NCBI GenBank assembly: GCA_043765495.1
Contig: JAYUJA010000008.1
Location: forward strand, 1 to 44,986
Length of the DNA stretch: 44,986 nt
Direction: 5' to 3'
Source: Bacteroidia bacterium
Lineage (GTDB): Bacteria; Bacteroidota; Bacteroidia; JAYUJA01
Shown: positions 1-44,986 of the stretch, piece by piece
Position numbering within the stretch: the stretch's first letter is position 1
Layout of the letters: every line of letters begins with the position of its first letter
The notes under the pieces: generated by a model
The model's input: only the letters and a program-made list of their open reading frames with translations
What the model was told of the DNA's origin: nothing
The model's database searches: none
Translations under genes and position numbers: made by a program

Positions 1-2
1 TA

Positions 3-1193
3 GAACAAGTACACCACCTACATTTCGCTAACGAAGCAATACTACTAAAAGGAGCAAGAAAATTTGAATTTGAAAAAATAAGTAGGTATTTAGAAGAAAA
101 AAAAGTAGTCACCTGTTTGGAAATAAATCTTACAGCACTAGCCTCTAATTATAATTATTACAAAAACCTACTAGCACCTACTACCAAAGTAATGGCGATG
201 GTAAAAGCATTGGGTTATGGAAGTGGTAGTATACAGATAGCCAATGTGTTACAACACATGAAAGTGGATTATCTAGGTGTAGCCTATGCCGATGAAGGCG
301 TAGCACTACGACAAGGAGCTATCCAAACCCCCATCATGGTCATGAATCCTGATAAATATAGCCTAGACAGTATCCTACAAAGCAACCTGGAACCAGAGAT
401 ATATAATTTTACTATTCTAAATGATTTTATAGATAAAGTACACAAACAAGCCATCACCAGTGCTGTGATTCATCTCAAAATAGATACAGGAATGCACCGC
501 TTGGGATTCATGCCTTCCGAAATATCCGCTTTATTAGAGATATTAACCCAACACCCATACATTCAAGTAGCCTCTATATTCTCACACCTTGTGGGTACAG
601 ATGAGCCTGATTTAGATGATTTTACCCGCCAGCAAATAAACCTATTCACCACTATCGCAAACCAAATAGAAAGTATTTTGGGCTATCCTACTATTCGGCA
701 TATCCTTAACTCCGTAGGCATAGAACGTTTTCCAGAGGCACACTTGGATATGGTACGGGTGGGCATCGGCATGTATGGTATCAGCGCCAACAAAGCACTA
801 AAACCCATCAGCACACTAAAAACTCATATCTCACAACTGAAATTACTGCCCAAAGAAGCTACTATCGGCTATTCTAGAAAAGGTATTTTATACAAAGAAA
901 CACAAGTAGCAACATTGCCTATCGGCTACGCAGATGGGTTGAGCCGACGAGTAGGAAACGGAAAATACAAAGTTTTTATTAAAAATATCCCCGCTCCTTT
1001 TATAGGCAATATATGCATGGATATGTGTATGGTAGATGTGACAGGGATAGCTTGCTGCGAAGGCGATGAAGTAGTTTTATTTAATGAAAAACACCCTATC
1101 CAAGATATGGCAAAAGCCATGGAAACTATTCCGTATGAAGTCATCGCTACTATATCTGCCAGAGTAAAAAGAACGTATTACGAAGAAAGTTGA
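3..1193 (+). CDS. alr: Alanine racemase module, 5'-truncated. Probably the C-terminal half of a bifunctional MurF/alanine racemase fusion protein.
   Basis: The frame is open from the window edge (codons from nt 3), so the TTG at 117 in the ORF track is internal. The upstream residues ...AILLKGARKFEFEKI resemble a MurF C-terminus. Alr motifs follow: MVKALGYGSG (PLP-Lys), DTGMHRLG and PIGYADGLSRR. Confidence 0.8.
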   Translation, partial: EQVHHLHFANEAILLKGARKFEFEKISRYLEEKKVVTCLEINLTALASNYNYYKNLLAPTTKVMAMVKALGYGSGSIQIANVLQHMKVDYLGVAYADEGVALRQGAIQTPIMVMNPDKYSLDSILQSNLEPEIYNFTILNDFIDKVHKQAITSAVIHLKIDTGMHRLGFMPSEISALLEILTQHPYIQVASIFSHLVGTDEPDLDDFTRQQINLFTTIANQIESILGYPTIRHILNSVGIERFPEAHLDMVRVGIGMYGISANKALKPISTLKTHISQLKLLPKEATIGYSRKGILYKETQVATLPIGYADGLSRRVGNGKYKVFIKNIPAPFIGNICMDMCMVDVTGIACCEGDEVVLFNEKHPIQDMAKAMETIPYEVIATISARVKRTYYEES

Positions 1194-1220
1194 TAGAGGG
1201 TTTATAAATTAATCGTTCAG

Positions 1221-1330
1221 GTAAATAATCCGTTGGAGCAACAATTAAGTTATGAATTATAGTTGATTTTGTAGTAATACGAAAGTGCTTATAATGGTAT
1301 TGTTAATAAAACACGTAACGGATTATTTAC
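1221..1330. repeat. Perfect 14-bp inverted repeat GTAAATAATCCGTT (1221-1234) / AACGGATTATTTAC (1317-1330) with an 82-nt spacer
   Basis: Read directly from the sequence. It lies just downstream of the alr stop, at the left edge of the AT-rich island. Confidence 0.7.
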
Positions 1331-1430
1331 ACCTATATTTTTGCTAATTTAGAATTTTGTAACGGAAATTTTACTCTAACAGAAATTTTGTATTTTTCTC
1401 TAACTCTCTTGTTTTATTCCATTTTTGTAT

Positions 1431-1438
1431 TACATTTG
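1431..1438 (+). promoter_or_regulatory. Candidate Bacteroidota -7 promoter box TACATTTG (TAnnTTTG) for the MotB-like operon
   Basis: Exact match to the TAnnTTTG consensus. It would give a leader of about 250 nt before the ATG at 1698. The -33 element is weak (CTTG at 1408-1411). Confidence 0.35.
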
Positions 1439-1517
1439 CACTATTGTAATGCAAACAAGCTATTCTTATCGTTATTTTACACTTAATTGAAGCCTAATTT
1501 ATTCCTAGAAAAGAGAG

Positions 1518-1570
1518 TATTTACCATTGATTTCGTAATACAACCAACGATACGAAAATGAATGGTAAAT
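1518..1570 (+). promoter_or_regulatory. Long imperfect inverted repeat/hairpin in the operon leader
   Basis: TATTTACCATTGATTTCGTA (1518-1537) pairs with TACGAAAATGAATGGTAAAT (1551-1570) with one indel and one mismatch. The loop is 13 nt. Confidence 0.5.
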
Positions 1571-1697
1571 CACCCCCTTATGCAAATCAATAGAGTTGCA
1601 ATCCAACGTATAAAGGTCAACGCTTTACAGCACATTTACTTTGCCTTAACAGCACAATATCATACTCGACAATCTTAAATTAATAAAAGAGAAATAA

Positions 1698-2420
1698 ATG
1701 TCAGGAACAAAGAAAGAAAGCCATTGGATTCCATTAGCTGACCTTATGACAGTTCTAATGGTAATTTTTCTGTTTATGTCTATCTCTTATATGGCATTAA
1801 TGGAAAAGCGACAAAAGGAACAAAATCAAATATTCAAGGATTATGAAGAATCAAAAGTGGATTTATACAACGAATTAAACGAAGCTTTCAAAAACGATTT
1901 TGCAAAATGGGATTTAAAATTGGACAACGACTTATCAATAAAATTTACAAATCCACAAGTTCTTTTTGGAACAGGAAGTGCAGAAATTACAGAACATTTT
2001 CAGAGCATATTAACAGATTTTCTTCCTAAATACCTTTCAGTTGTTTTACAAGAAAAGTACAAAGAAAAAATTGCTGAAATCAGAATTGAAGGGCACACAG
2101 ACACGAAACCAATCGGACTATCAGGTGATCCTTACATAAACAATATGAAACTTTCACAAGATAGAGCAAGAAATGTTTTAGGTTTTCTTAGACAACAAGA
2201 TTGTTTTATTAATCTTGAAACAATTAAAAAAGATAGGTTACAGTATTGGCTTACAGCCAATGGTCTTTCATATGGCAGAGCGGTTGATAGGGATTTTAAG
2301 ATTTCCTATGATAGTAAACAACCTATTGACAATAATAAATCAAGAAGGGTTGAATTTAGGATTGTAACAACCAGTGAAGCTATTATTAACGAAGCACTTA
2401 AAAACATTGAAGCGAAATGA
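1698..2420 (+). CDS. MotB/OmpA-family stator anchor protein (ZorB-like)
   Basis: The N-terminal TM helix carries the conserved Asp (WIPLADLMTVLMVIFLF; D15 at 1740-1742). The OmpA-like C-terminus has RIEGHTDT, LSQDRARNV and SRRVEFRI. There is an ATGA overlap with the next ORF. Confidence 0.8.
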   Translation: MSGTKKESHWIPLADLMTVLMVIFLFMSISYMALMEKRQKEQNQIFKDYEESKVDLYNELNEAFKNDFAKWDLKLDNDLSIKFTNPQVLFGTGSAEITEHFQSILTDFLPKYLSVVLQEKYKEKIAEIRIEGHTDTKPIGLSGDPYINNMKLSQDRARNVLGFLRQQDCFINLETIKKDRLQYWLTANGLSYGRAVDRDFKISYDSKQPIDNNKSRRVEFRIVTTSEAIINEALKNIEAK

Positions 2421-2755
2421 ACCTAGTTGAAATATTTATTACTATCGTATTATTTTCATATTTAATTTATGGAATCTATGTACTCAATATTGCGAAAAAA
2501 GACTACAGTCAAGTAAATCTAAATGACTTGGATTTAATTCCATCAATGTTTACGACAATCGGAATTTTAGGAACATTTGGCGGTATTGCTTATGGCTTAT
2601 GGTTCTTTAATCCTGAAGACATTGAAAAAAGTATTCCTACATTATTACAAGGATTGAAAACTGCATTTTTTGCATCTATCGCTGGAATAGCTCTGTCAAT
2701 TATTTTCTCAAAGCGAATATCTTTTGTTAAAAACAAAAATGAAAAAGCGTTTTAA
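2417..2755 (+). CDS. Minimal MotA/ExbB/TolQ-type proton-channel module with 3 predicted TM helices (ZorA-like N-terminal part). The frame breaks at an A5 tract.
   Basis: IGILGTFGGIAYGL and LLQGLKTAFFASIAGIALSIIF resemble the two signature helices of MotA_ExbB proteins. The ORF ends 10 nt after the frame of the downstream tail ORF opens. Confidence 0.7.
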   Translation: MNLVEIFITIVLFSYLIYGIYVLNIAKKDYSQVNLNDLDLIPSMFTTIGILGTFGGIAYGLWFFNPEDIEKSIPTLLQGLKTAFFASIAGIALSIIFSKRISFVKNKNEKAF

Positions 2756-2925
2756 GCGATGAAACAAAAGCCATAAATAAACTAATTGAAGCAATTGAAG
2801 AATTAAGAAATGATTTCTCTATTACTAACGAAAATGGCAATAAAATCAAAGCAGGAAATGTATTTCGTGACATCTATAAGGAATCAACAAAACAATCAAA
2901 TGCACTTCAAACTTTTTCAAGTGAT

Positions 2926-3942
2926 TTGGCATTAACTATTTCTGCAGGATTTGAAGAAATACTAAATAATCCAAACGAAGGAGTAGTAGCAGAATTAAAA
3001 TTAGTAAAGGCAGAAATAGAAAGCCTTGGAAAGAAATTACAAGACCCAGCTACCGATATGACGCAAAATATTGTAAAAGAATTGCAGGAATCAATGGGTA
3101 AAATGATTGAAGAATTTAAAACTTCAATGAGTGGCGACACCAAAAATGAAATGGAACATTTAGCAAAACTTCTCGCACAGGCGGGCGGTTCGCTAACTGA
3201 CTTTCCAATGAAATTGCAAAATATGACAGATAATCTAAATGAAAATTTCAGGGGGTTACAAGATGTTGTAAAACAAATTTCTCAACAAACTCTTTCTCAA
3301 TCAGAAGATTCTACTAATGCAATGAAAAAGCAAGTGGAAGAAATGAGCGAAATTTTAAGAACTAAAGTAGGAGATTTACAAAGTGGTCAACAATCTCTTT
3401 TAACAGAGCAATCTAAAAATTTACAAGTTTCACAGAATTTATTGAGTGCATTCAATACAAGCATTGAAAATATGAATGACTTATCCATAGGCGTAACACA
3501 AAGTATTAAAAATTTAAATGAAGCTCAAGCAGCACTAGCAACTACAATCTCAAATTTCAGAAATGCTTCTCAGGAAATCAATACATCATCAAGTAAGTTT
3601 GGAGAAACGCAACTATTATTCTCACAACACTCGAATGAATTTTTGCAAAATAATTCAAGTACCATAGTTGAGATTCAAAAATCTTTAGTAAAAGCAAAAG
3701 ATGTATCCGCTGATTACGCACAAAAGTTTGAAATCATTGAAAAAGGATTGCAAGGGATTTTCTCACAAATTCAAATAGGACTGGAGCAATATAAGAACAC
3801 CGTTGGTAATAATTTAGAGACCATTTTAGGTGAATATACTCAAAGCTTAACAAAAGCAACTGAATCTCTTGCGAGTGCAACAGAATTACAAAGCGAATCA
3901 ATCAAGGATTTAGAGGACGAAATAAAAAGATTAAAATCATAA
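2926..3942 (+). CDS. Q/E/K/N/L-rich tail predicted to be a long helix or coiled coil (ZorA-like C-terminal part)
   Basis: The ORF-track start is a TTG, but this frame is already stop-free from 2743 (61 further codons, KSVLSDETKAINKLIEAIEELRNDF...). The composition is proline-poor and heptad-like with no recognisable enzymatic motifs. Confidence 0.65.
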   Translation: MALTISAGFEEILNNPNEGVVAELKLVKAEIESLGKKLQDPATDMTQNIVKELQESMGKMIEEFKTSMSGDTKNEMEHLAKLLAQAGGSLTDFPMKLQNMTDNLNENFRGLQDVVKQISQQTLSQSEDSTNAMKKQVEEMSEILRTKVGDLQSGQQSLLTEQSKNLQVSQNLLSAFNTSIENMNDLSIGVTQSIKNLNEAQAALATTISNFRNASQEINTSSSKFGETQLLFSQHSNEFLQNNSSTIVEIQKSLVKAKDVSADYAQKFEIIEKGLQGIFSQIQIGLEQYKNTVGNNLETILGEYTQSLTKATESLASATELQSESIKDLEDEIKRLKS

Positions 3943-3946
3943 AATA

Positions 3947-5374
3947 ATGAGAAGTGCATCTGAAATATTGAATTTTAATTTCTCACCTACTACGTTTCAG
4001 CAGTCGGCTAATAAGGCAATTTCAGCAATAACTATTCATCAGATTGAAAATAGAATTGCACAGTTAAAGAGTATAAATGAAAAAGTGGGAAATGTATCAT
4101 TTGCTTTTGATGACGATAGCTTAAAATCAAAAACATTCAAAAAATTTAAATTCTCATTTTCAAATAACAAGCAATCTTTTACAAAAAGAGAATTAAGAGC
4201 ACTCATTTATGGATTAGATTATTCAGAAAATAATTTTACAAACATATTTAGTAGCGAGCTTGAAATGGCTTATGCCCTAGAGCTATTGGATTCAAGTTGG
4301 CGAGAATTATTTTTAAATGGGTTGATACTTTTCTTATTTAAGAACTGGGAGTCTAAAAATTTCCAATCGATAAATCAGTTGAGAGATTTTATTACTAAAC
4401 ACCTAGAAAACTATTCAGGTAACAATAAAAAGATATTAAATTTCAAGCGAATTCAAGCGAATTTCATTGTGGATAATGGGAATGAAGTACTAGGTTTAAC
4501 ATTGGCAAGAATGAATAAACCAATTCAAGAAGCCCCCAAAATATTGGATGTACCAGAATCTTGGTTTTCGTATTCATATTTTTCAAAAGTAATAGTTGCA
4601 TACTACGAAAAGAATAAAGCGAATATTATCAATGAAATAGAGAATCTGAATGAAGTTTTATTAAAAAATAATAGTTCAATCACAAGTAAAAGATTAGTCA
4701 GTAAAATCATTATTCAAGCAAATCAACTAGCATTTGCAACTTTACAAGACAGATTAAAAAAAATTGCATTCACGCAAATTGGCGACCCAAGTAATGTATC
4801 AAATTGGATAGCTTTTGAAAATGCAACAGAAATTGAGAAAGAAGAATTATTAGAAGCAAGAAATATTCTTGATGAATGGATAGCCAAACAATTTATTGAT
4901 ATTTTCTTTAGAGTTTGTATTAATGATGAAAGAAGAAAACATTTTTGGCTTAAGATTGCATCAAAAAATAAGGTTTCTTTTAAAGTTTACGGGCCTCTAC
5001 ATATAAAATCCATTTTAAAACGAGACGAAAAAGTTGCAGAATATGTTGATGCAAGGTTTGAATCTGTTTCTAGTAGGCGAGATGTTTCTGCATTTATTCT
5101 TTATATTGGAAATTATATGTTAATTGAATTTAGTGATGCGGGATATGCTTTTTATGCTTATAAAATAAATGGAACAAGCAAGCCACACTTGAATTATCGA
5201 TTGGAAAGTGTAGATGAATTAAGAAACGGCTCAATGCCAATGCTTGTATATCGTACTGGATATAATATTAACGACACTAATGTAGAAGGTCGTTTAACGC
5301 ATAATGACGGTGATTTAAATTGGGAACAAGTTTTTGAATATTGGTTTAAAAATATAGCTAGAATAAATGTTTAA
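3947..5374 (+). CDS. ZorC-position protein, possibly an EH-signature-domain protein
   Basis: It starts 4 nt after the tail ORF and overlaps the SNF2 gene by 8 nt. The C-terminal block is FWLKIASKNKVSFKVYGP...AFILYIGNYMLIEFSDAGYAFYAYK. The assignment rests mainly on gene context, not on a motif I can verify. Confidence 0.5.
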   Translation: MRSASEILNFNFSPTTFQQSANKAISAITIHQIENRIAQLKSINEKVGNVSFAFDDDSLKSKTFKKFKFSFSNNKQSFTKRELRALIYGLDYSENNFTNIFSSELEMAYALELLDSSWRELFLNGLILFLFKNWESKNFQSINQLRDFITKHLENYSGNNKKILNFKRIQANFIVDNGNEVLGLTLARMNKPIQEAPKILDVPESWFSYSYFSKVIVAYYEKNKANIINEIENLNEVLLKNNSSITSKRLVSKIIIQANQLAFATLQDRLKKIAFTQIGDPSNVSNWIAFENATEIEKEELLEARNILDEWIAKQFIDIFFRVCINDERRKHFWLKIASKNKVSFKVYGPLHIKSILKRDEKVAEYVDARFESVSSRRDVSAFILYIGNYMLIEFSDAGYAFYAYKINGTSKPHLNYRLESVDELRNGSMPMLVYRTGYNINDTNVEGRLTHNDGDLNWEQVFEYWFKNIARINV

Positions 5375-7277
5375 ACATACACACAACAATAGCTTTTTTT
5401 CATTTTACTTTCTAAACGAATTGGGAAGCAAAACACCTGTTTTACAATGGGAAAAATTACAATTAGATTTTTTATCTCAACTTGCTATTTTAAACGAATT
5501 ACGAGATAATGGTCTAGCTGATTATACGGAATATTCTTGTGAGGTTGAGAGTCTAGAAATTCTAAAGCTAAGCGATATTGACAGACAGATTTTAGAGTTA
5601 CCTAATAGTTATCCCTATGAAATATTTATAGAATCTGACGGAGTGCTTTCCCAAAATACTTTTAAGTTCAAATACGGTTTCTATGATTTTAGTCCTAATG
5701 GCATAAGACTAAAAACAAAGAGGAATGGTGCAGTTATATTTGTGGACGATACTGAATATCTACTATCTGAAAATCAATACAAAATATGTGAAGCTATTGA
5801 AGATTTCAATAATTTAGTTGAATCGCAAAAAGGAAATGTAATCAACCTTAAAAAACTATCAGAACTAAAATCACTTTCTAATGAAAGTGGGTTAATGTTA
5901 GAACATTTTTTGAACAATCAAGAATTATTTATTCCTGAAAAAATCAAACTAGATATTGATTTTAAAAATGGTTCTCTTGAAATATTTCCAATAGTAGATA
6001 TTTCCAATCCAGCAGGATTTATCACCACATTTGACAGATTGCCAACTGTTAGAGATGTTTATCCGATTTCAGGAAATAATGGAGAGACGACAAGGGTAGT
6101 AATTTCAGAAAATCAAAAAACAGAATTAAAAAAGATAAAAAGTAAAAGAAAAATTTCAGACCGTGAATCAATACAAGAAATAATAGAACATCCTGAGTTG
6201 TTTTTTGATGATAATGAAATTGATTTTACAGTTTTTTATAGTGACAGAGTAAAGGAAATTGGAGTGTATAGTCCAAAGTTCTATCCTTTTGCAAGTCCTT
6301 ATAAATCGCAATGGATTCCTGGAATAGTGGTTAAGGACAAAGTACACGGAGAAAAAAGAATCTATTTTAAATCGCCTGAAAGACTTTTTGATTTTATAGA
6401 GCAAAAAGAAAAAGCAGTAAAAGAAAAGAAGCAAACGGTCCAATGGGAAGAAACAGAAATCCCAATTGAAGATGCTGAAAAGTTTATTCAAACAGCTAGA
6501 AAACAATTCGAAAATCCAAACAAACCTGTTAAGCAAGAAAAGAAAACAGACCAAGAAGTACTAGTTATAAAAGAAAATGCTGAGCTAACAGAGTTTAGCA
6601 ATGGCAATGAATTACCCGAAAATTTAAAGCATAGCTTTTACGAAATACCCAATTTAAACAGCGGTATAAGTTTAATGGAGCATCAAAAGGAAGGTATTTC
6701 TTGGTTACAATCATTATTCAAAGAAAATTTTGCAGGTGGCTTACTTGCTGATGATATGGGACTTGGTAAAACATTGCAATTGCTATATTTTATTGAGTGG
6801 CACAGTCAACATTGTAACAATAATAAGCCTTATTTAATTGTTGCACCTGTTAGTTTATTAGAAAATTGGGAAAACGAGTATCAGAAATTTTTTAGTCTGA
6901 AAAATTTGCTGCTACTCAAATTGTATGGTTCTGTTTCATTAACCAAGGAAAATAATCCTATACAAAACCAACAAGATGCGAAGCGACTTCAATCCAAACA
7001 AATAATATTAACCAATTACGAAACAATACGAGAGTATCAAATTAGTTTAGGACTTGTTGATTTTGCCGTAATCGCCCTTGATGAAGCACAAAAAATAAAA
7101 ACGCCAGGAACGCAAATAACCAATGCAAGCAAGGCATTAAAGGCAGATTTTAAAATAGCAATGACAGGAACGCCAGTGGAAAATACATTAGTAGATATTT
7201 GGTGTTTGATGGATTTTGCAGTTCTAGGTCTTTTAGGAAATGCAAAAGATTTTGCTAAAAATACCAAAAACCATTAA
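5367..7277 (+). CDS. SNF2-family ATPase, N-terminal part (ZorD-like). The frame breaks at an A5 tract.
   Basis: About 430 aa of unassigned N-terminal sequence come first. The helicase motifs follow: GLGKT (6759-6773), DEAQ (7080-7091) and MTGTPVEN. The ORF stops right after LMDFAVLGLLGNAKDFAK, in the middle of the conserved SNF2 block. Confidence 0.8.
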   Translation: MFKHTHNNSFFSFYFLNELGSKTPVLQWEKLQLDFLSQLAILNELRDNGLADYTEYSCEVESLEILKLSDIDRQILELPNSYPYEIFIESDGVLSQNTFKFKYGFYDFSPNGIRLKTKRNGAVIFVDDTEYLLSENQYKICEAIEDFNNLVESQKGNVINLKKLSELKSLSNESGLMLEHFLNNQELFIPEKIKLDIDFKNGSLEIFPIVDISNPAGFITTFDRLPTVRDVYPISGNNGETTRVVISENQKTELKKIKSKRKISDRESIQEIIEHPELFFDDNEIDFTVFYSDRVKEIGVYSPKFYPFASPYKSQWIPGIVVKDKVHGEKRIYFKSPERLFDFIEQKEKAVKEKKQTVQWEETEIPIEDAEKFIQTARKQFENPNKPVKQEKKTDQEVLVIKENAELTEFSNGNELPENLKHSFYEIPNLNSGISLMEHQKEGISWLQSLFKENFAGGLLADDMGLGKTLQLLYFIEWHSQHCNNNKPYLIVAPVSLLENWENEYQKFFSLKNLLLLKLYGSVSLTKENNPIQNQQDAKRLQSKQIILTNYETIREYQISLGLVDFAVIALDEAQKIKTPGTQITNASKALKADFKIAMTGTPVENTLVDIWCLMDFAVLGLLGNAKDFAKNTKNH

Positions 7278-7351
7278 ATGATGAAGGCACAGACATCAAA
7301 GTCTTAACGGAACAACTTCGGAATAACATTGGTGTATTTATCAAAAGGAGA

Positions 7352-8635
7352 TTGAAAAGTGATGTCGTAAAAGATTTACCAAACAAACACGACAATGCTA
7401 ATTCAAGAATTAAAGAAGAAATGCCATTTAAGCAGTTGGAGCGTTATAAACAAGAAATTGAATTGGTCAATAATTCTGAATTAGAAGGTATAGCTAAAAG
7501 AAATCAAATTCTTAAATCTTTATGGGCAGTTCGCGATATCTCAGACCATCCCGATTTAGTTGACAACAAAATATTAGAAATACCTACAGGTATGCTTATT
7601 GACAAATCAGCAAAATTACAAATTACTATAGGTATTTTAGCAGATATAGAATCTAAAAGCGAAAAAGCCATAATATTTGCAGACAGAAGAGAAACGCAAA
7701 AAATGTTACAAAAAATTGTTTTTGATACTTTTAAAATTTTCACAAGCATTATAAATGGTGACACACCTGTAACAAAGCAACTTGAAGGTAAATCAGCATT
7801 AAGCAGACAGCAAACAATTGATCGTTTTCAATCCCAAGAAGGATTTAATGTAATCATTATGTCGCCAATTGCAGCTGGTGTAGGGCTGAACGTAACCAAA
7901 GCAAACCATATCATCCATTATACAAGGCATTGGAATCCTGCAAAAGAAAATCAAGCAACTGACCGAGCATACAGAATAGGACAACAAAAAGAGGTTTTTG
8001 TGTATTACCCAATGGCTGTTTTTCCAAAAGAAATGCAAGATGAAAATGGTAATAGGTTAAAATCTTTTGATGAAGTTCTCGACTTACTCTTAGTAAATAA
8101 AAATGCATTAGCAAGTAACGCCTTGTTCCCGACAGAGCAAGCAGAAATAACACCTGACGAACTATTTGGAAACATATTTGGAACAAAATTGGAAACTAAA
8201 TCAAAGTCATTGTCATTGCAGGACATTGACAGATTAAATCCCAATTTATTTGAAGCAAGTATTGCAGCACTTTATAAAAAACAAGATTTTGACATTTATT
8301 TAACCCCTTACTCAAACGACAAAGGTGTTGATGTTGTAGTTCTCAAAAATGGAGAGAACTATCTTATTCAGGTTAAGCAGACAAAGTCGTTAGTTGGAAT
8401 TGATGCAATACAGGAAATTTATACAGCCAAAAATTATTACGAAAGTAAATTTAATGAGAAATTCAATTTACTTATCATAACAAATAATGATTATAGTTCA
8501 TCAGCGAAAATATTAGCTAAGTCCAACAATATTCAACTATTTAATCGTAATCAATTAGAAAATCTCATTAATACTAACGACATAACAATTCAGGAAATTA
8601 ATAAAATAGAATCTCAACGAATGGAACGAGTATAG
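7352..8635 (+). CDS. SNF2-family ATPase C-terminal lobe fused to an Mrr-like restriction-endonuclease domain (ZorD-like C-terminal part)
   Basis: The frame is open from 7259 (KYQKPLNDEGTDIKVLTEQLRNNIGVFIKRRLKSDV...). The helicase C motifs are SPIAAGVGLN and QATDRAYRIGQ (7952-7984). The nuclease core is DKGVDVVV (8318-8341) and IQVKQ (8366-8380). Confidence 0.8.
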   Translation: MKSDVVKDLPNKHDNANSRIKEEMPFKQLERYKQEIELVNNSELEGIAKRNQILKSLWAVRDISDHPDLVDNKILEIPTGMLIDKSAKLQITIGILADIESKSEKAIIFADRRETQKMLQKIVFDTFKIFTSIINGDTPVTKQLEGKSALSRQQTIDRFQSQEGFNVIIMSPIAAGVGLNVTKANHIIHYTRHWNPAKENQATDRAYRIGQQKEVFVYYPMAVFPKEMQDENGNRLKSFDEVLDLLLVNKNALASNALFPTEQAEITPDELFGNIFGTKLETKSKSLSLQDIDRLNPNLFEASIAALYKKQDFDIYLTPYSNDKGVDVVVLKNGENYLIQVKQTKSLVGIDAIQEIYTAKNYYESKFNEKFNLLIITNNDYSSSAKILAKSNNIQLFNRNQLENLINTNDITIQEINKIESQRMERV

Positions 8636-9195
8636 CCAACGCTTTTGGTGGCACATTTGCATTTTTTGTAACTGCACATACCAACTCTAAAAAATAGTTA
8701 ATGTAAAATCTAAAATGAATGCATAAACAACCTATTATATTGTTTTGTTAAGAATATCATTATGAATACTTTGTGTGTTATTTGTTGAGCAACTAAAATT
8801 AAGTGTGGGTTGGTAATCCTGTTTTTAACAATTATTTTCAAAATTATATACCTAATAATGAATTATTTATACTGTATCTATAAATTAAATTTGCATTTTA
8901 AAACAGAATAAACTTTATTTGCATTTATAAATATTCCTACCTAATTAAATATATCAGGCTTATATAAGAAAAATCTACTTTTTTTTATTTCATTATCTAA
9001 ATACACTGCTATTTAAAGCCTATACTTTTACTCCATTTTTCTGTTTTAAAATACCCCCCTTTACTTATTCTACAAAATTACTTTTTGTACTCTTAAAAAC
9101 CGTTCCTCTATTGCTATACTTTTACATTATTTGTAAAACCAAACCCCTTATGTAAAAACTTCTACTCTTTATTCACTTAAAAACGAGTAGTTCTT

Positions 9196-9771
9196 ATGTT
9201 CCATGTAGCAAAAAAACAGCAATTAGTTGCTTGTCAAGCAATTACAAAAGTATTTATTTCTAAAAAAGAAATAGCTACTGTATTGGTACAAAACCAACCC
9301 ATGCTATTATACAAAGCGATGAAAATAGTCCATTGTGAAGAAATAGCGAAAGACATATTACAAGAAGCATATTGTAAAGCCTACAAAGCAATACAAAAAG
9401 GCTTTTACCAAGATCAAAATAAACTCATAGGCTGGATAGTGCGCATTGTATGCAACTTATCCATCGACTATATCCGCAAATCTAAAAGACATACGCATGT
9501 ATCTTTATCCAACACCATTACAGCAGACGATGATAACGTTAGCGTAGAAGTGAACATGGAAACCACACAGCAAAATACTATCTTACACACTTACCTAGAT
9601 AGGCTTCCAGTAGAGCAAAAAGAAGCTATTTACTTGCGTTTTTTTGAAGCAATGAGTTTTAAAGAAATAGCAGATATAAAAGGCATCAGTGTAAATACAG
9701 CCCTTGGGAGAGTGCGATATGGCATCAGTAACCTAAAAAAATTAGGCTTATTGACACAATTAGTTGCCTAG
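9196..9771 (+). CDS. ECF-type sigma-70 family RNA polymerase sigma factor
   Basis: Region 2 has AKDILQEAY...IGWIVRIVCNLSIDYIRK. Region 4 has LPVEQKEAIYLRFFEAMSFKEIADIKGISVNTALGRVRYG. Confidence 0.8.
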   Translation: MFHVAKKQQLVACQAITKVFISKKEIATVLVQNQPMLLYKAMKIVHCEEIAKDILQEAYCKAYKAIQKGFYQDQNKLIGWIVRIVCNLSIDYIRKSKRHTHVSLSNTITADDDNVSVEVNMETTQQNTILHTYLDRLPVEQKEAIYLRFFEAMSFKEIADIKGISVNTALGRVRYGISNLKKLGLLTQLVA

Positions 9772-9849
9772 AATTGGTTTTTATTCGTAGAAATGGGGTG
9801 TTTTGAAAATAATTAAACGGATACTGTACTTACTTATTCTATGTTTTTT

Positions 9850-9857
9850 TATATTTG
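9850..9857 (+). promoter_or_regulatory. Candidate -7 promoter box TATATTTG
   Basis: Exact TAnnTTTG match 31 nt upstream of the ATG at 9888. It lies inside the 5' extension of the ORF-track model, so that extension is unlikely to be coding. Confidence 0.45.
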
Positions 9858-9887
9858 CACCACTTCACACCAATACTTTTTATACCA

Positions 9888-10676
9888 ATGGCAAATTTAC
9901 AAGTAAAAACAATGGCAGAATACCTAGCGAATGACGAAACTCCAGACATACTTTTTTGGGTGGGTTGCGCTGGTAGCTTCGATGATAGAGCGAAAAAAGT
10001 AACAAAAGCATTTGTAAAAATCCTGAATAAAATAGGTATATCTTTTGCAGTACTAGGCACAGAAGAAAGCTGTACAGGAGACCCCGCAAAGCGTTCTGGT
10101 AACGAGTTTTTGTTCCAAATGCAAGCTATGATGAATATCCAAGTATTAAATGGCTATAACATTAAAAAAATAGTGACCACTTGCCCGCATTGTTTTAATA
10201 CATTAAAAAATGAATACCCATCGCTAGGAGGGAACTACGAAGTAGTACACCATTCCCAATATTTACAGCAACTGATAACAGATGGGAAGCTTACCGTAGA
10301 AAACGGCGTATTCAAAGGCAAACGTATCACCTTTCACGACCCTTGCTACCTAGGAAGAGCGAATGATGTGTACGAAGCTCCTCGCGAATTAATAGAAAAA
10401 CTAGATGCCGAATTAGTAGAAATGAAACGCTGTCGTAGCAAAGGGCTTTGTTGTGGAGCTGGCGGCGGACAAATGTTTAAAGAAGCAGAAAAAGGCAACA
10501 AAGAAGTAAACGTAGAGCGTACCGAAGATGTACTAGAATCCAAAGCAGAAATAGTAGCCGTAGGGTGCCCATTCTGCAATACCATGATGACAGACGGAGT
10601 GAAAATAGCAGAAAAAGAAGATAGCATTAAAATCATGGATTTAGCAGAACTAATAGCACAAGCAAACGATTTATAG
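9888..10676 (+). CDS. (Fe-S)-binding CCG-domain protein (heterodisulfide reductase B / GlpC-like)
   Basis: Two cysteine-rich CCG-type motifs are present: CPHC...DPCYLGR and CCGAGGG...CPFC. The start is moved to MANLQVK because of the promoter box at 9850. Confidence 0.7.
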   Translation: MANLQVKTMAEYLANDETPDILFWVGCAGSFDDRAKKVTKAFVKILNKIGISFAVLGTEESCTGDPAKRSGNEFLFQMQAMMNIQVLNGYNIKKIVTTCPHCFNTLKNEYPSLGGNYEVVHHSQYLQQLITDGKLTVENGVFKGKRITFHDPCYLGRANDVYEAPRELIEKLDAELVEMKRCRSKGLCCGAGGGQMFKEAEKGNKEVNVERTEDVLESKAEIVAVGCPFCNTMMTDGVKIAEKEDSIKIMDLAELIAQANDL

Positions 10677-10680
10677 ATTA

Positions 10681-10720
10681 AAAAAAGCTGCTCATTTTTA
10701 GAGCAGCTTTTTTGTTTTTT
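10681..10720. terminator. Bidirectional rho-independent terminator between convergent genes
   Basis: Stem GCTGCTC (10687-10693) / GAGCAGC (10701-10707), flanked by an A-run upstream and a T-run downstream. Confidence 0.7.
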
Positions 10721-10754
10721 ATACCTAAAATAAAAGTAATAAGTCTCTTTTTGT

Positions 10755-12545
10755 TTAAGAAATAACTTCTTCTACTTGTTTTAATTGGTGTTTATAAATA
10801 GTAGCGTAATAGCCATCTGCATTCGCTAACTCGTCGTGTGTGCCTTGCTCTATTATCCTTCCATTTTCTAGTACGATGATTCTATCACAATTTTTGATAG
10901 TAGATACGCGATGACTTACCATGATAGTAGTTTTATGAAGCATTAATTTTTTCATATTTTGAAGGATAATCTCCTCTGTTTCGGTATCCACAGCACTCAA
11001 GCAATCGTCTAGTAATAGTATATTCGGTAATTCGGCTAACGCTCGCGCGATAGATATACGCTGTTTTTGTCCGCCAGAAAGTGATACGCCTCGCTCGCCT
11101 ATTTGTGTTTCAAAACCTTCCTGAAAAGCTTCTACATTATCCGTAATATACGCATTATCCGTTGCTTGGATTACCATTTTTCGTAGGTTTTCAGGACTGT
11201 ATTCTTTGCGTATACCAAAAGCCACATTATTGGCGATAGTTTCTGAAAATAAAAATACTTCTTGTGGTACGTAGCCTATTTGTGTGCGTAGCTGGGTGAG
11301 TGGGATTTCTTTTATAGGCTTCCCGTCTATTAGGATTTCTCCAGAAGTAACGTCGTAAAAACGAGCTATCAAAGTCGCTAGTGTACTTTTTCCTGAACCA
11401 GTACGCCCCATGATGCCGATAGAAGTACCAGCTGGTATATCAAAAGAAATATTTTGTAATGCAGGCTTGCGGATAGCATCGTACTGAAAAGAAACATCTT
11501 TGAATACTATATTACCTTTTATAGCTTCATCAGTAGTAGTAATAGGAGAAGTAATAGTAGGCTGCTGGTCAAGAAATTCGTTAATTCTTCTTTGAGATAC
11601 TGCCGCACGTTGGATCATTGTACTCGTCCAGCCTAATGATATTACTGGCCATATAAGCAAATTTAGAAAAAATACAAATTCCGTAATAGTTCCTGATGGT
11701 ACGCCTTGTTTTGCAGCTACCCACACTACTAGTATCGTACTCAAACCTGTAAGGAAACTGGAAGAAGGATTGTACAACGAATCCACTTTCATTAGTTGGA
11801 AGGCCTTGTTTTTTAGATTAGTAAGGATAATTTTAAAATGGGTATTAGAACTTTCATGTCGGTTGTAGGCTCTAGTAACTCGTATACCTGCAAATGTTTC
11901 TTGGGTGTAAGACGTGATATTAGAAACTTCTTTTTGGTACTCATCGTAATACTCGTAATCCAAAGAAGACAATTTATAAATCACAATACTCAATATCGGC
12001 AAGGGGGCTAGTGCATACCAAGTCATCATGGTATCGGTTTGAAACATTTTTACTATCACAATGATAAACAAGGTAATAGACGTAAGTACATACATAATAG
12101 CAGGCCCAGCATACATACGTACCGCACCTATATCTTCGCTCAACCTTGCCATCAAATCGCCTGTACGGTTTTGTTTATAAAAATATTGATCCAGTTTTTG
12201 GTAATGTGCATACATAGCATTTCGTAGATCATACTCTATGTGCCGAGACATGACTACGATAGTCTGACGCATAAAAAAAGTACAAATAGCACTCATCAAA
12301 GTAGCTCCGAGTATATACATTCCATACGTAAATAAGTCATGGTAAAAAGAATCTACGGCTACAGCTTGTGGACTGATTTGGTAGCTTTTGGCAGTACTTT
12401 CAATAAGGTTTACTGCTTGCTTTACCCAGTCGGAAGGATATACTTTAAAGAAATTTCCTATTAATATAAACACCATTCCACTGAGTAGGCGGTATTTATA
12501 TTTCCAAAAATAAGGGTTTAAAGTGGCAAGAGAACGAATAGACAT
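10755..12545 (-). CDS. ABC transporter, fused permease/ATP-binding protein (MsbA/multidrug exporter type)
   Basis: The N-terminal part has six TM helices. Walker A is GRTGSGKST, the ABC signature is LSGGQKQR, and Walker B is ILLLDD. Confidence 0.85.
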   Translation of the reverse strand: MSIRSLATLNPYFWKYKYRLLSGMVFILIGNFFKVYPSDWVKQAVNLIESTAKSYQISPQAVAVDSFYHDLFTYGMYILGATLMSAICTFFMRQTIVVMSRHIEYDLRNAMYAHYQKLDQYFYKQNRTGDLMARLSEDIGAVRMYAGPAIMYVLTSITLFIIVIVKMFQTDTMMTWYALAPLPILSIVIYKLSSLDYEYYDEYQKEVSNITSYTQETFAGIRVTRAYNRHESSNTHFKIILTNLKNKAFQLMKVDSLYNPSSSFLTGLSTILVVWVAAKQGVPSGTITEFVFFLNLLIWPVISLGWTSTMIQRAAVSQRRINEFLDQQPTITSPITTTDEAIKGNIVFKDVSFQYDAIRKPALQNISFDIPAGTSIGIMGRTGSGKSTLATLIARFYDVTSGEILIDGKPIKEIPLTQLRTQIGYVPQEVFLFSETIANNVAFGIRKEYSPENLRKMVIQATDNAYITDNVEAFQEGFETQIGERGVSLSGGQKQRISIARALAELPNILLLDDCLSAVDTETEEIILQNMKKLMLHKTTIMVSHRVSTIKNCDRIIVLENGRIIEQGTHDELANADGYYATIYKHQLKQVEEVIS

Positions 12546-12639
12546 AATAAATCAAAGAATGGTAGAACTGCAAAAGTACATGTTTTTAAGTGATAAAAAA
12601 TTTTACATAAAATAATATATGCTAACTATAAAATAATAG

Positions 12640-12647
12640 TATATTTG
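12640..12647 (+). promoter_or_regulatory. Candidate -7 promoter box TATATTTG
   Basis: Exact TAnnTTTG match 43 nt upstream of the ATG at 12690. Confidence 0.45.
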
Positions 12648-12651
12648 TGCT

Positions 12652-12690
12652 TTAACTTACTTAACTTACTTAATTTATTTAACTTATTTA
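12652..12690 (+). repeat. Tandem 9-bp repeat TTAAYTTAY, 4.3 copies
   Basis: The units are TTAACTTAC (12652), TTAACTTAC (12661), TTAATTTAT (12670) and TTAACTTAT (12679), followed by TTA that runs into the ATG. Confidence 0.8.
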
Positions 12691-13388
12691 TGGGAGTATT
12701 TTCATTTCTAAAAGACAAAGCAAACGATGCATTAGGTTTTTTACACCTAAAAGACAAAGATGCAGATGCTAATACGCCAGATCCAGAGCGTAGAGCCAAG
12801 TACATGGAAATTATTAAAAATTATAACTTACCAATCACTAACTTTGATATTGCAGTATATGGCGATAAACTAGTAGTGACAGGAGAAGCTCCTAACGCTG
12901 CCATAAAACAAAAAGTAGTACTAGGATTAGGCAACTTGCCAAGCATCTCCGAAGTAGACGACCAGATGACAGTAGCAGCAGCAGTAGTAGTACCTACCAC
13001 GCCAGCAGAGATAGTAGAAGTAGAAGAAGCAGACCTATACACGGTGACATCAGGAGATACACTATGGGATTTGTCCAAAAAATTCTATAACGAACCAGGA
13101 AAATACATGGCTATATTCGAAGCAAATAGACCCATGCTATCCGATCCTAATCACCTATTCCCAGGTATGGTAATCCGAGTACCAAAAACACCCGTAATAA
13201 AGCCACAAGTGGTAGAGCCAGGTGGCGAATACGTAGTACAATATGGCGATACACTATGGGCATTAGCAGAACGTTTTTATAAAAATGGCGCTAAATATAC
13301 CATGATATACGAAGCGAATACCGATAAAATGCCAGATGCGAATACCATCAATCCTGGACAAGTATTACGAATTCCGATTTTAGCATAA
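12690..13388 (+). CDS. BON domain plus two LysM domains; peptidoglycan-binding protein (Kbp/YgaU-like)
   Basis: The N-terminus MGVFSFLKDKANDALGF is followed by a BON-like block. Two LysM units follow: YTVTSGDTLWDLSKKFY... and YVVQYGDTLWALAERFY.... The ORF-track start at 12645 falls within the promoter/repeat region. Confidence 0.8.
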   Translation: MGVFSFLKDKANDALGFLHLKDKDADANTPDPERRAKYMEIIKNYNLPITNFDIAVYGDKLVVTGEAPNAAIKQKVVLGLGNLPSISEVDDQMTVAAAVVVPTTPAEIVEVEEADLYTVTSGDTLWDLSKKFYNEPGKYMAIFEANRPMLSDPNHLFPGMVIRVPKTPVIKPQVVEPGGEYVVQYGDTLWALAERFYKNGAKYTMIYEANTDKMPDANTINPGQVLRIPILA

Positions 13389-13408
13389 TAAAAAAATAGA
13401 TGTAAACT

Positions 13409-13446
13409 AAAATAGGCTGTCTTATTCGGACAGCCTATTTTTTTGT
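13409..13446. terminator. Bidirectional rho-independent terminator
   Basis: Stem GGCTGTC (13415-13421) / GACAGCC (13429-13435), extended by AAATA/TATTT and followed by a T-run. Confidence 0.7.
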
Positions 13447-13467
13447 TTTAAAACCTACTATACTCTA

Positions 13468-15981
13468 TTAATTCCCAATATCCATGCCTAGTACAATCCC
13501 ATTACGCATTGCTTTACCTTTCTGCCAGCCCATCGCATAGTCTATACGCAAGCCTCTTACTACATTAAATCCAATATTGGATAATCCTACACTAGCCTCT
13601 ATGTAAGGCTCTTGCCCATTTGTTAATAAAATATTACAATTAACTACTTCTCTCCAATTTAGTTTCTTGAATATCGGTAAACGGTTCATTAATAGTCCCA
13701 TAAAATTATGCTCTACGTGTATCTCGGTATACTGGTTCGTAGTACTGTAAGAATAAAAAGGCAATAAAAAGAATCCATTTCTATAATTTACAGAAGAATT
13801 TACGGTAAGTGAGTTTCCGTTAAAATGTTTATAATCTAAAAAGTAAGTTGGTTTTTTGAGAAAAATACCAGTACTAGCATTGAAATCCAATAGCCCTAAA
13901 TGCCAGATTTTTATATTTTTTCTATTGGCTCTTACATCTACTTGGTGGAATCCTCTACCATCTACCGAACCTCCTTTGTAGGTAAAATAAAATTCAGGAT
14001 ATTTCCACCCTGTTACTTTCTTGCTTTTTGGAAGCGTGGCATAGGTTTGATTATAACGCAGACGGAACTGTAATTCTACTATCGCCGCATTATGGGTAGC
14101 AAAATTTGGATAATTCGTAGGTAAACATTCCTTACAAGGCAGTGATAAAGCATCATTGGTAGCATAGTTCCATTTGGCTTTTTTATTCCAATTATACGTA
14201 CTTGTATTGTCTACATTCTCACGACGAGACAGCTCTATGCTTCCCTTAAATAATATACCATTCACTAATTCTTGTTGGTAGGTTGCTTTTATCTGTGTTT
14301 TGTCGTATAGTTTCATGTAATTACGTCGGGCGAGTAAGCTATACCAATCATTTACTATATAGCCAATAGGTTTTTGTTCGTTTATTTGCGTAATCTGTTT
14401 TCCTAAACTAACACTTATTTTCTTCCAATCACTTGTTTTAAAGTCATACGAAGCTTCTATCAAAGGGCGAGGAAGTTTTTCTGAAAAACCATAATTCATT
14501 TTGAAAGATGCCTTTAATTCCTGCGATTTAATTATTTTTTTGGTGGTACGGTCGTCATTTTTCCAGATTGGGAATTGTCTCTTATAGTCTAGTTGCAATT
14601 CTAGGTTATAGCCTTGTACGGTATTGAAATGAATAGCATTGAGGGGCGAATGTACCTTCCAAGTAGTATTTTTATCGCTATCCCAGCTATACCCACTAGT
14701 AAGAAAATTGAGTATATGAAATTTTTCAGCAGTATCTTTTGTTGTTTTATTTTGCTGTGCTGTTTCGGTACTATCTTCTACTTTGTAATTCTGGATTTCT
14801 TCTTTTAACAATGGAATGGGGCGGATACTATCCCAATAACCAGTCGTATACTCGCTTACATTATCTTCTACTTTATACACTTCTTTGTTAAAAAATTTAG
14901 TATCTTTTAGTGTGATAAAATCATATTTAGAACGCACTTCTGTAAAAGTAGCATTGAATTTAAAACCTAATAGTTTTATTTTAAAATCTATTAATTGATT
15001 AAACTTTACCCATTTATCATTTTCTGGATTATAAAATACTTGTCGGATACGGAACGAATCTACCATATCCACTTCCAAAGCATTGGTACGAGCCATTAAA
15101 TCCGTTTGGTAGATATTCCAGCTTTTATCTACTATATAAATATTTCCTGTGAATACAGGGCCATAGTTATTACGCGGGATTACTTGTACTATGTGTACCA
15201 TTTTATTCTCTTTGTCTAGGAAAGTTTGTAAGTGTTTGTATTTATAAAAAAGCATCGCATCTGTCGCTATGGGAGATATTAATTCGCGCCCTCCAAAAAC
15301 CCGCAACGTATTGTTATAAAAAGAATAATTCATTCCTTCTGAATTATGGAAACTAAACCCATTACTCTCGCCACTTACTTTGGAAGCTGTCATTATTTCT
15401 TTGGTATTCGGCTCTTTGTAGTATACCGTGGACATGGATTCCGATAAGTGCATTATCATTCCTATACTATCTTTTGTTACTTTCTTGCCATTGATACTCA
15501 ATTCTTTTTCTACATCTTGCCCCATTATTTTTTTAGGAAACTTCATTAGTCGGTGATCGCCTTTTATATAAGAAGCATATTGGTAGTTTTTGAGATAATT
15601 CTGATAGTACGATCGCTTCTTTATGGCTTCTCGGACGATGGCATACGCAGGGTCTTCGCCATCTGCTTTTACTACTACTTCTTTGGTTTCTAATATCCTT
15701 TCTGCTAGTACTACATTTTTAGTAATAGAACCATTAGTAACGTTTATTTTCTCTACTACTTGTTCATAGCCAATGTATTGAAATAAAAACACATACGTGC
15801 CAGCATCTACGGATAAGCTATAATAGCCATCTTCATTGGCAGCAGTGCCGATAGTAGAACCCTGTACAGCGATGGTAGCATACGCCAGCCCTTCGCCTTT
15901 GGTATCTGTGATTCTCCCTTTTATTTCCATAGAAAACCCATACTGATACACACATAAAAATAGAATAAATAAATAACGCAT
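13468..15981 (-). CDS. Large secreted protein with an N-terminal carboxypeptidase-regulatory-like domain (DUF5686-type)
   Basis: A signal peptide is followed by ITDTKGEGLAYATIAVQGSTIGTAANEDGYYSL, a CarboxypepD_reg-like motif. The long remainder is rich in beta-strand-type sequence, as in Bacteroidota DUF5686 proteins. Confidence 0.7.
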   Translation of the reverse strand: MRYLFILFLCVYQYGFSMEIKGRITDTKGEGLAYATIAVQGSTIGTAANEDGYYSLSVDAGTYVFLFQYIGYEQVVEKINVTNGSITKNVVLAERILETKEVVVKADGEDPAYAIVREAIKKRSYYQNYLKNYQYASYIKGDHRLMKFPKKIMGQDVEKELSINGKKVTKDSIGMIMHLSESMSTVYYKEPNTKEIMTASKVSGESNGFSFHNSEGMNYSFYNNTLRVFGGRELISPIATDAMLFYKYKHLQTFLDKENKMVHIVQVIPRNNYGPVFTGNIYIVDKSWNIYQTDLMARTNALEVDMVDSFRIRQVFYNPENDKWVKFNQLIDFKIKLLGFKFNATFTEVRSKYDFITLKDTKFFNKEVYKVEDNVSEYTTGYWDSIRPIPLLKEEIQNYKVEDSTETAQQNKTTKDTAEKFHILNFLTSGYSWDSDKNTTWKVHSPLNAIHFNTVQGYNLELQLDYKRQFPIWKNDDRTTKKIIKSQELKASFKMNYGFSEKLPRPLIEASYDFKTSDWKKISVSLGKQITQINEQKPIGYIVNDWYSLLARRNYMKLYDKTQIKATYQQELVNGILFKGSIELSRRENVDNTSTYNWNKKAKWNYATNDALSLPCKECLPTNYPNFATHNAAIVELQFRLRYNQTYATLPKSKKVTGWKYPEFYFTYKGGSVDGRGFHQVDVRANRKNIKIWHLGLLDFNASTGIFLKKPTYFLDYKHFNGNSLTVNSSVNYRNGFFLLPFYSYSTTNQYTEIHVEHNFMGLLMNRLPIFKKLNWREVVNCNILLTNGQEPYIEASVGLSNIGFNVVRGLRIDYAMGWQKGKAMRNGIVLGMDIGN

Positions 15982-16018
15982 ACGCTTTTTTGAATTAAGT
16001 TAGAAAAATAATAGACCG

Positions 16019-16026
16019 CAAAGATA
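16019..16026 (-). promoter_or_regulatory. Candidate -7 promoter box TATCTTTG (minus strand)
   Basis: The reverse complement of CAAAGATA lies 38 nt upstream of the start at 15981. Confidence 0.4.
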
Positions 16027-16114
16027 TCCATAACACTTTATTTTGCAAGGGTTAGTAAAATAGGTATTTTTAAATTAATATTGTTAATTGGTTATTTAAT
16101 TTTAGAAAGAGTAA

Positions 16115-16468
16115 TTATTTAAGTATTTTGTTTTTTAAGGTTTGAAATTCTTCTTCTGTTAGTAAGTTACTATCTTTTAGTTTTTGTAATTTTTCTAGTT
16201 CTTCTACCACAGATGTATATGCTTGGGGTGGTGTAGATAGGTTGTTTAGTGATGTTTGTTGAATCATCTGCATTTGTAACATTTGTTTTTTATACAACTC
16301 GTCTTGTTTGTTTTTAGATATTAAAGTAATAATAAGCCCAATAAGAGGACTTAATAATAAAGAAAGAATAAATGCTCCGAAAAAAGTTATCCTTCTTCCT
16401 GATCCGATTAGTCCTACTATAAAGCTTAAAATTAGCCACAGAGGAATTATTGTTAGTATTGTTCCCAT
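16115..16468 (-). CDS. Small membrane protein with a C-terminal SHOCT-like domain
   Basis: Two N-terminal TM helices are present. The C-terminus VVEELEKLQKLKDSNLLTEEEFQTLKNKIL matches the SHOCT pattern. The gene lies only 15 nt downstream of the preceding gene. Confidence 0.65.
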   Translation of the reverse strand: MGTILTIIPLWLILSFIVGLIGSGRRITFFGAFILSLLLSPLIGLIITLISKNKQDELYKKQMLQMQMIQQTSLNNLSTPPQAYTSVVEELEKLQKLKDSNLLTEEEFQTLKNKILK

Positions 16469-16483
16469 TTTAGTATAAAGTTG

Positions 16484-16930
16484 TTATTTATAAATTTGAT
16501 GTTTCCTATCTAGCCAAATTAGGCAGAATGCTGTTCTTGTTCTAAATCCGTGTACTCGTGCTACTTGTGATATTCGTAATTCAAAAAATGTAGTGTCTTG
16601 GCTTAATGAATTTACAATATCTTGGTTAGGTAGTAGGCTTGTTTGTTTGCAGATGGTGTAGCCCAATCCTGATTTATTGATGCTGCCTCCGCTTTTGTAA
16701 ATATCTGTCCAAGTTGTAGTTCTTAATTTCTCAACAAATGCAGTGAATAGTTTTAATTCATCTTGTGACCACTCTGAAAGGCATTGGTGTTTATGGTCGT
16801 AATATTTCAAATAAACGTATGCTGGATTATTATTGCTATCTTTTTCAAAGCCTAAAATTTCAGCTTCTTTTTCATTTAGGTATTGAAGTTGGTTGTCTAA
16901 ATTTGCTACTTTTTTGTTAATTGATTTCAT
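16484..16930 (-). CDS. Hypothetical 148-aa protein, candidate toxin partner of the Panacea-domain antitoxin
   Basis: It overlaps the upstream DUF4065 gene by 14 nt. The C-terminus FELRISQVARVHGFRTRTAFCLIWLDRKHQIY loosely resembles RelE/ParE-fold C-termini. This is a weak assignment based on pattern only. Confidence 0.6.
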   Translation of the reverse strand: MKSINKKVANLDNQLQYLNEKEAEILGFEKDSNNNPAYVYLKYYDHKHQCLSEWSQDELKLFTAFVEKLRTTTWTDIYKSGGSINKSGLGYTICKQTSLLPNQDIVNSLSQDTTFFELRISQVARVHGFRTRTAFCLIWLDRKHQIYK

Positions 16931-17402
16931 TGCTGGTATTTCTTTCGTACAGTTTGGTATAGAAGTCTTTCATCGTAGCTTTGGAAATTGGGGTGGTACT
17001 TCGCATTTCTAGCGAGATACCGCCTCTTGCTTCTATCCAAGGCAGCTCTGAATGAGTTAATCTTTCTAGGTATTTAGCTGATTTTTCGCCATATACATTT
17101 TTTATATCTTCTAATAAGGTTACTACTTCATTTGTAAGGTTATTGTCACAACTACAAATAGGAATTGTATCGTAGCTGTATTGCTTATAAGATTCGTAGA
17201 TAGAAGGAAGAACTGGACCATGTGACCAAGCTTGAAAGTCTTCTTGAAAAAGTGATTTATCTAATAAAACTAAACTCCAAGATTGTGCATAGAACATTAG
17301 TTTTTGTAGTTTTAGATGCGTAATGGAATCTCCAGCTTCTCTATCTATGGTACAAGTAAAGTAATTAGCAATTTCTGACGGATTTATGTTAAGTGATTCC
17401 AT
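16917..17402 (-). CDS. Panacea domain (DUF4065, SocA/GepA-like) antitoxin-type protein
   Basis: ITHLKLQKLMFYAQSWSLVLLDKSLFQEDFQAWSHGPVLPSIYESYKQY is a near-textbook DUF4065 core. Confidence 0.85.
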   Translation of the reverse strand: MESLNINPSEIANYFTCTIDREAGDSITHLKLQKLMFYAQSWSLVLLDKSLFQEDFQAWSHGPVLPSIYESYKQYSYDTIPICSCDNNLTNEVVTLLEDIKNVYGEKSAKYLERLTHSELPWIEARGGISLEMRSTTPISKATMKDFYTKLYERNTSNEIN

Positions 17403-17467
17403 GGTATTTAATGGAAAAATAATAGCTGTAAAGATATGAAAAATAAATTATCTAAAAGTTAGTTAAG

Positions 17468-17475
17468 CAAAAATA
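17468..17475 (-). promoter_or_regulatory. Candidate -7 promoter box TATTTTTG (minus strand) for the Panacea operon
   Basis: The reverse complement of CAAAAATA lies 66 nt upstream of the ATG at 17402. Confidence 0.35.
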
Positions 17476-17480
17476 ACTTG

Positions 17481-17488
17481 TACCTTTG
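17481..17488 (+). promoter_or_regulatory. Candidate divergent -7 promoter box TACCTTTG (plus strand) with no downstream ORF
   Basis: Exact TAnnTTTG match. It points into a GC-richer structured segment of about 100-150 nt. Confidence 0.3.
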
Positions 17489-17596
17489 CAGCAACAGTAC
17501 CCGTTCAGCATACCGTAAGCTCTGCTAGCGGGTCATTCTTAAAATAATACACGCTTTATGCCTATCTACGACGCGCACTTAAAGGGTTTTTTGTTT

Positions 17597-17644
17597 TAAA
17601 AAAACAACCCCGTTAAGTATGTTTATAGTACACTAAACGGGGTT
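17597..17644 (-). terminator. Rho-independent terminator of the DUF4041/T5orf172 gene
   Basis: Stem AACCCCGTT (17606-17614) / AACGGGGTT (17636-17644) sits immediately after the stop at 17648. On the minus strand it is followed by GTTTTTTT. Confidence 0.6.
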
Positions 17645-17647
17645 TAA

Positions 17648-18952
17648 TTATATTGAAGTAGGGAAAAACTTTGAAAACATATCTTCTATTGGATCTTTTG
17701 TAGTTGTATCATTGAATTTATTAAGTATTGCTAATGTTTCTCTATATTCCATTGCTTCTGGTAGTTTAATAAATTCAGCATCTAACCCTAGTTCTTTTAT
17801 TTTATTCTCTATTTCTTCAATACTGATATTAAAAAATTCTCTTTTAGGATTAATCATATTTATTTTTTTGTCAGAAAATGCTTTGTGTAATTCATTTTCA
17901 AGTTTTGGAGCATCATTTGAGAAAATCATTGAATGAATATCAAATTGAAATGGAACAGAGGCATCTCCTAGTTCTTTTACTCTATCAGTAGGTTCTAATC
18001 TCCTTGTCATACCAATCTTAAATACATTTTCTCCAAATGATCCAATATTAGATATTACATATACATGACCTCTTTTAGTTTGTTGGGCCATTGATAATGC
18101 TCTTTGTTTTTTATCTTGTGCTTCTTTAAGTTCTTGTTCTAATAATTCTATCTTGATTTGTAATTTTTGTTGTTTATCGCCTGTTGTATCTGCAACCTCT
18201 TTCCTTGCTTTATCTAATGCTTTTTGATAATTTGTTTCTTCTTTTTCAGCGTCTTTTTGTGCTTGTTCATATTCTCTTCTAGCTCGTTCTTCTTCTCTTA
18301 ATTCTTCTTGTGCTGCTCTTAATTCTTCTTTTTCATTTTGTCGTTTTAATTGGTATTCGTATTCAAGTACAAGTTCTTGTATTTTTAAATTTTTATACTC
18401 ATTCTCAATATATGTTTTTTGATTCTCTCCTAACTTATTAATAGATTCAAATGCTTTGTTTATACGTTCCTGCATTTGACTAACATTGTTCCATTTTACT
18501 TTTGAAATTAGAGTATCGCATTCTCCATTAAATGCTCTTAACATCAATTTTATGAATTTTTTTGTAATTGCTGTACCTTTTGCTTCGCTTCCATCAACAC
18601 TCCATTTTATAAGACAAGTAGCTGCTTTTTCAGTAGATATTTTTTGTTTTTGAAATTCAATAATTTTATTTTGCTTCGTTCTATAATCATCTGATTTCTC
18701 AAAATCATAAACTGGTATATAAACCCCAAACTCTGATAATTCAAGTTTGTTTTCATATACACTTATTTCTTTTTGTAGATTAGTGTACGTTTTAAGTGCA
18801 TTATTGTAATTATTTTTTAAGTCTTTATAGCTAATTTCAATTTTAGATAGTTCATTTTCTATGTTTGTAATTGGTTTATATCTTTCGAGTTGTAATTTTA
18901 GTTCTTTTATTTCTTCTAATTCTTTCTTTTTTAAGAAGTCAAATAATGCCAT
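17648..18952 (-). CDS. DUF4041 plus T5orf172 (GIY-YIG-superfamily, MUG113-like) domain protein
   Basis: The N-terminal and central parts are coiled-coil-rich (LRAFNGECD...ELVLEYEYQLKRQNEKEELRAAQEELREEE). The C-terminus is HVYVISNIGSFGENVFKIGMTRRLEPTDRVKELGDASVPFQFDIH...LENELHKAF...REFF. The start is set at MALFDFLKK (ATG at 18952) rather than the upstream TTG. Confidence 0.75.
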   Translation of the reverse strand: MALFDFLKKKELEEIKELKLQLERYKPITNIENELSKIEISYKDLKNNYNNALKTYTNLQKEISVYENKLELSEFGVYIPVYDFEKSDDYRTKQNKIIEFQKQKISTEKAATCLIKWSVDGSEAKGTAITKKFIKLMLRAFNGECDTLISKVKWNNVSQMQERINKAFESINKLGENQKTYIENEYKNLKIQELVLEYEYQLKRQNEKEELRAAQEELREEERARREYEQAQKDAEKEETNYQKALDKARKEVADTTGDKQQKLQIKIELLEQELKEAQDKKQRALSMAQQTKRGHVYVISNIGSFGENVFKIGMTRRLEPTDRVKELGDASVPFQFDIHSMIFSNDAPKLENELHKAFSDKKINMINPKREFFNISIEEIENKIKELGLDAEFIKLPEAMEYRETLAILNKFNDTTTKDPIEDMFSKFFPTSI

Positions 18953-19109
18953 AATATAAAAGTTATTAATATGTAAGAGCAGCAAAAGTGTACAATAAAA
19001 TAATACGAAACAAATTTATTTTAATTAGAAAATAAAAATAGACTTATTTATTATCAACACGTTGCAAAGGGTGGGAAAAGTTTATGTAAAATAGTGCGTA
19101 GGTATGTTA

Positions 19110-19427
19110 TTACAAAAACGCTACTAGGTATATTTGTAGTATTAAAAAAAACAATAAAAATATTAAAGTTATAGCATATTGTACTACGGCTTGTTTTGGT
19201 GTGACTACGGTGCGACCATTATCTAATAGCTGTGTGGTAACGACCCGTGAAAGTTGCGAAAGTAGATTATTGGTAATACGTTGTGATATACCTGCTAGTG
19301 AGTTTTTGGCGGGGTCGCAGAATGCAGTATAGCCCTTATCTTGGTACACGGCTGGATGCAAAATGTAATATACTGCCTTACTACCTTCGCTACCGACTAC
19401 GATAGCTATGGCGATACCAGTAAACAA
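19110..19427 (-). CDS. Hypothetical small membrane protein (uncertain)
   Basis: A 105-codon ORF with a TTG start and hydrophobic N- and C-terminal segments. The GC content is locally higher. No recognisable motif. Confidence 0.3.
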   Translation of the reverse strand: MFTGIAIAIVVGSEGSKAVYYILHPAVYQDKGYTAFCDPAKNSLAGISQRITNNLLSQLSRVVTTQLLDNGRTVVTPKQAVVQYAITLIFLLFFLILQIYLVAFL

Positions 19428-19497
19428 AATTTAACCAAACATTTATTAAGCGATATTTAAGCAGTAATAAGCAGCAAATTTACTCCCTTTCTTATCC

Positions 19498-19533
19498 AAG
19501 CCTTCTATACCTGAAAATATAGAAGGCTTTTTT
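19498..19533 (+). terminator. Orphan terminator-like hairpin with a T-run on the plus strand
   Basis: Stem AAGCCTTCTATA (19498-19509) / TATAGAAGGCTT (19518-19529), followed by TTTTTT. No plus-strand gene ends nearby. Confidence 0.5.
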
Positions 19534-19577
19534 ATTGATTATAAATAAAATAAAATTACAATAAAAATTAATCCTTA

Positions 19578-19609
19578 TTTGTAATTAGTCTAAATAAACA
19601 TTAGCTTTG
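19578..19609 (+). promoter_or_regulatory. Candidate Bacteroidota promoter: TTTG (19578-19581), 20-nt spacer, TAGCTTTG (19602-19609)
   Basis: Both consensus elements are present with correct spacing, 21 nt upstream of the ATG at 19630. Confidence 0.45.
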
Positions 19610-19629
19610 CAAAAAATAAAACGAACCCC

Positions 19630-20892
19630 ATGCGATTGTTATTACTTGTACTGCCATTTTTTATAACACCTCTTTTGTATAGCCAAAATTATGTACCAGA
19701 TACTACGCTTCTACAAAAGATGAACCGCTTTTCTTTTGGCTGTTATGGAGCTATGAATTATTACAACTTTACTTGGCAAACCGATAGCATCAAACGAAAC
19801 ACCATCGACAACGAAAGGTTAGTAATGGATATAGGCTACGACTGGACATCTAAAATACATTTTAATACCGAAATAGAATTCGAACACGGAGGCACAGGCG
19901 TAAGCGTAGAATTTGATAGATTTGAAGAATTTGGAGAATTTGAATTTGATGTAAGCAAAGGAGGTGAAGTATTAATAGAACAGATGAACCTAGATTTTCA
20001 GTTATCCCCTTTTTTTAATGTCAAAGTAGGAAGACTAAAAGTGCCTTTCTCTCTTATGTTTCAAAGAGATGAGCCAACAGATTATTTTACAGCCATCAAT
20101 TCCGAAATGGAAAGTTACATACTACCCGAAAACTGGACAGAAAACGGCATAACAGCATACGGTACTATCGATAAAAATCAAAAATGGAAATACAACATAG
20201 GCATTTTTAACGGATTAGATGGTAGTGCTTTTAATTCTGCTAATTGGATAAAAAGAGGAAATCAACGACGTTTTGAAATGGCAAATGCCGAGAACATAGC
20301 ACTAGCCACCCGTATAGACTATTTTTTCAACGATGCATCTTCCGTAGGAATGTCGGGATATATAAGTAATACGACAGACAATCGTCCCAAGCCCGATTTG
20401 AGAGTGAAAGCAGTAGTAGCAATGGCAGAAGCACACCTGAAATATCAGCAAAAAGCAATCACAATAAGCGCAATGGCATTGTACGGAACACTATCCAACT
20501 CCGAAGCACTTACTAACCAAAATAGAAACCTATCCAATAACTTAAACGTAAAAAGAACGCCAGTAGGAGCAGCAGCCGTAGGAGCTTTCGCAGAAATAGG
20601 AATATCCATACTAGGAAAAAATGGCATTATCAAAAAAACAAAACAAAATAATAGTATATTATACACTAGATGGGACTACTACGATACGATGTACAAAACA
20701 CAAGGTGCTATATTCAATAATCCACGTTGGCAAAGACACTCCGTAACCATAGGAGCAGTGTACAAAATAATAGATCCAGTACAGTTCAAAATACAATACA
20801 CCATGCGAAAAGTAGGCGCACCAGCACCTACCAGCGTACGTGGAGGTACGAAAGAAAATACCTTTGTAGCAGGATTTGCATTTGAATTTTGA
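19630..20892 (+). CDS. Outer-membrane beta-barrel (porin-like) protein of the imelysin cluster
   Basis: It has a signal peptide (MRLLLLVLPFFITPLLYSQ), alternating beta-strand-like sequence and a C-terminal aromatic residue (...AGFAFEF). Confidence 0.6.
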   Translation: MRLLLLVLPFFITPLLYSQNYVPDTTLLQKMNRFSFGCYGAMNYYNFTWQTDSIKRNTIDNERLVMDIGYDWTSKIHFNTEIEFEHGGTGVSVEFDRFEEFGEFEFDVSKGGEVLIEQMNLDFQLSPFFNVKVGRLKVPFSLMFQRDEPTDYFTAINSEMESYILPENWTENGITAYGTIDKNQKWKYNIGIFNGLDGSAFNSANWIKRGNQRRFEMANAENIALATRIDYFFNDASSVGMSGYISNTTDNRPKPDLRVKAVVAMAEAHLKYQQKAITISAMALYGTLSNSEALTNQNRNLSNNLNVKRTPVGAAAVGAFAEIGISILGKNGIIKKTKQNNSILYTRWDYYDTMYKTQGAIFNNPRWQRHSVTIGAVYKIIDPVQFKIQYTMRKVGAPAPTSVRGGTKENTFVAGFAFEF

Positions 20893-20933
20893 ATTTTAAA
20901 TTAAATAAATTTTACTCTTATATCTTTTTATCC

Positions 20934-21995
20934 ATGAAAAAAATAACGTTTTATACCGCAGCTTTCATAGCTATTATATCCAATACTGGTTGCAAAAAAG
21001 ACCCTATAATAACACAGCCAGCAGCAGATTATAAAAATGTATTAATAAATATCGGTAACGATGTAATACTAGGCACGTACCAAGATTTGTACGACAAAAA
21101 TATAGTACTAGTAAATACATTAAATATCCTACAACAACAACAAACTACCGTTAACCTAGAAGCAGCAAAACAAGCTTGGAAAGACATGCGTATCCCATGG
21201 GAACAGTCAGAAGGTTTTTTATTTGGTCCAGTACATCAGCAAGGAATAGATCCTTCTATTGACAGCTGGCCAGTGAATGCACCCGATTTGGATAACGTAT
21301 TAGCAAGTACCGATGCCCTTACAAAAATCTATATTGACGGATTAGATGGTACACTGAAAGGCTTCCATACTATTGAATATTTATTATTTGGAACAGATGG
21401 AAACAAACCAGTAAGCTCTTTTACCCCTCGCCAGTTTGAGTACCTAGCTTCTTGCGGACAAAGCCTAGAAGCCGCAACACAGAAACTGTACTACGCTTGG
21501 AAACCCGATAAGCAAAATTTTATTGCTAATGTATTAAACGCAGGCAATGCAGGCAACACCTTTTACCCATCTCAAAAATCTGCTATACAAGAAGTTCTAA
21601 ACGGACTAATAGGAATAACGGACGAGGTGGCAAACGGCAAAATTAATGACCCTTTTAGCCAACAAAATATTAATTTAGAAGAAAGTAGATTCAGTAGTAA
21701 CTCTAAAAGAGATTTTTCAGACAACATTCGTAGTGTAAGAAATGCTTATTTAGGTACGTATAAAAATGCCACAGGACTAGGTATAGCAAGTATCATAGAA
21801 ACCAAAAATCCTACTCTTAACGCAAAAGTAAAACAAGAAATAGAAGAAGCCATTAACGCTATTGAAAGTATTCAAGGAACATTCACAACAGCAATATTTA
21901 ATGCAGCTCCTAGCGTCATCAATGCACAACAGAAAGTAAGAACGTTGCAGCAAACTTTGCAAAGTGAAGTAGGTCCTGTTATTAGTAGTTTATAA
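20934..21995 (+). CDS. Imelysin (peptidase M75-like, IrpA-type) lipoprotein
   Basis: A lipobox is present (IISNTGC). The GxHxxE motif appears as LKGFHTIEYLLFG. The start is moved to MKKITFY. Confidence 0.7.
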   Translation: MKKITFYTAAFIAIISNTGCKKDPIITQPAADYKNVLINIGNDVILGTYQDLYDKNIVLVNTLNILQQQQTTVNLEAAKQAWKDMRIPWEQSEGFLFGPVHQQGIDPSIDSWPVNAPDLDNVLASTDALTKIYIDGLDGTLKGFHTIEYLLFGTDGNKPVSSFTPRQFEYLASCGQSLEAATQKLYYAWKPDKQNFIANVLNAGNAGNTFYPSQKSAIQEVLNGLIGITDEVANGKINDPFSQQNINLEESRFSSNSKRDFSDNIRSVRNAYLGTYKNATGLGIASIIETKNPTLNAKVKQEIEEAINAIESIQGTFTTAIFNAAPSVINAQQKVRTLQQTLQSEVGPVISSL

Positions 21996-22020
21996 TTTTC
22001 TTTTCCTAAAAAATAAAAAT

Positions 22021-23400
22021 ATGTCCACAAAAATAATTATTAGTAGTATTCTATTACTTGTATTGACTACTACTGCCTGCAAAAAAATAGTAGATGGTCC
22101 CGATCCTACCATCGCAGAAGATATAAACCTAGGAGGAGAAACATCAGCAGAAGGCACTTTTGTAAACGCATTCCAGCAGCCAGCATCTAACCTAAACCTA
22201 CTAGAAATACAAAAACACCTAGAAGCCGATAAAGCATTTGGAGATATATTCGTGACTGCCCCAAGTACCATAAACGGAGGTTTGGGACCCGTATTTAACC
22301 AAAACTCATGCGAATCCTGCCATATCTCTAACGGAAAATCTCCATTTCCTGATTCTCCCCAAGATTTAAGAGGCTTACTCGTACGTTTAAGTACGCCAGG
22401 AGCTGGAATACACGGCGAACCCCTTCCTGTACCGAATTTTGGCGGACAATTGCAACACAAAGCCGTTTTTGGTAAAATGCCAGAAGGTAAGCTAACTTGG
22501 CAACAAATACAAGAAATACAACAATACGTAGACGGGAATACTGTAAGCTTACGACACTTTGATTTTAACATAGAAAATGCCTATACAGCTCTACCAAGCA
22601 ACGTTCTAGTATCGCCACGTATAGCACCTTCCATGATAGGATTAGGCTTGCTAGAAGCTATTAGAGAACAAGATATACTAGCCCTAGCTGATCCCAATGA
22701 TAATAACGCAGACGGTATCTCTGGTAAGCCCAATAGGGTTTGGAATTATGCCACACAGCAATATTCCCTAGGAAGATTTGGCTGGAAAGCAGCACAGCCT
22801 ACTTTATACCAACAAACTGCCGCAGCTTATAACAACGATATGGGTATCACAAATCCACTATTCTCTACTGAAAGTAGTGCAGGACAAACCCAAAGCGACG
22901 GACTACCTGACGAGCCTGAAATAGACGACGTGACTCTAAAAAATGCTACCTTCTACACACAATCCCTAGCAGTACCCCAACGACGTAATACACAAAACAT
23001 AGACGTACAAAAAGGAAAAATGACTTTCCAAGCGATACAATGTGCTTCTTGCCACAATCCTAAATTTACTACAGGTACACACCCAGAATATACTTTTTTA
23101 AGCAACCAACAGATATACCCATATACCGATATGCTACTCCACGATATGGGAGCAGGACTCGCCGATGGTAGACCTGATTACGAAGCCAACGGGCAAGAAT
23201 GGAGAACACCACCACTATGGGGGCTAGGATTAATAAAAATAGTAGGCGGACACTCTAATTTTTTACACGATGGTAGAGCTAGAAACATAGAAGAAGCAAT
23301 ACTATGGCACGGTGGAGAAGCAGAAAATAGTAAAAATCTATTCAAGAAATTAACCAAAGAACAAAGAGAACAAGTAATTAAATTTTTAGAAAGTTTGTAA
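22021..23400 (+). CDS. Di-haem cytochrome c peroxidase-like oxidoreductase (DUF1111 family) lipoprotein
   Basis: The lipobox is LTTTAC. Two CxxCH haem motifs are present (CESCH and CASCH). This protein is a typical partner of imelysin genes. Confidence 0.8.
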   Translation: MSTKIIISSILLLVLTTTACKKIVDGPDPTIAEDINLGGETSAEGTFVNAFQQPASNLNLLEIQKHLEADKAFGDIFVTAPSTINGGLGPVFNQNSCESCHISNGKSPFPDSPQDLRGLLVRLSTPGAGIHGEPLPVPNFGGQLQHKAVFGKMPEGKLTWQQIQEIQQYVDGNTVSLRHFDFNIENAYTALPSNVLVSPRIAPSMIGLGLLEAIREQDILALADPNDNNADGISGKPNRVWNYATQQYSLGRFGWKAAQPTLYQQTAAAYNNDMGITNPLFSTESSAGQTQSDGLPDEPEIDDVTLKNATFYTQSLAVPQRRNTQNIDVQKGKMTFQAIQCASCHNPKFTTGTHPEYTFLSNQQIYPYTDMLLHDMGAGLADGRPDYEANGQEWRTPPLWGLGLIKIVGGHSNFLHDGRARNIEEAILWHGGEAENSKNLFKKLTKEQREQVIKFLESL

Positions 23401-23427
23401 AAACATACAAATAACCTAATTTATTTA

Positions 23428-23435
23428 TACATTTG
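23428..23435 (+). promoter_or_regulatory. Candidate -7 promoter box TACATTTG
   Basis: Exact TAnnTTTG match 31 nt upstream of the terC-like ATG. Confidence 0.4.
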
Positions 23436-23465
23436 CTTTTATTTTAATCCTTATTATTTTATTTT

Positions 23466-24299
23466 ATGTTCGATTTTGGTATCTTTCAGTATTCAGAAGC
23501 TTGGTTAAGTTTAGTTATGCTTACTTTTATGGAAGTAGTGTTAGGTATTGATAATATTATATTTATTTCCTTAATAGCAAGCCGACTACCCGAAGCCGAC
23601 AGACCCAAAGCCCGAAACATAGGACTAGCACTAGCATTAGTACTACGAATCGTATTGTTATTCGGAATTACATTAGTACAACAAATGAAAGAACCATTTG
23701 CGAATTTTGAAATATTCGGAACACACATCGGTATCAACGGGCAAGGCATCATACTACTAGCAGGTGGGATATTTTTAGTATACAAAGCCGTAACCGAAAT
23801 TCACCACAAACTAGAAGGAGATCCAGAAGAATTTGAAAACGACGACGAACATATAAAAATCTCCAATTGGATGCAAGGAGTGATACAAATAGCCATGCTA
23901 AATATCGTATTCTCCTTCGATTCCATACTTACCGCTATTGGTATGACAAACGATTTGCAGCACCTTGGCAATCCTACCAGCGTAATGATGGTAGCAGTAA
24001 TATTATCCATAGCTATTATGATGGCATTTTCAGGCCCTGTTGGACGTTTTATCAACAATCACCCTACTATCCAAATGCTCGGACTTTCTTTCCTTATATT
24101 AATAGGTTTTTTATTACTAGGAGAAGGAGTGCACAACTTTAACCATGACTTAATAGGAGAAATACCAAAAACATACCTCTACGTAGTCATAATATTCTCG
24201 TTAGCAGTAGAGTTTTTAAACATGAAATTACGCAAACCCCACAAAGTAGTACAGCTACGAGGAGTCACACAAGAAGCTACAGAAGACGGAGTATTATAA
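23466..24299 (+). CDS. TerC family integral membrane protein
   Basis: MEVVLGIDNIIFISL plus a second repeat with FSFDSILTA. Multiple TM helices. Confidence 0.85.
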   Translation: MFDFGIFQYSEAWLSLVMLTFMEVVLGIDNIIFISLIASRLPEADRPKARNIGLALALVLRIVLLFGITLVQQMKEPFANFEIFGTHIGINGQGIILLAGGIFLVYKAVTEIHHKLEGDPEEFENDDEHIKISNWMQGVIQIAMLNIVFSFDSILTAIGMTNDLQHLGNPTSVMMVAVILSIAIMMAFSGPVGRFINNHPTIQMLGLSFLILIGFLLLGEGVHNFNHDLIGEIPKTYLYVVIIFSLAVEFLNMKLRKPHKVVQLRGVTQEATEDGVL

Positions 24300-24573
24300 A
24301 ACTTTCATCATTTTTTTATAGGCAATTAAGTTTGAGATTTATAGAAGTGTATGCGGAACTCTTTGTAAATGTTAAACATATCTGTCTATAATAAAGCCCC
24401 AGCGGGGCAAAATGTTTGTAGAAAAATTTGCAATACCAATTAAATTAGCTCCATAGAAGCGACCTTATGATATATGCCAAACAATACCTTTAAGATTTAT
24501 GTTTCTTTTGTAAAACTAAAAATCTATTACAAGTGTATGCGAAATTCTTTATAAAACTTTCATCATTTTTTTA
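24294..24573. repeat. Identical 25-bp direct repeats TTATAAAACTTTCATCATTTTTTTA (24294-24318 and 24549-24573) bracketing a 230-bp non-coding insert
   Basis: Read directly from the sequence. The first copy includes the terC stop codon. The insert carries the GC hairpin GCCCC-AGC-GGGGC (24396-24408) followed by AAAATGTTTGTAGAAA. Confidence 0.75.
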
Positions 24574-24588
24574 ATAAATTAGAAAAGT

Positions 24589-25476
24589 ATGACAACAGTA
24601 GTAATAGATACTAATTCAGGCTTCTGCTTCGGAGTAGTATACGCCATAGAAATGGCCGAAGACGAACTAGATAGAACAGGTAGCCTATACTGCCTAGGCG
24701 ATATCGTACACAACGATATGGAAGTAGAACGACTCAAAGCCAAAGGATTAATAATCATAGACCATGAACAATTTAGCCAATTATACGATTGTAAAGTACT
24801 AATAAGAGCCCACGGAGAACCACCAGAAACCTATAAAACAGCACTCCAAAATAACATAGATTTAATAGATGCTTCTTGCCCAGTAGTACTAAAACTGCAA
24901 CATAGAGTAAAAAATGGCTACGAAAAATCCAACCAAATCCAAGGGCAAATAGTAATATATGGAAAAGAAGGACACGCCGAAGTAAACGGACTAGTAGGAC
25001 AAACCCTCGACCAAGCTGTCATAGTAAATAGCATAGACGACTTACAAAAAGTAGATTTCCATAAACCAATACATTTTTTCTCACAAACTACACAAAGTAC
25101 ACAAGGTTTCCTCGAAATGAAAGAAGCCATCGAAGAACGTATGTACCAAGCAGGCAGCGACGTAGATACTATGTTTCATTGGAACGATACACTTTGTAGA
25201 CAAGTTTCTAACCGAGAACCACAACTAAAATTATTTGCCGAAAAACATACCGTAATTCTTTTTGTAAGTGGTAAAAAAAGTTCCAACGGAAAAGTATTGT
25301 ACGAAGTATGTAAAAAACAAAACCCCGCTACCTATTTTATTTCAGATACTACCGAAATAAACCCAGATTGGCTACTAAATTGCGAATCGGTAGGTATTTG
25401 TGGTGCTACCTCTACCCCAATGTGGCTGATGCAAGAAGTAGCACAAAAAACAGAAACTATCTGCGCTAATTTCTAA
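24589..25476 (+). CDS. ispH: 4-hydroxy-3-methylbut-2-enyl diphosphate reductase
   Basis: GFCFGV, IVHN, IRAHGE, DASCP and the overall LytB pattern are present. The length of 295 aa fits. Confidence 0.9.
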   Translation: MTTVVIDTNSGFCFGVVYAIEMAEDELDRTGSLYCLGDIVHNDMEVERLKAKGLIIIDHEQFSQLYDCKVLIRAHGEPPETYKTALQNNIDLIDASCPVVLKLQHRVKNGYEKSNQIQGQIVIYGKEGHAEVNGLVGQTLDQAVIVNSIDDLQKVDFHKPIHFFSQTTQSTQGFLEMKEAIEERMYQAGSDVDTMFHWNDTLCRQVSNREPQLKLFAEKHTVILFVSGKKSSNGKVLYEVCKKQNPATYFISDTTEINPDWLLNCESVGICGATSTPMWLMQEVAQKTETICANF

Positions 25477-25516
25477 TTTAAAGTTACTATAACCCAATTT
25501 TACCGTACCTTTATCT

Positions 25517-25663
25517 ATGTCCCATTTTCTACAAATCCTACTAGTCAGTAGTATCGTTTTTTTAGCCTTCTTGTTTTGGGTATCTAAAATAAAAAGCCAT
25601 TACAAAAACAAACAACACAAACAAACTTGCACGAAATGCACTAAAACTAAACCAATACAATGA
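25517..25663 (+). CDS. Unlisted 48-aa membrane peptide with a basic, CxxC-containing tail (resembles the FeoB-associated Cys-rich small membrane protein type)
   Basis: My own translation is MSHFLQILLVSSIVFLAFLFWVSKIKSHYKNKQHKQTCTKCTKTKPIQ*. Its TGA overlaps the ATG of the next gene (ATGA at 25660-25663). Confidence 0.45.
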   Translation: MSHFLQILLVSSIVFLAFLFWVSKIKSHYKNKQHKQTCTKCTKTKPIQ

Positions 25664-26490
25664 TTATTATTGCAGATAGTGGATCTACAAAAACAGATTG
25701 GATAAGCACAACTAACGACCTAATAAGCAAAACAATAGGACTAAACCCTTATTACTTGTCCGCTCCCATTATCATGGACATAGTGAATACACTCCCTCAT
25801 GAATGGAAAAATGCACAACAAGTCTACTTCTATGGAGCAGGTTGCTCTACCACATCGTCTATCCACAATATGCAAACAATATTAGCCAGTTTTTTTCCAC
25901 TAGCTACCATAAAAGTATACAGTGATATGCTCGGAGCTGCCAGAGCCATACACGGAAATAGCCGAGGCATAGCAGGCATACTAGGTACTGGATCGAACGC
26001 TTGCTACTACGACGGTAATGAAAAATTAGAAACCAAAATACACTCACTAGGCTACATCATCGGAGACGAAGGAGGAGGCATACACATCGGCAAAACATTC
26101 CTCAAAAAACTGTATTATAACCAATTACCAGATTCTGCAAGCCAATTATTTGCACAAGAATACCCTGATATGCAACTCGAAAACGTACTCGCTCAACTAT
26201 ACCAATCCGATAATGCCGCTAGATTTATAGCAAGCTTTGCCACCTTCGTCGGAAAAAATATACACCAGGATTGGGCGATAAACATAGTACAAACCTGCAT
26301 TGAAGAACACATCACCCAGTGGATACTACCCTACCAATACCAAACCAATAAAGTCGGATTCATAGGCAGTATTGCGTGGCATTTTAGAGAAATAGTAGAA
26401 AAAATAACGCTTTCCTATAATTTAGATACCATAAAAATATGCCAAGAACCTATTTTTGAACTTAAAAAATACCACCAAGTTGAAAAATAA
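25660..26490 (+). CDS. BadF/BadG/BcrA/BcrD-type ATPase, N-acetylglucosamine-kinase-like
   Basis: The N-terminal phosphate-1 motif is IIIADSGSTKTDW, followed by GILGTGSN and GDEGGG. Confidence 0.7.
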   Translation: MIIIADSGSTKTDWISTTNDLISKTIGLNPYYLSAPIIMDIVNTLPHEWKNAQQVYFYGAGCSTTSSIHNMQTILASFFPLATIKVYSDMLGAARAIHGNSRGIAGILGTGSNACYYDGNEKLETKIHSLGYIIGDEGGGIHIGKTFLKKLYYNQLPDSASQLFAQEYPDMQLENVLAQLYQSDNAARFIASFATFVGKNIHQDWAINIVQTCIEEHITQWILPYQYQTNKVGFIGSIAWHFREIVEKITLSYNLDTIKICQEPIFELKKYHQVEK

Positions 26491-26542
26491 AATATTTATA
26501 ATAAATAACTTAAATAAAATATCGCTTAAAAATAAAAATAAA

Positions 26543-26573
26543 TTTGTAAGATAAAAAAATGTCCCTACATTTG
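26543..26573 (+). promoter_or_regulatory. Candidate promoter of the tRNA-tuf cluster: TTTG (26543-26546), 19-nt spacer, TACATTTG (26566-26573)
   Basis: Both Bacteroidota consensus elements are present, 18 nt upstream of the first tRNA. Confidence 0.5.
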
Positions 26574-26591
26574 CAATCCAAAATAAAATAA

Positions 26592-26664
26592 GCCGAAGTA
26601 GCTCAGTTGGTAGAGCAATTGATTTGTAATCAATAGGTCGGGGGTTCGAGTCCCTTCTTCGGCT
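26592..26664 (+). tRNA. tRNA-Thr (anticodon TGT)
   Basis: A cloverleaf was folded by hand. The acceptor stem is GCCGAAG/CTTCGGC, the anticodon loop is TTTGTAA and the T-loop is TTCGAGT. Confidence 0.9.
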
Positions 26665-26693
26665 CTTATTTATTTTTAATTATAAAGAATAAT

Positions 26694-26775
26694 GGGGAGA
26701 TAGTCAAGCGGTCAACGACAACAGACTGTAAATCTGTCCTCTACGAGTTCGGAGGTTCGAATCCTCCTCTCCCCA
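26694..26775 (+). tRNA. tRNA-Tyr (anticodon GTA), long variable arm
   Basis: The acceptor stem is GGGGAGA/TCTCCCC, the anticodon loop is CTGTAAA and the T-loop is TTCGAAT. Confidence 0.9.
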
Positions 26776-26864
26776 CATTCATAACCTTCAATAAGTACAA
26801 GGCTTGTAGGAATGCTTCCCTCTTTCAACGCAACCTGTATTTTAATATTACCAAAGCATTATAA

Positions 26865-26937
26865 GCGAAAGTAGCTCATTTGGTAGAGCATTAGCCTTCC
26901 AAGCTAAGGGTGGCCGGTTCGAGCCCGGTCTTTCGCT
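26865..26937 (+). tRNA. tRNA-Gly (anticodon TCC)
   Basis: The acceptor stem is GCGAAAG/CTTTCGC, the anticodon loop is CTTCCAA and the T-loop is TTCGAGC. Confidence 0.9.
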
Positions 26938-26981
26938 CTTTATCTTCTTAGTAAAATAAAATAAATCTTATCATAGTTTAT

Positions 26982-27275
26982 ATGTCAATGGAAGTTTTGG
27001 AGATAGGTGTATTTTCTTTTATATATAACATTTTTAGTACTACGGTTGTAATTTTATTTTATCTTATCGTGGCTATAGGCATGGGTTTGCATACACAAAA
27101 ATTCACAAACATAGGTTTTTTAGGAGGGTTTTTATTGTACCTTCTATGTACCCCTATGATAGCAGCCGCTATTATTTTTTATATGATGTATAGAAAAGAT
27201 AAACAAGAACAAGAACAAAGAATTAAAGAACAAGAGCAAAAAAGAGAGGAAAAAGAACAAAAAAGATATCAATAA
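26982..27275 (+). CDS. Hypothetical small membrane protein with a KEQ-rich low-complexity tail, located inside the tRNA cluster
   Basis: A 97-codon ORF with two or three hydrophobic helices. The C-terminus is KDKQEQEQRIKEQEQKREEKEQKRYQ. No family recognised. Confidence 0.45.
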   Translation: MSMEVLEIGVFSFIYNIFSTTVVILFYLIVAIGMGLHTQKFTNIGFLGGFLLYLLCTPMIAAAIIFYMMYRKDKQEQEQRIKEQEQKREEKEQKRYQ

Positions 27276-27281
27276 ATAAAA

Positions 27282-27353
<72 letters not shown>

Positions 27354-27386
27354 CAAAAATAAATTTTTATATTGTAAAATAATTAG

Positions 27387-27394
27387 TAATTTTG
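27387..27394 (+). promoter_or_regulatory. Candidate internal -7 promoter box TAATTTTG upstream of tuf
   Basis: Exact TAnnTTTG match 37 nt upstream of the tuf ATG. Confidence 0.35.
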
Positions 27395-27430
27395 CAGCAC
27401 AAACTAATATACTAAAACTAAAACACTAAA

Positions 27431-28618
27431 ATGGCAAAAGAAAAATTCGACCGCTCCAAACCTCACGTGAACATTGGTACAATCGGTCACGTGGATCATG
27501 GTAAAACTACATTGACAGCAGCTATCACATCAGTATTAGCACACGCTGGATTGTCTGAAGCTCGCTCTTTTGCATCTATTGATGCCGCTCCAGAAGAAAA
27601 AGAAAGAGGTATTACCATCAACACAGCACACGTAGAATATCAGACAGCTAATCGTCATTATGCTCATGTGGACTGTCCAGGTCACGCCGATTACGTAAAA
27701 AACATGGTAACTGGTGCCGCTCAAATGGATGGAGCTATTTTAGTAGTAGCTGCTACCGATGGTCCAATGCCACAAACTCGTGAGCATATCTTGCTAGCTC
27801 GTCAAGTAGGGGTGCCAAAAATCGTTGTATTCATGAATAAAGTGGATATGGTAGATGATCCCGAATTGATTGAATTAGTAGAAATGGATATCCGTGATTT
27901 ATTGAATTTCTATAAATACGATGGAGATAATACACCGGTAATCAAAGGTTCTGCATTAGGAGGTTTAAATAATGACGCAAATTGGGTTCCAAATATCATG
28001 GAATTAATGGACGCAGTAGATAATTTTATCCCACTTCCTCCACGTGAAACAGAAAAACCATTCCTTATGCCAGTAGAAGATGTATTCTCTATTACAGGTC
28101 GTGGAACAGTTGCTACAGGTCGTATCGAAACAGGTATCATCAATTCTGGAGAACAAGTAGAAATCATCGGATACAACTCTGAAAAATTAGTATCTACCGT
28201 TACAGGAGTAGAAATGTTCCGTAAAATATTAGATAGAGGAGAAGCAGGAGATAACGTTGGTTTATTATTAAGAGGAGTAGATAAAGATGCTATCCGTAGA
28301 GGTATGGTTATCTGCAAACCAGGTTCTATTAAGCCACACACTAGATTCCAAGCAGAAGTATACATCCTTAAAAAAGAAGAAGGAGGACGTCATACACCAT
28401 TCAAAAACAACTACCGTCCACAGTTCTATTTAAGAACCACAGACGTTACAGGTGAAATTTCTTTACCAGAAGGACGTGAAATGGTTTTACCAGGCGATAA
28501 CTTAACTATCACTGTAGAATTAGTATCCCCAGTAGCTGTAAATAAAGGTCTTCGTTTCGCTATCCGTGAAGGAGGTAGAACAGTAGGAGCAGGACAAATT
28601 ACTGAAATTTTAGAATAA
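27431..28618 (+). CDS. tuf: Elongation factor Tu
   Basis: [36 protein letters not shown] and NKVD. Full length of 395 aa. Confidence 0.97.
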
Positions 28619-28636
28619 TATTATAAAACTAAAAAA

Positions 28637-28664
28637 ACACAAGACTCTATATCTTGTGTTTTTT
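28637..28664 (+). terminator. Rho-independent terminator after tuf
   Basis: Stem ACACAAGA (28637-28644) / TCTTGTGT (28652-28659), followed by a T-run. Confidence 0.65.
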
Positions 28665-28670
28665 AATCAA

Positions 28671-28744
28671 ACGAGTGTAGTTCAAGGGTAGAATCCTGGT
28701 CTCCAAAACCATTGATGGGAGTTCGAATCTCTCCACTCGTGCCA
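28671..28744 (+). tRNA. tRNA-Trp (anticodon CCA), 3' CCA encoded
   Basis: The acceptor stem is ACGAGTG/CACTCGT, the anticodon loop is CTCCAAA and the T-loop is TTCGAAT. Confidence 0.9.
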
Positions 28745-28793
28745 CCTAAAAATAACCCAACCGTTGTTTTTATCATTTACCTAATCACCTACT

Positions 28794-28982
28794 ATGAATA
28801 AAGCTATTAACTATATTCGTGAGTCCTTTATTGAACTTACTGAAAGAGTAACTTGGCCACCTTGGTCAGAATTAATAGAAAGTGCCTCTATCGTACTAGC
28901 TGCATCTGCTATATTTGCATTCGTAGTATCCATAGTAGACTTTTTACTAGAAAAATTATTATCTATCCTTTATACGATATAA
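28794..28982 (+). CDS. secE: Preprotein translocase subunit SecE
   Basis: A 62-aa single-TM protein (ELTERVTWPPWSEL...) in the conserved position between tRNA-Trp and nusG. Confidence 0.85.
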   Translation: MNKAINYIRESFIELTERVTWPPWSELIESASIVLAASAIFAFVVSIVDFLLEKLLSILYTI

Positions 28983-29031
28983 AAGCTATCTAGCTTCTAA
29001 ATAATCAAATTATTATCCGCTTTCATTATAT

Positions 29032-29586
29032 ATGTCCATAGACCAAGAAAAAAAATGGTACGTACTTCGTGCTATCAGTGGTAAAGAAAAAAAAATAAAA
29101 CAATATATAGAAGCTGAAATTACCCGTAGTGGACTGCAAGATTATGTAGGGCAAATAGTTATACCAGTAGAAAAAGTTTTTACTATACGTAATGGTAAAA
29201 AAATTAGTCAAGAAAAAAATTATTACCCAGGATACATATTCGTAGAAGCTACCTTAATAGGAGAAGTACCCCATCTTATTAAAAACATACCAGGAATTAT
29301 CGGATTTCCAGGAGTAAATGGAGAGCCAGTGTACCTTACCGAAGAAGAAATGAATAAAATAATAGGTAAAGCACAAGAATTAGCTACCGCTACCGAAACC
29401 ATGTCCACCCCTTACGCAGTAGGAGAAACAGTAAAAATTATAGAAGGCGGATTTGGTGGCTTTGAAGGCACTATCGAAGAAGTATTAGAAGAGAAAAAGA
29501 AACTAAAAGTAACCGTACGTATTTTTGGTAGAAAAACCCCAATAGAAGTAGCATTTACACAAGTAGAAAGAGAAATAAATACCTAA
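29032..29586 (+). CDS. nusG: Transcription termination/antitermination factor NusG
   Basis: KKWYVLRAISGKEKK (NGN domain) and a C-terminal KOW motif (GETVKIIEGGFGGFEGTIEEV). Confidence 0.9.
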   Translation: MSIDQEKKWYVLRAISGKEKKIKQYIEAEITRSGLQDYVGQIVIPVEKVFTIRNGKKISQEKNYYPGYIFVEATLIGEVPHLIKNIPGIIGFPGVNGEPVYLTEEEMNKIIGKAQELATATETMSTPYAVGETVKIIEGGFGGFEGTIEEVLEEKKKLKVTVRIFGRKTPIEVAFTQVEREINT

Positions 29587-29595
29587 TTATAAAAC

Positions 29596-30021
29596 ATGGC
29601 AAAGGAAATAGCAACGTTCATACGCTTGCAAGTAAAAGGCGGTCAAGCCAATCCAGCACCTCCAATCGGACCAGCTTTGGGTTCTAAAGGGGTGAATATA
29701 ATGGAATTCTGCAAGCAGTTTAATGGTAGAACACAGGATAAAATAGGTAAAATACTTCCAGTATTGATTACCGTGTACATTGATAAGTCATTTGACTTCA
29801 TCATTAAACAGTCTCCAATAGCAGTAATGCTAAAAGAAGCTACAAAATTAAAATCAGGCTCACCAGAACCTAACCGTAAAAAAGTAGGATCTGTAACTTC
29901 CGCAGAAGTAGAAGTTATAGCAAAAGACAAAATGTCTGATTTGAATTGCTTTACTATCGAATCTGCTATCAGCATGGTAAGTGGTACAGCAAGAAGTATG
30001 GGTATCACTATCAAAGATTAA
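29596..30021 (+). CDS. rplK: 50S ribosomal protein L11
   Basis: [35 protein letters not shown]. Confidence 0.95.
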
Positions 30022-30044
30022 GTTTTTAGTATAAAACCGTTCCA

Positions 30045-30737
30045 ATGGCACACAAAATTTCAAAAAAAAAGCAAACAGTACTTCCAAAGCTTGAAAAAAA
30101 TAAAGCTTACACACTGGAAGAAGCATCTAGCCTGGTAAAAGAAATTACCTACACAAAGTTCGATGCGTCCGTTGACATAGCAGTGCGTCTAGGAGTAGAC
30201 CCACGTAAAGCTAACCAAATGGTGAGAGGGATAGTAACCCTGCCACACGGAACAGGAAAAACAATAAGCGTATTAGTTATTTGTACTCCCGACAAAGAAC
30301 AAGAAGCAAAAGATGCTGGCGCAGATTACGTAGGACTAGATGAATACATCGACAAAATTAAAGGAGGTTGGACAGACGTAGATGTAATCATTACAATGCC
30401 TAGCGTAATGGCAAAAGTAGGGCAATTAGGTAGAATATTAGGGCCTAGAGGTTTAATGCCAAATCCTAAAACAGGAACAGTAACCATGGATGTAGGTAGA
30501 GCTGTGACAGAAGTTAAAGGAGGTAAAATAGACTTTAAAGTAGATAAAACTGGTATAATCCACGCTGGTATTGGTAGAGCCTCTTTTGATGCTCAAAAAC
30601 TTCACGAAAATGCAAAAGAAATTTTGCAAACTATCATGAAATTAAAACCCGCAGCAGCCAAAGGAACGTATGTAAAAAGTATCTACCTTTCTTCTACTAT
30701 GAGTCCTAGTATATCAATAGACCCAAAATCATTCTAA
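30045..30737 (+). CDS. rplA: 50S ribosomal protein L1
   Basis: [24 protein letters not shown]...[15 protein letters not shown]. It contains an A9 run (30062-70) that is read through in frame. Confidence 0.95.
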
Positions 30738-30760
30738 ATTTTCTCACTATTTATTGAATT

Positions 30761-31279
30761 ATGACGCGTCAAGAAAAACAACAGGAAGTAGAATCAATCG
30801 TGGCAATGATACAGGAACAACCTAATTTCTATATAGCAGATATATCTGGTTTAACTGTTGCCAAAAATAATGAATTACGAAGAATATGCTTTAATAAAAA
30901 TATAAAAGTGCGTGTTGTAAAAAATGCACTTCTTGAAAAAGCTTTCTCTAAAATAGATGGTGATTTCGAAACATTAAAATCTGCATTAAAAGGTAATTCT
31001 TGCTTGTTCTTAAGTGATAGTATAAATGAACCAGCTAAAGTGGTGAAAGCTTTCACAGAAAAAAATAAGTTTCCTATATTGAAAGGAGCTTACGTAGAAA
31101 GTTCAGTATACGTAGGAGGTCCAGAATTATTGGACACACTTACCAAGCTAAAATCAAGAGAAGAGCTTATTGGAGAAATTATTGGATTGTTACAATCTCC
31201 TGCTAAAAATGTTATATCTGCTCTAAAATCAGGTGGTAATACCATCGCAGGATTAGTAAAAACATTGTCTGAAAGATAA
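30761..31279 (+). CDS. rplJ: 50S ribosomal protein L10
   Basis: Position between rplA and rplL, a length of 172 aa and an L10-like sequence (LRRICFNKNIKVRVVKNAL). Confidence 0.9.
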   Translation: MTRQEKQQEVESIVAMIQEQPNFYIADISGLTVAKNNELRRICFNKNIKVRVVKNALLEKAFSKIDGDFETLKSALKGNSCLFLSDSINEPAKVVKAFTEKNKFPILKGAYVESSVYVGGPELLDTLTKLKSREELIGEIIGLLQSPAKNVISALKSGGNTIAGLVKTLSER

Positions 31280-31355
31280 TTTCATCAAACCTAGGTTACG
31301 CATCTCTACATAATATACAAAACAATTTTTAATTTCTAAAAAATACCCCACTAAA

Positions 31356-31727
31356 ATGGCAGACTTAAAAGCATTTGCAGAACAGTTAGTAAATCTTACT
31401 GTAAAAGAAGTAAATGAGTTGGCTCAAATATTAAAAGACGAATATGGTATAGAGCCAGCAGCAGCAGCAGTTGCTGTAGCAGCAGGTCCAGCAGCTGGTC
31501 CAGCAGTAGAAGAAAAAACATCTTTCGATGTAATATTGAAATCAGGCGGACCTCAAAAATTAGCTGTAGTTAAAGTTGTAAAAGACTTGACAGGTTTAGG
31601 TTTGAAAGAAGCTAAAGACTTGGTTGATACCGCTCCAAAACCAGTAAAAGAAGGAGTTAGTAAAGATGAAGCAGATGCATTAGTAAAACAACTTACAGAC
31701 GCTGGTGCAGAAGTTGAAATTAAATAA
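31356..31727 (+). CDS. rplL: 50S ribosomal protein L7/L12
   Basis: An Ala/Pro hinge is followed by [24 protein letters not shown]...AGAEVEIK. Confidence 0.95.
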
Positions 31728-31750
31728 TTTTACCAGAATCTTTATGGAAA

Positions 31751-31786
31751 GACCTCAATAAATTTATTGGGGTCTGTTCTGTTTTT
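31751..31786 (+). terminator. Hairpin plus T-rich tract between rplL and rpoB (attenuator/partial terminator)
   Basis: Stem GACCTCAAT (31751-31759) / ATTGGGGTC (31766-31774) with one G-U pair, followed by TGTTCTGTTTTT. Confidence 0.6.
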
Positions 31787-31825
31787 ATAAAAGTCCTTAC
31801 TTTTTATTCATTTAAAACCTTGTAT

Positions 31826-34800
31826 ATGCAAACGAATCCTCGCATTAGCTTTGCAAAAAGTAAAAACTTATTGGAATATCCAGATTTCCTAGATATTCAA
31901 ATACAATCCTTTAAGGATTTTTTTCAAATGGAAACCTCTTCCGAAAATAGAAATAGTGAAGGGTTGTTTAAGGTTTTTGCAGAAAATTTTCCGATCACAG
32001 ATGCCCGTAATAATTTTGTACTTGAATTTTTAGACTATTTTATCGATAGCCCTAGATATGTATTACAAGAGTGTATTGATAGAGGCTTGACTTATGGAGT
32101 GCCATTGAAAGCTAAACTTCGATTGTACTGTACCGACCCCGAACATGAAGACTTTGAAGAAATTATTCAAGATGTTTATCTAGGTAGCGTGCCATATATG
32201 ACCCCTACTGGCTCTTTTATTATCAATGGAGCAGAAAGAGTAGTAGTATCACAATTACATCGTTCACCAGGAGTATTCTTTGGACAAAGTAGACATGCAA
32301 ACGGTACTAAATTGTACTCCGCTCGTATCATACCTTTCAAAGGTTCTTGGATAGAATTCGCTACGGATATCAATAATGTAATGTATGCTTATATCGATAG
32401 AAAAAAGAAATTACCTGTAACTACTTTATTGAGAGCTATCGGATACGAAAGCGATAAAGAAATTCTTGAAATATTCGGATTAGCAGAAGAAATTAAAGTA
32501 AGCCGTACAGCACTAAAAAAATTAATAGGTAGAAAATTAGCTGCAAGAGTATTACGAAGTTGGTCAGAAGATTTCGTAGATGAAGATACTGGCGAAGTAG
32601 TTTCTATCGAAAGAAATGATATTATTCTTGAAAGAGAAATCATATTAGAAAATGAACACGTAGATTTAATAGTAGATGCAGGCGTAAAGACTGTTATCTT
32701 ACACAAAGAAGAAAATAATGCAGCAGATTATAGCATCATTTACAATACACTTCAAAAAGATCCATCAAACTCTTCTAAAGAAGCGATAGAGCATATATAC
32801 AGACAGTTACGTAACGTAGATCCACCAGATGAAGAAACAGCAAAACAAGTAATTGATAAGTTGTTTTTTTCGGATAAAAGATACGATCTAGGAGAAGTAG
32901 GACGTTACCGTATCAACAAAAAATTAGGACTTAATACCTCCATGGAGACTAAAGTTCTTACAAGAGAAGATATTACAAGTATTATCAAACATTTGATGGA
33001 ATTAATTCATTCTAAAACAGATGTAGATGATATTGATCACTTAAGCAATCGTCGTATTCGTACAGTAGGAGAACAATTATACGGACAATTCGGAGTAGGA
33101 TTAGCTCGTATGGCTCGTACTATCCGTGAACGTATGAATGTAAGAGATAACGAAGTATTTACGCCAACAGATTTGATTAATGCAAAAACACTTTCTGCAG
33201 TAATATCTAGTTTCTTTGGAACGAATCAGTTGTCTCAATTTATGGATCAAACCAATCCACTAGCAGAAGTAACGCACAAAAGACGTATTTCCGCACTAGG
33301 GCCTGGTGGTCTATCCCGTGAAAGAGCAGGATTTGAAGTGCGAGATGTCCATTATACACATTACGGACGACTATGTACCATCGAAACACCAGAAGGACCA
33401 AATATCGGTTTGATCTCCTCTCTTTGCGTATATGCAAAAGTAAATAGCATGGGATTCATCGAAACTCCTTACCGTAAAGTAGAAGAAGGAAAGGTAGTGA
33501 TGGGTGTTAAACCTATTTATTTAAGTGCAGAAGAAGAAGAAACAAAAGTAGTATGCCAAGCAAATGCTCCAATAAATGAAATAGGAGACTTTACTAGTAA
33601 TCGTATTAAAGCTAGATGTGACGGAGATTTCTTAGTAGTAGAACCTGAAAATCTACAATTAATGGACGTAGGGACGAATCAAATCGCTTCTATTGCAGCT
33701 TCTTTGATTCCATTCTTGGATCATAATGATGCAAATAGAGCATTAATGGGTTCTAACATGATGCGACAAGCTGTACCTTTACTTCGACCAGAAGCTCCAA
33801 TAGTAGGAACAGGTATCGAAGCTAGAGTAGCACACGATTCCAGAGTAATGGTAATGGCAGAAGACGAAGGAGTAGTAGAATACGTAGACGCAAACGAAAT
33901 TCATATCCGATACGATAGAACAGAAGAAGATGAATTAGTAGCTTTTGAAGATTCACTAAAAATATACCAACTTCAGAAATTCCAAAAAACAAATCAATGT
34001 ACCTCTATCACACTTACCCCAATGGTAAGAAAAAAAGATAGAGTAATAAAAGGACAAATACTTACACAAGGATACTCCACAGAAGATGGCGAGCTAGCTA
34101 TTGGTAGAAATTTAAGAGTAGCATTCATGCCTTGGAAAGGGTATAACTACGAAGATGCAATCGTAATCTCCGAAAGAGTATTAAGAGAAGATATATTCAC
34201 CTCTGTACACGTAGAAGAATTTACGCTAGAAGTAAGAGATACCAAAAGAGGAATGGAAGAACTTACTTCCGATATTCCTAATGTGAGCGAAGAAGCAACG
34301 AAAGATTTAGATGAAAATGGATTGATAAGAATAGGGGCCGAAATAAAACCAGGCGATATATTGATTGGTAAAATTACACCTAAAGGAGAAAGCGACCCAA
34401 CACCAGAAGAAAAATTATTACGTGCTATATTCGGTGACAAAGCTGGAGATGTAAAAGATGCGTCTCTAAAAGTACCACCATCTATGACAGGAGTAGTAAT
34501 AAATAAGTTCTTGTTCAAAAAAGCATTAAAAGATAGAAAAGAAAAACAAGAAGAAAAAGCCGTAACACTATTGATAGACGAAGCACAAGGAAAAGAAATT
34601 AATATATTGAAAAATAAATTAATAGATAAACTTTTCTTCGTTGTAAATGGAAAAACGTCTCAAGGAGTGTACAATAACTACAAAGAAGAAGTGATTTCTA
34701 AAAGTAGTAAATTTACTATCAAATTGTTACAAACAGTAGATTTTGAAACAGTAAATACCAATAAATGGACGACAGACAAAGATAAAAATGATATAATTAG

Positions 34801-35626
34801 AAGAATAATAGCTAATTATCTCGTAAAATTACAAGAAATAAAAGGTAATTTCAAACGTCAAAAATTTGATCTAACCGTTGGAGATGAACTTCCAGTAGGT
34901 ATCATGCAATTAGCAAAAGTATACATCGCCCAAAAACGTAAATTGAAAGTAGGGGATAAAATGGCAGGAAGACATGGTAACAAAGGTATCGTTGCCAAAA
35001 TAGTAAGAGATGAAGATATGCCATATACCGAAGATGGAAAACCAGTGGATATTGTATTGAATCCTCTTGGTGTACCTTCTCGTATGAACTTGGGACAAAT
35101 ATATGAAACAGTATTAGGAGCAGCAGGGTTGAAACTTGGTCTGAAATTCGCTACCCCAATCTTTGATGGTGCAAATATAGATGAAGTAAATTATTATACC
35201 GACCAAGCTGGACTACCTAGATACGGAAAAACACAACTACATAACGGAGAAACAGGAGAGAAATTTGATCAATCTGGAACAGTAGGTGTAATTTATATGT
35301 TGAAATTAGGACACATGGTAGATGATAAAATGCATGCTCGTTCTATAGGACCTTACGCTTTAATAACACAACAACCATTAGGAGGAAAAGCACAATTCGG
35401 AGGACAGCGTTTTGGAGAAATGGAAGTTTGGGCATTGGAAGCATTTGGTGCTGCAAATATCTTACAAGAAATATTAACCCTGAAATCAGATGATGTAATG
35501 GGAAGAGCGAAAGCTTATGAATCCATTGTAAAAGGAGATAATCTACCACAAGCAGGAATACCTGAATCATTTAATGTATTGTTACATGAATTAAGAGGAC
35601 TTGGCTTACGTGTTGATTTAGAATAA
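31826..35626 (+). CDS. rpoB: DNA-directed RNA polymerase subunit beta
   Basis: Full-length RpoB motifs are present ([26 protein letters not shown]). The ATG at 31826 (MQTNPRISF) is preferred to the TTG at 31820. Confidence 0.97.
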
Positions 35627-35669
35627 AATATAAACTATTTCTTTTCCTTAAATTTTTATATACATTACT

Positions 35670-38600
35670 ATGTTTAGTAAAAAAGATAATAAATTAAAAA
35701 GTAATTTCCGTACCATCACCATTAGACTATCTTCCCCAGAAGATATACTAGAACAATCTTTTGGTGAGGTTACAGAACCAGAAACAATTAATTACCGTAC
35801 CTATAAACCAGAACCTGGTGGATTGTTTTGTGAACGAATATTTGGACCAGTTAAGGATTATGAATGTAATTGCGGTAAATATAAACGTATTCGTTATAAA
35901 GGTATTGTATGCGATAGATGTGGAGTAGAAGTGACAGAGAAAAAGGTTAGAAGAGAAAGAATGGGACACATTGAACTAACTGTCCCTGTTGCTCATATCT
36001 GGTATTTTCGCTCTTTGCCAAATAAAATTGGACACTTACTAGGTTGGCCAGCAAAAAAATTGGAATCCATTGTATATTACGAAAGATACGTTATTATACA
36101 AGCTGGAGCCGCAGGTCAATTCGGAGTAGTAGACAATGATTTTATTACAGAAGAAGAATATTTAACGTATACACGTGGCTTACCAAAAGAAAATCAATAT
36201 TTAGAGGACGATGATCCGAATAAATTTATTGCTAAAATGGGAGCAGAAGCAGTGTATATGATGTTGGCAAGAACCAATTTAGACCAACTTTCTTATACCT
36301 TAAGAGATAAAGCTAATAAAGAAACTTCCCAACAAAGAAAACACGAAGCACTAAAAAGATTACAAGTAGTAGAAGCATTCAGAGGAGCAGCATTAAAAGG
36401 GAAATTAAATAGACCAGAATGGATGGTAATGAAAATATTGCCAGTTATTCCACCAGAGTTAAGACCCCTAGTGCCGTTAGATGGAGGAAGATTTGCAGCT
36501 TCTGATTTGAATGACTTATACAGAAGAGTTATTATCCGTAATAATCGTCTGAAAAGATTGATGGAAATTAAAGCTCCTGAAGTAATATTACGTAACGAAA
36601 AACGTATGTTGCAAGAAGCAGTAGATTCCCTATTAGATAATTCAAGAAAAGCAAATGCAGTTAAAACAGATTCTAATAGACCACTAAAATCGCTATCGGA
36701 TAACTTAAAAGGTAAGCCAGGACGATTCCGTCAAAATTTATTAGGAAAACGTGTGGATTATTCTGCTCGTTCTGTAATTATTGTAGGACCAGAACAAAAA
36801 TTGTTTGAATGTGGATTACCAAAAGATATGGCAGCCGAATTATTCAAGCCATTTATTATAAGAAGATTAATAGAAAGAGGAGTAGTAAAAACAGTAAAAT
36901 CTGCAAAGAAAATTGTAGATAGAAAAGACGCTATCGTATGGGATATTCTAGAAAATGTAATGAAAGGACATCCTGTATTATTAAACAGAGCACCCACATT
37001 ACACCGTTTATCTATACAAGCCTTCCAACCTAAATTAATAGAAGGAAAAGCAATCCAATTACACCCATTAGTATGTAATGCCTTTAATGCGGATTTTGAT
37101 GGCGATCAAATGGCTGTCCATCTACCACTAGGAAATGCAGCAATATTGGAAGCACAACTATTGATGCTAGCGTCACATAATATCTTAAATCCAGCAAATG
37201 GAGCTCCTGTAACCGTTCCTTCACAGGACATGGTTCTAGGATTATATTACATGACAAAAGGAAAAAGAAATTTACCTGAAGATCCTATTAAAGGAGAAGG
37301 TAAAATATTTTATTCCGCAGAAGAAGTAATTATAGCCTATAATGAGAAAAAAGTAGACCTTCATGCACATATCAAAGTAAAAGCAAATGTAAAAGAAGGA
37401 GAAAATTTTATCTATAAATTAATAGAAACCACAGTCGGAAGAGTATTGTTTAACCTAGTAACTCCCAAAGAAGTAGGATTTATTAACGAACCTCTTACTA
37501 AAAAGAGTTTGAGAGACATCATCGGAAGAATCGTGAAAGAAGCAGGTATTCCTATCGCCGCTAATTTCTTGGATAATATCAAAGATATGGGATTCAAAAT
37601 GGCATTCCAAGGTGGTCTTTCCTTTAATCTCGCAGATGTAGTAGTACCAGAAGACAAACCGAAAATTATAGCAAAAGCACAAGAACAAGCAGATGAAGTA
37701 ATGGCAAACTATAACATGGGTTTCATTACTAATAACGAACGTTACAATCAGATTATCGATATATGGACACGTGCAGATAACAAGCTTACACAGCAAGTAA
37801 TGAAGCATCTTATCGAAGATAGACAAGGATTTAACTCGGTATACATGATGCTAGATTCTGGAGCAAGGGGTTCTAAACAGCAAATCAAACAGCTAGCAGG
37901 TATGCGTGGTTTGATGGCAAAACCTCAAAAATCAGGCGCAGCAGGTAATGAGATTATCGAAAATCCAATTTTGGCAAACTTTAGAGAAGGTTTATCTATT
38001 TTGGAATACTTTATCTCTACTCACGGAGCTAGAAAAGGATTAGCAGATACGGCATTAAAAACAGCAGATGCTGGTTACTTAACTCGTCGTTTGCATGATG
38101 TAGCACAAGATGTGATTATTACAGAAAGTGATTGTGGTACACTAAAAGGATTAGTAGCCACCCCGCTAAAAAATGGAGACGATATAGTAGAAAGTTTAAG
38201 CGATAGAATATTAGGAAGAGTATCTCTACACGATGTATATCACCCAAATACAAATGAACTAATTGTATATTCAGGAGAACAAATTACAGAAGAAATAGCA
38301 GAGTTAGTAGAAAATTCTCCTATCGAAATGTTTGAAATTCGTTCTGTACTTACATGTGAAGCAAAACAGGGAGTATGTGCAAAATGTTATGGAAGAAACC
38401 TTGCCACAGGTAGAATGGTAGAAATGGGAGAAGCTGTTGGAGTAGTCGCTTCCCAATCTATTGGAGAACCTGGTACACAGCTTACTTTACGTACATTCCA
38501 CGTTGGAGGAACAGCTTCTAATATTGCCGCATCGTCTCGTATTGATGCTAAATACGATGGAGTACTTGAAATAGATGAGTTACGTACCGTTCCTTATGTA

Positions 38601-39965
38601 CACAAAGAACAAAATGTAGACGCTGTTGTAGGACGTTCCGCAGAAATGAGAATCATAGACCCTAATACAAAAGCTATCCTCACAACTGCAAACATCCCGT
38701 ATGGAGCATATATGTTCTTAAAAGAAGGTACTGCCGTGAAAAAAGGAGAGTTAATATGTGAATGGGATCCATACAATGCCGTAATTATATCTGAAACTTC
38801 AGGTAAAATAGAATTTGAAAATATTGTAGAAGGTATTACGTTTAGAGAAGAAGTAGATGAGCAAACTGGATTTAGAGAAAAAGTAATCATCGAACGTAAA
38901 GATAAAACCAGAAATCCATCTATCAAAATTTTATCTACTACCAAAGAAGTAATCAAAACCTATAACTTACCAGTAGGAGCGCACATTATTGTAAACGATA
39001 ACGCTAAAATTAAAGCAGGAGAAATATTAGTTAAAATTCCTCGCTCATTAGGAAAATCTTCGGATATTACAGGAGGTCTACCACGTGTGACAGAATTATT
39101 TGAAGCTAGAAATCCTTCTAACCCAGCAGTAGTAGCAGAAATTGATGGAATTATTTCTTTCGGAAAAATAAAACGTGGAAATAGAGAAGTTATTGTGACT
39201 GCACGTACTGGCGAAGAACATAAATATTTAGCATCTCTTACTAAACATATTTTAGTACAAGAAAATGACTTCGTAAGAGCAGGTACACCACTTACCGATG
39301 GAGCAATTACACCAGTAGATATATTACAAATCAAAGGACCAACAAAAGTACAAGAGTATATCGTAAATGAAATACAAGAAGTATATCGCTTACAAGGAGT
39401 GAAAATTAATGATAAACACTTTGAAGTAATTGTTCGTCAGATGATGCGTAAAGTAGAAATTATTGATCCAGGTGATTCTAAATTCCTAGAAGGAGAATTA
39501 GTAAGTAAATTAGCCTTTATCGCAGAAAATGATGTGATGTTTGATAAAAAAGTGGTAATAGATAGCGGAGATTCCAATACTCTAAAACCTGGTATGGTGA
39601 TAAGCTCTCGTAAGTTAAGAGACGAAAATTCTAGCCTAAAACGTAAAGATGCAAAATTAGTAGAAGCAAGAGAAGGAATGCCAGCAACCTCTAATCAACG
39701 CCTACAAGGTATCACAAGAGCAGCATTACAAACTACTAGTTTTATATCAGCAGCTTCTTTCCAAGAAACTACAAAAGTATTGAACGAAGCAGCAGTAGCA
39801 GCAAAAACAGATTACCTACTAGGATTGAAAGAAAATGTAATCGTTGGTAAATTAATTCCAGCAGGAACAGGATTGATGCAATACGAAAATTTAGTAGTAG
39901 GATCAAAAGAAGAATTCGAAGCACTCACAGCAAGTAAAAAACGTAGAGAATCATTATCAGAATAA
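35670..39965 (+). CDS. rpoC: DNA-directed RNA polymerase subunit beta'
   Basis: A zinc motif ([23 protein letters not shown]), the catalytic NADFDGDQM motif and a C-terminal conserved region. Confidence 0.97.
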
Positions 39966-39982
39966 ACTAAAAATAATAACAC

Positions 39983-40020
39983 AAAGGCTCTTCTAAATTA
40001 TCAGAAGAGCCTTTTATTTT
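39983..40020 (+). terminator. Rho-independent terminator after rpoC
   Basis: A 12-bp stem AAAGGCTCTTCT (39983-39994) / AGAAGAGCCTTT (40003-40014), followed by TATTTT. Confidence 0.75.
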
Positions 40021-40031
40021 GTAATAAAATG

Positions 40032-40039
40032 TATCTTTG
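40032..40039 (+). promoter_or_regulatory. Candidate -7 promoter box TATCTTTG
   Basis: Exact TAnnTTTG match 57 nt upstream of the nadE ATG. Confidence 0.4.
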
Positions 40040-40095
40040 TAAAATAATAAAATAAATAAATAAATGTTTCACGTGGAACAAATACTTTTCTTACT

Positions 40096-41778
40096 ATGCA
40101 AATAGCTATCGCTCAACTCAATTATCATATCGGTAATATTACACAAAATACAGCAAAAATTATACAGACAATACAACGGGCAAAACAAGATAAGGTAGAT
40201 TTAGTTGTTTTTGCAGAAATGTCTGTATGTGGGTATTTACCTATGGATTTATTAGAATTTGATGATTTTATTGATGCTTCTATACATGCCGTTCATACAA
40301 TAGCTCCTTATTGTACAGATATTGCAGCCATAGTAGGAGCACCTTCCCGAAATACAGAAAATACAGGAAAAAAATTGTTTAATTCTGCTTATTTTTTAGA
40401 AAATGGGACAATAAAACAAGTTTACAACAAAGGATTATTGCCCAATTACGATGTTTTTGATGAATATAGATACTTTGAGCCAGCAACTACTTTCCTACCT
40501 ATTCAGTACAAAGATAAAATTATCGCTTTGACTATCTGTGAAGATATATGGGATATACAGCCACAACCTATGTACGACCTAGATCCGCTAACACAGCTAG
40601 CAACACATAATCCAGATTTTATTATTAATATATCTGCTTCACCTTACGCCGCAACACACGCTTGGGATAGGAAAAATATATTAAATCATCAAACTACTAA
40701 ACATAATGTTCCAATCGTATACGTTAATTATTTAGGAACTGCAACAGAAGTACTTTTTGAAGGAAGTTCCATTATAGTAAATAAAGAAGGTAATATCGTA
40801 CTGGAATTAGATGTGTGGAAAGAAGATTATAGAATAATAGATATCAATACAATACAACAAGCTAAAAATACTACTTGGAATGCTGATTTCTATAAAGAAC
40901 TTGCTATACAGTCTAAACCTAAAAATAACTACGATGCATTAGTCTTTGGAGTGCAAGAATATTTCAGAAAAATGAATTTCAAAAAAGCTATACTAGGATT
41001 ATCAGGCGGAATAGATTCCGCTGTCACCGCTGTGATTGCAGTAAAAGCATTAGGAGCAGAAAATGTTTTAGCCGTATTAATGCCATCTTCCTACTCTTCC
41101 GAACACTCTCTTCAAGATGCTCTACAATTAGCAAAAAATATAAATTGTAGCCATAAAATAATTCCTATTAAAGATATGTACCAATCCTTTTCAGATAACT
41201 TATTACCTCATTTTGAAGGTATACCATTTAATGTAACCGAAGAAAATTTACAAGCTAGAATAAGAGGAACTACGCTAATGGCATTGTCTAATAAACTGGG
41301 TTATATACTTCTAAATACAACCAATAAAAGCGAAGCAGCAGTCGGTTATGGCACATTATACGGAGATTTATGCGGCGGATTAGCAGTATTGGCAGACGTT
41401 TATAAAACAGAAATATATGATTTAGTGCATTATATAAATAAAGATACGGAGATAATTCCCCAAACAATAATATCTAAACCCCCTTCCGCTGAATTAAGAC
41501 CTAATCAAAAAGATAGTGACTCGCTTCCTGAATATGCTGTTCTGGATAAGATAATATACGAGTTTGTAGAAAGAAAACAATCATTAAAACAAATAATTTC
41601 ATCTCAAAGTATAGATAATGAGATAGTTAACTTTGTTTTGAAATTAATTAAAAATAGTGAATACAAACGTTATCAAACAGCTCCAGCAATCCGAATCTCC
41701 TCTAAAGCCTTTGGTATAGGCAGAAGAATGCCACTAGATGCACTATATGATGGTGTAACAACGAATTACGAAAAATAA
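40096..41778 (+). CDS. nadE: Glutamine-dependent NAD+ synthetase (CN-hydrolase domain plus NAD synthetase domain)
   Basis: The N-terminal nitrilase-type domain has VVFAEMS...LTICEDIW. The C-terminal PP-loop is GLSGGIDSAV. Length 560 aa. Confidence 0.9.
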   Translation: MQIAIAQLNYHIGNITQNTAKIIQTIQRAKQDKVDLVVFAEMSVCGYLPMDLLEFDDFIDASIHAVHTIAPYCTDIAAIVGAPSRNTENTGKKLFNSAYFLENGTIKQVYNKGLLPNYDVFDEYRYFEPATTFLPIQYKDKIIALTICEDIWDIQPQPMYDLDPLTQLATHNPDFIINISASPYAATHAWDRKNILNHQTTKHNVPIVYVNYLGTATEVLFEGSSIIVNKEGNIVLELDVWKEDYRIIDINTIQQAKNTTWNADFYKELAIQSKPKNNYDALVFGVQEYFRKMNFKKAILGLSGGIDSAVTAVIAVKALGAENVLAVLMPSSYSSEHSLQDALQLAKNINCSHKIIPIKDMYQSFSDNLLPHFEGIPFNVTEENLQARIRGTTLMALSNKLGYILLNTTNKSEAAVGYGTLYGDLCGGLAVLADVYKTEIYDLVHYINKDTEIIPQTIISKPPSAELRPNQKDSDSLPEYAVLDKIIYEFVERKQSLKQIISSQSIDNEIVNFVLKLIKNSEYKRYQTAPAIRISSKAFGIGRRMPLDALYDGVTTNYEK

Positions 41779-41825
41779 AATTGATATTTAATGCAAATAA
41801 AAGTTGGATATTAAAAAATATAGAG

Positions 41826-41833
41826 TAATTTTG
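41826..41833 (+). promoter_or_regulatory. Candidate -7 promoter box TAATTTTG
   Basis: Exact TAnnTTTG match 34 nt upstream of the ATG at 41867. Confidence 0.4.
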
Positions 41834-41866
41834 CCGTTCAAACATAATCAATTAATGTACATCTAC

Positions 41867-44800
41867 ATGAAGAAATTTTACAGTTTTATTTTGCTTACTT
41901 TAAGCTTGTTAGGATTTTCTGATCAATTAATCAGTCAAAATTGCCCTACTATCACTAGTGTTGTCGCACAACCAGAAATATGTCGTGGTAAAGGCGGTAT
42001 GCTTGAAGTTATAGTAACTAATCCTGCTTATCCAGGTATCCAATATGCGATAGTAGACGCCACAGGTACTCCCGTTTTAGGGCCTCAATCTTCCCCAATT
42101 TTTATAAATATCCCCGTAGGTAATTACCAAGCTGTTGTTGGAGCTAATGGTATGCCTCCTTGTTTCCCTGTTTTCCCAGGTACTAGGTTTTCTATTGTAG
42201 CAGACCCTTTATTTGCTAGATTAAGACGGGTTAATAATGTAAGTTGTTATGGTGGTAACGATGGTCAGGTTTCTATTAGAGTTGGAGGTGGTGGTACGAT
42301 GGGTACTACTATTACCCCTTCTAATACTACTGCTTTGACAGCAGGAACATATCAATTTGTTGTAACAAGTAACCAAGATCCTTCTTGTCCTGATACAATT
42401 AATGTAACGATTACCCAGCCAGATAGTATACAAATAACAAGTTTAGATATCGTACGTAAGCCTTGTACAGATAGTGCAATGGTAACGATAGTAGGAGAGG
42501 GAGGAACAGGAACGTTAAAATACATAGCAAACGGTGATACCTCTGCAACAGGAGTCTTTCCTAAATTAGCAGGACAGGTAATGATTACTATTTTAGATAG
42601 CAACGGATGTAGCCTAGATACAATGATAAATATTGTACCAGGAAAATCCTCCATTAACCTTGAAGTAAATAGTAATAGTGTAAGTTGTAAAGGAGATTCT
42701 AGTGCATTTATTAGTACATCTGTTTCTGGAGGAGTTTCACCATATACTGCATATATTACTAGCTTAAATGATACAATAGTAATAAATAGTACTAATTCTA
42801 GTACTTATACTTATGGCTATCCAGCAGGAGAGTATATTGTAAAAGTAGTAGATTCTCTAGGTTGTCAAAAATTAGATACAGTAGTAATTACTGAACCATC
42901 AGAAATATTGATGATTGATTCTATTGTTGTTAGCAATAATATTTGTAATGGCAATGGTGGTACTGTGAAAGTAGTAATTACTGGAGGTGTTAGTAATCAA
43001 GGAGGTAAGAACTATTATTCTTTAGTTTCTTCAGATTTATCAAAATCATATGATTTAAGATCTATTGATACAAATATTACATTTACAGGAATAGCAGCAG
43101 ATACATATAATTTAGTTGTTATGGATAGTTTATTCTGTCAAGTAGATACAATGAATATTATAATTACAGAACCATTATCTTTAACTAATGTTATTGTAAC
43201 TCCTTTAGCTTGTGGAAAAGATACGGCAATGGTAAAAATAATAGCACGTAATTTAGATAATACAACCCCATTTATTTACAAATTAATAGTAGGAACAGAC
43301 TCTTTAGTAAATACTACTGGCATGTTTGATAATGTTGTTTTAGGAAATTGTACTTTAGTTGTATGTGATACCATAACAGGTTGTTGCGTAAGAAAAGATA
43401 CACTTCTGAAACCAACTGTAGGATTTAGATTAAATTATAAATACACCTCTAATGTAGCATGTAAAGGTGCTTCAACAGGAATTATAACATCAGGTGTAAT
43501 AGGTGGTATCTCACCCTTTGATTATTATATAATTAAAGGTACTGATACAGTATATTCTTTATTAGATACCTCTGTTATAGATATTAATACAAGTGAAATA
43601 CTGTCAGCAGGATTATATACTATATTGGCTATTGATTCTACAAATTGTATTGTAAAAGATACTATTCGTATAAAAGAACCAGCTAATTACTTTACTATAG
43701 ATACTATTATTATAGAAAATCTAGTATGTAATGATAGTAACGGTGGAAGTCTTACTGTTTCAATAAATGGTACAACATCAGGACCATATGGGTATAATGT
43801 AATAGGGTTACATAAATCATATAACAATTGGGTTAGTACAGCAGATACATCTGTTACATTAACAGGATTGCCATCAGATACTTACAGACTAGCAATTTAT
43901 AATTCAGAAGCGTGTATAATAGACACTAATTTTATAATTACAGAGCCAGTAAGTTTAGATAGCGTTAAAACTCTTCCGTTGTCTTGTGGTAGTGATACAG
44001 CTAAATTCGTAATATACGCACACAATTTACAAGGAACAACACCATTTAAGTACCAGTTAGTTTCAGGAACAGATACTATCACAAATTTTACAGGTATGTT
44101 TGATAGTATAGCAATGCCAGGTACATTTACATTGTTAGTATACGATACCATAGCTAATTGTACTGTATCTCAAGTAGTAACTGTAAATGTAGATAGTTTC
44201 CAAGTAACACTAATTGATTCAAGTGATGTAAGATGTAAAGGAGATAGTACAGGTTATGTTTATCTACAAATTAATGGTGGAAATACGCCATATACCTACA
44301 CATTAACTTCTGCTTCAAAAACGGATACAGTTGTAACAGTTAATTCAAATATATTCTTCGGTAGTTTATTACCAGGTAGATATGAATTACAAATTGTAGA
44401 TGCTTTAGGTTGTACATTGAAAAATATTGTGTATATACAAGAGCCTAGTGTAGATTTTATGATAGATACAGTTATTGTTAAAGATATAACTTGTAAAGGA
44501 TCTTCTAATGGTCAGATAGATATAACAATATCTAATAGTGGTTCTACTCCATACAGGTATTTCATAACAGGTATGAATACTGGATACCGTCTTGATAGTG
44601 CTACAGTAGATACTACTTTGTTGCTAACAGGTTTAATGCCAGATAAATATTTTATTTATGTAGTGGCTGATAATTATTGTTTTGATACAATGACAGTAGA
44701 AGTTAAAGATGCAGTATTGTTTATGACAGATAGTATTGGAGTTATTAATCCAATATGTGGTAATATTAAAGGGAGTATATTGGTTAGTGTAATGGGAGGT

Positions 44801-44986
44801 CAATCACCATATAATTATTATGTAATAAATGGAATGGACACAGTAGCTACTAAAATGGCAACTATGGATACATTTATTACTGTTAATAATTTAGGTTTAG
44901 GAAGTTATAGCATAGTAGTAATGGATAGCAACGGTTGTAAACTAGTTATAGATACTATAATTACACAACCAGCTGTTATTATGATA
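41867..44986 (+). CDS. Giant secreted SprB-repeat cell-surface protein (gliding-motility/T9SS adhesin-like), 3'-truncated by the window edge
   Basis: Not in the supplied ORF track. I translated all 1040 codons from the ATG at 41867 to the window end and found no stop. A signal peptide is present (MKKFYSFILLTLSLLGFS). There are about 12 modules of about 85 aa, with the pattern VSCxGxxDGxI...GGxxPYxY...D(S/A)xGC...I(T/Q/K)EP. Confidence 0.8.
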   Translation, partial: MKKFYSFILLTLSLLGFSDQLISQNCPTITSVVAQPEICRGKGGMLEVIVTNPAYPGIQYAIVDATGTPVLGPQSSPIFINIPVGNYQAVVGANGMPPCFPVFPGTRFSIVADPLFARLRRVNNVSCYGGNDGQVSIRVGGGGTMGTTITPSNTTALTAGTYQFVVTSNQDPSCPDTINVTITQPDSIQITSLDIVRKPCTDSAMVTIVGEGGTGTLKYIANGDTSATGVFPKLAGQVMITILDSNGCSLDTMINIVPGKSSINLEVNSNSVSCKGDSSAFISTSVSGGVSPYTAYITSLNDTIVINSTNSSTYTYGYPAGEYIVKVVDSLGCQKLDTVVITEPSEILMIDSIVVSNNICNGNGGTVKVVITGGVSNQGGKNYYSLVSSDLSKSYDLRSIDTNITFTGIAADTYNLVVMDSLFCQVDTMNIIITEPLSLTNVIVTPLACGKDTAMVKIIARNLDNTTPFIYKLIVGTDSLVNTTGMFDNVVLGNCTLVVCDTITGCCVRKDTLLKPTVGFRLNYKYTSNVACKGASTGIITSGVIGGISPFDYYIIKGTDTVYSLLDTSVIDINTSEILSAGLYTILAIDSTNCIVKDTIRIKEPANYFTIDTIIIENLVCNDSNGGSLTVSINGTTSGPYGYNVIGLHKSYNNWVSTADTSVTLTGLPSDTYRLAIYNSEACIIDTNFIITEPVSLDSVKTLPLSCGSDTAKFVIYAHNLQGTTPFKYQLVSGTDTITNFTGMFDSIAMPGTFTLLVYDTIANCTVSQVVTVNVDSFQVTLIDSSDVRCKGDSTGYVYLQINGGNTPYTYTLTSASKTDTVVTVNSNIFFGSLLPGRYELQIVDALGCTLKNIVYIQEPSVDFMIDTVIVKDITCKGSSNGQIDITISNSGSTPYRYFITGMNTGYRLDSATVDTTLLLTGLMPDKYFIYVVADNYCFDTMTVEVKDAVLFMTDSIGVINPICGNIKGSILVSVMGGQSPYNYYVINGMDTVATKMATMDTFITVNNLGLGSYSIVVMDSNGCKLVIDTIITQPAVIMI

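Follow-up and report, generated by a model that had tools for sequence, protein, structure and literature searches.

A zorB-zorA-zorC-zorD Zorya locus of Bacteroidota with a type II-like motor, type I effectors and two frameshifted genes

Zorya is among the more widespread anti-phage systems, and the route by which its motor signals to its effectors is still under study. In a 44,986-nt contig from a Bacteroidia bacterium (the whole of this stretch is called the window here), a first-pass annotation had described a forward-strand block at 1698-8635 as a type I-like Zorya operon with an unusual layout. This raises two questions: which kind of Zorya the block encodes, and whether this copy still works. 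We consider it highly probable that the block is a horizontally acquired Zorya of the type I effector class, belonging to a Bacteroidota-wide zorB-zorA-zorC-zorD (zorBACD) lineage with a type II-like motor, in a copy that is most likely inactive.

The block contains six ORFs on the + strand, at 1698-2420 (240 aa), 2417-2755 (112 aa), 2926-3942 (338 aa), 3947-5374 (475 aa), 5367-7277 (636 aa) and 7352-8635 (427 aa). These coordinates stand as first annotated; the number of genes is four rather than six, since zorA and zorD have each been cut in two by a 1-nt deletion. The tight packing described earlier is present (ATGA overlap at 2417-2420, 4-nt gap at 3943-3946, 8-nt overlap at 5367-5374), and the motifs lie where they had been placed: D15 at 1740-1742, GLGKT at 6759, DEAQ at 7080, QATDRAYRIGQ at 7952, DKGVDVVV at 8318 and IQVKQ at 8366. 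PADLOC, Pfam and PDB sequence searches, together with one fold search, agree that ZorB, ZorA, ZorC and ZorD are all encoded, which bears out the four predicted modules. The AT-richness that had been called clear by eye is real and modest, with 31.0% GC in the block against 34.7% in the rest of the window; 7.1-kb windows outside the block range from 32.2 to 37.0% GC, and the flanks have 39.5% (alr) and 36.9% (sigma/CCG). The sigma factor gene is the next gene after zorD.

The first gene, zorB (1698-2420, +), is intact and encodes a 240-aa MotB-like stator anchor, assigned by PADLOC, Pfam and PDB searches. As predicted, the protein has one TM helix with a conserved Asp15 and a C-terminal OmpA-like peptidoglycan-binding domain. 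Of the two Pfam profiles proposed for it, OmpA scores 33 bits, over its cut-off, and MotB_plug stays at 17.4 bits, under its cut-off of 24. D15 aligns to the conserved Asp of 8VVI, 8QYD and 8VVN and, together with RIEGHTD and SRRVEF, is invariant throughout the clade. ZorB scores best against type II relatives: in PADLOC, ZorB2 (PDLC00641) reaches 2.7e-81 and the best ZorB1 model 8e-60; in NCBIfam, ZorB2 reaches 141 bits and ZorB1 50 bits; and in the PDB, the S. kujiense type II ZorB (8vvi_A) is matched at 9.3e-38 with 133 bits, and the type I structures 8qyd_F and 8vvn_B at 7e-6 and 2.5e-5, with 29 and 27 bits. Identity is 43-44% with the proteins of Spirosoma and Prevotella, and 36% with E. 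coli ZorB2. The nearest relatives on plasmids all lie in zorA-zorB-zorE loci, at 33-44% identity, and type I ZorB is at about 25%.

The second gene, zorA (2417-3942, +), is a frameshifted pseudogene for a protein with a 3-TM MotA/ExbB-type head and a predicted helical tail of about 400 aa. The head ORF (2417-2755, +; 112 aa) contains TM1-TM3 and ends at a premature TAA. Frame analysis places the tail in the -1 frame relative to the head, where 399 codons are open at 2743-3942 on the + strand, the listed ORF starting at 2926. Restoring one G after position 2747 gives a 508-aa protein. Its alignment to ZorA of L025, the closest intact relative (84.4% nucleotide identity), which also has 508 aa, is gap-free and shows 90% identity. 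The expected MotA_ExbB match is found at 2417-2755, with 25.0 bits over a cut-off of 22.9. The head also fits type II best, with ZorA2 (PDLC00635) at 3.6e-32, the best ZorA1 model at 9e-13, and the type II ZorA structure 8vvi_F at 2.7e-11.

The tail has the composition noticed in the first reading (403 aa, rich in L, S, E, N, K and Q, 0.7% proline) and matches PADLOC ZorA models at 3e-12. Its last 183 aa (3391-3939) match ZorA1 profiles only, and these matches end where the profiles end (PDLC00603, positions 671-726 of 727, 2.8e-6; PDLC00599, positions 486-631 of 631, 3.9e-6). A whole-database search with the tail end recovered 229 representative relatives; among the 150 listed, the match lies at the C-terminus of the relative in nearly every case, and 8 of 10 sampled are ZorA1-type. 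Comparison of tail alignments by hhalign, each thin with 3-7 sequences, gave probabilities below 20% against both type I and type II, and this comparison gave way to the database search.

The remaining two genes encode the effectors. zorC (3947-5374, +) is intact, and its 475-aa product was identified as an EH-signature protein by Pfam, PADLOC and a fold search. The EH_Signature profile (PF15611), whose presence the earlier reading called for, scores 61.4 bits over a cut-off of 27.5 and is covered from position 8 to 421 of 423; the PADLOC ZorC1 model matches at 1.8e-16. An AlphaFold model (pLDDT 85.7) has EcZorC (8R68) as its only significant Foldseek match in the PDB (E 1.2e-5, probability 1.00), at a low global TM-score of 0.32/0.38. 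E394 and H452 are conserved. A tblastn search for zorC on plasmids gave no match. zorD (5367-8635, +) is a frameshifted pseudogene for an N-terminal domain, an SNF2 ATPase and a C-terminal Mrr-type nuclease. With one G restored after 7259 it encodes 1089 aa, the same as in five intact relatives. The two ORFs match ZorD1 (PDLC00631) at 5e-221 and 2.2e-151, and residues 289-924 match EcZorD (8qy7_A) at 9.5e-125. The predicted domain set is recovered, with Pfam SNF2-rel_dom, Helicase_C and Mrr_cat all over their gathering cut-offs, and the GLGKT, DEAQ and Mrr D...QxK motifs are intact.

A MotA/MotB-like pair might instead serve motility, transport or envelope maintenance, the helicase being an unrelated neighbour, and ZorB does show weak matches to the MotB, MotS and TssL OmpA-domain models. 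However, the Zorya-specific models score far higher, the four genes of the window overlap or lie 4 nt apart, all relatives with sequence upstream of zorC have the same four-gene block, in unrelated contexts, and the adjacent genes include none for flagella, Tol, Ton or gliding. We regard this explanation as extremely improbable. The flagellar MotAB and ExbBD/TolQR 5:2 motors resemble ZorAB in distant MotA_ExbB and OmpA/MotB homology and in the Asp of the B-subunit TM helix. In contrast to them, ZorA has a long tail, rotor, TonB or TolA partners are absent, and ZorAB is genetically linked to DNA-targeting effectors.

Taking the locus as Zorya, we compared it with the described types. It has the general features of the system, namely a MotA/ExbB-family ZorA with a long predicted helical tail and a MotB/OmpA-like ZorB with the Asp. 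The earlier "type-I-like" label is apt, with the refinement that ZorB and the ZorA head are of the type II sequence lineage and that, within the motor, type I likeness is confined to the end of the ZorA tail. Among the defining features of type I, the EH-signature ZorC and the SNF2 ZorD are both present, zorD being frameshifted in the window; the motor scores best against type II models and structure rather than as ZorA1/ZorB1, and the canonical zorA-zorB-zorC-zorD order is absent. Among the block's six ORFs, PADLOC found no match to a ZorE model, the type II effector; for comparison, the neighbouring gene in Prevotella matches ZorE at 8.6e-68. The NCBIfam Zorya equivalog models are narrow and no protein of the lineage reaches their cut-offs, all scores lying far lower, with ZorB1 at 50 versus 400, ZorC at 33 versus 490 and, for an intact relative, ZorD at 575 versus 1500.

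With type I systems (EcZorI of NCTC9026, 8QYD/8R68/8QY7; Shewanella ANA-3, 8VVN), the locus shares the ZorA, ZorB, ZorC and ZorD set, a ZorA tail end homologous to ZorA1 tail ends, and the ZorD and ZorC matches to EcZorD and EcZorC given above. It differs from them in gene order (A-B-C-D in the type I loci fetched for comparison, B-A-C-D here), in the low ZorB identity, in a ZorA head that lacks the ~100-residue N-terminal extension of ZorA1 and fits ZorA2 models better, and in ZorA length (508 aa versus 607-773 aa). Unlike EcZorD, ZorD here carries an Mrr_cat nuclease in addition, and its N-terminal domain is shorter; an Mrr domain is also present in the type I ZorD of Polaromonas and Nitrosospira. 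With type II systems (zorA-zorB-zorE of S. kujiense, 8VVI; E. coli ZorA2/ZorB2/ZorE; Spirosoma linguale pSLIN01), the locus shares ZorB and the compact 3-TM ZorA head with its SIPxLLxGLKTAF loop, whereas the ZorE HNH effector is replaced by ZorC and ZorD, the order of A and B is inverted, and the distal ZorA tail has no match to ZorA2 profiles. Only the first ~250 columns of PDLC00635 align to ZorA of the BACD lineage, whereas Spirosoma ZorA aligns over its full length with 577 bits.

Together, the sequence comparisons show that the system is a hybrid: ZorB and the ZorA head fall in the type II sequence lineage, and the final ~180 residues of the ZorA tail are type I-like, in keeping with the type I effectors. 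A type I-like tail end thus occurs with type I effectors on a type II-like motor, so the tail end tracks the effector set and not the motor. It is tempting to go further and see in zorBACD a natural head/tail chimera, with a type II-derived motor and a type I-derived tail end that would signal to ZorC/ZorD; we give this view an even chance. The hybrid pattern could also have arisen by differential divergence, not recombination.

The relatives found comprise eight genome loci and one 4.9-Mb metagenome contig. In each of the eight whose sequence extends beyond zorC on the upstream side, the genes are intact and ordered B-A-C-D; the remaining one, a short contig, holds zorC and zorD alone, both unbroken. 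Intact loci include those of Kaistella (L005), Emticicia (L004) and F. columnare ATCC 23463. ZorA of the relatives has 508-511 aa and ZorD 1087-1128 aa. The earlier remark that the layout is unlike the described systems therefore holds for the window and eight relatives, with zorB-zorA-zorC-zorD in place of zorABCD, and this order is a conserved trait of the lineage, not a local rearrangement. The lineage is widespread in Bacteroidota, including Myroides, Kaistella, Epilithonimonas, Emticicia, Flavobacterium and others, and at least 120 ZorB clusters (90% identity) lie at 80% identity or more to the query. The contig itself is Bacteroidota-like in its genes and in its relatives. Flanking genes differ from locus to locus. 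Homologous loci lie amid transposases, conjugative-transposon genes and other defence genes, and not in the motility or transport operons that would have spoken against a defence role; their neighbours include IS3, IS5, IS66 and Tn3 transposases, DUF3408, and UvrD- and DEAD/MZB-type helicases. No description of the zorB-zorA-zorC-zorD hybrid layout was found in the searchable literature, and Hu et al. left non-canonical gene orders out of their surveys. The layout thus appears to be an undescribed Bacteroidota variant of a known system.

The copy in the window departs from its relatives at two positions. Relative to nine intact relatives, zorA lacks a single G after 2747 (GG to G; GAAAAAGGAGTT in relatives, GAAAAAG-CGTT in the window), and zorD lacks a single G after 7259, between two short A runs (AAAGAATA in relatives, AAA-AATA in the window). 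The first deletion separates the tail from the motor head, and the second separates the SNF2 N-lobe from the C-lobe and nuclease. Zorya is expected to need all its components, and in EcZorI the loss of any one gene abolishes defence; here zorA and zorD are each 1 nt short. Because single-base deletions break two of the four genes, the copy is most likely inactive. The deletions aside, every catalytic and structural motif is preserved, the frames downstream of both sites are open and no more damage is seen, so the inactivation is probably recent. With respect to relaxed selection, the window carries no excess of private substitutions, and its counts are indistinguishable from those of other divergent lineages.

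One alternative is that the frameshifts are assembly or consensus errors, or that an intact allele coexists in the population, which would leave a fully functional zorBACD. The contig is metagenome-derived, its RpoC has no match at 90% identity or more among named isolates, and the two 1-nt gaps are the only damage to genes that are otherwise perfectly preserved. However, the same two deletions occur in two other metagenome assemblies, ERZ27314324 and ERZ28574377/SAMN19433748, where the locus is 100% identical; the three assemblies include a MEGAHIT-style k141 contig and a separately named scaffold, and are possibly not independent. Moreover, neither deletion site is a long homopolymer, and rpoB (1268 aa), rpoC (1431 aa), tuf and other genes of the 45-kb contig are unbroken, with no broken long genes in the rest of it. 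We thus consider error or a coexisting allele unlikely.

Another alternative is that the system still works despite the breaks: ribosomes might slip by -1 on the A-rich sites, the shifts might be reversible through phase variation, or the split polypeptides might suffice. Both shifts are -1, both sites contain an A5 run (GAAAAAG at 2741-2747, TAAAAAT at 7256-7262) and both downstream frames are fully open. Several points argue otherwise: neither site has a canonical slippery heptamer (X XXY YYZ) in the zero frame, the intact relatives all encode the G and have no frameshift at these positions, the tracts are too short for slipped-strand phase variation, and the change in zorD does not add or remove a repeat unit. 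Programmed frameshifting and phase variation were judged unlikely from the site sequences, and bypass of any kind is very doubtful. Recent inactivation remains the preferred reading. The broken copy is a small, ordinary example of defence-system decay.

We propose a model for the intact relatives, based on their homology to the systems of E. coli, Shewanella and S. kujiense (PMC11946911, PMC11890865), whose ZorB proteins are only 25-43% identical to that of the lineage. ZorA and ZorB would form a 5:2 ion-driven motor in the inner membrane, with ZorB anchored to peptidoglycan and Asp15 coupling ions. Perturbation of the envelope by a phage may activate the motor, and the signal would travel down the ~400-residue ZorA tail, which would be about 60 nm long if each subunit forms one continuous helix. 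The tail end would then recruit the DNA-binding EH-signature protein ZorC together with the SNF2 ATPase-nuclease ZorD, which has an additional Mrr domain here; the two may jointly degrade the incoming phage DNA.

The combination of a type II-like motor, type I effectors and a type I-like tail end amounts to a natural experiment, which suggests that the tail end is the effector-specificity module. If the chimera view is true, the distal ~180 residues of ZorA would be a module that determines the choice of effectors recruited by a Zorya motor, and motor and effector-coupling modules would be exchangeable in nature and could therefore be engineered. Bacteroidota commonly carry the lineage, and its hosts include fish pathogens, for example Flavobacterium columnare. 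Since surveys restricted to canonical orders drop it and its proteins fall under the NCBI cut-offs, Zorya counts in Bacteroidota may be underestimates.

Finally, we delimited the unit that is shared among loci. Nucleotide homology to relatives defines a putative leader/promoter region that travels with the operon (1533-1697, +); homology begins at 1533 for L025, at about 1555 for L004 (Emticicia) and at about 1584 for L005 (Kaistella). On the 3' side, a short conserved edge is found at 8636-8666 (+), the homology of relatives stopping 4-31 nt past the zorD stop. A metagenome scan for an empty insertion site with the neighbouring sigma factor gave only relatives at 41% identity or less, and the island borders therefore rest on these homology limits. 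Flanking direct repeats were limited to weak AT-rich matches, such as 1412-1431 versus 9026-9045 at 85%, and were not taken as target-site duplications. Scans for sigma-70 promoters and terminators showed no enrichment over shuffles, and no promoter was assigned; an Rfam scan found tRNAs only. Upstream of the conserved leader there are two TAnnTTTG motifs of the Bacteroidetes type, and a PD-Lambda-1 system is located 9 kb downstream within the window.

The first-pass annotation had read six plus-strand ORFs as a type I-like Zorya defence operon, and our results bear out this interpretation. The ORFs encode ZorB (1698-2420), a ZorA head (2417-2755, 112 aa) and tail (2926-3942, 338 aa), ZorC (3947-5374), and the N-terminal (5367-7277, 636 aa) and C-terminal (7352-8635, 427 aa) parts of ZorD; the coordinates, the ATGA overlap, the 4-nt gap, the 8-nt overlap and each motif position were all as it had them. 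PADLOC and Pfam profile searches identified every module, with PADLOC E-values of 2.7e-81 (ZorB), 3.6e-32 (ZorA head), 3e-12 (ZorA tail), 1.8e-16 (ZorC), 5e-221 (ZorD, N-terminal part) and 2.2e-151 (ZorD, C-terminal part), and with Pfam matches above gathering cut-offs for OmpA, MotA_ExbB, EH_Signature, SNF2-rel_dom, Helicase_C and Mrr_cat. The block had also been called clearly AT-richer than its flanks; its GC content is indeed lower, but the difference is modest (31.0% versus 34.7% in the rest of the window; 37-40% in the immediate flanking genes). Beyond that reading, our analysis shows that the inverted gene order is conserved, that a motor of type II character is joined to a tail end resembling type I, and that the window copy probably carries pseudogenes.

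Eight loci came to light when genomes were scanned with ZorC. They belong to Myroides, Emticicia, Kaistella, Flavobacterium, two species of Epilithonimonas and two MAGs. All seven that extend upstream of zorC carry single-frame genes in the order zorB-zorA-zorC-zorD (BACD); on the eighth, the 4.2-kb contig L009, there are just zorC and zorD, and zorD stays in one frame up to the contig end. Protein searches reveal an abundant family, with at least 120 ZorB clusters (90% identity) at 80% or higher identity to the query, and with named ZorC homologues in Sphingobacterium, Empedobacter, Pedobacter, Chryseobacterium, Albibacterium, Moheibacter and F. columnare ATCC 23463.

In this lineage, the motor is type II-like by sequence. 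Among solved structures, ZorB best matches S. kujiense type II ZorB (8VVI, 9.3e-38) and far more weakly the type I proteins of E. coli (7e-6) and Shewanella (2.5e-5) (PDB entries identified from PMC11890865); the NCBIfam models give 141 bits for ZorB2 versus 50 for ZorB1, and a neighbour-joining tree places ZorB of the BACD lineage on the type II side. Fourteen of 15 plasmid-borne ZorB relatives found by tblastn share 32-44% identity, and the six loci examined from these 14 are all zorA-zorB-zorE systems; the fifteenth, from Polaromonas (25% identity), lies in a canonical type I locus, and canonical type I ZorB is about 25% identical to ZorB of the lineage. Likewise, the ZorA head, which is compact, has three TM helices and lacks the N-terminal extension of ZorA1, resembles type II (ZorA2 3.6e-32 versus ZorA1 9e-13; 8vvi_F 2.7e-11). 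One of the canonical type II systems, on the Prevotella sp. E2-28 plasmid (L014 5286-10383; ZorE 8.6e-68), is directly followed by an overlapping 622-aa protein annotated as ‘DNA translocase FtsK’, which aligns with a C-terminal portion of SspH (3.2e-20) and may be an extra effector or belong to an adjacent system.

The end of the ZorA tail is type I-like. The ZorA2 profile covers BACD ZorA over its first ~250 columns only, whereas a Spirosoma type II ZorA matches it over the full length. The last 183 residues match ZorA1 profiles only, with alignments that stop at the profile ends; the NCBIfam ZorA1 match covers 446-728 of 729. An exhaustive search with these residues against 1.84 billion representative proteins returned 229 relatives, of which 97 reach 1e-10 or better; among the 150 matches listed, nearly all lie at the C-termini of proteins of 500-870 aa. 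In a sample of ten, eight were ZorA1-type, one joined a head of the ZorA2 kind to a ZorA1-like tail, and one lacked a ZorA match. Of two proteins from this search, P0260 (584 aa), the more distant, is a second case of such a head and tail in one protein; P0243 (702 aa) carries the tail end at 50% identity but gives no PADLOC ZorA match at E <=1e-5. In the BACD lineage, the tail end accompanies the effector set and not the motor head, which would fit an effector-specific interface.

The effectors themselves are of type I. For the ZorC model (pLDDT 85.7), EcZorC (8R68) is the sole significant PDB fold match, with a low global TM-score, and ZorD aligns with EcZorD across the SNF2 region (9.5e-125). 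Unlike EcZorD, the window ZorD has an additional C-terminal Mrr_cat domain, which is also present in ZorD from certain canonical type I systems (Polaromonas, Nitrosospira). BACD systems thus share effector content with type I and motor sequence with type II, while their gene order fits neither, and their proteins do not reach the narrow NCBI equivalog cut-offs. They are hybrids of the described types, with a type II-like motor, a type I-like tail end and type I effectors. The surveys of Hu et al. were filtered for the canonical orders zorABCD, zorABE and zorGABF (PMC11946911). Neither a B-A-C-D nor a hybrid system is described in Hu et al., Mariano et al. or the PADLOC paper, and full-text searches of open-access papers and bioRxiv preprints yielded nothing further; we rate the layout as a new variant within the known Zorya system.

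By homology, intact members would work as modelled by Hu et al. (PMC11946911). ZorA5B2 would be an ion-driven motor fixed to peptidoglycan through ZorB and activated when a phage disturbs the envelope; the ~400-residue ZorA tail (~60 nm if one continuous helix) would relay the signal and bring in ZorC and ZorD, and these two would destroy phage DNA. P. aeruginosa zorC and zorD did not complement the E. coli deletions (PMC11946911).

The window copy itself is judged to be non-functional. The two ZorA ORFs belong to a single zorA, as its head and its tail, and the two ZorD ORFs form a single zorD, each broken by a -1 frame switch. In DNA alignments with intact relatives, zorA has lost a single G after 2747 (GAAAAAG-CGTT versus GAAAAAGGAGTT in relatives) and zorD a single G after 7259 (AAA-AATA versus AAAGAATA). 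Putting both bases back gives a ZorA of 508 aa and a ZorD of 1089 aa, the lengths in the closest intact relative, on a 4.9-Mb metagenome contig (L025), whose ZorA aligns gaplessly with the repaired one at 90% identity. The window is a metagenome-derived contig, and the deletions could be an artefact or an unfixed polymorphism; we regard this as improbable. Both recur in two other assemblies, possibly not independent, in which the locus is 100% identical, long genes elsewhere in the contig (rpoB, rpoC, tuf, nadE) are unbroken, and neither site is a long homopolymer, which suggests that the deletions are real. They would cut the motor head off from its tail and split the ZorD ATPase between its two lobes. 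We saw no further damage: the downstream frames remain open (399 codons in zorA, 458 in zorD), key residues are kept (ZorB D15; ZorA GILGTF and GLKTAF; ZorC E394 and H452; ZorD GLGKT, DEAQ and Mrr D...QxK), and private substitutions are not in excess of those in other divergent members. Therefore, the inactivation looks recent.

Homology to relatives spans from about 1533 to 8639-8666, which delimits the transferred unit. Weak AT-rich direct repeats around the block (1406-1445 versus 8643-8666 and 9020-9045), with 1412-1431 matching 9026-9045 at 85% and 1422-1445 matching 8643-8666 at 75%, may be chance matches and are not taken for insertion scars. The window's flanking genes are common to none of the eight scan loci. 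The relatives' neighbourhoods are variable and mobile, with IS3, IS5, IS66 and Tn3-type transposases, the conjugative-transposon gene DUF3408, AraC regulators, and helicases of the UvrD and giant DEAD/MZB kinds; none is a motility or transport operon. In both Epilithonimonas loci (L006 and L007 14688-16238), a 516-aa ORF with no Pfam or PADLOC match begins 4 nt after zorD and may be an accessory gene of the system in this genus. Two contigs with the Bacteroidota-type operon (L008 and L009) are filed under the MAGs ‘uncultured Rhizobium sp.’ and ‘Candidatus Planktophila lacus’, probably through mis-binning rather than cross-phylum transfer.

The window start falls inside a gene: the upstream ‘alr’ (1-1193) encodes the C-terminal portion of an 822-aa fusion of MurF (Mur_ligase_M) and alanine racemase (L001 2861-5329). 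A patch of 29.8% GC lies 9 kb downstream from Zorya; a 445-aa DUF4041 and T5orf172/MUG113 protein encoded there (17648-18985, minus strand) matches the single-gene defence system PD-Lambda-1 (PADLOC PDLC03977, 1.4e-175) and thereby adds a second defence system to the window. Three small minus-strand ORFs adjoin it (16115-17402) and together resemble a toxin-antitoxin pair. Their products are a SHOCT-domain protein, a 148-aa protein with a weak NsnC match (1.2e-6) and a protein with a SocA/Panacea antitoxin domain (3.4e-19); the ORF for the 148-aa protein has a 14-nt overlap with the next gene.
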